From: Methanotrichaceae archaeon | GTDB taxonomy: Archaea; Halobacteriota; Methanosarcinia; Methanotrichales; Methanotrichaceae | NCBI GenBank assembly: GCA_963803145.1 | Contig: CAWDLW010000016.1 | Span: 32,001 to 96,000 of the forward strand | Reading direction: 5' to 3' | DNA length: 64,000 nt | Part shown: positions 1 through 64,000 of the stretch, piece after piece | Layout of the letters: each line of letters begins with the position of its first letter | How positions within the stretch are numbered: position 1 is the stretch's first letter | Made by a program: the position numbers and the translations under genes | The notes under the pieces: generated by a model | Databases searched by the model: none | The model's input: the letters and a program-made list of their open reading frames with translations, nothing else | What the model was told of the DNA's origin: nothing

Positions 1-813
1 GTTCATATAGACCTTGAAATCATCAGTCAAATTGTTATCGTCCTTCCATGCCCAGCAGTTCATTCTCACGAGGATATCCGAAGGTTTAGAGAGATTGAAC
101 TTTATATTTACCCCATGCACCTGGCCGCTATATCCTGGGCTTAGTATTCTCTCCGGGAACTTATTCAATGGCTCCCCAATGGTATAAGTAGGAGTACAAG
201 TTCCATAAGTCGAGCAGAAGGCCGAGCCTAATGTTGGCTCCTCCATACCGAGAACTGCCCTTCCCATGCTATTTTCAAGCGTCATCGTTGAGAAGCCGTA
301 GAAGATATTGGCATCACTCGGCAGATTCTCCATGCTTAGTAGAATTTTATTCATGCCATGCCTTGTGAACCTTGAAGGTATCTCGTAAAGGAAGCCCCTG
401 TCTTCGGATGACTCATTTCCGTTATAAGGGTTCCAATCGCCCACGAACTGATCGTTTACAAAGACCTCGATATCGTCCGTCCTGTTGGCCAGATCGATGT
501 AGTCAAGCCGTCCGCCCAGCTTTACAGTCAAATCCGATGGATCGGGAAGACTAAAAACTATATTCAGTCCATGAACAAAGCCATCGTAGTAAGGGCCGTA
601 TATGCCCTTGGGCACAGCATTATCTGTGCCTACTATGACCACAGGAGTGGATGTTCCATAATCTGCAATCTCCCTTGAGCCACAATGAGTTCCGTCCGCG
701 CCAATCATCATAGTAGTAGTATTATCGCTTGATTGTCCCTGGGCGGTTGCTAAGCCCGCGTTCGCACCAAGGACAAGCAGCATTAAAAGGGATATGAATA
801 TAATTGCTCGCAT
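1..813 (-). CDS. Secreted hypothetical protein with internal tandem domain repeat (runs off window edge)
   Basis: Manually translated from ATG at 813 with GGAGG upstream: MRAIIFISLLMLLVLGANAGLATAQG signal peptide; frame open to position 1. Not in ORF track because it lacks a stop in the window. Confidence 0.8.
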   Translation of the reverse strand, partial: MRAIIFISLLMLLVLGANAGLATAQGQSSDNTTTMMIGADGTHCGSREIADYGTSTPVVIVGTDNAVPKGIYGPYYDGFVHGLNIVFSLPDPSDLTVKLGGRLDYIDLANRTDDIEVFVNDQFVGDWNPYNGNESSEDRGFLYEIPSRFTRHGMNKILLSMENLPSDANIFYGFSTMTLENSMGRAVLGMEEPTLGSAFCSTYGTCTPTYTIGEPLNKFPERILSPGYSGQVHGVNIKFNLSKPSDILVRMNCWAWKDDNNLTDDFKVYMN

Positions 814-882
814 ATTTTCCTCCTGCTACCCTTATCTATTATGCTACGGTACCTAAAAGATTTCCTTCGAATAGTTTGCAAA

Positions 883-1290
883 CTAGGTCTCCAAGATTTC
901 TATGAGTCCTTTATCCGCATCGACTATCATATAAGTGCCATCTTTCAGATAGAGCAAATCTTCGGTGACTCCATCTACCAATGGAATTCCGCTAATGACT
1001 GCGCCTATTGCTACAATCGGCTCTGATTTAAGATTTATCATAGCCGCTGGAGCCTTGCCCCTCTTCTTGAGCTGGTAAATGATATATGATCCTACTGTCG
1101 AGCCCTTGCCCCCGGGAAAGATCAGTACCCTACCTGCGATGCACTTTCCATAAAGCTCATGCTCTGGATCTACAACTTCGCCTGTTTCAGGGCTCACATT
1201 TCCGAGGAAAGAGAGCGCATCCCTTGTCACCATAGCTTCGCCTGCTGCACAGCCTGATGATACTTTATGGCATCTAATCTTCAGACTCAT
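883..1290 (-). CDS. Aconitase X swivel subunit (DUF126); phosphomevalonate dehydratase small subunit
   Basis: GKGSTVGSY motif, LSFLGNV..TG..HEL.G; start at MSLKIR gives ATGA overlap with the upstream gene. Confidence 0.9.
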   Translation of the reverse strand: MSLKIRCHKVSSGCAAGEAMVTRDALSFLGNVSPETGEVVDPEHELYGKCIAGRVLIFPGGKGSTVGSYIIYQLKKRGKAPAAMINLKSEPIVAIGAVISGIPLVDGVTEDLLYLKDGTYMIVDADKGLIEILET

Positions 1291-2456
1291 CGCCCCCCTG
1301 CCGCTACGCGGATGCATTCCTCAGTGCTTCCAAAGCATGCCTTTATGCCGCATAGCCCCGGAATATAGGCCAGGGCTTTGCCAGAGTCCGTCATCATCTT
1401 ATCAAAGCGTTCGCTCGCGGGAGATACGACCATGCAGGTATCGCAGATTACCTTTGCGCCACTCGCTTCAATCCTGGCAACAAGATCGGGACATGCTTCT
1501 GCGATCTTTCTGGCAGTGCAGATCCAAAGCTCTTTTACAGCCCTCTTGCCGTCAAGCAGATCTGCAATACGTAAAAGCTCTGCTGGAGAGCAATGTGGGC
1601 ATCCCAAAGCCACGATCTCGACATCGTCAGGGGAATATTTTTCATAAACCTCATCGATATCCTTTCTCTCCACAACCATTTTATCAGCGCGCTTTGCCTG
1701 TGAAGGAGGAGATGGCGTAACATCCTCTACATAATAAAGGGCTACAGAGCCGCTTGCTGCCATCGCTGCACCAAGAGATTTCAGTTCATCAACGCTCGGC
1801 CGGCATTTCAGCCGAAAGATAGGTACACCATCTTTTACAGTCTTACCAACAAGAAAGCCGAGAGCGCCATAATCAGAGCCCTTCAGAACAATATCTGCAA
1901 CTACTAAGTGTGTGGGAACTCTGTTCTCATCCAGATGGTACCCGTAGAGTGGGGTCTTTCCAACGAGTGCAGCAGCCAGTGCAGACGGTCCGCCCTCACG
2001 GTTTGTTCTCGCGCCTATGACTGAGTTCGCATAAGATACTGCGGATGATTCGCTCCAAGCTAAATGATCCCCTTTGCGAACTGTACCAGGATAAATCCTG
2101 TAAGGTATGCAGGTGCAGTCATCTGCTATTCCAAGCTGCCTATATGCATCTATCGTGGCCTTTTGCTTTAACGCGAAATCCTCATCAATCCCCATATCTT
2201 GCCAGCGCAATAGATCCATGCCTGCGGGATTGAGAATGCTTGGGACAGAAACACGCCCGCGCAGATCAGATATCCACTCAAGGCCTGCATCTCCGATATT
2301 CTTGTAGGAGACTCCTGCAATCTGGACGCTTCTAATGGGTATCAGGCGACTCGCGTTATAGATATCTCCAAGAGCAACAAGGATTTCCATGGCCCTTCGC
2401 AGCGTTTCTCCCTGCTCTCCGCTTAGATAGCGTTCCTCCTCGGAGGAAAGATACAT
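1287..2456 (-). CDS. Aconitase X catalytic subunit (DUF521); phosphomevalonate dehydratase large subunit
   Basis: GVSYKNIGDAG, CTCIPY, WSESSA..ANSV.GARTNREGG, GCPH, DTCMVVSP, TDSGKA motifs; start set at MYLSSEE. Confidence 0.92.
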   Translation of the reverse strand: MYLSSEEERYLSGEQGETLRRAMEILVALGDIYNASRLIPIRSVQIAGVSYKNIGDAGLEWISDLRGRVSVPSILNPAGMDLLRWQDMGIDEDFALKQKATIDAYRQLGIADDCTCIPYRIYPGTVRKGDHLAWSESSAVSYANSVIGARTNREGGPSALAAALVGKTPLYGYHLDENRVPTHLVVADIVLKGSDYGALGFLVGKTVKDGVPIFRLKCRPSVDELKSLGAAMAASGSVALYYVEDVTPSPPSQAKRADKMVVERKDIDEVYEKYSPDDVEIVALGCPHCSPAELLRIADLLDGKRAVKELWICTARKIAEACPDLVARIEASGAKVICDTCMVVSPASERFDKMMTDSGKALAYIPGLCGIKACFGSTEECIRVAAGGR

Positions 2457-2491
2457 GACTAGTGCCTTCAAACGCGCTGGTATAAATCACT

Positions 2492-3415
2492 TCAGACCAA
2501 CATGTTCAGAGGATGCTTGGGGACTGGCCAGATATCTAAGTCGTGTACGGCCTCAGCAACCAGAATATCTGCCATAGCTGCCACAGGAAAGATGAAATCC
2601 GCATTCTCAATAGGCCCATAAAGCAGGAAATCGCCTGCTGCCAGAAGCTGCATTGCAGCTGCAGCAGCGTCGCAACATTTCTTCTCCATGATGCTTTTGC
2701 TTTTAAGCCACTGCCAGGCACTTACAGCATTATGTATGCCTGAACCTACCGGCAAGCCCAGCTTTGCTTTGGCAACGACTGAAAAACGCAAGGATGATCC
2801 GGCTCCGCTCCCCAGCGGCACGACTCCAGGATCTATCATCAAGTTCGTCATCCCCAGATCCCTTGCCAAAGACAATAGCCCCTGCTTCTTTACAGATCCT
2901 CCATTCTCAAGCGCATTCATACAGCCGTCGACGCTTGAGTCTGAAGGGTTGTAAGCCAGGATGATAGCCGAATCAATCTCGGATCTCAGCAGAGCATCGG
3001 CCTCATCATCAGGGGTTCCGAGGCTGATGCTGTTATAAACTGTCTTGTCTGCAAACCCGAGTTCCGAGACAAGGCTTGCCATATTTGTCCGAACAGCTGG
3101 ATCTGCAGAATCTATTATCAGAGGACCTGACCAGGTTTCATCGGCAAAGCTGAGGTATCTATCGAATGCCCTGGCTGTTCTCGCGTAGATATGAAGCATG
3201 GTGGGGATGCCCGTCTCCTCTGAGAGTTCGGACTGCCTATTAACAAGGATCTCAGCCTTCTCTCTATGGAAGATGCCATTATCTTCGTCTCCGACTATTT
3301 TATGGCCCTGGTAGAAGATGGTGCCGCAGAGAACTGTTGGATATTCCCCTGGTTGTCCTCCTAACCTTATACCCCCGATGTTTACAACCGATTGTTCGCG
3401 CTTAAATCTATACAA
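2492..3415 (-). CDS. mtrH: MtrH-like (MtxH-type) methyl-H4MPT:corrinoid methyltransferase
   Basis: GGQPGEYPTVL.GTIFY.GHKIV, YNSI, GSGIHNA.SAW.WLK, GDFLLYGPIENA typical of MtrH; not within an mtrE-H operon. Confidence 0.88.
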   Translation of the reverse strand: MYRFKREQSVVNIGGIRLGGQPGEYPTVLCGTIFYQGHKIVGDEDNGIFHREKAEILVNRQSELSEETGIPTMLHIYARTARAFDRYLSFADETWSGPLIIDSADPAVRTNMASLVSELGFADKTVYNSISLGTPDDEADALLRSEIDSAIILAYNPSDSSVDGCMNALENGGSVKKQGLLSLARDLGMTNLMIDPGVVPLGSGAGSSLRFSVVAKAKLGLPVGSGIHNAVSAWQWLKSKSIMEKKCCDAAAAAMQLLAAGDFLLYGPIENADFIFPVAAMADILVAEAVHDLDIWPVPKHPLNMLV

Positions 3416-3418
3416 TTT

Positions 3419-4027
3419 CTATTCCTCCAGGGCAATCCAGGCAGATGAATCCACTACTATACCGCAGCCAAAGAATAGATCGCCTTTTTCAGCCTTTGCA
3501 TCCGTCCCTATATCCATTCGCCTTGCCCTTTTCTTTAAAACCAAAAAAGGCTTCTCTGGATAAGGCACGGAGCGTAGGCTGTACTCTCCGATCAGCTCCT
3601 CGATCTTCTGCTTATCTACAAGTCCTATCTTATCTATTACAGTAACCTGATCCTGGAACCTCTTTATGGCATCTCGCGGAAGGTTCTGGATGAATGGTAT
3701 CGCTCCCTTGGAGCCTATGATTCTGCCAGCATCATCTATGCCGTTTCTATGCAGTGCGATAAGTGTATTTCCCGGCAGGTGACCTTTTGATTCGATGCCG
3801 CATATCAAGAGAAAACGTATATTGGAATTGGAGATCACATTTGCAACTATCTTTTCAATGCCGAGGTTCTCCGTTTTGCATGGGCCGATGAGGCTCGCGC
3901 CTTCTGCGCGAAGCGAGCTTGCTAGAGTGACGACAGCTACAGATCCCTCCGGACTGCCCACTACGTAGTCGCCTCGAATCGGCGGCCAAGGGTCATCATA
4001 TCCTTTCACAATATGATCTGAGGTCAT
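3419..4027 (-). CDS. mtrA: Soluble MtrA-like (MtxA-type) corrinoid protein lacking the membrane anchor
   Basis: WPP..GDY.VG, VAVVTLAS, G.CKTENLGIEKI.AN.ISN.NIRFL, ESKGHLPG (corrinoid His ligand), IIGSKGAIPFI; no hydrophobic C-terminal helix. Confidence 0.88.
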   Translation of the reverse strand: MTSDHIVKGYDDPWPPIRGDYVVGSPEGSVAVVTLASSLRAEGASLIGPCKTENLGIEKIVANVISNSNIRFLLICGIESKGHLPGNTLIALHRNGIDDAGRIIGSKGAIPFIQNLPRDAIKRFQDQVTVIDKIGLVDKQKIEELIGEYSLRSVPYPEKPFLVLKKRARRMDIGTDAKAEKGDLFFGCGIVVDSSAWIALEE

Positions 4028-4063
4028 AATCTCAAGTATCTCTGATCTTCACACGATAATAAA

Positions 4064-4094
4064 GAAAGCCCTTTTAAAGATTAAATTAGCTTTC
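4064..4094. promoter_or_regulatory. Candidate operator GAAAGC-N19-GCTTTC flanking a TTTAAA box in the mtrA'/HTH divergent region
   Basis: Inverted repeat at 4064-4069 and 4089-4094 enclosing CTTTTAAAG (4071-4079), about 45 bp upstream of the mtrA' start. Confidence 0.35.
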
Positions 4095-4207
4095 GTCTAA
4101 TGCATGGAGAAATAAAGATGACTGTAATATGAAAAATAGAAATATGAGAATGAGAAAATAGGGTGTGCTCATGAGACAATGTTGTTATGGGAATCACGGT
4201 GGCGTTG

Positions 4208-4594
4208 ATGACTTCATACAAGGATAGGATCCTGGATGTTATCCGGTCGTCCGATGTAGGGCTTACCACAGTGGATGTAGCCAAGCGATCGGACGTAAGC
4301 AAAACAACTGTAATAAAATACCTCTCTGTGCTCAGATCTGAAGACCAGGTCGAGTTCGTAGAGGTAGGTCCCTCAAAGCTCTGGAGGATCAAAAGCCACA
4401 TTGAGAAATCGCCAGATGAGCAAAAGCATGGAGCGACAAGGCTAGAGATTGAGCCGCTTCCAGTGGTAGATATTGATCTATGTGACGGCGATGAGAAGAC
4501 GGTCTATTTCTCGTTCAGAGTAAATCCTGAACAAATCTGTTCGCTAATGAAGCGCGCGAAGAAATGCGTATGCAAAGTTGCGGATTCTTATTGA
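4208..4594 (+). CDS. Winged-HTH DNA-binding protein with unknown Cys-containing C-terminal domain
   Basis: GLTTVDVAKRSDVSKTTVIKYLSVL...VEFVEVGPSKLWR wHTH pattern; alternative start at 4187. Confidence 0.75.
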   Translation: MTSYKDRILDVIRSSDVGLTTVDVAKRSDVSKTTVIKYLSVLRSEDQVEFVEVGPSKLWRIKSHIEKSPDEQKHGATRLEIEPLPVVDIDLCDGDEKTVYFSFRVNPEQICSLMKRAKKCVCKVADSY

Positions 4595-4620
4595 TGTATA
4601 TGTAATTATGAGGCCTGTAG

Positions 4621-5985
4621 ATGCATATACCAAATGAAATCAGAGACTTCTTTAATATTGAAAGAGGTCAGACGCTTCTTATAAAGGGGCTGCCTGGAAC
4701 AGGCAAGACCACTCTAGCTTTGGAGATAATGAATGCCCTCTGTGAAAAAAACAATGGATTATATATCTCAACGAGAGTGGACCCTGAACGCCTCTACGCG
4801 ACGCACCCTTGGGTAAAGGGTGTGCTGCCGCCTAAGAATGTGATCAATGCAACCCAGGCAAAGCTGCTTGAAAGCCTAAAAAGCCTAAGCAAGGATGTTT
4901 CCGATTACTACGCTGTTCTCGATTTCTTTAAAGTATTCTTTGATGAGGCAGAGGAGATGGATAACCCTCTGATAGCAATAGATAGTTGGGATGCAGTTCT
5001 AAATTACACTTCTCAGTTCATTGGCAATTCACAGCATAGCTTCGAGCAGAACATCTGCGAGTTCGCGCGTGATCTGGATACGCACCTTATATTTGTGAGC
5101 GAGTTTGCGAATGTGATGCCTTTGGACTATATCGTAGATGGCGTGGCAACTATGGAGCAGTTCAAGATCCAAGGAGGATCTGGCAAGGACGGCCCGAGCG
5201 ACATGAGGACGCGATATGCCCGCCAGATAAGGCTCGATAAGCTCAGGGGTGTAGAGATCAAGCAGAAAACGTACACCTCAACCCTCCATGGAGGCAGGTT
5301 CAGATGCTTCAAGCCCTATGGAGAACATCTAGATGCCAGGATTGCAAGCGATGTAACCAGGATTCCGGATCCAGGCGAGGATAGAATATCAACTGGAATA
5401 CCGGATCTGGATAAAGCCATTGGTGGTCTCAGGTACGGCTCATGCAACGTGATGGAGATCGATTACGGCGTAGGCAAAAGATACTACCAGATGCTGACCG
5501 CTCTCGCATCGAATGCCTTGAAAAACGGCCGGGGCGTGTTCATACTTCCAAGCATTGGCTACCAGCTAAGCTCTCGTGATATCTTCGTCCCGACAAACAT
5601 AGTAGTTGCGCAACCTAAGGATATGGGCCCCGAGGAATGGTCCAAGGATATGCTTAAAAAATGGGATGAGCTGCGAGAAAGGACCGGCAGGCCGATACTG
5701 AATATAATAGGCCTTGATACAATGGAGTTTGCCTTCGGCTATAAAGAGGTTCTTAATATGGCAAACCTCATGATTCAGAAATGGAAGGAGACCAACGATA
5801 TAAACGTATTAGTAGTAAAGACCGGCCAGGAGAGCCTCAACATGGCCATACATACCGCGGACACATACTTCCTTGTGAACGAGCTGAACGGCGGGCTGTG
5901 TCTTTATGGTGTCATCCCTAGAACTGAACCGTATAACATGCTTCTGGAAGAGAGGAATAGGATAAGCCTGACACCTATCGTCTAG
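4621..5985 (+). CDS. GvpD-like / KaiC-superfamily tandem RecA-fold ATPase
   Basis: Walker A GLPGTGKT, YISTRV, IDSW, KLRG; second domain begins RISTGIPDLD with a degenerate Walker A. Confidence 0.8.
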   Translation: MHIPNEIRDFFNIERGQTLLIKGLPGTGKTTLALEIMNALCEKNNGLYISTRVDPERLYATHPWVKGVLPPKNVINATQAKLLESLKSLSKDVSDYYAVLDFFKVFFDEAEEMDNPLIAIDSWDAVLNYTSQFIGNSQHSFEQNICEFARDLDTHLIFVSEFANVMPLDYIVDGVATMEQFKIQGGSGKDGPSDMRTRYARQIRLDKLRGVEIKQKTYTSTLHGGRFRCFKPYGEHLDARIASDVTRIPDPGEDRISTGIPDLDKAIGGLRYGSCNVMEIDYGVGKRYYQMLTALASNALKNGRGVFILPSIGYQLSSRDIFVPTNIVVAQPKDMGPEEWSKDMLKKWDELRERTGRPILNIIGLDTMEFAFGYKEVLNMANLMIQKWKETNDINVLVVKTGQESLNMAIHTADTYFLVNELNGGLCLYGVIPRTEPYNMLLEERNRISLTPIV

Positions 5986-6332
5986 CTTTATTTTTTAGGG
6001 ATTTTTCGTCTGCATTTTGTTTCTCAAGCCATGCTGTACACTGTAATCCAGGCATTCTGCAATCAGGCTCAGCAACTCATTATCGGGTATCTGCTCACAT
6101 AGACTGTTCGATCTCTAGGAGATGCAAAGCAGCCTTTCACGATGGTAGATTATCTCAAAAGGCTGTGGTATCCTTGGAGCAAAAAGACTATGGCTGATTG
6201 GGTGGCCGGCCATATGCTGTATATTCACCTTATGCATATGGTACGGCCATTTGCGCCCACAGCGGAAACCGCATTATGAGTGCGCTAGGGATAGACAGCG
6301 GATATCAGAGATTGAGATCTGTATATCCAGAT

Positions 6333-6842
6333 TCAAGCTGTGCTGTGGTAACCTTTGGCCATCCTTGATGCAGCCTCTTTACGCAGCATTTGCGCAAACT
6401 CCTCCTCCTCAGAGAAGATCAGAGTATGGGTTGGGCAGGCATCGACGCAGGCAGGTTGTTTTCTATCGCCGCAGCGATCACATTTCACAGCCACACGTCC
6501 CTCTTTTTGCCTGCTTATCACTCCATAGGGACATATCATAGCGCACATCCAGCAGCCGATGCACCTCTCAGCATCTCTATCCACAGCGCCAGTTGATAGA
6601 TCCTGTCTCATTGCCCCTGTACGGCAGACCGCCACACAGGGTGCGTCCTCACAGTGCCTGCAGACCAGGGGCATCTTCTGGCCGTCTGCCTGCTCGACAT
6701 ATAACCTACGCACAGGGAGGGGCTTCTCAGAGATGGCCCCATAGAGGCTCTTGTTTTTGGAGTGCTCTATTGCACACGCCATCTCGCATGATCTACAGCC
6801 CATGCATCTGTCCAGGCGAACAAATATTTCCTTCATCTTCAC
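6333..6842 (-). CDS. cooF: CooF-type 4Fe-4S polyferredoxin (electron transfer subunit of CODH)
   Basis: Four Cys clusters (CMGCRSCEMAC, CRHCEDAPCVAVC, CIGCWMCAMICP, KCDRC...PACVDACP); overlaps cooS stop. Confidence 0.88.
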   Translation of the reverse strand: MKMKEIFVRLDRCMGCRSCEMACAIEHSKNKSLYGAISEKPLPVRRLYVEQADGQKMPLVCRHCEDAPCVAVCRTGAMRQDLSTGAVDRDAERCIGCWMCAMICPYGVISRQKEGRVAVKCDRCGDRKQPACVDACPTHTLIFSEEEEFAQMLRKEAASRMAKGYHSTA

Positions 6843-8686
6843 AGCCCCAGCTTGGTGCGCTGGCTCTCTATATGATCAATCATGAGCTTCGATGCCTTAA
6901 TGGGATCGGGCTCGACTGCGAAAGAGCCTCCAACGACATCCTTGGCGCCTTTTGTAAGCAAGGCAGCAACATTCTGGCTTCCGAGAACAGGAGGAACCGT
7001 TCCCAGAACTGTGTAGACTCCAGAGGCAACGACATAGGCCCCAATTGCAACTGCCTTCTCGCTCATCCATTCAGGCGCAGCTCCCGCAGCAGGCAGATCG
7101 CTTATATCAACACCAAGTGCGTTTGCTATAGCTGCAGCAGCGACGAGAATCCTGCTGATATCCACGCAAGATCCCATATGTAGAACTGGCGGAACACCTA
7201 GAGCCTTGCAGACGCCTTTTAGGCCGTCCCCGGCAAGGTCTGCAGCCTCCGGCAAAAGGAGGCCAGCTTTTGCGCATGCCAGGGCGTTGCATCCTGTCGT
7301 TACTACTAATATATTGTTCTTTATCAGCTCCTTCACAAGATTTACGTGGCCCGAGTCCTGCTTAATCTTTGGATTATTACATCCAACGACTGCGCCCAAG
7401 CCCCGTATGGCACCGCTCTTTATTGCGCCGAGCAATGGATCGAGCGAGCCGCCAAGCGCATTTACAATTGCCTCAACGCTGAAGCCGACCATTGCCTTGG
7501 ACTTGATATCAGGTATGTGAACTTTGGCAGGATCACGATTTTTATAATTCATGACTGCTGTTCGGACGATTGCTATGGAGGTCTCATAGGCATTTTCCGG
7601 ATGAACCTCCATGTGGGTCGCTCCAGGGAACTTGGCCTTTGGCGATGTGGATATGAACTTCGTGTGGAAGCATCCGGCGAGTGTGCCAAGCGCCGGCATC
7701 ACGCACTGCACATCCACAACCATTGCATCAACAGCGCCTGTGGTGATAGCGAGCTCCTGCTGAAGGAAGTTGCCTGCTGCTGGAACGCCGTATCGCATTA
7801 GAATTTCGTTGCCCGTGCAGCACATTCCGGCAACGTTTATGCCCTTTGCACCCTGACCAATGGCCAGATCAATCATTCCTGGATCGGATGCTGCGGCCAC
7901 GATCATCTCTGATAAAAGTGGCTCGTGTCCGTGGACAATGATGTTCACCTCATCCTTCTCGAGGACGCCCAAGTTCGCTTCAGTGATCGTCGGAACTGGT
8001 GTGCCGAAGATGACGTCCTGGAGTTCAGTTGCTATCATCGATCCACCCCAGCCGTCAGCCAGGCTCGCTCTAAGGCCCTGAAGTATCAGGTTGACATAGT
8101 CGCTGTCAACGCCCATAGTCGTTCTGTGCATTATCTCAACAATTTCGCGATCTATTCCACGAGGGACTATGCCGAGGCTCTTCCAGAGGTTCTGGCGCTT
8201 TAGCGGAGCACGACTGATGAATTGAATTGGGCCCTCCTGACTTCCGAACTCTGCAAGGATGGCATCTGCCAAAGCTATCTGATCGGATACGCCGTACTCC
8301 TTCATCAGACGCTCCATCTTTGCCTGATCGGTTATGCTGTAGCCAGGCGCCTTGCCCTCAGCCATAAGCTTGAAGGTAATGCTCACATCCCTCGCATGGT
8401 CTGAATGAGCAGATGCGCCTGCTGCTATGGCTCTGAGCAGATTCCGGGCGACGATTGTATCGGCCGTTGCCCCACAAGCCCCCTTAGTTGCGCCTTCGCC
8501 AAATGGATCGATGCGGCATGGCCCCATGTTACAATTTCGACAGCACAGGCCAAGCTCTCCAAAGCCGCAATGGGGCTCTTGCTTTTCAAAGCGATCCCAT
8601 ACTGTCTCTATACCTGCTCGCTGCGCCACAGTAAGCATCTCCTGGCTTGCAGGATCTATTGACATGTCACGAATATCTTTGGCCAT
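6839..8686 (-). CDS. cooS: Anaerobic Ni-Fe carbon monoxide dehydrogenase catalytic subunit (CooS type)
   Basis: CGFG..GLCCRNCNMGPCR..CG (D/B clusters); C-cluster ligands HGH, CCTGNE, DVQC, GCNN, GCNA, GSCVD; SEKA. Confidence 0.95.
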   Translation of the reverse strand: MAKDIRDMSIDPASQEMLTVAQRAGIETVWDRFEKQEPHCGFGELGLCCRNCNMGPCRIDPFGEGATKGACGATADTIVARNLLRAIAAGASAHSDHARDVSITFKLMAEGKAPGYSITDQAKMERLMKEYGVSDQIALADAILAEFGSQEGPIQFISRAPLKRQNLWKSLGIVPRGIDREIVEIMHRTTMGVDSDYVNLILQGLRASLADGWGGSMIATELQDVIFGTPVPTITEANLGVLEKDEVNIIVHGHEPLLSEMIVAAASDPGMIDLAIGQGAKGINVAGMCCTGNEILMRYGVPAAGNFLQQELAITTGAVDAMVVDVQCVMPALGTLAGCFHTKFISTSPKAKFPGATHMEVHPENAYETSIAIVRTAVMNYKNRDPAKVHIPDIKSKAMVGFSVEAIVNALGGSLDPLLGAIKSGAIRGLGAVVGCNNPKIKQDSGHVNLVKELIKNNILVVTTGCNALACAKAGLLLPEAADLAGDGLKGVCKALGVPPVLHMGSCVDISRILVAAAAIANALGVDISDLPAAGAAPEWMSEKAVAIGAYVVASGVYTVLGTVPPVLGSQNVAALLTKGAKDVVGGSFAVEPDPIKASKLMIDHIESQRTKLGL

Positions 8687-9546
8687 ATCTATCTCCCTCA
8701 ATGATAATAATAAAACGAGGTCTCTCCGATCCGATACTACTTAGCTTTTGGCCTTTATTTTAAGCAGCCTTCTTAGAGCTAAGAATGATTTAATTGCTGA
8801 GTGGAAGCCTTATTCGTTTGTGTTTTCGCGGGCGACACTCTGCGACTAAACAGTAGTAATGTTGCTAATGTTACCATAAATATGCCAGTAAGCGAGGCAC
8901 CCTGCCTCTACTTTTCCGCTCCTTGCCTTATCGGGCTTACGCCTAATGCGGAGGAGGTAACGGCACTGCCTTTTTTTGGACAGAATGGTGAGTTCAATTC
9001 TCTAACTGACCTTTCGGGGAAATGCTGCTATAATTCGATAGAGTTGATGAAGGTAGTAAGCCCTGAGATATCTTAGGGCAGATATGTCATGAGAAATATA
9101 ACTCTGATCTTTGGCGAGACTGCCTTTAAGTTCTCCCAGCGTAATATCGATGCAGGTCTAATAGCCTACCGCCAATGATTCTAACCAGATTTCCAATCCA
9201 GCATTATATACTCACATTGGAGGGGATAGACGCACCCTCTCGCAGTGTGATCTTTGAGCATGATGTTGAGGATTCGCTCGGAAACATGGCAAGGAAGTTT
9301 TGGAATGAAAGCATCAACAATGTACGTTAAATATGGTTCTAAATTATTTATTTAATGTACTATTGTTATGTTTGCTATCATAAAAATCATTAAATTATGT
9401 TTCGATGATTTATCATGGGCTATATAATTCAAAAAATTACTTGGCTTAATTTACCGATAGACTTAAAGTTATCGACATTAAACGAAGTCCTATCGCCAAA
9501 GAACGATAATAGTATCGTCGGAGGGCGATAATGGAGGTTTGATCTA

Positions 9547-10830
9547 TTGCAACAAGAGACTTATAATAGGCTATTAGCATCACTTATTATCCTGGGCATG
9601 ATTATAACACCTGCGCTGGGATTTTCAGTGAGCTATTCTTCAGGAGATGGCAGTGGTGCAGTCTCCTCCTCGTCCAGCTACAAACTGGATGATTCCAGTT
9701 CATTACAGCAGCAGGCCGTTCTGTCGGGAAGTGAGCTTTCACAGACATCTCAGGCAAGCGGTACTGGCGATAATTCTATAGCAAACTCCGTTGGAGGCAA
9801 TGGATATTCTTTGAGCAATGAAGTCGATAGCTCTGGATCTATGGGAGTATCCACTTCAGCTGTGGCCACAGGAAGCGGAGCAGGCATAAGCCAGAACGCT
9901 GCCCTATCTGGAAAATCGGGCAGTGTCAGCTTAATAGCTTCATCCAATAAGAACGAAATGGGTTTAGCCAGCAGCTTCTCTGGAGACAGCAATATGAACA
10001 CAGATCTGAGCGCAGTCGCTGCAGACAGAGCTGCAATGACAGGAACTGCATCATCTGCAGGCGTGCCTGTTCTTGAGGGCGGCGAGCTTGAGCGAGTTGC
10101 TTCAGGCGATATCGGCATGTCCGTTGATGGATTATATCTTCAACCTTCAGGCAACCTCGGAGAGTTTAGCCTGAATACAGTCAATATTGAGAAAACGCCT
10201 GCAAGCGGTACACCATCCTATCTCACTCTCGCTAATGATGGCGGCAGCTCGGGCTCATATCGCTTAATGGGCTGGAGATGGAATACACAAACCCCCAATA
10301 TCCAGTGGAATGTCAAGAGCAATGCAGTGCCTACAAACGTAGGTGCTTACAATGTAGCATTAGCCGCATCAGCTGCGGGACAGACATGGAACGCTGCAAC
10401 CGGCAAGACGCTCTTCAACCCCTCAGTCGTGTATACTTCAAGTGTGAACACAGATACTGGCGACGGCAAAAATGTAATAGCCTGGAAGAATTTGGCAGAT
10501 GCCCCAGGTGCCTTGGCTTATTCAAGGACATGGTATAACTACAATAAGGTGGGCGGATATTACTCTGCAGTTGAATCAGATATAAGCCTCAGCACAAGCT
10601 ACGCCTGGTCGACATCGCTCGCAAATGGCAGGCCCTACTACTATGGCGACCCCATTGATATCCAAAGCGTTCTCACGCATGAAATGGGCCATACATTAGG
10701 TCTGGGAGACCTGTACGGCAATACACCATATTCGGGCGACCACGCAGAGATAATGAACTCCTACTCAGGAGTCAAGCGCAACACACTCGGAAATGGAGAT
10801 ATAACGGGAATCAGGAAACTGTACGATTAA
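9547..10830 (+). CDS. Secreted metzincin (matrixin-like) Zn metalloprotease with Ser/Gly-rich N-terminal region
   Basis: Signal peptide; DIQSVLTHEMGHTLGLGD zinc motif, Met-turn EIMNS; GGAGG before TTG start. Confidence 0.85.
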   Translation: MQQETYNRLLASLIILGMIITPALGFSVSYSSGDGSGAVSSSSSYKLDDSSSLQQQAVLSGSELSQTSQASGTGDNSIANSVGGNGYSLSNEVDSSGSMGVSTSAVATGSGAGISQNAALSGKSGSVSLIASSNKNEMGLASSFSGDSNMNTDLSAVAADRAAMTGTASSAGVPVLEGGELERVASGDIGMSVDGLYLQPSGNLGEFSLNTVNIEKTPASGTPSYLTLANDGGSSGSYRLMGWRWNTQTPNIQWNVKSNAVPTNVGAYNVALAASAAGQTWNAATGKTLFNPSVVYTSSVNTDTGDGKNVIAWKNLADAPGALAYSRTWYNYNKVGGYYSAVESDISLSTSYAWSTSLANGRPYYYGDPIDIQSVLTHEMGHTLGLGDLYGNTPYSGDHAEIMNSYSGVKRNTLGNGDITGIRKLYD

Positions 10831-11030
10831 AACCAGACCTTTTTCCCTTTTCTTTTTATTAGAATCTGTGGTTTTATGTCGATTCAAACTTAGTTTCTGG
10901 AGGACCATCCACTTTCTTCCAAGCTGTTGCTTTTCAAGAAAAGCTATATCTTTTTCAGCTATAAGCGTTATGAACAATATGCTAATTTACTGAGCTATTA
11001 AAATACGAATAAATTTAAAGAAAATTTGTT

Positions 11031-11501
11031 CTATGCGCCAAATACCCCAAACTTGATAATCGATCTAGGCGATGAATGTATAGTATAGATACTGAGCTTG
11101 TTTGGATACCGAGGTGCATAAATGCTTAAACCTGTCGAAATTCTATATTTAGTCCAATAGAAAGCTGTTTTCTTAATCGTTTCCAAATTGGTGTATAATC
11201 CAAGATTACGTGGGATTGAAACACCGAAAGCTGCTAATACCGATAAACCTTCTCCAACGGTTTTAACATTTCTAAAATAATCATCCACAATAGAGTTAGC
11301 AGCATAATCAGCATAAATAGATGCATAAATCTGTGAACTCTTAACATTTTTGAGATCATTACCGGTTATGTATAACCGATAGTTGAAGCCAGATTTGTAT
11401 TTCTGTACACCATAATCTGCACTAGCACAATTCATGAAAATTACAAAGAATATAAAGGAAATTAATAACATCGCACCAATTCTTTTCATACGCACCATCA
11501 C
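11031..11501 (-). CDS. Secreted hypothetical protein
   Basis: 156-aa ORF in AT-rich DNA with signal-peptide-like N-terminus. Confidence 0.6.
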   Translation of the reverse strand: MMVRMKRIGAMLLISFIFFVIFMNCASADYGVQKYKSGFNYRLYITGNDLKNVKSSQIYASIYADYAANSIVDDYFRNVKTVGEGLSVLAAFGVSIPRNLGLYTNLETIKKTAFYWTKYRISTGLSIYAPRYPNKLSIYTIHSSPRSIIKFGVFGA

Positions 11502-11824
11502 TTATGGATATACTATCATTATGAGTGCTCCTAAATTATATAAGAGTAACGGGTTTAGCAATATGGCATCAAGCGAACGTTTGAATACAGCAAGTGAAAT
11601 TGATATAACACACAAAATTGTTTTCTAACTATGTCGAGATGGGCGTACCACTTAGAATCATAAACTAACTGTTACGTAGAATATTACTGATGATAATCAA
11701 TTTGGCATCCTTATGGGTGACTTGGTAAGCTTTATATAACTAGAATCGACAATAGTTGATTTGTGGTAAGGATACTAAATAAACTTCGTTTGCAACTATG
11801 TAAAAAACCAACGGGAGTATAAAT

Positions 11825-12430
11825 ATGAAACCTTCAACCATATACATAATACTGGCTGCAGCTATGGCTCTTTGCTTTTTAGTCATGCCAGCGTTTTCAG
11901 CGCCCTCAAATCAGTCTGCATCTTTGATCTTACTCGTCCAGCATTCCGGTTGCGGCTTTGCAATAAATGGCAGTCAATACCACGACCTCAAGATAGGTGT
12001 TTTTGGCATAGCCGAGTTCGATCCTGCAAAAATCGGTAAGCTTATTTCTGATAACAAGACACTCGGGCAGATCAAGTCTGACATAAAAAATCAAGTAGTA
12101 AATGAAATGGATGCGGCATCCTATAATGGAAGTCTAATATTGGGGGAGAACCTTTACAAGCTGTCCAATATTAAATCTAAAACCGCAACTGATAACAATT
12201 CCACCATAGAAGCAGATATAGCAGGTCCAATAACACTTTCTAGTATGAACAATAGTACAGCAGTCGTAGGCCATATCTCATTGGGAATCAAATTCTACGA
12301 AAATAACCTCATAGGGCAGGGTAAGCTGACCATGAATAGTGGCAATTACAGTGGCAAATATGAAGCACTGATTTTGATGAACTCTGGGGATTTCGATAGG
12401 GAAATGGAATGGGGCAGAGGAGAAAATTAG
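11825..12430 (+). CDS. Secreted hypothetical protein
   Basis: 201-aa ORF, signal peptide, GGGAG upstream, several N-x-S/T sequons. Confidence 0.75.
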   Translation: MKPSTIYIILAAAMALCFLVMPAFSAPSNQSASLILLVQHSGCGFAINGSQYHDLKIGVFGIAEFDPAKIGKLISDNKTLGQIKSDIKNQVVNEMDAASYNGSLILGENLYKLSNIKSKTATDNNSTIEADIAGPITLSSMNNSTAVVGHISLGIKFYENNLIGQGKLTMNSGNYSGKYEALILMNSGDFDREMEWGRGEN

Positions 12431-12471
12431 GGTGAAAACGCTTTCATCAATATAGATGCAGCTGAGGGGAC

Positions 12472-12495
12472 TTTGGGGCTATGATATGCCCCAAA
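12472..12495 (+). terminator. Hairpin downstream of the 11825-12430 gene
   Basis: TTTGGGGC-TATGATAT-GCCCCAAA perfect 8-bp stem. Confidence 0.35.
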
Positions 12496-12567
12496 ACTCA
12501 CTGAGACTAGGGTAATTAATAATCATCACGATGCTTTTTAATAAATGTTGTTACAATGTAGACCGTC

Positions 12568-13377
12568 ATGAAGGTCACTTATTTGCCATGTTTAATAATA
12601 CTGGTCTTATATTTCATTACAGGCTCATCCATAGCCGGATCCCCAGGTGATGGTAAACATCTGAAACTTGTTATCATTAGAGCCGATGATATTTATAATA
12701 TTAATCCAGAAGTTAAATGGCTATCTGATTTGGTCCTTAAAGAAGATCTCAAGGCGACATTTGCCGTAATACCAGCACGCCTTGGTCCAAAAGATATCGT
12801 ATATTTAGGAAATCTGGACAGAGACCATTTCGAGCTTGCAGCTCATGGATATAATCATGAAAGCCTTAAAGGCTTGCCTTATAAGAAACAATATGATATA
12901 ATAAATAAAAGCACGAATGCTATGGAAACCTATTTCCATATCAGGCCATATACGTTTATCCCGCCTTTTGAAGCAATTGATGATAATACAGTGAAGGCAT
13001 GCTATGACCTTGGTTATCACTCGATTCTCATGTCCTATGATACTCAAACCGCAAAAGATATGAAGGTTTTAAGAAAATTCTCATGGGAGCTGGAGTGGAA
13101 TCCATTAGAACACAGCAACTTTACAGATTTTAAGCGGGCCTTTGATTCCTATTATAATTCATCAGCGGATGCATTTCTCATTATTTTGCACCCTGCTACA
13201 TTTGATATCAATAAAAAGCTTGACCAAAAGCTGGTTAGTGACTTCAATAGATCAGTATATTACATGAGGAGTAAAAACGTTAAATTTGAGACTATGGAGG
13301 ATATGTATGAGCAAGCGATCCTCGATAAAGAGTTTCAGTGTTTTGCTTATAAGAACAAAAACTTCTTTGAAATTTAA
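12568..13377 (+). CDS. Secreted polysaccharide deacetylase-like protein (CE4/DUF2334)
   Basis: IIRADD, ATFAVIP, ELAAHGYNH, TFIPP, IILHP motifs; signal peptide. Confidence 0.8.
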   Translation: MKVTYLPCLIILVLYFITGSSIAGSPGDGKHLKLVIIRADDIYNINPEVKWLSDLVLKEDLKATFAVIPARLGPKDIVYLGNLDRDHFELAAHGYNHESLKGLPYKKQYDIINKSTNAMETYFHIRPYTFIPPFEAIDDNTVKACYDLGYHSILMSYDTQTAKDMKVLRKFSWELEWNPLEHSNFTDFKRAFDSYYNSSADAFLIILHPATFDINKKLDQKLVSDFNRSVYYMRSKNVKFETMEDMYEQAILDKEFQCFAYKNKNFFEI

Positions 13378-14276
13378 CCTTTCTTTTATTCAGAAATATT
13401 TATTGGACTTATTAAATTACATTTTTCCGCAAGCGATCAGGAATTAAGCGAAGAGTATAGAACTTTAGAGGTGTATCTAAGCCAGGAGTATCCCGTCATC
13501 AAGACCCAGAGAATATACTTTTCGATCATCTTGCTCTTTCCTGATGATAAGTTATGGTGATGTGTGCAGCTTAGCCAAGCGATGAAAGCACACCCCATTT
13601 CAGATAGATGAAATTACGTTTAAAAACAAATTATATCGTATATAAAATATTTAAATTAAATGGGCTGAAAATAACGAATTGGTGCAGTATCATATTATAT
13701 TAATGATGGCATCCCAGTTCACGCAAGCGGTCTACGCTTTTGAAAATATTTATTAGATAAGTATATATACAATATATCGGAAGCATACTACCTTCTCAAT
13801 CCGCGGATCATAGAAGGCTCTCGTAGCCATCCTCCTTTGGCACCATATGATCTGCACGACGGATATCAAGGTGAGCAAATATGACATTCAAGGTTCCCGC
13901 AGAGATAGCAAAGGCATCCATAGCCTCTGGATGCGCAAAATGCACAATGAACTGGCAAAAGCTATTGATCTTGGGCTTTCTTGCAGGGGCATACATCGCC
14001 TTTGGAGCATTGTTGAGCGAAATTGTGGCTGGCGGCCTATCTAATGGAACGATCACAGCTGCAAACGGAGATATCTGGAAGATAGCTCTCCCCACAGGCC
14101 TTGTTAAGTTCGCGACTGGCGCGGTCTTCCCGGTAGGACTTATGCTTGTAGTGATCGGAGGCGCAGAGCTGTTCACTGGAAACTGCCTCTTTGCACCAAT
14201 AAGCGTTCTAAATAGGGAAGCATCGTTTAAGGGATTGGTGACGAACTGGGCGATAGTTTATATTGCCAATATTATA

Positions 14277-15414
14277 GAGGATTCCTATAAACCTACCCCC
14301 TGCTTTAGCATCGAAAGTGTTAAATACAGCAAATAGTATTTATTGTTATGGATTCTTTTACTACTTGGGTATTGAAAGGTCTAAATGCAAAGCAAGAGGA
14401 GTCTAAATTAGCTCAAGTATCTGGATTGATCAATTGGGTTCCCTTTCGTCCTCTTCTGGAAGGGATGTATACTAATAAGACCGAGAAGGGCGGAAGGCCC
14501 AACTGTGATGTTATTCTAATGTTCAGGATCCTGATTCTCCAGCAGTGGTATGGCCTGAGCGATCTGGCTGTTGAACGGCAAATGGCTGATCGCATATCAT
14601 TTATGGCATTTCTTGGTTTTCCTGATCAGTTCCCTGATTCCAGAACTATATGGTCATTCAAAGAACGAATGGCGGAGACAGGAACAGATAGGCTTGTTTG
14701 GGCTGAACTTCAAAGACAGTTGGATGCAAAAGGATTGAAGATCAGACGCGGAATTGTTCAGGATGCTACCTTTATAGAAGCAGATCCAGGATCATCGGAG
14801 TCAAAGAAACCACGTGGCGATGAGGCTAAGACACGTCGCAGCAAGGATGGCACATGGGCTAAGAAAGGCAATGAAACTCACTTCGGATATAAGTTACATC
14901 AAATAACTGATATCGATTACAGCCTAATACGTGATATAGAGACCTCGACTGCATCACTGCATGACAGTCAGGTTGATCTCTCTATCCCTGGCGTGCCAGT
15001 TTTCAGAGATAGAGGATATTTCGGTGTGAAGGCCAAAGGTATTGATTTTACAATGAAGCGCAGGACTACTGATAAACCTCTTTCTGATCTTGATAAAGAA
15101 CGCAATCAGTTGATCAGTATCCTCAGATCGCCTGGCGAAAGGCCCCATGCTGTAATCAAGAGGGTTTTCGAGGCTGGAAGAGTGCTTGTTACATCAGTCA
15201 GAAGAGTGCATGTGAAAATGATAGTTACCGCTTTCGCTTTTAACTTGTATCAGCTTTGTACTCTTAAAAAGGCAAATGTCATTTAGGGATAGCGGATGCT
15301 ATCGAGAATTAACTGAAAAAAAACAGGTTAGACCAAGAATAGCGAACATCGTAAGGCAAATCTAGAGTCGATTTAAAAAAACCGCCCTTAGGATACAAGT
15401 AAATAGGAATCCTC
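14277..15414 (+). mobile_element. IS5-family insertion sequence, 1138 bp
   Basis: Terminal IRs GAGGATTCCTATAAAC / GTAAATAGGAATCCTC; TATA target duplication at 14273-14276 and 15415-15418. Confidence 0.95.
14348..15286 (+). CDS. IS5-family DDE transposase
   Basis: GGRP, LQQWYGLSD..E..DRISF..FLG, PD.RTIW.F, VQDAT, FGYKLH, DRGY, R...ERP motifs. Confidence 0.93.
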   Translation: MDSFTTWVLKGLNAKQEESKLAQVSGLINWVPFRPLLEGMYTNKTEKGGRPNCDVILMFRILILQQWYGLSDLAVERQMADRISFMAFLGFPDQFPDSRTIWSFKERMAETGTDRLVWAELQRQLDAKGLKIRRGIVQDATFIEADPGSSESKKPRGDEAKTRRSKDGTWAKKGNETHFGYKLHQITDIDYSLIRDIETSTASLHDSQVDLSIPGVPVFRDRGYFGVKAKGIDFTMKRRTTDKPLSDLDKERNQLISILRSPGERPHAVIKRVFEAGRVLVTSVRRVHVKMIVTAFAFNLYQLCTLKKANVI

Positions 15415-15964
15415 TATAGGCTCTATATTTGTAGCCTATTTCCTTGCATACAAATGCGGCTTTTTCAACGCTATGCCATGGGCAGGATGGGCTGCAACAG
15501 TTGCGAATACGAAATGCGGTCTCGACTTCACTACGGCTTTTTTGCGAGGCATCGGCTGTAACTGGCTTGTTTGCCTTTCAATATGGCTGGCGATAAGCGC
15601 AGAAGATATCATCAGCAAGATACTGGCCATCTGGTTCCCAATAATGGCCTTTGTGACCATTGGCTTTGAGCATAGCGTAGCTAATATGTTCTTCATCCCA
15701 TTGGGGCTATTCGTGGCCAATGATCCTGCCATAGCAACCAATCTTGCTATATCTAAGGTTGCCACGGCGAATCTTATTGGAGCGACCGGTTGGTATAATT
15801 TCATTGTTACTAACCTGATACCCGTCACCCTTGGAAACATTGTAGGAGCAGTGCTCTTTGTGGCGATATTATACTGGTATGTGTATGCACATGGATCGCT
15901 CTGCACCCCTACGCAGACAAAGATAAAGGCGCCAAAACAATAAAGATAAAAGAGCTAAAGATAA

Positions 15965-15995
15965 AATGGCTTAGTCATATAGCCATTCGTTTTTT
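15965..15995 (+). terminator. Hairpin plus T-tract after fdhC
   Basis: AATGGCT...AGCCATT stem followed by T6. Confidence 0.5.
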
Positions 15996-16014
15996 AGGTA
16001 GTTTACCATAATTA

Positions 16015-17097
16015 TAGTTAATCCACGTAATTTTTACCTCATAGATACCCTTAAATAATTAATATACGATATAGCCGTTCATGGGCAGGAAACCTGTAAT
16101 TGTAAGACATATCTCGAAGGTAGAATTAGATCAATTGTATAAAGATGAGAGAAACATAAGAATTAAAGAACGGCTACTAGCGATAATACATTTATACGAA
16201 GGAAAGAATGTATATATAGTAGCTGATATTCTTAAACGAAGTGAAAAGACAATAAAGAATTGGCTAAGCGATTGGAACAAACAAGGATATGATGGATTGA
16301 TACCACAGAATAGAAACGGCAAAGAACCAATGATATCTTTTGATGAATGGGATAAAATTATCGAAGAGATTGAGGACAAAGGAATGACTATAAAAGAGGT
16401 AATAAAATATGCAAAAGACACAAGAGGCGTAGAATATTCGTATAAAGGTGGTTGGAAGATTTTAAGATCAATAAAGAAAGTCAAATATGGTAAACCATAT
16501 ATTAGAAATAATAAGAGGCCTGTTAATGCAGAAAGTTTTCTAAAAAAAGGATAGATTCAGTAATAACAACAGTCAAAGAACCTATTATTGGATTCCTTGA
16601 TGAAAGCTCTTTGCAACAGCGACCTAATACACGCAGGGTTTTAAACACCCATATGCTAAATTATCAACCTGGAAAAGTTAGGTCTAGAACTGTTTTTGGG
16701 TTCATTGCATTGAATGGAAATGATGAAGTTATGGTCTCTCACTCATCCAAGAAAGAAGATTTAATGATCTTCGCCCAAAAATTGAGAAGTAACAATATTA
16801 TGAGACCAATATGTATTGTCCTAGATAATGCTAGAATACATCTAGCTAAGAAGTTTAGGGCATTAGCCCACGAACTTGATATCCATTTAATATATAACGT
16901 GCCATATTCCCCTGATTTAAATCCTATAGAGTTCGGTTGGAAGGATTTTAAAAGAGAGATATCAAAATATACTGATTTTGATGAAGCTATTGAGGATGCC
17001 CAAGATTGCGCTTTACAAATATTTTATTCCAATAAAGATGGATACTCTAAGTCTTGGATAAAGCAGTTTATAAGGTAAAAAGTTGGGAGAATGACTA
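16015..17097 (+). mobile_element. IS630-family insertion sequence
   Basis: Imperfect IRs TAGTTAATCCACGTAATTTTTACC / GGTAAAAAGTTGGGAGAATGACTA flanked by TA on both sides. Confidence 0.88.
16081..17078 (+). CDS. IS630 transposase split in two frames (HTH ORF A 16081-16554, DDE ORF B), joined by a -1 shift at A7G (16542-16549)
   Basis: -1 frame reads KRIDS...GFLDESS (first catalytic Asp), then VLDNARIH and PYSPDLNPIE. Confidence 0.88.
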
Positions 17098-17626
17098 TAA
17101 TTTGATAAATCTAGTCTCCTCCTTCGCTTCCTTCTTGGCTTCGCATAAGCCCATTTATTTCATGCAAAGCCATGAAGTGCCAGGTGGTTATTCCTGGATC
17201 TGCTTAGCCGCTTCTTGAAGCATTGTCATTCTTGAGCGCATGTAAGCGGTTGCATGGTTTATATGTTTATCAAAATGGAAGAGTAGACGACCTGAAAGTA
17301 CAGGCCGTAAAAAGCTTGGATTCCTCCGGGATCAAACTTTACCATCTTGAACATAAGCCAATCTTGGCCAACTTTATAGCGCTCTAATTCGGGAGTGCCC
17401 GCGAGTCGCTTCGCTCCCGCGCTAGCTGTTTACGGGGCTGTCGCTCACACGCCGCGACGGGCTAACGCCCTCCGGGACGGTTCACATGAGTAGTGAACGA
17501 CAGGTTAGTTGACTACCTGCCTTATTTACTGTAATTTCTGATTTCCATTATAATCAGAAGTTTCAAGCTTTAGGCGCTTGCGTGCGAGGGTATGAGAACT
17601 CTGCAGATAATCGCCCCGTTAGTTTA

Positions 17627-18316
17627 CTATTTCTTCTTCGCTATACGTGCCTTGAATTCTTCGTACCTATCTGCAAGATCATAGATGTACTCAATAATAG
17701 CATAGACAAATGACTGAAGATCTTCGGCATCCTGCCGTGAAATTGATATCTCGCCAGGGTGCGCCGCTAGGTTGCGAAACGCATGTAGTTGCTGGCTCCA
17801 ATCATAGAGCCGATCGTCAATGATTCCTTTATCTTTGAGCATCTTGATCCCCTCCCCGAGCAGGATCCTCCTCTTAGGTGGGGCTTCTGCTTCAGCCGTT
17901 CCTGAGGGCAGTTTAGGATCAAGGAAATCTCGGCATACTGCTTCAAGCGCTCGGCCAAACATGACACATGCCGCGATGTTTGCACTTGCTTGCAATGATC
18001 GATCGGCTTCGGAAAGCGATTCTGTAACCGATCGCGGAATCCTATTGCTTACGAATGTTTTCGGTGGTTTTGGATAAACCCGAACAACAACGTTGGACCA
18101 CTCATCTTCTTCGTTATCAATGCCTGCAACGCTGATTTGGTGAGTTTGACCTACAAGTAACTCTCCGCATCGTGGGCATTGTCCGATAATCAATTTCTTC
18201 CCTGCAGGCCACCCACTTTCCTCATCAAAATCACTTATTGAAGCACTTCCCTTTTCAATAGCGGCAACTTTGGCTTCGCAAAAAGGGCAGTCGATTATGA
18301 ATGTCTGCTGTGCCAT
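17627..18316 (-). CDS. DUF4145-domain (HEPN-like) protein with N-terminal Zn ribbon
   Basis: CPFC and CPRC; A.VM.GRALE.VC; RNLAAH Rx4H motif. Confidence 0.82.
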   Translation of the reverse strand: MAQQTFIIDCPFCEAKVAAIEKGSASISDFDEESGWPAGKKLIIGQCPRCGELLVGQTHQISVAGIDNEEDEWSNVVVRVYPKPPKTFVSNRIPRSVTESLSEADRSLQASANIAACVMFGRALEAVCRDFLDPKLPSGTAEAEAPPKRRILLGEGIKMLKDKGIIDDRLYDWSQQLHAFRNLAAHPGEISISRQDAEDLQSFVYAIIEYIYDLADRYEEFKARIAKKK

Positions 18317-19102
18317 GCATCATCCCGATTGTCGTTGTAGTCCTTCTCGCACATAGATGCTTTCCTTGGTGACACATCAATGGTATGGCAGCCATACAGA
18401 GAGGAACTGCAAAAGCCGATTCATCGGAGAGGGTTATGGTATAATCCCAATATCAGCTATAAGGTAGGAAAGCACCCCCCCCAAAAAGGAGATCATCGAT
18501 ATTAATATAGTTTGCTTGAATGTGATAGTTTCAGAACCAAAGCATCCTGCGATCGAGTGGTCAAAACGATCACTTGATTCTTTTAGACTGTTGGCATATT
18601 ATATATCAAAATATATCTCGTCATGGTCATATATTTTTTTTGTTAAATGGGCTATTCTACACATTATGGGAATACGCAGAGTCTAGCGCACACCATCATG
18701 ATGGAGAGGGCAGGAAAGTATCTTATCCGACCACCTACCTAAAGTAGGCCCGCTACAGATAGCGTTTTTAGGGTGAATTTACGGTTATCGATTAGTAGGG
18801 AAAAAAGGCCCAATTTTAAATATATGACATTTGAAAAATATTGTCCTGGAGGTGTCTCTCTGCACCTAAACAGTAGGATGATATTATCCAAATTAACACT
18901 AATAATATCATGCTACTAAATGACGGCAAAGGATTAAATTTTCAATAGGATTATGATAAAGATCCTGAGTTTTGCATCTGAGCCAAATTAACAGTATGTA
19001 AAAAAGCCGTAAAATGAGTTTAAAGGCCCAAAATGGGCCGCGAGCATACAACTACATAGTGATACACACGTTTTTATAGTACCAGTCTATTAAGCGCGCA
19101 TT

Positions 19103-19570
19103 ATGGAAGAAGTTGAGCTAAAAATTTTAAAGGAAATTCATAAGATATATCAATTAGCGCGTGTAGGTGCAAGCTCCGATAAAATTGCAAGTAATTTAGG
19201 AATGACAAACGATGATGTGTGCGATTTTTTAGACGTGCTAGAAGATCAAGGATATGTAAAGGTAAGCAGGTATATTGGTGGTGCATATGGCGCGTTCCTT
19301 ACTCACACCGGGCGATTGTTGCTAACGCATCCGGAATACATGTTTAACAAAGGATATGTTGATGCAAGTGATGTTCTAAAAGTGCTTGAAAAAGCGGTAA
19401 ACGATTCTGAAAATATACCTCTGCGGGAAAAACCATCACTAATCGGAAAACTCACGGATCTAAGCCACGACCCATATATACAAAGCATAAGTTCCGGGTT
19501 AGTAATAGAAGCCGTAAAAAATACTTTGGTATTTAATATCGGCCATATAGTTGGCGTAATGACCGCATAA
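19103..19570 (+). CDS. Hypothetical protein with N-terminal wHTH
   Basis: IASNLGM....VCDFLDVLEDQGYVKV...FLTHTG. Confidence 0.65.
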   Translation: MEEVELKILKEIHKIYQLARVGASSDKIASNLGMTNDDVCDFLDVLEDQGYVKVSRYIGGAYGAFLTHTGRLLLTHPEYMFNKGYVDASDVLKVLEKAVNDSENIPLREKPSLIGKLTDLSHDPYIQSISSGLVIEAVKNTLVFNIGHIVGVMTA

Positions 19571-19756
19571 AATGCCCTAGGATCGAGGATTAAACAGGCT
19601 GACGGCTAATATTACTGGTAACCTTCAGGCTGCACTATTCAAGACTTATTCTATTGATGCTGGTTCTGTATTTGCCTTTACATGCGGGGTATGAGACCCC
19701 CGCACGCATAACTGAACACAAAGCTGAAATAGACAATTGAATAATTTCTGGAAACA

Positions 19757-20620
19757 ATGGTGCTAGATCCAGAGCAATTGAAAACCGCTGCCGAAATTGC
19801 TGGAATTGGATCAGGATTAATAGCGGGAGCTGAATTTTTACCAACCGTTGTAGGGTGTGCAAAGAAATGGATATCTGCTAAATTCCATGGTCATCCCCAA
19901 AAAGCAATAGATGTCGCTCTAAGCAATTTTAATGACTTCAGTGGGCAGGTCAACATATGTCTTAATGGAATGCAACAAATTGAAGGCTTTGAAGAGAAAA
20001 AGGAACAGGCACTTGCTGATCCAGATTATACAAGTCTCTTCCAAGAGGCAGTCTTGGGGGCAGCACGCACCAATTCTGTACAAACGCATAAAATTCTAGC
20101 ACGTTTGGTTACTGAGAGGCTTGCTGCAGAACCCGACTCCTTGCGTACATTAGCTTCTCACATGGCTTGCGATGCAGTACTGCAACTCTCACCCAAACAT
20201 TTACGATTCCTTGGTTTTATGGCTATCCTTTATGCCATGGACACTCCTGATTATGTAAAAGGCGTAAGTGGAGAAACTGGGGTTGACTCAGATCAAAAGA
20301 CTTTCGAAAAGGGCTTAAGTTGGCTTTCGGATGAACTTTCTCCTCTGTTACCAATAGGAGAGATGACCCACGCTGATTATTCTCATTTAGAGGCCGTTTC
20401 TTGTATTACGAATGGTGCGTACATAACCGAATTATTACATTTATTGAAATGGAAATTCTCAACAAAACAAATAAACGAGAGCTGGATCGAACAAAATCCA
20501 ATTTATAAAGTTCTATGCAAATACTGGAATAGTAGTGCGTCCTTAACCCCTGCTGGTACACTAATAGGTATGTATGTTAGGGATATTATTCCAAGAGAAC
20601 CGGCAAAATGGACCTTTTAG
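19757..20620 (+). CDS. LPO_1073/Vpar_1526-like hypothetical protein
   Basis: LADPDY...QEA...AART.....ILARLVTER and LTPAG.LIG resemble this family from recall. Confidence 0.6.
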   Translation: MVLDPEQLKTAAEIAGIGSGLIAGAEFLPTVVGCAKKWISAKFHGHPQKAIDVALSNFNDFSGQVNICLNGMQQIEGFEEKKEQALADPDYTSLFQEAVLGAARTNSVQTHKILARLVTERLAAEPDSLRTLASHMACDAVLQLSPKHLRFLGFMAILYAMDTPDYVKGVSGETGVDSDQKTFEKGLSWLSDELSPLLPIGEMTHADYSHLEAVSCITNGAYITELLHLLKWKFSTKQINESWIEQNPIYKVLCKYWNSSASLTPAGTLIGMYVRDIIPREPAKWTF

Positions 20621-21103
20621 AAATAGGTGCGTAAGGCCGTAGGCCCGATCGTGAAGTAAGATTTGAGCCATAGTTCCCGCTGGGCGAAACGAATTACCTT
20701 GTCATGCATCAATTGCAGAATACCCTCGCTTATAGCATATCTATCCAACTCTAATGGAGATGGCTGAACTTGCCTATCGAAGTGTGTATAACTTGTCAAT
20801 CGAATCAGCCGATTTTGGCATTCGCAAAGCCATGGCTCAATTTTATAAACATCTTTTCAACCTACAACTCCATGCTTTTACGCTCCAAATTTTGTTTCCC
20901 AATACTTGCTATGCCGCGACCATGTTAACCAATATCAAGCGAGCTGGCTCATCCATGCCTATAGTTTATGGAATGAAATGCTAACTGGAACACTTATTGT
21001 CTCTATTTTTCGGATCCACTCAAGTTGCATAAGTTACCACATGTAAGTTGAGAGTCGAGTATGTGCAACCTACCATCCGATTCCATGGCATTTTCTCATC
21101 TAA

Positions 21104-22663
21104 CCTTAACTCCGCGAATATGGGGAATAAATTGGGCTTTTAAGTGGTTATTTCGGCTCTAGATTCTTATTTGAGCGAAAGCTTAATTAACCTTTATTCC
21201 CCATATGGTGAATATGGAGACTTGGGCTAAAGAGTGGTTAGAGGATCAAAGAAAGAAAGGAGTTAAATGCCTTGAAATAAAACAGCATGGCGCTAAGCAT
21301 TATGTTTACCATTCCACGACACATTGGGATAAAACTCAAAATAAAGCGATAAAGACCTCAAAATATATTGGTAAACTTGATCAAGAGCGCGGTTTAATAA
21401 GGTCCCATGAAGAAGATAGCCAAAATGTAAAGGTTGAAAAGTCAACAAAGGTTAGAAGCATTACCGAGTACGGCAATGCCCTTTTGCTTCACGAAGCCAT
21501 GAAAGACATAAAACCGCTATTGATGGAAGGTTTTCCTAACAATTGGTCGGAAATTTATTCGCTTTCTATGTTGAGAGTTATGGGAAATGTCCCTTTAAAA
21601 AGAGCTGAAAGCGCATGGCAAAAGCTCTATAATGTGGAATCCATTGAACCTAATCTCAAGTCTCAACATCTCTCTAAAGTAATGCAAGATATTGGCGGCA
21701 ACCGCAAAGGTCAGAGCATATTATTTAAGGGCCTTCTCGATCAAAGTGAACAGCTTGTATACGATTTAAGTTATATATTTTCGCGTTCTGTAAGCATACG
21801 TCAAGCAGAAAAGGGCTATAATAAAGATAAAATTCAATTACCTCAAATTAACATAGTGCTACTTTGTAACGCTGAAACTGGGCTGCCGACTATGATAAGA
21901 TCCCTTCCAGGCAGTGTCAAAGACATAGCAACCCTGAGAAAATCCCTTTCTGAATTTGATATCCAAAACAAGATGCTCATATTGGATAGAGGTTTCTCCT
22001 CAGAAGATGTCTTTTCGGATTTAAATGAACTTGATATCTCATACCTTATTCCGGCGAAAAGAAATAGCCATTATTATGATACGCGCATTCACCTAAATAG
22101 TCACTTTCGCTACCGTAAGCGGCTAATTCGATGTGGTAGCAGAATGTGCAAAGACAAGTATCTTTATTTATTTGAAGATCAAGAACTCTTGCTTGAAGAG
22201 CGTAATACCCTTTACGATAAACTTGATAAAGGTGAGATTGATAGAAATCACTTTGATAAAAATTTTAAAAAAGCTGGAAGGATTTTAATTCTGTCAAATC
22301 GAAAGATGTCTGAGCAGGAAGCTTATGAATTCTACAAGAAAAGGGACGTTGTCGAGAAATTATTCGATACCTATAAATCAACTTTGTATGCAGATAGATT
22401 ATACCTACATAACGATGAAAGCGTTTTCGGACATGTATTTATTGGATTTTTATCTCTCTACGCATATTGTAAAATCGAATCTCTATTAAAGAAAGCCAAT
22501 CTAAATAGAACTATGACACCAATGGATTTACTATTTGAGTTTAGCAAAATATATCATATCGACTTTGGTGAAGAGGACGCTATTATGGAAATTCCTAAGA
22601 AAGTTCGTGATCTAGATGTAAGGCTTAAACTAAATCTATTCCCCACGTAATGCGGAGTTAAGG
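21104..22663 (+). mobile_element. IS1634-like insertion sequence, 1560 bp
   Basis: IRs CCTTAACTCCGC...TGGGGAATA / TATTCCCCA...GCGGAGTTAAGG; 6-bp duplication ATCTAA at 21098-21103 and 22664-22669. Confidence 0.92.
21205..22650 (+). CDS. IS1634-like DDE transposase
   Basis: YDLS, GYNKD...PQIN, PGSVKD, LDRGF, Y..RD.VEK.F..YK motifs. Confidence 0.88.
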   Translation: MVNMETWAKEWLEDQRKKGVKCLEIKQHGAKHYVYHSTTHWDKTQNKAIKTSKYIGKLDQERGLIRSHEEDSQNVKVEKSTKVRSITEYGNALLLHEAMKDIKPLLMEGFPNNWSEIYSLSMLRVMGNVPLKRAESAWQKLYNVESIEPNLKSQHLSKVMQDIGGNRKGQSILFKGLLDQSEQLVYDLSYIFSRSVSIRQAEKGYNKDKIQLPQINIVLLCNAETGLPTMIRSLPGSVKDIATLRKSLSEFDIQNKMLILDRGFSSEDVFSDLNELDISYLIPAKRNSHYYDTRIHLNSHFRYRKRLIRCGSRMCKDKYLYLFEDQELLLEERNTLYDKLDKGEIDRNHFDKNFKKAGRILILSNRKMSEQEAYEFYKKRDVVEKLFDTYKSTLYADRLYLHNDESVFGHVFIGFLSLYAYCKIESLLKKANLNRTMTPMDLLFEFSKIYHIDFGEEDAIMEIPKKVRDLDVRLKLNLFPT

Positions 22664-22740
22664 ATCTAAATCAAAAATGCCTTAGAACTCTTTTAAGATT
22701 AGAGCGATGAAGATAGCTAAAAGAGAGCTTAATGAGATTT

Positions 22741-23130
22741 CTATGCAAACAATATATTCTTTGATCTTTCTTTTCTATCATCCGATGATTCTTTTTCGTA
22801 CTCAACTATGGGCTTGATTAAGCCCTGGTTGGACTCTATGATTTTTGAGATCTCGTTATTTTGTAGACTGGCCGCTGTTTCACATTGCTTTAGCGCAAAA
22901 TACTCTGGCATCGCGTTATTCAGCTCCATGAGCTTCTTTACTATTGGGTTCTGTTTGTTTAGCTTATAATTGGCCTTGCCTGGTAGTTTCAATAAGCTCC
23001 AAGGCTTCCAGCTTGGGCATATATCTTAAGAAGGGTAGTCTTGCTCAGGCATGCGCCTTTTTCTATCTCAGCCCTTGAGTAATCAAAAGATTCGTTATCC
23101 CTCAAGAAATCCAATACTTTTACCAGGCTT
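22741..23130 (-). pseudogene. Degraded winged-HTH regulator with two frameshifts and a lost 5' end
   Basis: Three frames join to LVKVLDFLRDNESFDYSRAEIEKGACLSKTTLLKI / MPKLEALELIETTRQ / GKANYKLNKQNPIVKKL, a typical archaeal wHTH. Confidence 0.65.
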
Positions 23131-23145
23131 GCGCAAAAAATAAAA

Positions 23146-23219
23146 AGCCTCGGGTGGGATTCGAACCCACGGCCTCGTCCTTACCAAGGACGCGCTATAC
23201 CGAGCTAAGCTATCGAGGC
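23146..23219 (-). tRNA. tRNA-Thr(GGT)
   Basis: GCCTCGATAGCTTAGCTCGGTATAGCGCGTCCTTGGTAAGGACGAGGCCGTGGGTTCGAATCCCACCCGAGGCT; anticodon arm CGTCC-TTGGTAA-GGACG, T-loop TTCGAAT; CCA not encoded. Confidence 0.95.
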
Positions 23220-24440
23220 ACAATAGGCCCCTTGTGGTCTCCGTTTTTGTAGTTTTCGCTCCGGAGCAACAGGGCCGAGATTGCTATCTAGGATCTTTTC
23301 ATAAACAGCTTCTGTTCTCTTGGCGATCCTGTCCCAGCTGAACTCCGCCTCAATCCTATCGCATCCCGCTTTGGCGATCTTCTCCATTTCCTTGGGATCC
23401 TCCAGCAGGCGATTTATACACCAGGCGATAGACTCAGGCTGTACATAGGCCAAAATGCCATCCTCAAAGTTCTTAACTATAGATATGGCTTCTGTCGCGA
23501 CTATGGGCTTGCAAGCATCCCATGCCTCAAGGACAACCACACCAAAGGGCTCATTCCTGCTTGGGATGCACATGAGATCGCAAGCATTCAGAAGCTCTTC
23601 TTTATCTGAGGCTGGGGCATATCCGAGGAATCTGCATGCATCACTTACGCCCAACTCGTTCGCACGCCGCTCACATTCTCCCCTCATGCCGCCCTCTCCT
23701 GCAAAAATAAACTTGACGTCGCCTCTATTCCTGAGTACATGGGGAATTGCCTCCACAAGAAGGTCTGGGCCCTTCTGATAGCTCATCCTGCCACAGAATA
23801 GAACTACTGGGGCAAGAGGATGGATTCCGTAACGCTCTTTAACTCTTCCTGCATCCAATGACCTCCTCATCTTCCCGCAGACAATTCCATTGGGTATTAT
23901 GTCTATCTTGCTCTCGGGTATGGAGTAAAGCCACATGAGCTCATCAACCATACGTTTTGTAGTCACTATAACCCTTGCAGATTCATATCCTCCCAGCCAC
24001 TCTCGGTGAGACACTTCTCTATTACCATCGTTGTTGCCGCATCTCCCCCATTCAGTGCTATGTAAAGTAAACACATATGGCACTTTACAATTCCATTTTA
24101 TCTGGTTGAGGGCCGGAACGGGATGCCAGTCATGGCCGTGAATTATATCAAAGGGGCCGAAAAGCTTCTGCACCTCTACAAAGCGATGATACATGGCGTT
24201 AGACATCTTATCCATCTGGGAAATGATATCCCCCGACACATCAAAATCGACTCTCTGATAATGGACTCCATTTATCTTATCATATGATTCAAAATCCCCT
24301 CGGCGAGTTAAAACATGTACTTCATGACCCCTTCTTGCAAGGGCCTCAGAAAGCTCAGAAACATGTGGTGCAACACCTCCCACTTTTATAGAATATAAGC
24401 TCTCCCAGGAGAGCATTCCGATTCGCATCTCCTTCACCAA
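23205..24440 (-). CDS. GT4 glycosyltransferase (glycogen-synthase-like)
   Basis: WES...KVGG, HGHDWH, HSTE.GR, GRM..QKG, PSRNEPFG.V.LEA. Confidence 0.9.
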   Translation of the reverse strand: MVKEMRIGMLSWESLYSIKVGGVAPHVSELSEALARRGHEVHVLTRRGDFESYDKINGVHYQRVDFDVSGDIISQMDKMSNAMYHRFVEVQKLFGPFDIIHGHDWHPVPALNQIKWNCKVPYVFTLHSTEWGRCGNNDGNREVSHREWLGGYESARVIVTTKRMVDELMWLYSIPESKIDIIPNGIVCGKMRRSLDAGRVKERYGIHPLAPVVLFCGRMSYQKGPDLLVEAIPHVLRNRGDVKFIFAGEGGMRGECERRANELGVSDACRFLGYAPASDKEELLNACDLMCIPSRNEPFGVVVLEAWDACKPIVATEAISIVKNFEDGILAYVQPESIAWCINRLLEDPKEMEKIAKAGCDRIEAEFSWDRIAKRTEAVYEKILDSNLGPVAPERKLQKRRPQGAYCASIA

Positions 24441-24657
24441 CGTCTAATATTAATCATTATCCTTTATTGAATAGAAGAGCCTTATATATAAACACACTTA
24501 GCATCTGTAGCCTATGAACGCATTTGTCTCAATCGTGTTCATATAATCATGTTCATATTATAGTGGGGATCGCGAGGCCCTTTGATTCAATATGTATATT
24601 TTCCGTCTTTCGCAAATAGTTTTATTTGCTGTTCGCTAATTAATCTTTCGGCTTTCG

Positions 24658-25623
24658 CTATGCCTGACGAAGTTCTGCTGCCGCTTGCTCGGGCGGCACA
24701 GGGTTGATATAGATATCGGTGCCCCTCTCGAAGCCTGCTATCTTCGATATTGCAGGTTGAATGCGGATATTGAGATGATAATCAAAGGGGAGCTGAAATA
24801 TCATGTAATTATAAGGCGGATCATCCAGCAGTGATTTGATTCGCCTTAGGGCATCGCTGAGTATCGTTGCGAGGCTCTTACGCTGGCCCTCGTTAATATC
24901 TTCGAGGTTACTTATATGGTTTTTGGGCAATATCCACGTCTCATAGGGCGCAATTGAGTAAAAGGGAGCTATGAGTATCCAATCATCGTTTTGGGTTATG
25001 AGTCTGCTCGATGCCTGTTCGCGCTCAACTATATTGCAGTAAAGACAAAAGGATGAGGATGATATTGCTGCCATCTCTTTTTTTATTAGAGGCGGCAGTA
25101 TAGGTATAGCTATTACCTGCGAATGCGTATGGCTGAGGGATGCGCCCGCAGCATCTCCGCGATTCTTGAAGATTGAGATGTAGCTTATGCCGCTCAGGTA
25201 GCGGTAATGAGAATATCGATCTTTGTATACCTGCAGAATCAGCTCCATGTGATCTATGCTAAAGTCTGCGGTACTATCCCAATGATCGGGCGAGTCCACA
25301 ATCACCTCATGATATCCATGGCCCGGCAGGGCTATCCATTCTCCGGTTGGTATACCGGGGTCAGGCACCATTGCAGCAAATAGATTTGGAAATACCCTTA
25401 CCCTCCAGTTGCGTATTCTCTCAATACCATCTGCAAATATGCCGTGATCTGTATAGACGGCCACAGCAGGGGGCGTCTTCTCCTCATTTCCGGGACAAAA
25501 GGGGCAATTTTTTATATCCTCCCTCTCAACTTTTGCAGTTTTAAAATCCGAGGGCCTCTTCTTGCGCTCTGCTGCGATGATGCAGTACTCATCCAGGAAG
25601 TAATGTCGCCTCAACTCGGGGAT
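24658..25623 (-). CDS. galT: GalT-family hexose-1-phosphate nucleotidylyltransferase
   Basis: ELR, R.KRP, CPFCPGNE..TP, FKN.G..AGAS.SHTHSQ (HxHxQ), AGFE.G; start uncertain (ATC at 25623, TTG at 25614 or TTG at 25674). Confidence 0.85.
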   Translation of the reverse strand: MPELRRHYFLDEYCIIAAERKKRPSDFKTAKVEREDIKNCPFCPGNEEKTPPAVAVYTDHGIFADGIERIRNWRVRVFPNLFAAMVPDPGIPTGEWIALPGHGYHEVIVDSPDHWDSTADFSIDHMELILQVYKDRYSHYRYLSGISYISIFKNRGDAAGASLSHTHSQVIAIPILPPLIKKEMAAISSSSFCLYCNIVEREQASSRLITQNDDWILIAPFYSIAPYETWILPKNHISNLEDINEGQRKSLATILSDALRRIKSLLDDPPYNYMIFQLPFDYHLNIRIQPAISKIAGFERGTDIYINPVPPEQAAAELRQA

Positions 25624-26843
25624 GTTAGCACCTCCCTGTATATCTCTAGCGTCTTCTCGGCTGCCGTTCTCCAAGTGAACAGATCTAGAACCCTAACCCT
25701 CGCATTCTTTCCCCATGCCTTCAGCCTAACAGGGTCCTCCAAGGCGAGATTTATGCCCCAGGCAAGATCTACAGGATCGCGAGCATTGACATGAACGCCT
25801 GTGGGCTTTGTTGCCGCAGGATTCTCAACAATTTCGCGGAGTCCGCTTATTCCACTGGCACCAACAACCGCAGGTCTTGCCATGGCAGCAGCCTCTAAAG
25901 CGACGATCCCGAATGGCTCATAGAGGCTTGGAAATACACATAGATCAGCAGTAGCATAATGATACATCTTCTCCTCAGGATCAAGAAAATCGGTTACAAG
26001 GGTGATGAATCCTAGCCTGTCAGCGTATGCCCTCACCTGCTCCTCCAATGATCCCTTGCCCACAACTAGAAGCTTTGCATTCGGATGCCTACTCACGACC
26101 AAAGGCATTGCCTGGAGCAGCTGTATGACGCCCTTGACCGGCTCAAGCCTTCCTACGAACAATATAACTATGTCGCCCTCGACGATGCCATATCTTTCCT
26201 TCAATGCTTCCAGCTTTTTCAGGTCAACCCGATCAGGATTGAAGAAATCAGCATCGACACCATGGTAGCAGACATGAATCTTATCCGCTGCAACTCCCAT
26301 GTCTACAAGCTCTTGCTTCATGGATTTTGAGACAGTGATAACTGCATCAGCAACCTCGGAGCCTCTTTTCTCCAAATTTACTAGCTGCATATTGGGATGC
26401 TCAGACCTGCCAATCTCAAGGCCATGGACGTGGAAGATCATTGGAATTCCTTTGTTTTTGGCTGCCATTCCTCCCGGCAGGCCGAGCCAGTCATGAGCTA
26501 CACATAAGTCAAAGGGGCCAGACTCGATTACATCTGCCGCGGAGAGCTGATTGTAAGCGAGAAGATCTGCGAGGAAGTTAAGGCCGCTTCCCCATGCAAG
26601 AGTCTCGTGTGATAGAAAAACCTCAAGGCCATCCTTCATGGGAACAGGAGCCTCCCTGAAGACTTCAACACCTTGCATATCTTCATGTCTTTTAAGCTTG
26701 CCATCGCCCCATGTGAAGACGGATATTTTTTCCCCGAGTTCTGTAAGCTCTCTGGATATGCAATCTACGTATACTCCCAGCCCGCCATAGATCAGAGGCG
26801 GGTACTCTGTACTGAAATAGGCTATCTTCATGCTTTCGTCCAA
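25611..26843 (-). CDS. GT4 glycosyltransferase
   Basis: EYPP..YGGLG, AHDWL, FVGRL..VKG, FPSLYEPFGIVALEA. Confidence 0.9.
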   Translation of the reverse strand: MDESMKIAYFSTEYPPLIYGGLGVYVDCISRELTELGEKISVFTWGDGKLKRHEDMQGVEVFREAPVPMKDGLEVFLSHETLAWGSGLNFLADLLAYNQLSAADVIESGPFDLCVAHDWLGLPGGMAAKNKGIPMIFHVHGLEIGRSEHPNMQLVNLEKRGSEVADAVITVSKSMKQELVDMGVAADKIHVCYHGVDADFFNPDRVDLKKLEALKERYGIVEGDIVILFVGRLEPVKGVIQLLQAMPLVVSRHPNAKLLVVGKGSLEEQVRAYADRLGFITLVTDFLDPEEKMYHYATADLCVFPSLYEPFGIVALEAAAMARPAVVGASGISGLREIVENPAATKPTGVHVNARDPVDLAWGINLALEDPVRLKAWGKNARVRVLDLFTWRTAAEKTLEIYREVLTSPS

Positions 26844-26855
26844 CGTTCTAAATAA

Positions 26856-28640
26856 TCACACTACAAGGTTTCTATAATACTCAAGCACCGGTTCTCTCCA
26901 GCCGAACTGTTTAGCCAGAGAAAACGACTCCTCGCAGAGCAGACGATACTTGACCTCATCCTCAAGATAGGTCCAGGTGAAGTAATCCATAGCAAGGGCA
27001 TAATCCACTATAGTCTCTTCAGGCAGAGCCTCCATATTATCTACTATTATCACTCCGCCAAGGCCGGGCACGCGATGCTTAATCTTCTTCAAAGCATCGC
27101 TGAAGCCTGCCACGCGGCTGACTATACTTGGAGTTCCCTCCTTGCCAGCTTCGAGGGCAGTGAGAAGGAATGGCTCGTATTGCGAAGGAAAGATGCCGGC
27201 TATGCAGCCTGCCATAAGCTCATCGGTCCTCATTCCGAGTCCTCCATCATCTGGTCCTATCCATTGTGGATACAATATGGCTATGACAAGCCTTTTGCCG
27301 GAGATCAGCTCACGCACATCGAGGCTCATCCCTTTTATCATGTTCTGCAGCCTGATCTCCTCTCCAACGAGCACCTCAACAGGCAGATTGACCGGGAAGC
27401 CCTCTGGAAGCTTTTCTTTGGGCTTCGGACCATGAGCGGCTATGAGAAAACAGATTACCCTTGTATCCTCTGCATGGCGCTGTCCCTCTAGCCTATGCCT
27501 AAGCAGATGGTCCTGCAGCACCAGAGCATCCAGAAGCTGGGGGTATCCTTTATTCTCAATTTCTATCCTGGATATCGTAAATATGGGGATGATGCTGTCG
27601 GGGTTCGGGCATTTGCCATCGCAGCCTTTGTAGATATTTTTAACAAGAAAATCCTGTATTTTAGCCCTACATCTATCCTTCTTAGACCAATCGATCTCAC
27701 TGACCTCCGCATCTACGCCGTTCCTTACAACAATGCCCTTCAAGCGATAGAAGAGCATAGCTTCCTTCATTGTTGAGTCACCTACAAATGTGACTACGTC
27801 CGCATATCGTGCGAGCGCCTCTAGGGTCGCAAAGCCTGATGGCGTCCCTGGTTCCATCTTTGAATCATTTGCAGCAATCTTCGCTAGCGTTCTGACGCCA
27901 GCAGTCCGCCCAGGGACCGTGGCATGAAGAGTTGTAACTGTGCGAACTGGAACTCCGAGTTTCTTCAGCCTGGCTATAGCATAGAAGACGCCGAACTCGT
28001 GGCAATGGAGTGATACGCGCGTCTTAGGCATTACAGCCCTCGCGAATTCAGATATAGCCATGTCCTTATATTTTTCAGTCATCTCCTCACGAAGGTTTGT
28101 GAGTCCTCTCGCAAGCTCAGAGATTGCATATGATAGGTCGAGATAATGGTTGTATTCCGATCCGTAATGAGCTCTCTCATACTGCATCGAGTCAAGGCCA
28201 ATAAGCTCATACGCATCGCTTTTAATTGCGTTGTTGAGCGTGAGATCCTGGTTCTTCCAGCGGGTAATTCGAGACTGATAATAGGTAGTATTGAAAAGGA
28301 TGTAAGCGATAGGAATATCCTCAACCTTCTTCTGACCAGCCATTACCTCTATGCCTGCGGATCTCAGGTTTAAAAGAACGGTATCAAGATCAGAGCCCAT
28401 ATTTAGTTTATCATATCCAGATAAATCCGAAACTCTGTTCTTGCCTCCATTCCAATCAGATCCCGGCGTGGGATAGTAGGGGCCTGCAACAAGAATCTTA
28501 AGGTTCTTATCTATGATGCCTTCAGAGGCGAGCTTGGCAAGCGTTTGCGATTCTGCGTCTATGACGTTCCAGATTCCGCCGAGTTTGTTAGATGGCGGTC
28601 CGCCCTCCTCGCCAGCAATGATGATCCATCTCTCAATCAT
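26856..28640 (-). CDS. GT3-family (eukaryote/Bacteroidetes-type) glycogen synthase
   Basis: NKLGGIWNVI, AGPY, HCHE, TLHAT..GR, RIEIENKG, GIFPSQYEPF..T.LE match GT3 motifs. Confidence 0.8.
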   Translation of the reverse strand: MIERWIIIAGEEGGPPSNKLGGIWNVIDAESQTLAKLASEGIIDKNLKILVAGPYYPTPGSDWNGGKNRVSDLSGYDKLNMGSDLDTVLLNLRSAGIEVMAGQKKVEDIPIAYILFNTTYYQSRITRWKNQDLTLNNAIKSDAYELIGLDSMQYERAHYGSEYNHYLDLSYAISELARGLTNLREEMTEKYKDMAISEFARAVMPKTRVSLHCHEFGVFYAIARLKKLGVPVRTVTTLHATVPGRTAGVRTLAKIAANDSKMEPGTPSGFATLEALARYADVVTFVGDSTMKEAMLFYRLKGIVVRNGVDAEVSEIDWSKKDRCRAKIQDFLVKNIYKGCDGKCPNPDSIIPIFTISRIEIENKGYPQLLDALVLQDHLLRHRLEGQRHAEDTRVICFLIAAHGPKPKEKLPEGFPVNLPVEVLVGEEIRLQNMIKGMSLDVRELISGKRLVIAILYPQWIGPDDGGLGMRTDELMAGCIAGIFPSQYEPFLLTALEAGKEGTPSIVSRVAGFSDALKKIKHRVPGLGGVIIVDNMEALPEETIVDYALAMDYFTWTYLEDEVKYRLLCEESFSLAKQFGWREPVLEYYRNLVV

Positions 28641-28652
28641 TCGTATCAGGCC

Positions 28653-29396
28653 TCAAGGATAGGGCGATAGAGACGAAACTGACATGCCTTCATCGGATAT
28701 GTCCAGAACCCTTATGGTGTTGGCTATTTTAGATCCCCTCATCTTCATGATGTAAACTGATCTGATAAGGACATTTCCTATTCGATCCCTGTTGAGCATC
28801 GTTGCCGAGTCCGCACCATACTCAAGGAATTGGTTCATGCCAAATGCAGTGCCTATGGTTATGACGGATGTGACTCCGTTTGCCCTTAGGCTGCCAAATA
28901 GATCGTCTGCCAAAGACCTGATCTTGAAGGGCTCCTCTACAGCCATAAAGAAGGCCATTAGATCATCGATGAAGAGCCTGGTAGGCTTTACCTCCTGAAG
29001 CTTTCTCTCAACAAGCTTTCGAAAGTTGGTCAAGAACTCTATAGGGTCGCCTTCAATGCTCTTTTGGAGCCGAAGGATAGGATCTGTTACATCAACTATG
29101 CTCAGCTTGCCCTCCTTTTCAAGCTGAGAAAAATCCCATCCGAAAGAGGACATCATCTCCCTTTTAAGGAAATCGGCGCTCTCGGAAGGTGTGATTATGA
29201 TTCCCTTTTCGTCATTCTTTATGCCGTAATATATGAATTGGCTTGCAAAGACGGTCTTTCCCGTTCCAGATGGTCCCGTTATTGTGTTCACAGTTCCCTT
29301 AAGGAACCCTCCATTGACCATATCATCAAACCCGGGAATGCCTGACTTTACTCTCGGAAATTCGGTAGGTTTCAACGCCACGAACACTGCTCCCAC
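28653..29396 (-). CDS. Single-domain KaiC/RAD55-like ATPase
   Basis: SGIPGFD...GG, Walker A GPSGTGKT, RLFIDD, KMRGS. Confidence 0.88.
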   Translation of the reverse strand: MGAVFVALKPTEFPRVKSGIPGFDDMVNGGFLKGTVNTITGPSGTGKTVFASQFIYYGIKNDEKGIIITPSESADFLKREMMSSFGWDFSQLEKEGKLSIVDVTDPILRLQKSIEGDPIEFLTNFRKLVERKLQEVKPTRLFIDDLMAFFMAVEEPFKIRSLADDLFGSLRANGVTSVITIGTAFGMNQFLEYGADSATMLNRDRIGNVLIRSVYIMKMRGSKIANTIRVLDISDEGMSVSSLSPYP

Positions 29397-29511
29397 ATCT
29401 TCTTTCTGCCTATTGAAGGCCCCTCGCCCTCTATATATTTTCGATGACTAAGGTAATTAGTTTTTTCGGTGAGCACGAAGGGCTAAATATTTTGTCCTCA
29501 TATCGGAATAT

Positions 29512-30984
29512 ATGACTGATGTCTCCCTATGCTTCGAGGTCCATCAACCACTGCGGCTCAAAAGAGATTTCTTCTGGTGCGGTCAGCCTTTGAGGAGGGC
29601 AGTGCGCAATCTGCAAGACTTCTACTTCGATGACCAGGAAAACCGCAGAATATTCGAGAGAGTTTCGTCAAAGTGTTATCTTCCTGCCAACAGTATTCTC
29701 CTTGAGAGGATAAAGAAATTTGAGGCCTTTGAGAAGCCCTTCAAAGTAGCATATAGCTTCTCAGGAATCTTCCTCGACCAATGTATGAGATATAAACCGG
29801 AGGTTCTGGATTCATTTGTCAGTCTCATAGAAACTGGCCAGGTCGAGGTTATGGAGCAGACATACTACCACTCGCTTTCAAGCTTATTCGATAATAAGCA
29901 GGAGTTCTATGAGCAGGTCAGGATGCATAGGGAGCTTATCTGGGACTTTTTCGGGATCAAGCCCACAACCTTCGAGAATACTGAGCTTATCTATGATGAC
30001 GAGATCGCAAAGATGGTAGACGGCTTGGGATATAAGGCTATATTTACTGAGGGCATCATTGCCGATGCAAACTTCGTTTATAGGCCAAAGGGAACTGAAA
30101 TGTCGCTTCTTCTGAGGAACTATCAACTCACAGATGATATTGGCTTTCGGTTCTCATCGCGATGGTGGGAGGAGTATCCATTAACCGCAGACAAGTATGC
30201 ATCCTGGCTGGCTGCAGCTCATGGAAAGTGTATAAACATTTTCTGCGATTATGAAACATTTGGAGAGCACCAGTGGGAAGAAACGGGCATATTCGATTTC
30301 CTTAGATACCTTCCGGAGGAGATACTCAAATGGAATAATCTTAAGTTTTCAACGCCATCGGAGATCGCTAGGGATAATCCACCTGTAAATGAGATAAGCA
30401 TAGATAGGACAATATCCTGGGCGGATCTTGAGAGAGATACAAGTTGCTGGCTCGGGAATGCGCTACAACAAGCATGCTTCATCTATCTCAAAAGACTTGA
30501 AGCGCCTGCTAAGGAGAGCATGGACCAGGAGCTTATCGACACGTGGAGGCTGCTTGGGATAAGCGATCATCTTTATTATATGTTTACGCATGGAGGCGGG
30601 CCCGGACAGGTCCATAACTACTTCAGCCCATATGGCAACCCCTACGATGCTGCAATAACCTATTTCAGTGTGCTTTCGGATATGGACTATAGAGTTAAGG
30701 GAAAGATACGGTCCGCAGATGAGCCTTTCATATTCGTTGAGGGCAGCGGATGCTCAGCAGGAGATGCCGTCTGGAGCCTGGAGGGTATGGGCATGGCTCT
30801 TGCAAAGGTCGATACAGCATCTCTGGAGTATCATATGAGCAGGGGTGATATTGCTGCATGGATCAGAACGAGTCTAGGGGACAGCTGCCTGGCAGATGAG
30901 ATAGATAAGCTAGAGGACACCAGAGGAGAGAAGCTTAGGGATAATCTTCTTAGAGCAGTTATGTCAGAATTGAAAAAGGTATAA
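29512..30984 (+). CDS. GH57 alpha-amylase/amylopullulanase with C-terminal DUF5752-like domain
   Basis: FEVHQP, TYYHSL, ENTEL, DYETFGEH, SDH.YYM; C-terminal PF.F...SL.YH..GD...WI...LGD..LA. Confidence 0.9.
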   Translation: MTDVSLCFEVHQPLRLKRDFFWCGQPLRRAVRNLQDFYFDDQENRRIFERVSSKCYLPANSILLERIKKFEAFEKPFKVAYSFSGIFLDQCMRYKPEVLDSFVSLIETGQVEVMEQTYYHSLSSLFDNKQEFYEQVRMHRELIWDFFGIKPTTFENTELIYDDEIAKMVDGLGYKAIFTEGIIADANFVYRPKGTEMSLLLRNYQLTDDIGFRFSSRWWEEYPLTADKYASWLAAAHGKCINIFCDYETFGEHQWEETGIFDFLRYLPEEILKWNNLKFSTPSEIARDNPPVNEISIDRTISWADLERDTSCWLGNALQQACFIYLKRLEAPAKESMDQELIDTWRLLGISDHLYYMFTHGGGPGQVHNYFSPYGNPYDAAITYFSVLSDMDYRVKGKIRSADEPFIFVEGSGCSAGDAVWSLEGMGMALAKVDTASLEYHMSRGDIAAWIRTSLGDSCLADEIDKLEDTRGEKLRDNLLRAVMSELKKV

Positions 30985-30985
30985 C

Positions 30986-32821
30986 ATGCTGGGATACGTA
31001 TTTCGACCCGATAGTTTCGCCCAGGGGACAAGTCGCGAATGGCTGATAGGAAGCGGCTTGGGAGGCTATGCATCATCTACTGCAATTGGTGCAAACACAC
31101 GAGCCTATCATGGACTGCTTGTGGCTGCCGCGTCTCCTCCCGTGGGGCGGAAGTTACTTCTGTCCTCGCTCGATGAAGAAATAAATGGAGTCCAGCTCTC
31201 TAATCATCAGTATCCCGGAGTGGTTCACCCACAAGGCTTTAAATACCTCAGTGAGTTCGGATTCGATCCTTTGCCACGTTTTTCCTACATGGCAGGCAGT
31301 GTAAGAGTTGATAAGACTGTATTCATGCTTCAAGGCCAGAATACCACTATTATCGACTACAGAACCCAGGGCGAGGGCCGAATCAAGATAACGCCCTTGG
31401 TCCACTGCAGAAACTTCCATGCGGCATCAAATCTGCCCGAAATACGTCAGGAGGCGTCGGAGAAGGGCACCATCCTCAGATCAAGTTGCGATCTCTCCGT
31501 GCTATCAGATATTGCCGAGTATGTCCCAAAGGAAACTGTTTACTATAACTTTGAGTATGAGGCTGAGCGGTTGAGAGGCTTGTCCTGGAAGGAAAATCTA
31601 TTTTGTCCAGGGTACTTTGAGATCGATGTTTCAGGAGATACTGAGTTCGGCATAATGGCCTCGGCGGAAGAAAGCTCGATGCCCGATGTGGGAGAAGCTA
31701 TGAGAAAAGAAATCTCCCGTATTCTAAACTTAAAGGCGCCCTTGCCGAGATTTGCTCAGGCCACGGATTCTTTTATAGTCAAAAGGGGCCTGGGTAGAAG
31801 CATAATTGCAGGCTACCATTGGTTCGATGACTGGGGCCGTGATGCAATGGTGTCTCTGCACGGCCTTCTTCTCACAACAGGGCGTTTTGATGATGCCAAG
31901 GCAGTTCTCATGACATTCGCAGAAGCCATGAAGGATGGTGTTCTTCCCAATGATCTTGGAGCCAGATCATACAATACAGTTGATGCCTCCCTCTTATTTA
32001 TCAGGGCTGTTTACAATTATTACAACTACTCTAATGATATAGAATTCATCCGCAGCATATGGCCTTCTCTTCTGAGCATCATTGAGCGCTATTCAGGAAA
32101 AGGCGATGGCTTCGGTATGGATTCAGACGGATTAATTAATGCGGACCCAGCTCTCACATGGATGGATGCTCGCGTTGATGGAAGGCCGATTACCCCCAGG
32201 GCAGGAAAAGCATGTGAAATAAATGCTCTCTGGTATGATGCTCTGTTGATAATGGAATCCTTTGCCCAGGTTCTGGAAGTGCCCTGGAATACAGAGCTAT
32301 CCAAACGTGTGAAGGAGAGCTACCAGAGATTCTGGAACAGCGAGACCGGCTGCCTATTCGATGTAATCGATCACGAGGATGCATCCATCAGGCCTAATCA
32401 GATCATAGCAGTCTCTGTCGATGATCTCCTGCCGATGATAAAGCGAAAACGTATCTTGGAAACGGTGACTCGTGAGCTCCTAACGCCTTATGGGCTCAGG
32501 ACACTATCACCCCGAGATCCACGGTATCTGGGGAGGTACGAAGGAGGACCCGCGCAGAGGGACGCGGCATATCACCAGGGAACTGTCTGGCCCTGGCTCA
32601 TCGGTCCATATATTGATGCTTTCCTTTCTGTTAACGGCCAATCAGATGAGAGCAAGGCAAAAGCAAGGGAGATATTACGGCCGCTGGCTGAGCTGGATGT
32701 CGTGGGAATCAATACAGTCCCCGAGCTCTTCGACGGAGACGCGCCGCATAGGCCCGGTGGGTGCATATCGCAGGCATGGTCAGTGGCGGAGCTGCTTAGG
32801 GCATGGAGCAGGGTACAGTAG
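30986..32821 (+). CDS. Glycogen debranching enzyme, archaeal type (GH133 amylo-alpha-1,6-glucosidase)
   Basis: REWL..GLGGYAS, R.YHGLL, AGYHWF.DWGRD, TWMDA, RPNQ, YHQGTVWPW, QAWSVAE. Confidence 0.93.
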   Translation: MLGYVFRPDSFAQGTSREWLIGSGLGGYASSTAIGANTRAYHGLLVAAASPPVGRKLLLSSLDEEINGVQLSNHQYPGVVHPQGFKYLSEFGFDPLPRFSYMAGSVRVDKTVFMLQGQNTTIIDYRTQGEGRIKITPLVHCRNFHAASNLPEIRQEASEKGTILRSSCDLSVLSDIAEYVPKETVYYNFEYEAERLRGLSWKENLFCPGYFEIDVSGDTEFGIMASAEESSMPDVGEAMRKEISRILNLKAPLPRFAQATDSFIVKRGLGRSIIAGYHWFDDWGRDAMVSLHGLLLTTGRFDDAKAVLMTFAEAMKDGVLPNDLGARSYNTVDASLLFIRAVYNYYNYSNDIEFIRSIWPSLLSIIERYSGKGDGFGMDSDGLINADPALTWMDARVDGRPITPRAGKACEINALWYDALLIMESFAQVLEVPWNTELSKRVKESYQRFWNSETGCLFDVIDHEDASIRPNQIIAVSVDDLLPMIKRKRILETVTRELLTPYGLRTLSPRDPRYLGRYEGGPAQRDAAYHQGTVWPWLIGPYIDAFLSVNGQSDESKAKAREILRPLAELDVVGINTVPELFDGDAPHRPGGCISQAWSVAELLRAWSRVQ

Positions 32822-33290
32822 CGATGATAATAATGGTAATGATAATAGGATAATTACGATATTAGCATTCGCTAGCTAGATAAACCTCTCTTTGAGTTAT
32901 CCCTGCTTATGCCACATGGATTTCTAAGGGCCTCATTATACATCACAATTCTGGCACTCATTACGGCTTTGTCTACACAGTGGCAGGACGATCTTATCTA
33001 GACAAGAATTCGATTGAAGGGAGCCTTTTATGTCGATGTTCCTTCTTAACACCATGAATGCGTGTAATAGAAACGCAGTTACAATTAAAGCAAAAACATC
33101 TCCGTCGCTATCGCTTGAAGAAGTCCGCAAGCTAGTAAAAGAAAATTGTGAGCCTGGGTTAAACCGCTTAATGGTTGCACGTGGCCGCTTTGATAAAGGA
33201 CTATAGGAACCGGCAATAGATCGATTTATCCTCGCGAGATGGCCCTGCAAAGTAAGAACCTAATAAGAATACTAGCCTACTCGAGAGATT

Positions 33291-33740
33291 TTAACTCTCA
33301 TGGGCTGTAAGTTCGGCATCAATTTTGCTAAGTTCATCAAGCTTATCACCCAATAGATCATCCAAACACTTGATTAATTTCATTATATCGGCAGCAATCA
33401 TTCCAAATTCTTCTTCATCAAGAAAGGCATGGTAGAAATTTGCATGAAATTTTTCAACTTTACCATATATGCGGGATAATTCTGTTCCCACTTTCTCTCC
33501 AAATGCGCTAATTAAATATTCTCTAGTGAAGTTACTGGAAACACAATGTTGTGTTGATGGTTTACCATTCACCAAAAGATAAAGCGCATTGGTAAGGCAT
33601 GAAACAACGCCCCATAATGCTTCACCCGCTTTCTCTCTATCTCTTTTTTCCATCTCCCATTCGAAATTTTGAAGATAACGGTTAGAACGTTCTCTGTATT
33701 CACTTGCTTTATTTATAATTCTTGCAATTTCCTCGTTCAT
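33291..33740 (-). CDS. PaREP1/HEPN-like protein
   Basis: EKAGEALWG and FHANFYH motifs. Confidence 0.7.
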   Translation of the reverse strand: MNEEIARIINKASEYRERSNRYLQNFEWEMEKRDREKAGEALWGVVSCLTNALYLLVNGKPSTQHCVSSNFTREYLISAFGEKVGTELSRIYGKVEKFHANFYHAFLDEEEFGMIAADIMKLIKCLDDLLGDKLDELSKIDAELTAHES

Positions 33741-34135
33741 GCTTTAAGATCCGCCATTGTATAAAGGCTGACTTCATTACCATTTTTTGTTATAGCTCTG
33801 TCAAGCTTTGCCGAGATATAAAACGCAATAACTAAACCATATTCTCTAAGTAGCGTTTCCCAACAACTCTTTGAAATGAAAAGGTAATCAGTTGAGAGAA
33901 GAGAATATAGTACAAACTCTATTTCTTTACCGCGGAGTTCAGGAAATTCCTTTTTATCGATGTCTTCAACTTTCAAAATTGTTCCTTTAACGATATCTCC
34001 TTCTTTAAGAGAATATGCCTCGGAAAGCTTTGAAGAAGGAATATCAAACTTAAACTTACTCGCTTTATCCTTTAAATTGTAAGGAACACCACCCCCCCAG
34101 GGTGATGTGTATTTTGACTCAACTATTAAAGCCAT
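33737..34135 (-). CDS. Hypothetical protein, possible AbrB-like fold
   Basis: FDIP....AYSLKEGDIVKGTI; GAGGT before ATG; ATGA coupling to the PaREP1 gene. Confidence 0.6.
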   Translation of the reverse strand: MALIVESKYTSPWGGGVPYNLKDKASKFKFDIPSSKLSEAYSLKEGDIVKGTILKVEDIDKKEFPELRGKEIEFVLYSLLSTDYLFISKSCWETLLREYGLVIAFYISAKLDRAITKNGNEVSLYTMADLKA

Positions 34136-34144
34136 ATTTGTTAC

Positions 34145-34178
34145 CTCGCTATTCAACAAGTCTCGCTATTCAACAAGT
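34145..34178. repeat. Perfect 17-bp tandem duplication CTCGCTATTCAACAAGT x2
   Basis: Copies at 34145-34161 and 34162-34178. Confidence 0.9.
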
Positions 34179-34618
34179 TGAGTCTTTCTCTTCAATTAAA
34201 ACTTATCTAGAGATGACCCGGCGAGGCAAGGATTTACAGACCTAACCCACGACTAAGATATAACGCGAGATGGCCAATGATGAGTAAATCGGATGTATAG
34301 ACAAGAAACTTGATTACAAGAGGATTTTCTTCGAAGGTTCTTTCACATAGGATATCACCCATTGAGAGATAGCAAACATAAGAATTACTGCCAGCTTAGT
34401 AAGGCAAAAGATAACAAAGGATGAGCGGAGATTGAGAAGTTCTTAGCAGATATTTTTAAATCCATCCTCTTTTTGAACGCGTTGGGCGACGGGATAACCC
34501 GCAAAGGATGCTGAAAATTATCTATAGATGATTCGTTTACACATAAACGGCAGTCCAAGGGTAAATCGCTAAGGGAACGGATATAAGCAAAAGAGGGATC
34601 CGACCAATTTGCATCAGT

Positions 34619-35389
34619 TCATCCGCCCTTCCGAGTTTCTGGGACAGTTGGAGCACTCAAACAGCTTAACACATAATCCAGCAGCTTCAGAAACAACGGG
34701 CTGGCTCTATCCCTTGGTCTGCCGAGTTCAATCTTCAAAATCTCCCTAACCATTCCCGGTCTGGAACTGAGAATTATCAGCCGGTCGGCTAGGTAAATCG
34801 CCTCCTCTACGCTATGGGTTACCACTATTGTGGCCTTTCCTGTTCTTTCCTGGATACTCAGGATATCCTGCTGGATCTGTTTTCTTGTCTGAGGGTCCAG
34901 AGCTGAGAAAGGTTCATCCATTAAAAGGAGCTTTGGCTCAAGGGTAAGGGCTCTGGCAACAGCCACCCTCTGGCGCATCCCTCCAGAAAGCTCATAAGGA
35001 TAGCGATCCCCGCTATCCTGAAGACCAACCATAGAAAGGTACTGCATTGATTTTGTGCGAATCTCCTCTTTGGGTATACCCCTCATCTCCAGGCCTATGG
35101 AAATGTTCCTATTCACGCTGAGCCAGGGAAGCAGAGCATGCTCCCGAAAGGTCATGCCTAGCTGAGGACTCGGGCGCTCCACCCTCTCGCCATCAAGCAG
35201 CACATCTCCACTGGTAGGCTGCTCGAGACCAGCGATTATCCTTAGAAGTGTCGTTTTCCCGCAGCCCGATGGCCCTAGAATTGCCACTATCTCTCCATCC
35301 GATACATCGAAGTTTATATCCTGAAGAGTTATTACCCGGCTTTTTCCCGAGCCGAACTCCTTACTTACCCCCTTCAACTGAAGCATCAT
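34619..35389 (-). CDS. NitT/TauT (SsuB-like) ABC transporter ATP-binding subunit
   Basis: GPSGCGKT, LSGGMRQR, LLMDEPF.ALD, VTH. Confidence 0.93.
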   Translation of the reverse strand: MMLQLKGVSKEFGSGKSRVITLQDINFDVSDGEIVAILGPSGCGKTTLLRIIAGLEQPTSGDVLLDGERVERPSPQLGMTFREHALLPWLSVNRNISIGLEMRGIPKEEIRTKSMQYLSMVGLQDSGDRYPYELSGGMRQRVAVARALTLEPKLLLMDEPFSALDPQTRKQIQQDILSIQERTGKATIVVTHSVEEAIYLADRLIILSSRPGMVREILKIELGRPRDRASPLFLKLLDYVLSCLSAPTVPETRKGG

Positions 35390-36153
35390 CGTTCGAGCCC
35401 CCTCCAGGAAAACCATCGTCTTTCGACAGCCACAAAGATCCTATCGACTCCTATACCTATAATCCCAATGGCTATCATTCCTGCCATCACAACCTGAATC
35501 TGTCCCCAGCTATATGCGTACATTATAAGGTAACCAAGGCCAGTGCTGGTTCCCGGCAGCATCTCTGCAGCAACTACGCACATCCAGGCGATGCCGAATC
35601 CAATACGCATGCCGGTCCATATTTCGGGTGCAGCTGCTGGAAGGATCACCCGGATCATCAGATCACGCTCCCTGGCGCCCATCATGGTAATTGCCTCGAT
35701 CCAAGCCTTCTTTACTCCTCTAACTCCTTGAAGGGTGTTAAGAAGCACTGGGAAAAAGGCCCCTAAAGCTATGATAAACACTATAGATGCCAGACCTATC
35801 TTCAGCCAGGCCAGGGCCAAGGGCACCCACGCCAAAGGAGGAACAGGCCGCAGAGCGGATATCATACCATCTAATGCCTCTTTGAACGGCTCCCATCTGC
35901 CCATTGCTATTCCCAGCGGAACTGCCAGACAGGCTGCGACAAGAAATCCGAGGCCAACTCTCTGGAGGCTCATGAGAGCGTTTTCGATTAAAGATCCGCT
36001 GCCCATGATATCAGTTCCCGGAGAGAGCAGGACCAACAACACCGATTGGATACTCGGGAGGATGAACTGGTTGTGAATGGAGATGGATAGGACTTCCCAG
36101 AGAATAATTACAGCCAGAGGCAGCACCAGCTTTAGAAGCGTTCTCCTGTTCAC
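35386..36153 (-). CDS. NitT/TauT (SsuC-like) ABC transporter permease
   Basis: LRPVPPLAWVPL, EA..MGA, VAAEM motifs; hydrophobic. Confidence 0.93.
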   Translation of the reverse strand: MNRRTLLKLVLPLAVIILWEVLSISIHNQFILPSIQSVLLVLLSPGTDIMGSGSLIENALMSLQRVGLGFLVAACLAVPLGIAMGRWEPFKEALDGMISALRPVPPLAWVPLALAWLKIGLASIVFIIALGAFFPVLLNTLQGVRGVKKAWIEAITMMGARERDLMIRVILPAAAPEIWTGMRIGFGIAWMCVVAAEMLPGTSTGLGYLIMYAYSWGQIQVVMAGMIAIGIIGIGVDRIFVAVERRWFSWRGLER

Positions 36154-36214
36154 GTCATCAATCTCCTTTCAATCTCTTTTCATTGCCAGCCGTTTTCGGA
36201 ACGGATTAAATTGT

Positions 36215-37407
36215 TCACACCTTAACACCCTGAATGCCCGATTCATTGAAGGCAATCTGCATAATAACATCAGTGATGGTTCCCAGATCAGGATCCCCGA
36301 GCTTGAGCGGCCTTCCTGCAGCAGATCTGGCTCTGGCCAATGCGACAAAGTCTTCCCAGCTTCTGGCATTGAAGTCTGCCCGTAGAACCAGTCCAGATCC
36401 CTCGTTCTGCACCGGCAGAATTATTCTTTCTTTGCCGCCCAAAAGTATGGAACCGATAGCAGGAGTTACTCCTACATAGGCCATATCCATGCAGTCCTGC
36501 TCCATCAGTGTAGTTAGCGTGAGGCCAGTAGGAGCTGTGACCAGCCCAACCTCCGCCACCTTTTCACCTTTAACCACCAGATCAAGCACTTGAGGCCTAG
36601 TTGAATTATCCTGCGGCTTTAGTGCAATCCCGTAGCGATCGTTAAAGTACCTCCAGTTCTTGATGGCTGCAAACAGAGGTGCCTGATGGTCGATCATCAG
36701 ATAGCCGACGACCAATCTGTGTTCAAGGGGCTTGGGAGTACTTAGTGTGCCTGAATTGATCATCGTTTTGGCGGCACTGTAAGGACCTGGATCGAAGAAC
36801 GAAATGTTTTTAACGCCTGCCCCCAGCTGCCGGGCGATTCATCGAGAAGACAGGCCATCTGAGAAACGAGTGCGTCAATGCCTCGCCACCAGGCATCATC
36901 AGGTTCGCAAGAGAATATCAGGTACGGTCGGGAGTCTTCGAATACCTCATGTGAAGATATGGCACCCTCTCCCAGAGTGTAGTTTTTGCTGCCCATCAGC
37001 CAGTCTGCTGTGATCTCAGTAGATGCGTGGGGATTCTCGCAGACCCACTGAGTGGCCCTGATGTTCAGGTAGCAAAAAGCGCTGACCAGATCCTGGTGAT
37101 TCTCCAAAAGGCGGTCACTGGCCACCAGGACGCAGCATGGGTGATTGCGCCAGCCTGGTGGAAAATCTTTGGAAGCGACCACAATCCTTCCAATTCCTGA
37201 CTCTTCAGCCATCGACAGATAGGGCTGCCAGGCGAAATATCCGTCTATCTGGCCAGTGGCCAGGAGCATGGGCATAAGATTTACACCTTTGCAGTAGAGT
37301 AGCTCTACCTTAGACGGAGTTTCAGCTGCCGTGGAGGGCTGGGCTGAAAATCCGATATCGGAGAGAAAAATTCCGAGGAGAAGCACGACCGCAAAGATGC
37401 GATGCAT
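36215..37407 (-). pseudogene. NitT/TauT substrate-binding protein, frameshifted near 36790-36840 and circularly permuted
   Basis: ORF 36760-37407 (signal peptide, GQIDGYFAWQPY, HPCC) continues in the -1 frame (NISFFDPGPYSAAKT-MINSG) into ORF 36215-36763 (VGYLMIDHQAPLF, QNEGSG). Confidence 0.75.
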
Positions 37408-37799
37408 GGTAGTCGCTCATCCGGCTTATCATATATACAACTTCGCTAAGATTATATCCAAGCCCTCTCTAGCAAATCAAAGACCTTATAGAACTAAATG
37501 GGTAGCATTACTGCTCGCGTGCCCGGGCCAGGGCATTGCAGCCCCTTGTTGTGTTATGGTTAATTATCAACATCGCTCGCCGGTCCAAAGTCGTCTCTCA
37601 GCACCGACCCGAAGAGAGATAGACGCCGGATATGATGCCTCCGGCAAAAATCTGCTATTTTATCCATATCAATAGGTATGCGAGCCATGTCTATTTACTG
37701 CCAATATTCGCTCTGCCTAGCATACTACTTTGGATTCATCCCCGCCTGCACGCCCAGGCGGGCGCTAGCTTGTGCCTGAATGCAGGTGCGCGCGGGGCA

Positions 37800-37990
37800 A
37801 CCGGGACCGCTGGGAGGATGGCCAAATCCAGATCGCCGGGAGGCTTGGGGGACTTCTCTCCCTTACCTGCCAGGGAACCGAAGAGGTAGGCCAGGAGTAC
37901 GCCTTCCTTTTTGAAAAGAGACGAAAGGTTCTCCAGGCGGTTCTGAATATCTGGAGGAAGCGGTTTAAGCCTGTACCAGCGCTCGGGGAT
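37800..37990 (-). pseudogene. Truncated minimal nucleotidyltransferase (MNT) fragment
   Basis: VLLAYLFGSLA...PGDLDLAIL (GS..DxD); similarity ends at a GC-rich hairpin element. Confidence 0.6.
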
Positions 37991-37998
37991 GCCCAAAA

Positions 37999-38187
37999 TC
38001 AACACTCCTTAATACATGAGTAAAGGCTATCGTCTATCGAAATGTATTCACGGATATGAAGCACACTGCCATCAATGATCTCTGCTTTGATCCTCAGAAA
38101 ATAGAAAGTATCTCCCGTCTTGAAGTCTAGAACATCGTATTTTTTAACTATTTCATCCCTGAGCGATTCTAATGTCTTTAGCATCAT
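37999..38187 (-). pseudogene. Truncated DUF6516/TumE-like toxin
   Basis: FYFLRIKAEIIDGSVLHIREY...YS then abrupt end without the C-terminal His motifs. Confidence 0.55.
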
Positions 38188-38440
38188 CGATCCTTCTAAT
38201 TTTGGCCTCCAGGTCCCTAAGGCTCTCAGCATAGGCTTTCCATTCGATCAGATCATCCCATTCTTCAAAGCTCTCCTCTCTTTGTTTTATCCTGGTGCCG
38301 AATGCCTCTAGGCTGCAACCATACTTCCTTTCAAAGGATTTGATCCGCTCCCTTATGGGCGCCATCTGGGAGATGGCTTTCAGCCGCTCAAAGGCCTTGA
38401 TATCTTCTGCAGAGACAACGATGCTCATGATTAGCATCAA
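38153..38440 (-). CDS. Small TumA-like antitoxin
   Basis: IKSFERKYGCSLEAF...ESFEEWDDLIEWKA; overlaps the DUF6516-like gene. Confidence 0.65.
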   Translation of the reverse strand: MMLIMSIVVSAEDIKAFERLKAISQMAPIRERIKSFERKYGCSLEAFGTRIKQREESFEEWDDLIEWKAYAESLRDLEAKIRRIDDAKDIRIAQG

Positions 38441-39002
38441 TTATGATCCTCCTTTGATTTATACTATTTTGATGCTTTGAGGAACGCCAAGTCCAGTACC
38501 ATTTCTAGCAAAGTATAACTTAATTTCAAAAGCCTGCATCTTTATGACTATGAATTTACCTTTTAATTTGCTTTATTGTCACCTAGCGAGATTCAACTAT
38601 AAAGCGCTATGATTTTCGGGTAAGTGTTGAATCGCGCCCGAAGAATGAAAATGATCATTAGCTCTACACTTTCTTTTGGCGCTAAAACTAACGGCTATCT
38701 TAGCGCGCTCCAACGCCCGTGCAGGCTACCCCTAACCCCTATCTGGGGGAAGGCCTTAGAAAACGACAAGCCATACGGTTGATGAGAGCAAGATAAACGA
38801 ATCTTTCTTACGTTGAAGACAAATACTATAATTCTTTCAATCGTTGGCTTTTTGAGTCGGCATTGAAGAATAAAAATTATCGCCAGCTAATGATAATCTA
38901 ATGTTTTTGTAGCATTGCGAAAAGGTTTCTGCCCTTGATAACATATTTAAATAAGTCAACGATTTAAATCTTGTGAACGTATATGATTCGGTTTAAAACT
39001 GA

Positions 39003-39599
39003 AGGGAAGATAATAATCTTAGCCCGTTTGAGGGGAAAGAATTTAATTTTATAAAATTTTTTTATATAAAAGGTGGCAATGGTATCGAATATGTTAAACA
39101 ACATGACTTATGTGTCTGCTTAATTGATGATATGAAACTACCTTCACTCTTTATTTCATCAGGAAAAGTATCATTAGGCGCAGATGTTGCAATAATTGGC
39201 TTTCCAACGTTCGATAGTCTCCAAAGAGTTGAGAATACGCCCTATGTTAAAAAGTCGATAATTAGTAGTGCATTGCGTTACCCCTTCAATACGGATGCAG
39301 AGGAGTTTATCTCCGAAAGAATTGCAATAGACGGGGATTTAGGAGATGGCTTCAGCGGTAGCCCTGTAATTTCAATAAAAGATTTCAAAGTAGTGGGTAT
39401 TATAGATTATTCGCCTGTTGAAATGAGTGAAGGAACCGCAAAAATGGATAAAACGTCGAAGACTCCTCCCTTAGAAGGTATTGCAGCGGTTGCATATCCA
39501 TGTGGGATCACCTTAGCTATTCCTGCAGTTAGGATAAATCAATATCTAGATTTAGTTGAAAACATGGACAGGTCTCGAGTAGTAGAAATGAATATTTAA
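39003..39599 (+). pseudogene. Trypsin-like serine protease C-terminal fragment
   Basis: HDLC (Asp), IIGFP, GFSGSPV (Ser), VVGI; in-frame TGA at 39000 and no catalytic His segment. Confidence 0.6.
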
Positions 39600-39656
39600 A
39601 ATGCAGTTCCGTATCGCTCACAAGCTCAAGAATATATAAATCTCTGGCATTGGTAA

Positions 39657-42092
39657 TCACTCCCCCTCAATCCTCTTCCTCATCTCCCCAGCCTCTTTCG
39701 CATCCTCAGCCTTGCCCAGCACTCGAGCCACTGCCTCGATCGCCTCCAGGTAGCGCACGATCTGGTCCAGGTAATTTATCAAATCTCCTTGGTATGCATA
39801 CATTCCATATTTATCGCTGAAATCATCTATAATCTCAGCGGGGCTCTTGCCTTCAGCTCGCAGCTCAAGTATCTTAATTGAGATATTCTTCTGGGGGCAG
39901 CCGCAGTAGGGGGTATCCATGCAAGTACAGCGCAGAAAATCCTTTGCAAAATCAAGACACTGCTTCTGGATCTTTCTCTCAAGATCATTTAAATCAGCGC
40001 TGCTCAAAAGATCCAGGAACGAGCCGTGAAGCGCCCGCTGAGATATGTTCATCTTCAGAGAGGTCGATATCTGCTCAGCAAACTTGAGGTAAAGATCTTC
40101 GAAGCTCTCCAAACTCACGGCCACCTCAAGCGGCGATACGCCCTTTTCGAGCTGTTCAGCCATCAGCTTCACCTCATCCGGCGTGAGAAAATGGGCGGCT
40201 GCCACAGCGCCAAGCTTTGTCGGCTCGATCCCCTTTATAAGCCCAGCCTTCGCGAGGGCCTTCAAAGAAGTATCAAGATCATCCAACCCTAACGTCAGCT
40301 CATGCAGACTCTCAAGCTCCTGGCGTGATCGCGCTGCCACTGCATTTGCCAGGACCTCCTCGAGCTGTTGCTCTTCTGAATACTCAGGCGCTACATTCTC
40401 CATCTCGCCATGAAGCAGCGCCAGTGCCACTTCATCTTCAGTCTCGCCACGTGAAGAAGTGAATCTTCTTCCGGGCTCAGCAAGGATATAGACCAATCCT
40501 TTATCGTGGTAACCAGGACGGCCTGCTCGTCCGAGCATCTGGTTGAACTCATGGACGTTCAGCCATTCTATCCCCATAGCAAGAGATTCAAAGATTACGT
40601 GCGATGCAGGAAAATCTACTCCCGCGGCGAGCGCTGCAGTAGTAACAACAGTATTTATCTTTCCCTGGCCGAACAGCTCCTCAATCCTCTTGCGCTCATA
40701 GTACTGAAGACCCGCATGATAGGCCGCTGCACCTTGTATCGATTGTGCGAGATTGTAGCAGTTCTTCCTTGAGTTTGTGAATATTATCGTCTGGCCGCGG
40801 TAACCTGTGGAGGATGTATGCTGCTCTCCCTCCTTCACTAGGTCTCTCATCAGTCGTCTCTTCTCGGGTCCGGAAGAAAATATCAGATGACGCTCTATGG
40901 GAATGGGCCTGACCTCGTACTCTACAAGAGCTGCTCCGAGTCGCTTGGCGAGGATAGCAGGATTGCCGACTGTGGCCGATAGGAATATGAACTGAGCCTC
41001 GGGTGCAACAAGCTTCAGCCTGGCAATCATGCCAGCAAGCCGATGTCCACGCTCGGCATCCTCCAGCATGTGCACTTCATCTATTACTACAGTGCCGATC
41101 TTTCCCAGGTTTCTTCTGGTTCTTATCACCTGATCTATGCCCTCATAGGTTCCTGCGATTATATCGGCATTCAGATCCTGACGCATCTTCCGACCATGGC
41201 CGAGCCTTATCCTGCTCACGCCTACGCGAATGGATGTAGAGAATCCTAATTCACCATAGGCTGACAGCTGGTCATACTTCTGGTTTGCCAGTGCAACAAG
41301 AGGGACAAGAAAGAGAAGCTTTCCCTTTCCTTCGATCAGATTCTTAATCCCTGCTAGCTCGCCTATCAGACTCTTGCCTGTGGCAGTAGCGGATACAACA
41401 AGCTGGCTAACGCCATCAAGAAGTCCGGCCTGAACCGATCTTGACTGAACCGGCAGAAGCTTTGTCAGCCTTTTCTTGAGCATTGCCATAAGCGCATCGG
41501 GAAGCTCAATCTCTTCAAGGTCAAGCGTTGCCTCCTCCCGGCTGGCTGGTATAACATCGAACCTTGTCAGCTCAGGGTCCAGCTTCTCTAGCGATAAGAG
41601 CTTCAGAACATCGTCCAGATTGCGCCTCTTTTTCAGTATGCGCGCCAGGTGCGATTTGCCTGCCCTGCTTAGCCCTCGGAAATCCGCCTCGCGTACAAGC
41701 TCGGCAGCTGCACAGTTCTCGCAGATCCTTGAGCCCTTGTAGGTTATCGCATCTTTGCCGACATAGGTTACCCTATGCTCTCCAAGGCAGTGGTTGCATA
41801 TGCTGACACGGCGGCAGTCCAGCTGAAATGCCTTCAGGAGCTCTAGAAACTTGTTCTCGAGTGCCTCGTCTCCATGGGCTAAGTAGATGGCACCTGCTTT
41901 TCTAAGCAGCTTCAGCGCATCCTCAGGAGGAAGATACTTCTCGACATCCTTCTTAATGAGGAACTTGCCAACCCTCGGCCCCTGGGGCATATCCTTCAAT
42001 CGAAGATAGCCTTCGAAAAGTGTTTTACCATCGCGCAGCGGCAGCAGCATTATTCTTGAACGGTCAGCCTTTGCCAGCACTTGAAAAGCCAT
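39657..42092 (-). CDS. Archaea-specific SF2 helicase (ASH-Ski2/COG1202, DUF5814)
   Basis: LLPVQ, SATATGKS, DEVH, SAT, YHAGL, QMLGRAGRP; C-terminal C.C..PYCGC. Confidence 0.9.
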   Translation of the reverse strand: MAFQVLAKADRSRIMLLPLRDGKTLFEGYLRLKDMPQGPRVGKFLIKKDVEKYLPPEDALKLLRKAGAIYLAHGDEALENKFLELLKAFQLDCRRVSICNHCLGEHRVTYVGKDAITYKGSRICENCAAAELVREADFRGLSRAGKSHLARILKKRRNLDDVLKLLSLEKLDPELTRFDVIPASREEATLDLEEIELPDALMAMLKKRLTKLLPVQSRSVQAGLLDGVSQLVVSATATGKSLIGELAGIKNLIEGKGKLLFLVPLVALANQKYDQLSAYGELGFSTSIRVGVSRIRLGHGRKMRQDLNADIIAGTYEGIDQVIRTRRNLGKIGTVVIDEVHMLEDAERGHRLAGMIARLKLVAPEAQFIFLSATVGNPAILAKRLGAALVEYEVRPIPIERHLIFSSGPEKRRLMRDLVKEGEQHTSSTGYRGQTIIFTNSRKNCYNLAQSIQGAAAYHAGLQYYERKRIEELFGQGKINTVVTTAALAAGVDFPASHVIFESLAMGIEWLNVHEFNQMLGRAGRPGYHDKGLVYILAEPGRRFTSSRGETEDEVALALLHGEMENVAPEYSEEQQLEEVLANAVAARSRQELESLHELTLGLDDLDTSLKALAKAGLIKGIEPTKLGAVAAAHFLTPDEVKLMAEQLEKGVSPLEVAVSLESFEDLYLKFAEQISTSLKMNISQRALHGSFLDLLSSADLNDLERKIQKQCLDFAKDFLRCTCMDTPYCGCPQKNISIKILELRAEGKSPAEIIDDFSDKYGMYAYQGDLINYLDQIVRYLEAIEAVARVLGKAEDAKEAGEMRKRIEGE

Positions 42093-42100
42093 TCTGTAAA

Positions 42101-42889
42101 TTATCCTAAAGTAAGATCGATAAGCTCGTATTTCAGGCCCTCTGATTCAAGGCGGTTGAGCAGATTCGGGATCTGTTCATCAACGCTTACCACCAGAGAG
42201 CTGATTCCATGATAAGCCGACTCTACGGCCGACTCTTTCGCTCCAAATACGACATCTGGCTCACGTCCAGCCTTTCTGAGCGCCACAAGAGCCTCTATTC
42301 CAAGACAGCCCACAATCTTATTTCTTAAGAGAACCTTCGATAGAGCATTCAGGTCCACTTTACGCGAGCCGCCCAATTGAGAGCGTGGCACTTTGCATAC
42401 GGTTATCTTTCCTTCTTCGAGGCCGATAAGCCCATGCAGGTCGGATACGCCAACATCTTCGCCCGCTTTCACATCGGATATAGTTATGCCGCTAGCATCT
42501 ATACCTATCTTCTTGCTCGCATAGAGGAGTCCATCCATCATTTCCAGTGATACCCTCTCGCCCTCTGATAGATCGATCTCAGCTATTGCTGTCCAGACAG
42601 AGACGTGGGCAATTACCTCCTCCATAACCACGCGGGCATAACGCTTCAGCTCAGCTGCACTCTCCAGGAGCCATTCGACGCCCTCTTTGGTTATATTATA
42701 GCGCATTCTGCCGTCTGTAGTGACAAGTCCGTCTGCCACAAGTTCTTTGATATACTCGGAGATCGCCTGAGGAGTGACCCCCAGCCGATCAGCGACCTCC
42801 TTCTGGCGCAGATTGGGCTGATGCGCAGCTATTTCTACAAGTATCTGAAAACGAGAACTTTCGCGCTTGCTTTGGAGGACGTTGGCCAT
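42101..42889 (-). CDS. wHTH (MarR-like) transcriptional regulator, conserved archaeal family
   Basis: QILVEIA..QP..RQKEVA..LGVTPQAISEYIK. Confidence 0.85.
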   Translation of the reverse strand: MANVLQSKRESSRFQILVEIAAHQPNLRQKEVADRLGVTPQAISEYIKELVADGLVTTDGRMRYNITKEGVEWLLESAAELKRYARVVMEEVIAHVSVWTAIAEIDLSEGERVSLEMMDGLLYASKKIGIDASGITISDVKAGEDVGVSDLHGLIGLEEGKITVCKVPRSQLGGSRKVDLNALSKVLLRNKIVGCLGIEALVALRKAGREPDVVFGAKESAVESAYHGISSLVVSVDEQIPNLLNRLESEGLKYELIDLTLG

Positions 42890-42897
42890 TTCGATTT

Positions 42898-43416
42898 TCA
42901 GTGCTCCTCATCATAAAGCTCTATTCTCTGCCCCCTCACTGCCAGATTCTCAGCTCTCTTTGCAACACCCTTTAGAAAGACCTGGCTTAGATTCATCTCT
43001 CTTGATAGATTGGACAGTGAATTGTTGCCCGCCATTACCTGCTTTTGCAGACTCTCAATTACATCACGCAAGTCTTCATCTGACATGAAGGTCAAGCCAA
43101 TGATTTCACTCAGATCCTCCATGGAAGCTCCGAAGCTGGCCTGGATGCGGGAATAAGTGGAATGATATTCCTTCTCGGGGCTTCCTCCTGCCTCGGGCGC
43201 CCTCCACTTAGTCTCAATCAGGCCGCTCTTTCGAAGCAGAGACACGCTTCTATGGACAGTGCTCTTGTCTCCAACGGCCTCAACTAGCTCACGCTCGGTA
43301 TGCCAGCCTTTACAAAGCTCATCGAAGACCTTTTTGTGAACCTCCGAGCCGAATGCCTGCAAAAGTGGGACTAGGTCGGAGGGATCATTGATGATTCGAG
43401 TTCTCTTTCCGTTCAC
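42898..43416 (-). CDS. ArsR-type transcriptional regulator (methanogen-conserved)
   Basis: INDPSDLVPLL, LIE.KWR.P...PEKEYH..YS. Confidence 0.8.
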   Translation of the reverse strand: MNGKRTRIINDPSDLVPLLQAFGSEVHKKVFDELCKGWHTERELVEAVGDKSTVHRSVSLLRKSGLIETKWRAPEAGGSPEKEYHSTYSRIQASFGASMEDLSEIIGLTFMSDEDLRDVIESLQKQVMAGNNSLSNLSREMNLSQVFLKGVAKRAENLAVRGQRIELYDEEH

Positions 43417-43534
43417 AAAGAATCTCCTTTGGGCATTATCCTTTAGATTTGATAAGGCTTTTGAGGGACATTATACAATATATATGGATTTTATATCTCC
43501 GTTGAATATGAATTTGGTAAATGTATCCCTCGCC

Positions 43535-45442
43535 TCAGATCATCCTGATAGTCTCTAGATTCATAGGAGCCATAGTAGGGATCCTGTATCTCTTGTAAAC
43601 AGAGCTAGCCAGATCAAGGCAGTTGCCTTCCTCGCCGTGGTTTGTCAGGACTCGTCCTGGCTTCGGGTATACCCTGCGGATATACTCCATGAGCTGGTTT
43701 CGATCAGAGTGCCCTGAGAAGCCATCCACAGTTGTCACCTCAAGATTGATCTTTACGGTTTGAGTCTTGCCCTCCACAGATAATGGAAGTTCCTTCCAGC
43801 CCTTCTGGATGCGCCGCCCCAGTGTGCCTTCTGCCTGATATCCAACTATGACAAGTGTGTTCTTCTCGTCAGGTCCGAGCCTCTTCAAGTATTCCATTAT
43901 AGGCCCTCCGTTAAGCATGCCGCTTGTTGCAAGTATGACACACGGAGGCCCCTCAATTATGTTCGTTCTTTGGTTGGGGGTCTCAACCTGCACAAAGCAC
44001 TCTGAGAGGAATGGATTGATACCCTTATGGAATATCAGCTCTCGCAGATCGTTGTTCAGATATTCGGGATAAGTCGTATGAATTGCAGTCGCCTCATAGA
44101 TCATGCCATCCAGATAGACAGGCACCTCATCCACCGTCTTCCTGCGTATCGCCTCCTCTAGGACTATCATGACCTCTTGGCTTCTGCCCACAGCAAACGC
44201 AGGAATTATGACCTTTCCGCCTCGTTTAATAGTATCCCGAACGACATTGATGAGATTTGTCTCAGCATCCTTACGAGACGGCTGGATGCTATTAGCTCCT
44301 CCATAGGTAGCTTCTGTTATCAGCGTCTCAAGCCTCGGGAAGTTGCTTACGGCGGGGTCAAAGAGCCTAGTCCTCTCGAATTTGAAGTCGCCTGTGAAGG
44401 CCACGTTGTAAAGCCCGTCTCCGATATGGAAGTGAGCAATGGAAGATCCAAGGATGTGGCCGGCGTTATGCATTGTGAGCTTGGTATCTGGAGCAATATC
44501 CGTAACATCCCCATAGTTGAGGGTAATGGTATGCTTTAGCGCCTGGCGGATCATGCTGGAGTCATAAGGTAGCCTCTTTCCCTCGCGCCCTGCCACCTCT
44601 ATGTAATCCAGTTGTAGTAGCACGAAGAGATCCCGCGTAGGCGGAGTGCAATAGATGGGCCCTTCATAACCGTACTTGTAAAGCATCGGCACAAGGCCCG
44701 CGTGATCTAAGTGGGCATGTGTGAGAACAACTGCGTCAATCTGATTGAGAGGATAAACCTCTGGAACGTAAAGGTACGGTGTTGCCGAATCATCTGAGCC
44801 CACATTTATGCCGCAGTCGATGATTATTCTGGACTCTGGTGTTGACAGAAGCATACAGCTTCTACCAACCTCACGGCATCCGCCGAGTGTTGATATCCTC
44901 ACCCACTGATCTTTTGAAGCTAGGTCTCTGTGTATTTTTCTGCCTACTGTTCTTAATATGCTTTTGCGTTCATTTTGGACACTTCTTAGGTAATCCTTTA
45001 TGTTCGCTATTGTTGACGAACGTACAGGCGGTGTTCTGACAACCTTAGGGGTCCAGCCTATCATTTTTGTTATCTCGCGTAAAGTAGCACCATGGCGACC
45101 TATGACAAGGCCGGGCTTTTCTGCCTCGATCACAACCTCCCCTGTCTCGCCATCAAAAAAATAATCAGAGATTGCTGCCTCTTTTGGCACAACATCCTGA
45201 ATTTTCTTTATAGCTGCCTCAGGCTCTGCCAGCACCTTCAGGTCTGGTCTCACAACGACGCGCTTTCGAAGATCCTTTGCTAAGGATCGGATTATCTCTC
45301 CATCATCCGCCAGGCGTTTTGGATCATCTGTATAGATAACCAGTTCTGGACCCTCGAACTCGAGGCCAGTCACATTTATATCCGGCGGCAGCTTGCTCTG
45401 CACCTTGCGCTTAAGCTCAAAAAGTACCTCTTCAACCGACAA
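43535..45442 (-). CDS. fttA: Beta-CASP ribonuclease aCPSF1 / transcription termination factor FttA
   Basis: N-terminal KH domains (KPGLVIG..G), [29 protein letters not shown]. Confidence 0.96.
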
Positions 45443-45461
45443 TAGAACACACCCAAAAAAG

Positions 45462-46085
45462 TTAAAGTAACTTCATTATCTCCTGGTTCTCTAGCTCGCC
45501 GACCTCCTCATATTTATCTTTGGTAATCCTGACGAGCTCTATCTTATTGCCAGATGCAGAGTCCCTCTTCATGGCATTATGTATGGCTCTAGCAGCTAGC
45601 GTAGTTCCTTCCTCGATGCTTATGCCAGGGCGATACATCGACTCAAGAACACCGTATGCTATGGGTGATCCAGATCCTGTGGAGACTACTTTCTTCTCCT
45701 CAATTTGGCCGCCCAGAGCATCAAGGGAATATATTTTAGGTCCATACCTGTCCACACCACCCAAGATTAGCTGTACATAGAATGGGTAGTATCTCCTTGA
45801 GGAGAGGATATTGGATAGCATCGTAGTAAGGGCCTTCACACTCATGGGCTCGCCCCTCTGCATTCTATAAAGCCTCGATTCGACCTGAACCATTCGAACA
45901 AGCGCCTGCGCATCACCTACTACGCCTGCTGTTGTCATTCCTATTAAATCATCGACCTGATAGATCTTCTTGGCTGTAGTGCTGGCTATAAAATTGCCCA
46001 TGGTAGCACGACTCTCCGATGCGAGAACTACACCACCATCGCAGAGTATACCTACCGTAGTTGTACCTTTGAACACCTCTACCAT
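45462..46085 (-). CDS. psmB: Proteasome beta subunit
   Basis: KG|TTTVG propeptide cleavage site, TGSGSP.AYG.LE, RDSASG. Confidence 0.96.
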
Positions 46086-46209
46086 CTAATTACCTCAACT
46101 AAAATCAGAAAACGGATAAGATCTCATTTCCTTCTACGATATATATACTTTCCGCCGCAGGGTCTCAGCATACGAACTCTAGAAATATCAATAGCGTTCA
46201 TGCGGTAGT

Positions 46210-47028
46210 GTGATCAATGGACTGAGCGACTGGATATATAGATACTACGTATATCCCATAATTTACGACACAGGTTATAATCCAGTAGATACAGTTACCT
46301 GGGCCATCATTCTCGGGATAGCGGTTCTAGGCTTGATCAGGCTCTTTCGCAAGCTGGACCTTCGTATGGATGAAGGTCTCATTCTATATACTCTGCCATA
46401 TATATTCGCAGGCTCAAGCCTTAGGGTGATCGAGGATACTGGGCTGGTAGCACCTCCTTGGAGATATCTTCTTATAACGCCTTTGATCTACTTCCTGGTC
46501 TTCATGGTGACATTCACATCACTACTACTAAACAGGAAGATCTTTGGAAAGGATTTCTATAAAGGATATGCTGCAATCGGTATTATCTGGACAATCCTCA
46601 ATATCTCAGCCTTAGCAGCAATAGGCTTCAAAAATGCCTGGGTAATCGTACTCATCTTCGGCTTAGGCTCGGGCTTTGCCGGATCGTTATACATTCTAAG
46701 ACTGGGAGTCCCATGGCTGGGGTTCCTAGATGATAATTATAACATGATGATAATTTATGCTCATATGCTTGATGCCAGCTCAACCTACATCGGAGTTGAC
46801 TGGTTCGGATACTACGAGAAGCATGTAGTTCCAACCTTTATTATCAACCTGACAGGAACTGCAGCAATAATGTATCCATTGAAGCTGCTGGTGCTGCTGC
46901 CTGCTCTGAGCATGATCGATAAGAGCTTGGGAGATCCATCGCTCAGAAACCTAGCGAAGCTTGTCCTTATAACATTAGGCTTAGCTCCTGCAGTAAGGAA
47001 CACCCTGCGCCTTGCCTTGGGAATTTGA
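46210..47028 (+). CDS. DUF63 membrane protein
   Basis: GYNPVDT, LRVIED, LITP.IY, HMLDA.STY.G, Y.EKHV. Confidence 0.88.
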   Translation: MINGLSDWIYRYYVYPIIYDTGYNPVDTVTWAIILGIAVLGLIRLFRKLDLRMDEGLILYTLPYIFAGSSLRVIEDTGLVAPPWRYLLITPLIYFLVFMVTFTSLLLNRKIFGKDFYKGYAAIGIIWTILNISALAAIGFKNAWVIVLIFGLGSGFAGSLYILRLGVPWLGFLDDNYNMMIIYAHMLDASSTYIGVDWFGYYEKHVVPTFIINLTGTAAIMYPLKLLVLLPALSMIDKSLGDPSLRNLAKLVLITLGLAPAVRNTLRLALGI

Positions 47029-47053
47029 ATGAGGATAAGAGAAGCGCAGAATT

Positions 47054-48871
47054 TTATTCTGCGTTCGCTCTCTGGATCTCAATCTTATCGCCTTGTTTCA
47101 GTCTTCTCAATATTTGCTTGGCCATTTCTGAAGATTTGGCGACCTTGATGTCGCCCTTGCGGCCGACAGTTGCGGTGAATATAAGATCGCCACCTACGTA
47201 AACATCCACAGGTTCGCCCATGCACTCGTTCAGCCAGATAATGATATGTCTTGTGGTCTCCTCCACTTTGGGAACAAGTTCTCCCTCACAGGCATCCTCG
47301 CGAGTGCGAACATCTATATGCATACCAAGGGTCTTCTCTATCTGCTCGATGTTGCGACCTGATTTCCCTATGACTTTGGCGGCATCTTGCTGAGGAACAT
47401 GGATCACGGCGCTTGAATCTGTGAGCATTTGAACATCGACGGGCCCTCGAACATGATGGGCAATCTCCTTCTCTATCTCCCGCGATGCCAGTTTCCAAGA
47501 GGGCTTATGGGGCATCATCTTCACTGGCATAACCACGATCTGCTCGCCATAGGTATACATTTCATACTCGGCAACGCCAGTCTCAAAATCCTTTACGACA
47601 ATAACTGGCCTCGCCAAATCGACCTCCGTCATGCCTGCAGGGACCTTAACGACGAACTCGATATCATAAACCTTTGTGACCTCACCCTTCTCTATAAAGA
47701 TCACAGTATCCACGACCTGAGGTATCATGCCAAGCTCGATTCGGCCCAGTAGGCGCTGCAAGGCATCTATCGGCTTATTGGCATGAACAACTCCTATCAT
47801 TCCCACGCCTGCAAGCCGCATATCTGCGAAGACGCGGAAGTCGTTGGTCTTCCTGACCTCATCGTAGATTGTATAATCTGGACGAACGAGCAGTAGTATG
47901 TCTGCGGATGCCTCCATGCTGCCTTCAAGAGGGCCATATTGCGTGATCTCAGGAGGAACCTGTAGGTCCCGTGGAGATTCAAGGGTCTTTACAACGTAAT
48001 TACACTTCAGCAGGTACTCGGCTACACCTGCGGCGAAAGTTGATTTCCCTGAGCCCGGCGGCCCTGCGATGAGAAGACCTCGCTGGCTTGATCTTAGGCG
48101 CTCCTTCAGCTCTGCGCTATGTTTGTAGGAATCAAGATCGACCTTTGCGACAGGCCGCACCGCTGTTATTTCCAGGCCATCTGAGAAGGGTGGCTTCGTT
48201 ATGGCTATCCTCATCGTCCCAAGCTGGATGACTGACGCGCCCATCTTCTCGATTTCCACAGAGCCATCAGGATCGACCTTCACTCTTTCGAAGATCTCTC
48301 TGGAGACGTCTCGAAGCTCTTTATCGCTAAGTGGCTTATCACCCAAACGGACCAAGCTGAAATCCCCGACTTTCCCTCGCTTGGCCATTGGAACTGCGCC
48401 TTCCTTAAGGTGAACGGAGAGCGTATCCTCTGTAAAGTACCTCTCAAGGGAGATTGGCTTGATAGCCTCTCTTTGTGGGCGCACATACTCAACATTGAGG
48501 CCCATCGCCTGTGCGACCCTATACTGGACCTGATCGCTTGTCATAAATGAGGCGCCAAGCTCAAGGGCTACATCCCTTATCATAGCGTCTATCTCGCCGC
48601 CTCCTGCGAGCTTAATCTGATCTAGGTTCGGCCTGATTCCAACATACTCAAGCTCAATTTTTCCGGACTTTGCAAGCTCAGATAGCCTCCTGAGTTCCTC
48701 AAGCCCTTTAAGGCCCGTTTCCCTTCCATGATTTGCCTGTGCCTCAAGCTCTGCTACGACTGCCTCAGGGATTACGATTCTCCTTCCTAGAAGATCGCCT
48801 GCTTTTACCCTGGCAGATATCCTGCCGTCTATAACTACGCTGGTATCTGGCACCAATTGTTGCGCCATCAT
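47054..48871 (-). CDS. PINA-type PIN-domain ATPase with C-terminal KH domain
   Basis: VPDTS..IDG PIN motif, GPPGSGKST, ESPRDL, DEVR, VIGKSG.NI KH motif. Confidence 0.92.
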   Translation of the reverse strand: MMAQQLVPDTSVVIDGRISARVKAGDLLGRRIVIPEAVVAELEAQANHGRETGLKGLEELRRLSELAKSGKIELEYVGIRPNLDQIKLAGGGEIDAMIRDVALELGASFMTSDQVQYRVAQAMGLNVEYVRPQREAIKPISLERYFTEDTLSVHLKEGAVPMAKRGKVGDFSLVRLGDKPLSDKELRDVSREIFERVKVDPDGSVEIEKMGASVIQLGTMRIAITKPPFSDGLEITAVRPVAKVDLDSYKHSAELKERLRSSQRGLLIAGPPGSGKSTFAAGVAEYLLKCNYVVKTLESPRDLQVPPEITQYGPLEGSMEASADILLLVRPDYTIYDEVRKTNDFRVFADMRLAGVGMIGVVHANKPIDALQRLLGRIELGMIPQVVDTVIFIEKGEVTKVYDIEFVVKVPAGMTEVDLARPVIVVKDFETGVAEYEMYTYGEQIVVMPVKMMPHKPSWKLASREIEKEIAHHVRGPVDVQMLTDSSAVIHVPQQDAAKVIGKSGRNIEQIEKTLGMHIDVRTREDACEGELVPKVEETTRHIIIWLNECMGEPVDVYVGGDLIFTATVGRKGDIKVAKSSEMAKQILRRLKQGDKIEIQRANAE

Positions 48872-48920
48872 CTATAACATCCTTTTAATTATCAATTTAT
48901 CCATTAAGTCTAAAATAAAG

Positions 48921-49604
48921 CTAGAGATATACTATATCCATCTTTCGCTTTTTAGCAATCCATTCCAGAATATAGTCTATATCCATTTGTCGCCTGATCT
49001 GTTTGTTCGCTGCTATGAACAAGATTGGCCTCTCCTTAAGAACACCTGTAATCTTCTGAGATGCCAGAGGCCCGAATCCAGGGTCAAGCCTCCTGAGAAT
49101 ACAAAGTTTCAGATCGCTCGGCGTAAAGGTTCCATCCAATTCATATCCGAACTCTATACAAATGTTTCCGGGCTTCTGGCTCATTCTAAAAGATGCTTTA
49201 TAGCTGGCAAAGCGTTTCTTATCATACAGCTTTCTATCTTCGAACGCTGGCTTGAGATCCTCATCGAGGATTGCATTAGCAAGGCTTTCTAGATCCTTCT
49301 GGGCCTTTTGAGAGTACTCTGTGCAGCCTGCCATCTTGAGAGTTCCTAATCGATCCAAAGAAAGCCTATTGGCATGGCAATAATCGCAGCTATCAATGGT
49401 ACAGAGATCATCTAATGTAGGGAATGAAGATAGAGCATAATTATCGCAACCTTTGCATTTTATGCTTACTATAGTCCTCTTGTCGAGGAAAGGCATTATA
49501 CCCTCGAGGGCTGCTAATGCTTCTATGGCGCCTGGATCTAACTGTCCCTCAAGGCATCTTTTGATATCTTCTATGGCGATAAGTAGCTCATTGTCCTTTT
49601 CCAT
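48921..49604 (-). CDS. Hypothetical protein with Cys-rich segment
   Basis: 227-aa ORF; CKGC...C...CDYCH. Confidence 0.7.
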   Translation of the reverse strand: MEKDNELLIAIEDIKRCLEGQLDPGAIEALAALEGIMPFLDKRTIVSIKCKGCDNYALSSFPTLDDLCTIDSCDYCHANRLSLDRLGTLKMAGCTEYSQKAQKDLESLANAILDEDLKPAFEDRKLYDKKRFASYKASFRMSQKPGNICIEFGYELDGTFTPSDLKLCILRRLDPGFGPLASQKITGVLKERPILFIAANKQIRRQMDIDYILEWIAKKRKMDIVYL

Positions 49605-49753
49605 GTATTATCCTTCAGCATAATAGCTCTGCCTTTGGCAAATATGAACCTTAACGTAGCACATGATCTTACATAAAAACCTGCCGTGACTCCGAAAAAT
49701 CTATATCTTCACCTATCCTCCTCGCGGAGAAGAGGAAAGAGGAGGTCAGCCTG

Positions 49754-50290
49754 TTGAAAGAGATTCGAATACACGGCCGTGGAGGTCAGGGATCTGTTAC
49801 TGCGGCCGAATTGATAGCCATTGCAGCCTTTGAGGATAAAAAATTTTCGCAGGCATTCCCCGCATTTGGAGTTGAGCGGAGGGGCGCGCCAGTAATGGCC
49901 TTTGCAAGAATTGCCGATAGGCCAATCAGAATAAGAAGCCAGATCTATGAGCCGGACTATGTTGTCGTCCAGGACGTCACGCTGTTAGATGTGGTCAACG
50001 TCGCCAGCGGCCTTAAGCCCGATGGCAAGATAATAATAAACACCGATAGACCCAAGGAGAATCTGAAGCTCAGTACAAAGGCCGAGGTTGTGACAATAGA
50101 TGCCACAAGGATCGCTATGGATATCCTGGGAAGGCCGATTGTAAATACAACTATGCTGGGGGCATTCTGCGGTGCCACAAAGGAGGTCGGCCTAGATAGC
50201 CTGAATAAGGCGATCTTGGAGAGATTTAAGGGAGAGCTTGGCAGGAAGAACCTGCTTGCGATAAAGACCGCTTATGAGAGGGTTTCCTGA
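49754..50290 (+). CDS. porG: Pyruvate:ferredoxin oxidoreductase gamma subunit
   Basis: [21 protein letters not shown]; GGAGG before TTG. Confidence 0.93.
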
Positions 50291-50622
50291 TGCAGGAACT
50301 GAAGGCAGGCAAATTGGTTAGGCCGGGCAGCACCGCTGATACTAAAACGGGTGCCTGGCGGACATTCGTACCGGAGGTCGAACACAAAAATTGCATAAAA
50401 TGCAGCCTCTGTGAGATCTACTGCCCTGAGGGCAGCGTACATCAGGTTCAAACAGGAGATGTTGAGACACTAACAAAGCTTGGGTACACGACGGAACAGC
50501 AGAAGTCGCTGCCCAAGAATGAGGTGGTCTTCCTCCCGGACCTGAACTATTGCAAAGGATGTGGAATTTGCGCAAATGAATGCCCGCGAAAAGCAATAAC
50601 CATGGTCCTGGAGGAGAAATAA
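50290..50622 (+). CDS. porD: Pyruvate:ferredoxin oxidoreductase delta subunit
   Basis: KTGAWR, CIKC..C..YCPE, YCKGCGICANECP. Confidence 0.93.
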   Translation: MQELKAGKLVRPGSTADTKTGAWRTFVPEVEHKNCIKCSLCEIYCPEGSVHQVQTGDVETLTKLGYTTEQQKSLPKNEVVFLPDLNYCKGCGICANECPRKAITMVLEEK

Positions 50623-51798
50623 ATGATGAAGGTTGTTGAAGGTTCGTATGCTATTGCTCATGCGGTCATGTGCTGCTTGCCGGATGTTATTTCAGCATAT
50701 CCGATAACGCCTCAGACGCATATCGTTGAGCATCTCTCACAGCTGGTTGCGGATGGCGAGCTCAATAGCGAGTTTCTGACGGTCGATTCTGAGTTCTCAG
50801 CGCTCTCGGTACTCGTAGGTGCAAGCGCGATGGGTGCCAGGTGCTACTCTTCGACTACAAGCCAGGGACTTGCGCTGATGTACGAGGTCCTTTATAACGT
50901 CTCAGGCATGCGGCTGCCGATAGTCATGACTGTAGCAAACCGTGCGCTTGGTGCGCCGCTTAACATCTGGAATGACCAGCAGGATTCGATAGGTGCACGC
51001 GATGTCGGATGGCTGCAGATCTATGCGGAAAATGTCCAAGAGGCCGCGGATGCCACGCCTCAGGCGTATAAAATATGCGAGGACCCTGATATACTGACTC
51101 CAATAATGGTCTGCATGGATGGCTTCATCCTGACTCATGTCTACGAGCCGGTAGAGCTTCTTGATAAAGATGCTATCAAGGGATTTCTGCCTGATTTTAA
51201 GCCCGCTAATATTCTAGACCCAGCCAATCCCATAACCTTTGGAGCATTCGCAGATCCCTCGACGTATACTGAGTTCAGGTATCAACAGTATGAGGCGCAG
51301 AAGCGTGCTCTTGTGAAGATAGAAAATGTCGCAAAGGAGTTCGGCGAGACCTTCGGAAGGTACTACGGAGGCCTCATAGACACTTACAGGTCAGATGATG
51401 CTGATATAGTAATAGTGACACTTGGGTCCGTTATAGGCACCATCAAGGATGCAATAGATCAGATGAGATCCGATGGTTTAGCGGTCGGACTTGTCAAAGT
51501 GAGATGCTATAGACCCTTCCCTGTAGAGGCGCTTAGAAAGGCGCTGAAGGATGCGAGCGTTATCGCAGTTCTTGAAAAGGATGTATCGATAGGAAATGAG
51601 GCAGGGCTTCTGGTAGACCTGAAGGCTGCATTCTATAACAGCAAGATAAGAATACCCATCATAGGCTTCACCGCAGGCTTAGGCGGCAGAGACATAACTG
51701 TCAATGACATAAGGAAGATGGTTGATAAGGCTGCTGCAGCTCGCAAAGGAATAGAGCATGAGTTCGAGTTTCTCACTTTGAGAACGGAGATCCTTTAG
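50623..51798 (+). CDS. porA: Pyruvate:ferredoxin oxidoreductase alpha subunit
   Basis: AYPITPQT, SEF.A, TTSQGL.LM.E, DGF.LTH, GLGGRD. Confidence 0.94.
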   Translation: MMKVVEGSYAIAHAVMCCLPDVISAYPITPQTHIVEHLSQLVADGELNSEFLTVDSEFSALSVLVGASAMGARCYSSTTSQGLALMYEVLYNVSGMRLPIVMTVANRALGAPLNIWNDQQDSIGARDVGWLQIYAENVQEAADATPQAYKICEDPDILTPIMVCMDGFILTHVYEPVELLDKDAIKGFLPDFKPANILDPANPITFGAFADPSTYTEFRYQQYEAQKRALVKIENVAKEFGETFGRYYGGLIDTYRSDDADIVIVTLGSVIGTIKDAIDQMRSDGLAVGLVKVRCYRPFPVEALRKALKDASVIAVLEKDVSIGNEAGLLVDLKAAFYNSKIRIPIIGFTAGLGGRDITVNDIRKMVDKAAAARKGIEHEFEFLTLRTEIL

Positions 51799-51809
51799 GA
51801 GGACTTAAT

Positions 51810-52685
51810 ATGGAAACTTCACTGCTTGCACCTGGACATAGGGCATGCGCAGGATGTGCCATGCCTACGGCGATCAAGCTTGTCTTAGATGCTTCAGGCC
51901 CAAACACAATCGTAGCCTCGCCGACTAGCTGTCTTGAGGTCACTACAACGCCCTTCCCAGAGAGCGCCTGGTGTGTCCCATGGATTCATTCGTTGTTCGA
52001 GAATGCCGCAGCTGTTGCATCCGGGGTCGAAGTAATGCTGAAGCGAAGGTGCCAAGATACCAATGTAATAGTGATTGGCGGAGATGGAAGCACATTCGAT
52101 ATAGGCATGGGCTCAAACTCAGGAATGTTCGAACGCGGCCACAAGATCCTCTACGTCTGCTACGATAATGAAGCCTACATGAATACTGGAGTTCAGCGCA
52201 GCGGGTCGACTCCTTTCTGCGCTAATACAACTACTACTCCCGCGGGACAACGAAGTATGGGCAATCCCAGGCCCAAGAAGGACATGCCAGCCATAGCGTT
52301 GGCACATAAGGTACCATATGTCGCTACAGCATCGATCGCATATCCGGTTGATTTGAGAAAGAAGGTAAAACGTGCCCTGGAGACACAAGGGCCGTCATAC
52401 ATACAGATAAACGCGCCATGTATTACAGGCTGGACCTTCGAGGCCGGCACAACCGTCGAGATTGCCAGAGCAGCCGTGGAAACGGGGCTATGGCCTCTGC
52501 TTGAGTGGATGAATGGAAATCTAACGGAAGTAAAGAAGATCCGCAGGCCAAAGCCTGTTGAGGATTATCTCAAGCTGCAGGGCAGATACAAGCATCTGTT
52601 CAAGAAGGCTGAGGGTGCGAACGATATAAAGGATATTCAGATGATCGCTACTGAGAACATAGCCAAGTACAAATTGGTTGATTAG
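51810..52685 (+). CDS. porB: Pyruvate:ferredoxin oxidoreductase beta subunit
   Basis: GHRACAGC, GGDG..DIG TPP motif, DNEAYMNTG.QRS. Confidence 0.94.
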   Translation: METSLLAPGHRACAGCAMPTAIKLVLDASGPNTIVASPTSCLEVTTTPFPESAWCVPWIHSLFENAAAVASGVEVMLKRRCQDTNVIVIGGDGSTFDIGMGSNSGMFERGHKILYVCYDNEAYMNTGVQRSGSTPFCANTTTTPAGQRSMGNPRPKKDMPAIALAHKVPYVATASIAYPVDLRKKVKRALETQGPSYIQINAPCITGWTFEAGTTVEIARAAVETGLWPLLEWMNGNLTEVKKIRRPKPVEDYLKLQGRYKHLFKKAEGANDIKDIQMIATENIAKYKLVD

Positions 52686-52687
52686 GC

Positions 52688-53323
52688 ATGTACATTGGCC
52701 GGATAGTAATAGTAGGCAAAGCCTACGGATATGCTTGGGCAGGATACAGGGTATCCTCCCGCTCATTTCCCAACCGCCGTGCGGCAATACGTGGCAGAAG
52801 CGTAATTGTCTCGCCCATAAACTCATCGGATCTTGCAAAGAACCCCTATATCGCATACAATTGCATAAGGACGGGAAAGGACTTTGCAGTTGTTGCAAAT
52901 GGAACACAGGCTGACATGATCTTTGAGAAGATCGAAGATGGAGCAAGGCCAATAGAAGCCATTGCATTGAGCCTTGTAGCCTATGGATATGAGCGCGATG
53001 ATTTTGATACGCCTCGCCTGGCAGGGGCTGTTCGGGGGGATATTGCCTGGCTCGGAATAGCAAAGAAAGATGAGTTCCGCTTTAAGGAGTTTCGCTTGGA
53101 TGATGGCGATGCTATTATGGTCGCCACTTACGAAAAGGCTGATTTCGAGCCGGTCGTTGTCACAGGCAAAAATGCAACCGAAATAGCAGAATATGCCTTT
53201 GAGCTGCCATTTGAGAAGCCTGTATGTTCTGCAGCTGCTTTTGCAACAGGTGCATCCAAAGATCAGGGATTCGAGCTTGCTGTCTACAATCCGGCCTCAT
53301 GGAGGGTGAATTATGGAAATTAA
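52688..53323 (+). CDS. purO: Archaeal IMP cyclohydrolase
   Basis: MYIGR, YRVSSRSFPNR, NPYIAYNC, YERDDFDTPR. Confidence 0.93.
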   Translation: MYIGRIVIVGKAYGYAWAGYRVSSRSFPNRRAAIRGRSVIVSPINSSDLAKNPYIAYNCIRTGKDFAVVANGTQADMIFEKIEDGARPIEAIALSLVAYGYERDDFDTPRLAGAVRGDIAWLGIAKKDEFRFKEFRLDDGDAIMVATYEKADFEPVVVTGKNATEIAEYAFELPFEKPVCSAAAFATGASKDQGFELAVYNPASWRVNYGN

Positions 53324-54203
53324 TGGCGTTCAGATTGATGATACATTTGCCGAGGCATTTCCAATAAAGATTGGAAGGGTGCTGGTAACGGCGATAAGTG
53401 AGCGATGGGCGGTCGCGGCTGCACGTGAAGCGACAGGCTTTGGAACCTCGGTCATAGGATGCCCCGCTGAAGCAGGTATTGAAAGCATTGCCAGCGCTAG
53501 CGAGACGCCTGACGGGAGGCCAGGAGCTTACATCCAGATCTGCAACATGGGCTTCAAGAACCTTGAGAATTCACTGCTTTACCGCATAGGCCAGTGCGTG
53601 CTGACAGCACCCACAACTGCTGTATTCAACGGCTTGCCAGACGCTCAGAAGCAGTTCGATACCGGCAAGAAGCTGAGCTTCTTTGGAGATGGCTATCAGA
53701 AGCAGATCGATTATCTGGGCAGGAAGTTCTGGAAGATACCGATCATGTCGGGCGAGTTTCTGATAGAGGAGAACATAGGCGCAGTGGATGGAATCGCAGG
53801 CGGGAACTTCTACATACTTGCGGACAATCAAGCTGCGGCTTTAACTGCGGCTGAGATTGCAGTGGATGAGATCAATAAGCTTGCGGGAACAATAACGCCG
53901 TTCCCAGGTGGAGTCGTTGCCAGTGGATCGAAGGTCGGATCGAAGTATAAGTTCTTGAAGGCGTCAACAAACACATCCTATTGCCCATCTCTGAGGGAGG
54001 ATGGAATATGCGCTCTGCCTGAGGAGATCAAGTCCGGCTACGAGATTGTAATCAATGGTCTCAACCGCGAGGCAATTGAGCAGTCCATGAGGGCTGGGAT
54101 AAAGGCTGCCTGTACAGTTCCAGGAGTAGTCAAGATAACAGCAGCAAACTTTGGCGGAAAGCTGGGGCCTCATCAGTTCAATCTGCAGAAGATATTGGGG
54201 TAG
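53313..54203 (+). CDS. ftr: Formylmethanofuran:tetrahydromethanopterin formyltransferase
   Basis: IDDTFAEAF, TGFGTSVIGCPAEAG, TPDGRPG, GQCVLTAPTT, PFPGG...SGSK, NFGGKLG. Confidence 0.96.
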   Translation: MEINGVQIDDTFAEAFPIKIGRVLVTAISERWAVAAAREATGFGTSVIGCPAEAGIESIASASETPDGRPGAYIQICNMGFKNLENSLLYRIGQCVLTAPTTAVFNGLPDAQKQFDTGKKLSFFGDGYQKQIDYLGRKFWKIPIMSGEFLIEENIGAVDGIAGGNFYILADNQAAALTAAEIAVDEINKLAGTITPFPGGVVASGSKVGSKYKFLKASTNTSYCPSLREDGICALPEEIKSGYEIVINGLNREAIEQSMRAGIKAACTVPGVVKITAANFGGKLGPHQFNLQKILG

Positions 54204-54340
54204 ATAGGCCCAGTTTTCTATTTTTTGCATGCGATTGTGTTAATTTTAGCGTAATATCCTCAAGCTCTGCTAATGTGATATAACGACCGGCAGAAAGTGT
54301 AAACTGCATGATGCCCATCTCTTTAATAAAGAGGCAGGTT

Positions 54341-54628
54341 ATGAGCGACCAAATTGAAGCAGTGCGCGAAAAGATAATCGATGTTTTGCACAGGAATGAT
54401 GTCAAAAGGGCATCGTTCTTCGGATCAATCGTTAGAGGCGAGATGACGGAGGAGAGCGATGTCGATATACTGGTCGAGTTTGAGGGCAGAAAGAGTCTCC
54501 TGGATCTTGCCCATCTGAAGAACGACCTTGAGGACACTATCAACAGGCGGGTGGATATCCTTACCTACAAATCGCTGCATCCCCGTCTCAAAGATAGAAT
54601 TCTGGCCGAGCAGGTCCCGATAATATGA
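54341..54628 (+). CDS. Minimal nucleotidyltransferase (MNT antitoxin)
   Basis: FFGSIVRGE....SDVDILVEF. Confidence 0.88.
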   Translation: MSDQIEAVREKIIDVLHRNDVKRASFFGSIVRGEMTEESDVDILVEFEGRKSLLDLAHLKNDLEDTINRRVDILTYKSLHPRLKDRILAEQVPII

Positions 54629-54693
54629 AGAAAGACCCCGCGGTCTTCATCGGTCATATAATGGACAGCATTGAGCCCATAGAGAAACCCTAA
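54625..54693 (+). pseudogene. 22-codon stub of a DUF86/HepT HEPN toxin
   Basis: MKKDPAVFIGHIMDSIEPIEKP* matches the DUF86 N-terminus; ATGA coupled to the MNT gene. Confidence 0.7.
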
Positions 54694-54742
54694 TGGGATT
54701 GCCAAGGTACGATTGGGAGATGCTTGAGAGAGATGGATGTAG

Positions 54743-55711
54743 ATGTGCACTCAAAAGATTGGGGATATATGCATATTTGGCGTCGGGGGTGTTGGCGGCT
54801 ATTTTGGAGGCAAGATAGCATACAGCCTGAGCCGGGATTATGACCATCAGTTTCAGGTCTCCTTTATAGCACGGGGGCCTCATAAGGAAGAAATTATTAA
54901 GAGAGGCCTGATTTTAAATACCGCTGAAGAGGGAAGCCTAGTCTGTCGACCCACTTTGATCACAGATGACCTCAGCTCAATTCCTAAAGCAGATTTGATC
55001 CTTCTTTGTGTAAAAAGCTATGATCTCAAGCCTGCCCTTGCTCAGATAGCATGCAACATGAAAGAGGAGTCTGTTATAATTCCCTTGCTTAATGGTGTGG
55101 ATATCTACGAGAGGATACGAGCCGTGATAAGCTCAGGTTTAGTCTTCCCGGCCTGCGTATATATCGGATCCCATATCGAATCCCTGGGGGTGATCTCACA
55201 GGCAGGAGGCGATGGAGTTATTCTCATCGGTCCCGATCCAAATAGCCCCAATGTCTTCCCTAAGAATGTGCTCGATCTGTTCAATGATACAGGCATCAAA
55301 TGCCGGTGGACTGAGAACCCCTATATAGCTATCTGGGAAAAATTCATCTTCATCTCTTCCTTCGGGCTGGTTACGGCCAGCACTGGCAAAGCCATCAACG
55401 AGGTGTTATCAGATAAGAATCTCCTGCAAGAGGTCACAGGAATTATGCATGAATCGATTGATATCGCCCTGAGGAAAGGGATCGAACTGCCAGAGGATAT
55501 AGAAAAGAGAACTCTGGAGAAGGCGAGAGGATTTCCCCCTGGCACAAAGACCTCGTTCCAGAGGGATATTGAGCAGAAGGGTGCAAGAAATGAGGGTGAT
55601 ATATTCGGTGGGGCGATCCTCAGATTGGGAGCGCGATATGGGGTGCCGACTCCGATTACGCGCCGTGTCTATGGCCAAATTGTGCAGAAGTTAACTGCCA
55701 TCGGGGATTAG
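54743..55711 (+). CDS. panE: Ketopantoate reductase (PanE/ApbA family)
   Basis: GVGGVGGYFG, ARG.H, CVKSY, LLNGV, WEKF, TSFQRD. Confidence 0.85.
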   Translation: MCTQKIGDICIFGVGGVGGYFGGKIAYSLSRDYDHQFQVSFIARGPHKEEIIKRGLILNTAEEGSLVCRPTLITDDLSSIPKADLILLCVKSYDLKPALAQIACNMKEESVIIPLLNGVDIYERIRAVISSGLVFPACVYIGSHIESLGVISQAGGDGVILIGPDPNSPNVFPKNVLDLFNDTGIKCRWTENPYIAIWEKFIFISSFGLVTASTGKAINEVLSDKNLLQEVTGIMHESIDIALRKGIELPEDIEKRTLEKARGFPPGTKTSFQRDIEQKGARNEGDIFGGAILRLGARYGVPTPITRRVYGQIVQKLTAIGD

Positions 55712-55978
55712 CTTGATATTGCCAGACACTGCAGCCTAAGTCAAGTCTCTGAAACACATCGATTTCCAATAGATGAGATAAATATAATTGGCAATCAAAT
55801 CTCTTCTGCATTGGGGGCAGAAGGATTTCTAGGTGTTCTTTACGGCATCTGCGATGCCAGCAGTTTTGAACGGATTCATGAATTAGTGGAAGACTTACTT
55901 CCTTCTTCCCAATCACAAATGCCATAAATCGTGCAGTAGATTTACAAAGATTGCTCTTATACCTCGCTCAATCTTTGA

Positions 55979-56758
55979 TCACCTGGGCGGGAAATTCCTG
56001 GGATCTATCACAAACCAAGCGCCATCAATTCCCTGACCTTTGGCACCCCCCGGCATAGTATCATTTATATAGCGATATAGCGGCCATCCCTTATACGCTA
56101 TCTGCTTCATGCCATTCGCGCTTGTAAATGTCGTGAAATCCGATTGGTTTAGTCCAGGCATAACTGTGATCACTGGTGTATAGAACGGTCTCCATACTTT
56201 AAGACAGGTGCCTATGCAGCTACTGATGCCGTTCCCACGAAGATCCCCTTTGAAGTAATAAAGTGCAGTGCCGTTTCTGTCTGCCAGGAATTCGCTCAAG
56301 TTAGTGCTATTGTATATGTTTATACTATAATTGTATATGCTTATGCCATAAATGCCGCTGTTTACATTTTTTTCAGACGATTGTGTCAGATTCTTCCCCT
56401 CAAAGGTTGCATTATTATCTGTCGGTGGAGCTATTTGTTTCTTGCTCAGGATGGAGGCATTCGAGTTTATCGGCAATTCCGATTGTTTTTGTTTCTCAAT
56501 AGATCCATTGGGGGCAGCCTGTGAATTCTGTGGACTCAGCAGCATATTCTCTTCCAGGGTTGCATTTATATCTCCTGAGAAATCCAATCTTTGCTCTCCC
56601 TCAGGTGGAGCCGGAGGCGCTGGTAAGGGCTCTAGCTGGATATTCTCATTATCATTAGGCAGCGGTTGAGCATTAGCCATGCACTGCATATATCCAAAGG
56701 AGAAAATGATCGCAGCTAGAACTATTGCCATTTGAGCCATTTTAGACCGCATCCACAT
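55979..56758 (-). CDS. Secreted protein with Yx(FWY)xxD repeats (COG4315/Lipoprotein_15)
   Basis: G.ALYYF.GD...C...C...W.PF; Q..YKGWPLYRY..D..PG...GQG....W. Confidence 0.82.
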   Translation of the reverse strand: MWMRSKMAQMAIVLAAIIFSFGYMQCMANAQPLPNDNENIQLEPLPAPPAPPEGEQRLDFSGDINATLEENMLLSPQNSQAAPNGSIEKQKQSELPINSNASILSKKQIAPPTDNNATFEGKNLTQSSEKNVNSGIYGISIYNYSINIYNSTNLSEFLADRNGTALYYFKGDLRGNGISSCIGTCLKVWRPFYTPVITVMPGLNQSDFTTFTSANGMKQIAYKGWPLYRYINDTMPGGAKGQGIDGAWFVIDPRNFPPR

Positions 56759-56941
56759 GCTAAATCACACAGAACTTATACACCCTTTAAATTTTTAAAG
56801 GTTTGCTTTCCTAGGGCTAACCTGGCAATGGACGTACTCAAGGATAGCAGTGCTCAACAATAGCAGCAATATTAGCTTATTAGCGGCTGGCATACGCTTA
56901 TCAATTGGGCATGCGAAAGCCTGAGACCAGAGGTAAAGAAG

Positions 56942-57442
56942 ATGCCGGCAAAAGAGATTGAGGAGATGTGCAATAAGATCATTAAATGGCTCAATGAGGA
57001 GGGGATTTTCAAGGAGAGAATCAAAGATGAAAATTTGCAGTTTCATGTTGCTGTAGAGTTTCCCTCTGGCTCCGGGCGCCATCTTAGCGTTATCCAGCCC
57101 AAGAACAGGGAGGACATGATAGTTGTCCTGAGCAGAATAATGCTTGCTGATGTTCATAAGCTTGCCCTTCAGGCCATGCCCAGAAAGGAGCGCATCAAGC
57201 TTCTGTGGAATATGCGCTATGCACTGCTCTTCCAGGAGTCGAGCTTCGAGATGCAGCCCGGGGGCGAGAGCTTGGAGGGCATCCAGTTCACGCGTGAGAT
57301 CTATTACGACGGCTTGACGAAGAACAAGCTTATGGAGGCAATGAGGGAGAACTTCAAATGCGAGCTTTTTGTTGTTTGGAAATTCCAAGAGGTATTCGGC
57401 GATAAACCCGGGCCAGGGCCTGCAGAATCGATGTACTGCTAG
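56942..57442 (+). CDS. DUF2299 family protein
   Basis: I.KWL.EEG, IYYDGLTK..LM. Confidence 0.75.
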   Translation: MPAKEIEEMCNKIIKWLNEEGIFKERIKDENLQFHVAVEFPSGSGRHLSVIQPKNREDMIVVLSRIMLADVHKLALQAMPRKERIKLLWNMRYALLFQESSFEMQPGGESLEGIQFTREIYYDGLTKNKLMEAMRENFKCELFVVWKFQEVFGDKPGPGPAESMYC

Positions 57443-57495
57443 CTGTTACCACAATCGCATTATTGCTCGTAAAAAAAGAAAAGAGGGACCTTCCG

Positions 57496-58209
57496 CTAGC
57501 TTATCTCGTAGGTCATGGATATGCTTGCGGTAACCTCCATCTGGCCAGGTAGGACTGGTGTTGGGGCTGCTGCAGACACTAAATCATATCTGGCTGCAGG
57601 TGTGGCGTAGCTATATCCTCCTGATATCTCAAGCACGCGTCCAAGCTTCACGCCCGCTGCGTTGGCCATGATCTGGGCCTTTCTCTGAGCATCCTCTATC
57701 GCTAGCACAAGAGCCCTATCCATCTGAGGCTTTGAATCCCTAAGCTGGAAGCTGATGCTCTGAACATTGTTCGAGCCTGCAGCTGTGGCGGCATCGAGAA
57801 TCTTTCCCACTCCCTGGGTATTGTTAGTCATCACAGTGACTTGGTTTGTTGCAACGAACTCTGGTGGCTTTGTTGCATTTCCAGTTACGGTTATTGTTGA
57901 CTGATCATTTGTTGTGGGCAGGGATAGGCTGTAGGTGCTTGTCTGGATATTGGATTTATTTATTCCTGCAGTAAGTAGTGCATTTATGGTCTTATTCATA
58001 AGCTCGGCATTCTGGGTGGCTGCAACTGAGGCGCTTATGTTCCTTGTCTCCACACCCAAGACAATTATCGCCTGATCTGGAGCTGCATCAACTTTGCCAT
58101 CGCCCTGGATTATAATCTTAGATGCATTGTTGATATCAGCCGCAGACCCTGTAGAGACAATAGCCATGAGCAGCACTGATCCTAAAAGCATTATGCAAAA
58201 TCCTTTCAT
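57496..58209 (-). CDS. SIMPL (DUF541) domain secreted protein
   Basis: G.G.V...PD.A...LGV, I.TS.YS, A..DA..KA..A...GVKLG.V..I, PG...V...V...Y. Confidence 0.88.
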   Translation of the reverse strand: MKGFCIMLLGSVLLMAIVSTGSAADINNASKIIIQGDGKVDAAPDQAIIVLGVETRNISASVAATQNAELMNKTINALLTAGINKSNIQTSTYSLSLPTTNDQSTITVTGNATKPPEFVATNQVTVMTNNTQGVGKILDAATAAGSNNVQSISFQLRDSKPQMDRALVLAIEDAQRKAQIMANAAGVKLGRVLEISGGYSYATPAARYDLVSAAAPTPVLPGQMEVTASISMTYEIS

Positions 58210-58309
58210 AATTTTTCCCACTAATTGAGTGTGCTCAAACATTCATAAGGATTATGGTAGGATGCGCAAGATATAATAAAAAAGTGTGGTCGTTGTTATC
58301 CTATTACTA

Positions 58310-58990
58310 TCATGCTATCTCATAGGTCACAATCACATAGGACGTAACATCTACCATTCCCGGCTGAGCCATGCTGATATTAGGATATGCTCCATAATCG
58401 GATATATCCACTACCTTTCCAATACTCACGCCTGCAGCGCTTGCCTCTGCTTCTGCGTTCTCTCTCGCGTTTTGCACGGCACTCTTTTTGGCCTCAGCAA
58501 TTGCATTCTTGGGATTGCTCAGGCTGTAGCCCGTAACTGAAGCATCTGCGCCTGTTGATTTGGCAGCATTGATGACATCGTTTATTCTTTCCTGATCGGT
58601 TGTATTGATTTTGACTGATGCTGACCTAACAACCTTGTTGGCTGAGCTGGATGTAACGTCGCAAATCGAGGTGTTATTGACCAGTCTACAGACTTTGCCA
58701 CTCGATTCGAAGCTTGAAGTGCTACTTGCCTGTCCTGAGAGTATATCCTGCTTATTCACTCCAGCGGCAGCAATTGCATCCTCCGCTCTGTTCAGCTTAT
58801 TCTGGGCATCAGCTGTTGCCAGAGTGGCATTCTGGTTATTGCTTTCAGCGCTCACAGTGATAATAGTAACATCTGCAGGCACCGTCACAGTTCCCTCTCC
58901 ATTTGCTGAAACCGTATTTTGTGCTACACAGGCCGAGACGGCAAGAACTATGATTCCACATAGGATGGCTAATGTTCTCACAATCTTCAT
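58310..58990 (-). CDS. SIMPL (DUF541) domain secreted protein, tandem paralog
   Basis: GEG.V.VPAD, A...A...A...A...GV.IG.V..I, PG...V...V.V.YEI. Confidence 0.82.
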   Translation of the reverse strand: MKIVRTLAILCGIIVLAVSACVAQNTVSANGEGTVTVPADVTIITVSAESNNQNATLATADAQNKLNRAEDAIAAAGVNKQDILSGQASSTSSFESSGKVCRLVNNTSICDVTSSSANKVVRSASVKINTTDQERINDVINAAKSTGADASVTGYSLSNPKNAIAEAKKSAVQNARENAEAEASAAGVSIGKVVDISDYGAYPNISMAQPGMVDVTSYVIVTYEIA

Positions 58991-59192
58991 GATATTCCCC
59001 CGGTAGTTGGTATGTATTGATGGTATTAAAGCAGTCGGTTCGAGTAGGAACTCGAGTCCGGCAAGATTTTATTTGGATTATTTCAAGTTTCGTTTTACTT
59101 TAAGTTTTATTTAAATTATGAACTGAACCACAAAATACTATGATTCTCAGGCGGCTTTAACCATACGAAGAATAAGAATGATCAATGCAAGC

Positions 59193-60044
59193 TTACTGTA
59201 TGCGTTTGGTTTTTGCCTTTGTGAAAATACGGCATTTCAAGTTGACAGGGATGAATAGGTTTAAGTGCATCAGCAAAAGCTCAGCTCTCCCCAGGAAGAG
59301 GTACCCAGAATCGTTTAATGCAAAATGGAATTTAGATAGGATGCTCGCCTGTGTCTCTGCGTTGAAGTACATCAGTGTGTTTCTGCATATCAAGAGGTCC
59401 AGATGCGGTATTATAGCATCCTGCGTCAGATTATGCCGCCCGAAGATCACAGATCTCCGAAGATCTGGCCTAACGATGAATGTGCCTCCTATAATTTGGA
59501 AGTATTTGTCTCTTAGCGCTGTGGGCACTTTCTCCAGGTCATTCATCGTGTAGCTTGCATGGCGCGCCTGAGCTAAGGCTGCTTCATCTATATCTGTAGC
59601 AAAGATCTTGACATCATCCTTGAATCTTCTCTCGCCTAAGAGTTCGGCCATAAGCATCGCTATGGTATATGCCTCCTCACCTGTAGCACAGCCTGTAGAC
59701 CATATTCTAATGGGATCGTCCTCATTTTTCGATGAGATTATCTTAGGCAGTGATTCCTTTGCCAGGTACTCCCATGCCTCCTTATCTCTGAAGAAGGATG
59801 TGATGTTAATCAGAATAGTATTGAATAGTTCTTGAAACTCATTCGGATGATTCTCTAGGCAGCTCTTGTAATCAGAGATGTCGGAGATGTTGATGATCTG
59901 CATACGTCTGCGAATGCGTCTTGCCAGGCTCTCTCGCTTATAGCCTGTAAAATCGAAGCCACGATTGTGCTTTATGTAATCTAGCAGGGCCTCTAGCTTT
60001 TTCTTGTAATCCTCATCTTCTTTGGCTATTTCCCTGGAGCTCAT
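59193..60044 (-). CDS. cheR: CheR-type protein-glutamate O-methyltransferase (orphan)
   Basis: DFTGYK..L.RRI.RRM, INITSFFRD, RIWS.GC.TGEEAY, FATDID, CRN.LMYF. Confidence 0.9.
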   Translation of the reverse strand: MSSREIAKEDEDYKKKLEALLDYIKHNRGFDFTGYKRESLARRIRRRMQIINISDISDYKSCLENHPNEFQELFNTILINITSFFRDKEAWEYLAKESLPKIISSKNEDDPIRIWSTGCATGEEAYTIAMLMAELLGERRFKDDVKIFATDIDEAALAQARHASYTMNDLEKVPTALRDKYFQIIGGTFIVRPDLRRSVIFGRHNLTQDAIIPHLDLLICRNTLMYFNAETQASILSKFHFALNDSGYLFLGRAELLLMHLNLFIPVNLKCRIFTKAKTKRIQ

Positions 60045-60404
60045 ATCTATAGATCCTTGATCACAAATGCTATGAGAGCTGTAGATGCTTCATCTGGCAG
60101 AAGACCGAAACAGATTGATTGGGCACCGTATAGCTGCAGATTACATCCTCGAGAGTTTTGTAATCACCTTTTCTTTCCGGTTTCTATATCGTCCATCTAA
60201 TTTGTATTCTACATGCTCATAGCTCTATTGCTGTCCGGGGAGGACAGAACGGTGGCTATAGCCCTATTAGAGTATCAACAATGCTTGAGTTTCGCGAGGC
60301 AAGACATTTTGCTCCAGGTCCCATTCGATTCTCTAAAATATACTCAGAATTAGATTTTGGCCTCAACCATCAGCTTTAACTCCACGACTCGCTTGCATCC
60401 GATT

Positions 60405-61205
60405 ATGAGTAAGATCGGAAAATCCATCAGGTTAGAGCGTATCATTGATCGAAAGACGAGGCGGACGGTCATAGTTCCGATGGATCATGGTATATCAGTG
60501 GGACCAATTGATGGGCTGATCGATATGCCTGCGACTGTAAACAAAGTTGCTGAGGGTGGAGCAAATGCTGTTCTTGGCCATATGGGGCTGCCGATGCACG
60601 GCCACAGAGGCTACGGCAGAGATATAGGCCTAATAATTCACCTCTCTGCATCATCATCGCTCAGCCCAGATCCCAACCATAAGGTCCTTGTGACGAGAGT
60701 GGAGGATGCAATAAGGGTAGGCGCAGATGCAGTCAGCATTCATGTCAATATCGGTGCTGAAGATGAGGCTGAGATGCTAAGGGATCTGGGCAGAACTGCA
60801 AGAACATGCGATCTCTGGGGGATTCCATTGATTGCAATGATGTATCCGCGAGGGACAAAGGTGAAATCCGAGCACAGCGTGGAGTATGTGAAGCTTGCAG
60901 CACGCATAGGCTCTGAGCTCGGTGCAGATATAATCAAGACCAATTATACAGGCTCTCCCGAGACCTTCAAAGAGGTCGTGAGAGGATGCAATGCTCCAGT
61001 CGTGATCGCAGGTGGTCCGAAGATGAACACAGAGAGGGATCTATTGCAGATGGTTTATGATGCTCTGGGCGTTGGAGCTGCAGGAGTGGCTATTGGCCGA
61101 AACATATTCCAGGCCGAGAACCCCACGCTCCTTGTGAGGAAGCTCAGCTCAATAGTCCACAAGGGGTACACTGTGGAAGAGGCTGAAGGTATCAAGCTGG
61201 ATTAA
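60405..61205 (+). CDS. aroA': 2-amino-3,7-dideoxy-D-threo-hept-6-ulosonate (ADH) synthase, DhnA-type class I aldolase
   Basis: [45 protein letters not shown]. Confidence 0.85.
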
Positions 61206-61474
61206 CGGCATGTGCCATCAAAGGCAACATACCTCTATCTTTATCAGCCTTGATGGTCTTACTTAAGATATTTCCAGCCTTATCAAAAGACGGTCCAATC
61301 TGCATTATATTTAGCATTGTTATCTATCTTACCTTATATCCGCTATAGCGTCATCGCAAGCATATATTTCCATTGCTCTCTTCTATTAGAAAATCGTACA
61401 GAGGAAGAAATAAATAACATCATATACAAATCTGTAAAGGGATTTGCAATTTTACCATAACCCGGAGTAAGAAC

Positions 61475-61780
61475 ATGAATGAGAAAGAGAATAACCAATT
61501 GATGGTAGGAGTTTGCCCGAGCTGCGGAAAGCCATTCAGAATCGAAAAGGAAAGCGGCGGAGAGGAGTGGAGATATTGTGCAGATGTCTGCATGAACCCT
61601 GCTGCGATACCTACGGGAGTTAGGCTCCAGGCCGATCAGGCAACATACCATTACATAGATGGAAACATGAATGAGTTCAAACGTGATGAATATATTAAAG
61701 TTCACGGCATAGATCCATTGCCCATATGGGAAGCGATCGAGAAATGGCGTGAAGAGCAGATCAAGAAGTGGAAGATGTAA
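61475..61780 (+). CDS. Small hypothetical Zn-ribbon protein
   Basis: CPSC and CADVC; GGAG upstream of ATG. Confidence 0.65.
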   Translation: MNEKENNQLMVGVCPSCGKPFRIEKESGGEEWRYCADVCMNPAAIPTGVRLQADQATYHYIDGNMNEFKRDEYIKVHGIDPLPIWEAIEKWREEQIKKWKM

Positions 61781-61922
61781 GTATATTGGACATCATTGAC
61801 GAGTTGTGCTTAAAGATTTGTGCTTATAAAAGGCGCAATCTTAACATCTATTTTCATTTTTTCTGCTTTATCGTCCTGCTGCGGACAAGCTAAATATACA
61901 TTCTATAGATACAGCTTCATGA

Positions 61923-62283
61923 AATGGAAGCATAAACTATAGAAGAATAGGGATCGCAATAGCTCAGGGAGCCATCTTCGGCATAATATGCGTATATGGA
62001 ACGATGAATAGTGTACTGCTATCGCCCATTATCCTCGCGACTATTCTATATGATAGAATTCTCTTAGGCATAGTGATAGGAATCGCCTATGGTCTAAATC
62101 TTCATCCTATTATCAGGTGTGGAGCTCTTGTAGCCATTGTGAGCTTTGGCATAACCATTCCCGTCAGGCGTTGCAGGCGGTGCACTTCTCTTGGGTGCAG
62201 GAATCATCTACGGGGGCATAATAGACCTGATTGCTGCAAAGTTTTTTAAGATTAATATTCTTATAATATTTACCGATTCATAA
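61923..62283 (+). pseudogene. Small Gly-rich membrane protein remnant
   Basis: Hydrophobic frame extends upstream of 62004 (RRIGIAIAQGAIFGIIC) without an in-frame start; a shift near 62160 continues as PSGVAGGALLLGAGIIYGGIIDLIAAKF. Confidence 0.5.
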
Positions 62284-62390
62284 TCCAATAATTGGTCTTT
62301 AAGATAACGGTCTTCTTGTATACAGTGGTTACGTCTGCGTAATGATATCGACCGCAAGGTATATCCACTTCATGCAATATATGAGGAAGC

Positions 62391-63077
62391 ATGAGATATA
62401 TAGCCCTTATAGCACTTACCCTGATATCAGCAGCCATGTTGGCAGTTCTGGTGGAAGGCCAGGATGCAGACAGCTGGTTTGCCCAATCGGCACGGGATTA
62501 CTCCAATGGCTCTTATGCGGTCGCACTTCAGGATATAAACAGGTACTTAGGGCAGAACTCTACGGATGCGAACGGCTGGAGTTTAAAGGGATTGATCCAG
62601 ATAAAGCTGAAAAAGAATGAAGATGCCTTAAACAGCTTCGATAAGGTGACTGAGCTTGACAGCTCCAATGCTCAAGCATGGAATGATAAGGGTCTGTTAC
62701 AGGGCGCGCTTGGAAAAAATGATGACGCTATTGAGTCTATCGACATGGCACTGGAGCTCAACCCAAAGAGCGCAAGCACCTGGTATAACAAGGGACTTGT
62801 GCTGGAAAACATGGGAAGATATAACGAGTCTGTAGATGCTCTTAACAATGCAACCAAGATAGATAGCTCACTTGTTCAGGCATGGACTGAAGAGGGAAAG
62901 ATACTGAAGGCCGGAGGGGACTATGAGGATGCCCTCAAGTGTTTCGATAAAGCGACACAGCTGCAGCCCAGAAACAAAGATGCTTGGAATGCAAAGGGCG
63001 ATGTTCTCACAGCCCTTGGCCAAAGTGACGAGGCAAAGGTGGCCTATGGGATGGCCGGGAAAACTAATGTCAAATAA
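62391..63077 (+). CDS. Secreted tetratricopeptide repeat protein
   Basis: Signal peptide plus repeated W..KG..L...G....A...A..L.P units. Confidence 0.9.
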   Translation: MRYIALIALTLISAAMLAVLVEGQDADSWFAQSARDYSNGSYAVALQDINRYLGQNSTDANGWSLKGLIQIKLKKNEDALNSFDKVTELDSSNAQAWNDKGLLQGALGKNDDAIESIDMALELNPKSASTWYNKGLVLENMGRYNESVDALNNATKIDSSLVQAWTEEGKILKAGGDYEDALKCFDKATQLQPRNKDAWNAKGDVLTALGQSDEAKVAYGMAGKTNVK

Positions 63078-63454
63078 TTTTTATAACATATTTTTATTTC
63101 AGCGTTACAGCGCTGGTTGAATGAAATTGCATTAAACTAGTAAGCGATATCGGGGGATAGTTATTAAGAAGTAACCAAACGATCTCTTTTCTTCACCCGA
63201 TGTTCGTTGGCGTAAATGGGCACAAAATCTTTGATGCTAACATTAAAGGGCTCTTCCGCATAGGTTCTGGGCAAGGTTTGTAGCGTTGATATTAATGTGT
63301 AATTTGAATCAGCCTCGCATTTATCCCTCCTGGATTTCCGATTTTCGGTTTGGTTAGCAGTAAGTTGATAGCTAATAGATTCATGGGTATGGTGGCAATA
63401 GAGAAAAATTCCGCGACCTTAACGTTCTGGAATAGGTTAATGAGGAATCTTATA

Positions 63455-63748
63455 CTACCTCGTTATGTCCGATGTTTTTTGATCCCTCAGCTTATTGATC
63501 TCCTGCTCAGCCTGTGCTTTGACAACAAATGTTCCGTAATGGGGCTTGACTATAGGAAATATGAGATCCGAATCCTCTATCGCTAAAGCTATTGGAGGAA
63601 CTCCCACTAGGTAGCAGTCCTTTAAGACCTTATACCCGGGCTGAACATAATAGACCTCCTTGAAGTTCCTCTGGATAAACTCCCTGGCATCCTTAAAGGT
63701 AGCTCCTTCAAGGAGCACGTCGTGTTTTATATTATCTATGCATTTCAT
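63455..63748 (-). CDS. DUF1894 family protein
   Basis: MKCID...LL...TF.DA..FI, V.PGY, G.PPI, KP.YGTFV. Confidence 0.75.
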   Translation of the reverse strand: MKCIDNIKHDVLLEGATFKDAREFIQRNFKEVYYVQPGYKVLKDCYLVGVPPIALAIEDSDLIFPIVKPHYGTFVVKAQAEQEINKLRDQKTSDITR

Positions 63749-63847
63749 ATCTGGCAGGCTCTATAGCATTGCATCGATCACAATCGGAATTATTATAGAA
63801 CTAGGCAGGTAATCTATATCAAGTTATGTCACCCGAGATAAGGCAGA

Positions 63848-64000
63848 ATGAAATGCATCCGGTGTGACGAGAATGCCATAGTTTCGCAAAGATATTCGGG
63901 CAAGCACCTATGTGGTAGCCATTTCATAGAGGACTTCGACAAAAGGGTCGAGGAAACGCTGGAAAAAAGGCTTATGATAACGCAAGGTGATCGAATAGCT
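63848..64000 (+). CDS. TtuA/Ncs6-like tRNA 2-thiolation protein (N-terminus only)
   Basis: MKCIRC...QRYSGKHLC..HF...V......MI..GDRIA, truncated by the window edge before the PP-loop. Confidence 0.8.
   Translation, partial: MKCIRCDENAIVSQRYSGKHLCGSHFIEDFDKRVEETLEKRLMITQGDRIA

Follow-up and report, generated by a model that had tools for sequence, protein, structure and literature searches.

Among described systems, the locus treated here is closest to the Methanosarcina mtxXAH operon (Harms & Thauer 1997, cited in PMC12978539, PMC4632066 and PMC3087415). According to PMC12978539, only some genera of Methanosarcinales have mtxX in the cluster. The mtxA and mtxH genes have figured in annotations since 1997, with no function assigned to them. 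Their products resemble MtrA and MtrH, two subunits of the Na+-pumping MtrA-H complex.

Two further systems are relevant to the genes found opposite mtxA. Archaeal KaiC-like ATPases have reportedly been proposed as signalling hubs, a suggestion attributed to Makarova and colleagues in 2017. In haloarchaeal gas-vesicle clusters, the ATPase GvpD acts on the regulator GvpE.

Methanotrichaceae are globally important acetoclastic methanogens, and mtxAH proves to be universal in the members of the family that were searched. In these genomes it lies divergent to a pair of uncharacterised genes, for a winged-helix-turn-helix (HTH) protein and a KaiC/GvpD-like ATPase, and this junction is very stable. 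The region is best explained as two separate units, mtxA-mtxH and an HTH-ATPase operon, each with the function proposed below; we put the probability of this joint reading at roughly 60%.

Organization of the locus

The window, meaning the whole stretch of DNA analysed (64,000 nucleotides, C16:32001-96000), contains the two units and their neighbors as listed in Table 1. The mtxA gene is upstream of mtxH, and only 3 bp (3416–3418) separate them. The open reading frames and the Pfam matches (336 bits for MtrH, 189.5 bits for MtrA) confirm the mtrA-like and mtrH-like genes 3 bp apart that the earlier note had called. The true start of the HTH gene is likely the ATG at 4208 rather than the listed 4187, as 11 orthologues are homologous only from M8 onward; this ATG has a GGTGG Shine-Dalgarno motif ahead of it. 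With this start, the divergent genes are separated by 180 bp, the distance originally estimated.

Table 1. Features of the mtxAH and HTH-ATPase region (window positions unless prefixed C16)
Feature	Position	Strand	Basis or remark
mtxH, MtrH paralogue, 307 aa, TTG start; CH3-H4MPT:corrinoid methyltransferase type	2492..3415	-	PF02007
mtxA, 202 aa; soluble paralogue of MtrA and corrinoid protein with His83, without TM helix	3419..4027	-	PF04208
Divergent intergenic (promoter) region, 180 bp	4028..4207	.	read directly; compared across 32 loci
Conserved element AATATGAAAAATAGAAATATGAG	4126..4148	+	60-82 nt 5' of HTH start codon
Predicted winged-helix DNA-binding protein, 128 aa	4208..4594 (listed ORF start 4187)	+	sub-threshold Pfam HTH + AF2 model
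Two-domain KaiC/GvpD-type ATPase, 454 aa	4621..5985	+	GvpD_P-loop, KaiC profiles
AcnX small subunit gene	883-1317	-	AcnX pair matches PF01989 + PF04412
AcnX large subunit gene	1287-2471	-	20 bp downstream of mtxH
cooF-like ferredoxin gene	6333-6842	-	Fer4 families; convergent with ATPase gene
cooS CO dehydrogenase gene	6839-8701	-	TIGR01702, 725.7 bits

A complete mtrEDCBAFGH operon is found on the same contig, 16 kb away and outside the window, at C16:14193-19166. It rules out that mtxA and mtxH are pieces of a scattered canonical Mtr. Searches by tblastn with the genome's own proteins found none of mtrB, C, D, F and G in the window, with matches only in this operon; for MtrE there is a second copy on contig C17. 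No mtxX gene was found in the window either; the genome's single match to TIGR03270 (Mmp4/MtxX) sits on contig C23. This unlinked position agrees with the relevant part of PMC12978539, in which mtxX adjoins mmp2 in Methanotrichales. The earlier note's statement that the window lacks mtrB-G and mtxX was therefore correct, and the canonical operon that it proposed to confirm elsewhere in the genome exists.

Identity and proposed function of MtxA and MtxH

The PF04208 match of MtxA covers profile positions 6-151 of 173, and residues 4-148 match the solved MtrA structure 5LAA (E 9e-50). His83 of MtxA (motif ESKGH) aligns with His85 (VKGH) of the same genome's MtrA, and we take this conserved MtrA-domain histidine to be the cobalt ligand known from the literature. 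The alignment stops short of the canonical MtrA helix, and MtxA has no C-terminal hydrophobic helix, with a maximal Kyte-Doolittle value over 19 residues of 1.51 compared to 2.41 at residue 222 of MtrA. The protein thus retains the corrinoid histidine and lacks the membrane anchor, as had been claimed.

The earlier note had treated the pair as distinct from mtxXAH of Methanosarcina, a view that has to be revised. Over its full length, MtxA is 42-50% identical to MtxA of the Methanosarcinaceae mtxX-mtxA-mtxH operons, including a common C-terminal tail, compared to 40% identity to its own genome's MtrA; it retains 47 of the 66 columns that are invariant in 7 canonical MtrA sequences. In a tree with small sampling (22 rows), the MtxA clade, which includes the window protein, has support of 84/90 and the canonical MtrA clade 97/93. 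MtxH shows 50-54% identity to Methanosarcinaceae MtxH versus 39% to its own genome's MtrH and retains 65 of 94 columns invariant in 8 canonical MtrH sequences, and no MtxH-type row is placed within the canonical MtrH clade (support 99/96). Judged by identity, the common tail and the trees, the window pair is the orthologue of Methanosarcinaceae MtxA/MtxH and not a new module.

The short MtrA paralogues of four Methanosarcinaceae genera lie in mtxX-mtxA-mtxH operons (TIGR03270, 226-258 bits) and score 353.5 bits with NF010654. The same model is the top NCBIfam match of the window MtxA at 233.3 bits, which is under its cut-off of 279, as are all Methanotrichaceae MtxA copies (206-250 bits). The window MtxA is of the group II MtrA type of Wang et al. 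2015, to which NF010654 corresponds. By its sequence relationships, the window MtxH belongs to subgroup II MtrH and is nearest to MtxH; TIGR01114 is unable to separate MtxH from MtrH because Methanosarcinaceae MtxH passes this model too.

As an MtrH-type pterin-binding methyltransferase, MtxH would most likely transfer methyl groups between CH3-H4MPT and the Co(I) cobamide of MtxA, a cofactor that by homology would be held by His83. Because MtxA is without a membrane helix and without MtrB-G partners, this transfer would be cytoplasmic and not coupled to Na+ pumping.

Alternatively, MtxAH could be the methyl-donor module of a core (folate-independent) methionine synthase, with methyl groups passing from CH3-H4MPT via MtxH to CH3-Co-MtxA and on through MesC/MesA to methionine. 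Corrinoid-protein donors have been predicted for core synthases by Price et al. 2021 (PMC7857596), who in the part of the paper available place MesC in Methanosarcinales and Methanotrichales, and on one Thermoplasmata contig (L016) genes for MtrA-like, MtrH-like and Meth_synt_2 (PF01717, 113.6 bits) proteins follow one another head to tail. This genome's MesC-type gene (NF004712, 406 bits), however, is unlinked, on contig C2; MesC is still present in 5/5 genomes without an MtxA-type gene (genera g24, g26 and g27); and in four other lineages mtxH is followed by a DHH-like gene rather than a synthase gene. A role as methionine synthase donor is thus quite improbable.

The HTH protein, the ATPase and the conserved element

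The HTH protein has only sub-threshold HTH matches in Pfam. In its AF2 model, residues 1-61 form an H-H-H-E-E arrangement at pLDDT above 90, followed by a disordered linker (65-86) and a weakly predicted C-terminal helix; the C-terminal tail is short and conserved. These matches and the model together predict a winged-helix DNA-binding protein. Its gene is directly upstream of the ATPase gene in 11/11 orthologous loci read, including those of genera in which mtxA is elsewhere.

The earlier call of a two-domain GvpD/KaiC-like ATPase stands. The protein matches GvpD_P-loop (PF07088) at 79.9 bits, with a cut-off of 24, over 173 of 189 profile positions, and KaiC (PF06745) at 39 bits, with a cut-off of 26.6. 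The top Foldseek matches of its model are full-length two-domain KaiC proteins (E 3.5e-21, 490-510 columns aligned), at a TM of only 0.33 and a model mean pLDDT of 75; phmmer against PDB sequences returned only one KaiC chain, at E 0.0029. The N-domain contains a Walker A motif (G23-T30), D121/S122 and KLRG (207-210), and these features, as well as E35, are invariant over 16 aligned ATPase sequences. The second domain has a degenerate P-loop, GVGKR, in which both the leading Gly and the Ser/Thr are missing, and more distant homologues lack the Lys. The N-domain therefore looks active, and the C-domain is a putative pseudo-ATPase. GvpD_bR2 (basic region 2, PF20440) scored 20.2 bits, under the cut-off of 27.9, and apart from the ATPase's GvpD_P-loop match no Gvp families were found among the scanned window proteins.

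The intergenic region contains a conserved element of 18-23 nt, which adjoins the HTH promoter and lies about 100 nt from the mtxA start. Genera g1, g2, g3, g15 and g16 have kept it, and g4 and g10 have kept part of it. No second site in the genome matches it with 3 or fewer mismatches, and 5/5 relatives each have a single copy, at the orthologous position. In one genome (G044), in which an IS605/TnpB gene is inserted between the divergent genes, the element remains on the HTH side. In g13 the mtxA promoter lacks the element and contains another palindrome.

The HTH-ATPase pair is a single-copy, family-specific operon that is most likely an ATP-dependent transcription switch, by analogy with GvpD acting on GvpE. 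At a minimum, it probably regulates the promoter of the operon itself, via the conserved single-copy element just upstream.

Conservation of gene order

The ATPase is present in 79/81 Methanotrichaceae genomes and 16/16 genera, at 61-96% identity, compared to 52-84% for MtxA. Among the 75 genomes with both ATPase and mtxA listed, the two genes adjoin each other, within 3 kb and divergent, in 62 (14/16 genera), with a gap of 570-1030 bp in 60 genomes and insertions in two more. The mtxA/ATPase junction is the best-kept of the block, as mtxA lies within 3 kb of acnX in 37/75 genomes and the ATPase within 8 kb of cooS in 40/69. These counts overstate independent events because the compared genomes are kin, and cases scored as 'different contig' may reflect assembly breaks. 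The four-gene block is conserved across Methanotrichaceae and not in Methanosarcinaceae, where the neighbors of the ATPase homologues (27-40% identity) are AlaRS and response-regulator genes and include no HTH or mtx genes. Outside Methanotrichaceae the ATPase family and MtxA occur in different genera and not together, with the ATPase in g24 (30/30; MtxA-type gene 0/14) and MtxA in g21 (12/13; ATPase 0/35).

The well-kept divergent junction ties the pair to mtxA by position, which makes shared control of mtxA(H) plausible. The HTH-ATPase pair could be a dedicated regulator or methyl-pool sensor of mtxAH, switching a Na+-pump-independent methyl route from the shared divergent promoter region. 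Its layout and spacing fit this possibility, as does genus g8, in which mtxA stays with the HTH-ATPase genes though mtxH is now 232 kb away, and the GvpD/GvpE precedent likewise has a repeat element at divergent promoters (in the available part of PMC4390858). Against it, the junction is broken in g6 (7/7 genomes) and g13 (2/2), where both units persist apart; the element travels with the HTH gene; the two families part outside Methanotrichaceae; and nothing points to methyl-pool sensing. Regulation of mtxAH by the pair, which is suggested by gene position, is thus plausible but tentative.

The neighboring CO dehydrogenase genes offer another partner. The pair might work with cooS-cooF or as a general regulator, its place beside mtxA being inherited gene order. 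In g13 the HTH-ATPase genes are within 4 kb of cooF-cooS after mtxAH has relocated, and the proximity of cooS in more than half of the genomes compared, the family-wide presence of the pair and its higher conservation than that of MtxA are all compatible with this. On the other side, cooF and the ATPase gene have no promoter in common because they are convergent, fewer genomes keep the cooS junction than keep the mtxA junction, and g6 and g8 have no cooS near the HTH-ATPase genes. Such a role is unlikely.

A direct biochemical link has also been considered, in which the ATPase would activate MtxA in an ATP-dependent manner, as a chaperone or a reductive activase helper, with low-potential electrons from CooS/CooF. 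Only position speaks for it, namely that the genes for the corrinoid protein, the ATPase, the CO dehydrogenase and its ferredoxin all fall within 6 kb. No Fe-S motif is present in the ATPase, whose gene shares an operon with that of the predicted DNA-binding protein, and the three units come apart in several genera. To our knowledge, the corrinoid activases described so far are of a different fold family, which also counts against activation of MtxA, and this is the least probable of the roles considered.

Returning to the preferred reading of two units, a more specific version of their connection can be formulated. The HTH protein and the ATPase would form a GvpE/GvpD-style ATP-driven switch that acts via the single-copy TATGAAAAATTGAAATATGA element and sets both divergent promoters, so that the soluble, pump-independent MtxA(H) carrier would be made only in a particular energy or carbon state, e.g., CO or low sodium-motive force. 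This version is doubtful. If the switch does set both promoters, the function of mtxAH could for the first time be approached through regulation, and if the pair controls mtxA, the inducing condition would reveal when a methanogen needs a cytoplasmic CH3-H4MPT/corrinoid route in addition to the energy-conserving Mtr complex. Should the pair not control mtxA, it would still be a highly conserved regulator present throughout the family. The accepted pathway is unchanged by these findings.

Comparison with known systems

The locus resembles Methanosarcina mtxXAH in that MtxA is short, has the corrinoid His, lacks a TM helix and ends in the same C-terminal tail, with MtxH directly downstream. It differs in that mtxX is outside the operon, NF010654 scores below its cut-off, and the Methanosarcinaceae mtx operons have no divergent HTH and ATPase genes beside them. 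With the MtrA-H complex, the pair shares the domains PF04208 and PF02007 and the His ligand motif kept in MtxA, whereas MtxAH form a separate clade, are only 39-40% identical to the genome's own copies, and are without anchor and MtrB-G partners.

On the opposite strand, the likeness is to KaiC and to GvpD/GvpE. Two RecA-like domains, full-length KaiC as top structural matches and a PF06745 score over cut-off connect the ATPase to archaeal KaiC-like proteins, from which its degenerate second P-loop sets it apart. As in the haloarchaeal gas-vesicle clusters described in the available part of PMC4390858, an ATPase with a GvpD P-loop match is co-operonic with a transcription-factor-like protein, at divergent promoters with a short repeat-containing element. 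In contrast to GvpD/GvpE, the partner here is a predicted winged-helix protein rather than the leucine-zipper-like GvpE, GvpD_bR2 is below cut-off, the scanned window proteins include no gas-vesicle proteins, and the gene order is reversed, with the HTH gene first.

Gene organization of the locus

The window covers C16:32001-96000 of a genome comprising 4.13 Mb in 51 contigs, to which Methanotrichaceae MAGs are the nearest named relatives. The earlier note had described, from the sequence alone, mtrA-like and mtrH-like genes 3 bp apart whose MtrA-like product keeps the corrinoid histidine and lacks the membrane anchor, and, divergent from them across about 180 bp, a winged-helix (HTH) gene and a GvpD-like ATPase gene. 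Both descriptions are borne out. HTH orthologues start at Met8 of the window protein (M-x-S-Y-K...), and a GGTGG motif precedes the Met8 codon, so the HTH gene was taken to begin there. An Rfam scan of window positions 1-10000 gave no relevant match.

Features of the locus, with gene order in window 1-8701
Feature	Position	Strand	Description
AcnX small and large subunit genes	883-2471	-	Start of the gene order
MtrH-family gene (mtxH)	2492-3415	-	PF02007, 336 bits
MtrA-family gene (mtxA)	3419-4027	-	PF04208, 189.5 bits, profile positions 6-151 of 173; 3 bp upstream of the MtrH-family gene
Intergenic gap, MtrA-family gene to HTH gene	4028-4207		180 bp
Conserved element	4126-4148		AATATGAAAAATAGAAATATGAG; 20-23 nt, conserved against otherwise diverged sequence
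HTH gene	4208-4594	+	128 aa; start from orthologues
ATPase gene	4621-5985	+	454 aa; GvpD_P-loop 79.9 bits, KaiC 39 bits; 26 bp after the HTH gene
cooF-like and cooS genes	6333-8701	-	Convergent with the ATPase gene

Two further features of the window were recorded. At 13881-15943, a formate/nitrite transporter gene is divided into N- and C-terminal halves by a DDE transposase gene inserted at 14348-15286. A glycogen synthesis and degradation cluster, with glycogen synthase, GT4, GH57 and debranching enzyme genes, includes at 28653-29396 a gene for a KaiC-family ATPase of one domain (PF06745, 163.6 bits).

Soluble paralogues and the canonical mtr operon

The MtrA and MtrH families each have exactly two matches in the genome. 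The second copies belong to a complete mtrEDCBAFGH operon, encoding the Na+-pumping complex, at C16:14193-19166 on the same contig, 16 kb before the window; the canonical operon that the earlier note proposed to confirm elsewhere in the genome is present. No second copy of MtrB, C, D, F or G occurs in the genome, and its sole Mmp4/MtxX match is on contig C23. His83 (ESKGH) of the MtrA-like protein in the window occupies the same alignment column as His85 of the operon MtrA, and the window protein ends before the hydrophobic C-terminal helix found in 7/7 canonical MtrA sequences. The window pair are paralogues and not parts of a scattered Mtr complex. Outside the window, a stand-alone second mtrE (G000:C17:189240-190160) shares 98% identity with the copy in the operon. 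Either a genuine duplication or strain DNA binned with the genome may account for it; contamination of the genome is estimated at 6.8%.

Paralogues of this kind are known from Methanosarcinaceae. In four genomes of that family, a PF04208 search found a 189-208-aa paralogue besides the operon MtrA in 4/4; a TIGR03270 (MtxX) gene precedes it in 4/4, and an MtrH paralogue follows it in 3/4 loci, the fourth locus being truncated. Because of these flanking genes, the loci were identified as mtxXAH operons. The window MtrA-like protein is 42-50% identical to Methanosarcinaceae MtxA over its full length, compared to 40% for its own MtrA, and the MtrH-like protein shares 50-54% identity with Methanosarcinaceae MtxH, compared to 39% for its own MtrH. 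The best NCBIfam model for the MtrA-like protein is NF010654, at 233 bits (below the 279 cut-off); Methanosarcinaceae MtxA scores 353.5 bits on this model. A C-terminal tail (GD...D..aW) is common to the window protein and Methanosarcinaceae MtxA and is absent from canonical MtrA.

Maximum-likelihood trees (22 and 20 rows) place the MtxA-type proteins of Methanotrichaceae and Methanosarcinaceae in one clade (84/90), separate from canonical MtrA (97/93), and canonical MtrH forms a clade (99/96) with every MtxH-type row outside it. In the classification of Wang et al. 2015 (PMC4632066), the window genes correspond to group II mtrA and subgroup II mtrH. These sequence comparisons identify the module as mtxAH, which is known but unexplained. 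Both PMC3087415 and PMC12978539 describe mtxXAH as having no known function, and the latter reports that mtxX clusters with mtxAH in some Methanosarcinales genera only.

Distribution of MtxA-type genes

A phylum-wide NF010654 scan covered 401 genomes, at a threshold low enough to admit, at 178-195 bits, some canonical MtrA as well. It detected full-length MtxA-type genes in 12/12 sampled Methanotrichaceae, in the Methanosarcinaceae genera g18, g20, g21, g22, g23 and g25, and in four further families (f5, f13, f20 and f22); the scan found none in g24 (0/14), g26 or g27. The two genes, mtxA and mtxH, also lie side by side in the other lineages (8 loci). In one g23 genome they are fused in one frame after an mtxX-sized gene (L064:6131-7492, genome G121; called ORF of 453 aa); in two genomes of g23 the open frames measure 524 and 495 aa. 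This natural fusion is evidence that points to joint action of MtxA and MtxH.

Other neighbours recur in some of these lineages. A conserved 339-355-aa protein with weak DHH/DHHA1-like matches only follows mtxH in four distant lineages (L058, L060, L062 and L063, from f5, f20 and f22). In L058, L060, L061 and L065, a gene for an RFC-like AAA ATPase is found a short distance upstream of mtxA, divergent and directly adjacent in 3/4. The Methanomicrobiales-type loci L009-L013, L015 and L017, considered as MtrA'-MtrA'-MtrH' modules, proved to be canonical mtr operons with duplicated mtrA (Wang 2015).

A possible role in methyl donation to methionine synthase

Corrinoid-protein donors have been predicted for core methionine synthases (Price et al. 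2021), and MtxAH was considered in this role. The MesC-type gene of this genome (NF004712, 406 bits) is on contig C2, unlinked to mtxAH, and PF01717 has no match in the genome. Since 5/5 genomes without MtxA still have a MesC-type gene, MtxA cannot be an obligatory donor of MesC, and the donor role was downgraded. The lead came from a Thermoplasmata MAG contig (L016:6856-9290) that carries MtrA-like, MtrH-like and core methionine-synthase-like genes consecutively, head to tail, the last matching PF01717 at 113.6 bits and NF002119 at 239 bits (below the 258 cut-off). In this lineage outside the Methanosarcinia, the trio is possibly a soluble module that donates methyl groups for methionine synthesis.

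The HTH protein and the ATPase

All Pfam HTH matches of the 128-aa protein are under cut-off. Its AlphaFold model contains a confident winged helix at residues 1-61 (pLDDT above 90) and a disordered linker at residues 65-86. The C-terminal segment is poorly predicted yet conserved in sequence, with S102 and F103 invariant. Among 16 aligned ATPase sequences, Walker A (G23-T30), E35, D121/S122, E161 and K207-G210 are kept. In the alignment, the second domain begins with a KaiC-like STGIxDLD...GG motif and has a degenerate P-loop. The best match of the ATPase model (mean pLDDT 75) is full-length two-domain KaiC (E 3.5e-21, about 500 aligned columns, TM 0.33). Complex prediction for the ATPase and HTH protein gave run scores of 0.00, 0.70 and 0.00, which count neither for nor against contact.

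Conservation of the divergent junction

Synteny was sampled in 81 Methanotrichaceae genomes from 16 genera. The ATPase occurs in 79/81, with 61-96% identity when full length, and 75 of the 81 have an MtxA-type gene listed. The mtxA and ATPase genes are divergent within 3 kb in 62/75 genomes with both and in 14/16 genera. In 60 of these 62 genomes the gap is 570-1030 bp, just room for the HTH gene. The other two have gaps of 2.2-2.6 kb, and the one examined (L039:8576-9808, genome G044, g2) contains an IS605 OrfB/TnpB-type gene between mtxA and the HTH gene, with the conserved element staying on the HTH side. The two genes are apart in g6 (7/7 genomes; 1.3 Mb between them in a one-contig genome) and in g13 (2/2). 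An apparent case of HTH-ATPase genes lacking mtxA, genome G032, does carry mtxA, split at an assembly gap.

Two flanking junctions served as controls. The mtxA-acnX large subunit junction lies within 3 kb in 37/75 genomes, with 4 more at 3.3-5.7 kb (11/16 genera), and the ATPase-cooS junction in 35/69 within 3 kb and 40/69 within 8 kb (9/16 genera). By these counts the mtxA|HTH junction is kept more often than either control, although "different contig" cases may be assembly breaks, to which longer junctions are more exposed, and few independent events stand behind the counts because the genomes are relatives.

In g8 the break falls between mtxA and mtxH, so that mtxA is with the HTH-ATPase genes and mtxH with acnX 232 kb off; here mtxH is directly upstream of the acnX genes despite loss of the mtxA link (L057:6259-8778, genome G022). 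The mtxH-acnX link is also present in most other genera. In g13 the HTH-ATPase genes are still near cooF-cooS, and mtxAH-acnX has been relocated.

When 251 genomes were searched at class level, ATPase homologues outside the family were of 27-40% identity only, in g24 (30/30), one g38 genome and f8 (3/3), and none was found in g21 (0/35). Methanosarcina acetivorans, which has mtxXAH, gave no homologue of the ATPase. At nine of the homologue loci, tblastn with the HTH protein, MtxA and MtxH had no match, and in the 5 of 9 scanned with Pfam the genes nearby encode AlaRS, response regulators, a histidine kinase and unrelated proteins. The mtxA-ATPase association is limited to one family, since g24 has the ATPase without MtxA and g21 has MtxA (12/13) without the ATPase. 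Conservation of the four-gene block, raised in the earlier note for Methanotrichaceae and Methanosarcinales, holds in most genomes of the first and fails at the nine loci beyond it.

The new point is the family-wide, unusually stable divergent pairing of mtxA with an uncharacterised operon for a winged-helix protein and a KaiC/GvpD-like ATPase. From gene position, a regulatory link between this pair and mtxAH is plausible. No paper describing the HTH/ATPase neighbour of mtxAH was found in the literature on mtxA/mtxH/mtxX, MtrAH, or KaiC/GvpD in Methanothrix. A search of PMC12621877, PMC10470525 and PMC3349665 for these subjects gave no relevant match, and the "methyltransferase subunit A/H" rows of the PMC11087674 transcriptome supplement are Methanospirillum genes only.

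The intergenic element

The element between mtxA and the HTH gene is conserved in g1, g2 (9/9 loci, 1-3 changes), g3, g15 and g16, and in part in g4 and g10. In most loci 65-105 nt separate it from the HTH start codon downstream (about 150 nt in the IS-bearing L039). An AATAR-type box follows about 10 nt after it, and the mtxA promoter is about 45 nt beyond. The genome has no second copy of the 23-nt element at up to 3 mismatches; at 5 mismatches there are 7 further sites and at 6 there are 82, which were taken as chance, and a looser ATATGA-N6-9-ATATGA pattern has 13 genome sites without discernible pattern. In 5/5 relatives searched, the element occurs once per genome at the orthologous site, the reversed pattern, as a control, giving 2 chance matches in the same genomes. 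It is best read as a putative control site, close to the promoter, for the HTH-ATPase operon, and it may also serve the mtxA promoter.

Other motifs are found in some genera. In g5, g8 and g12 (L036, L079, L080, L082, L083, L086 and L088), the TATGAAAAATTGAAATATGA element is replaced by a clade-specific conserved motif, ATTAATTKGGRAAG, situated 60-85 nt before the HTH gene. In g13, degenerate ATATGA copies are still upstream of the HTH gene, and a perfect palindrome, TGTGTCATGACACA, is directly upstream of the TATA-like box of the relocated mtxA (L033, L035), which suggests a different regulator there.

The element resembles the repeat through which GvpE acts on the divergent gvpA/gvpD promoters (PMC4390858). 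The likeness is one of analogy, not homology.
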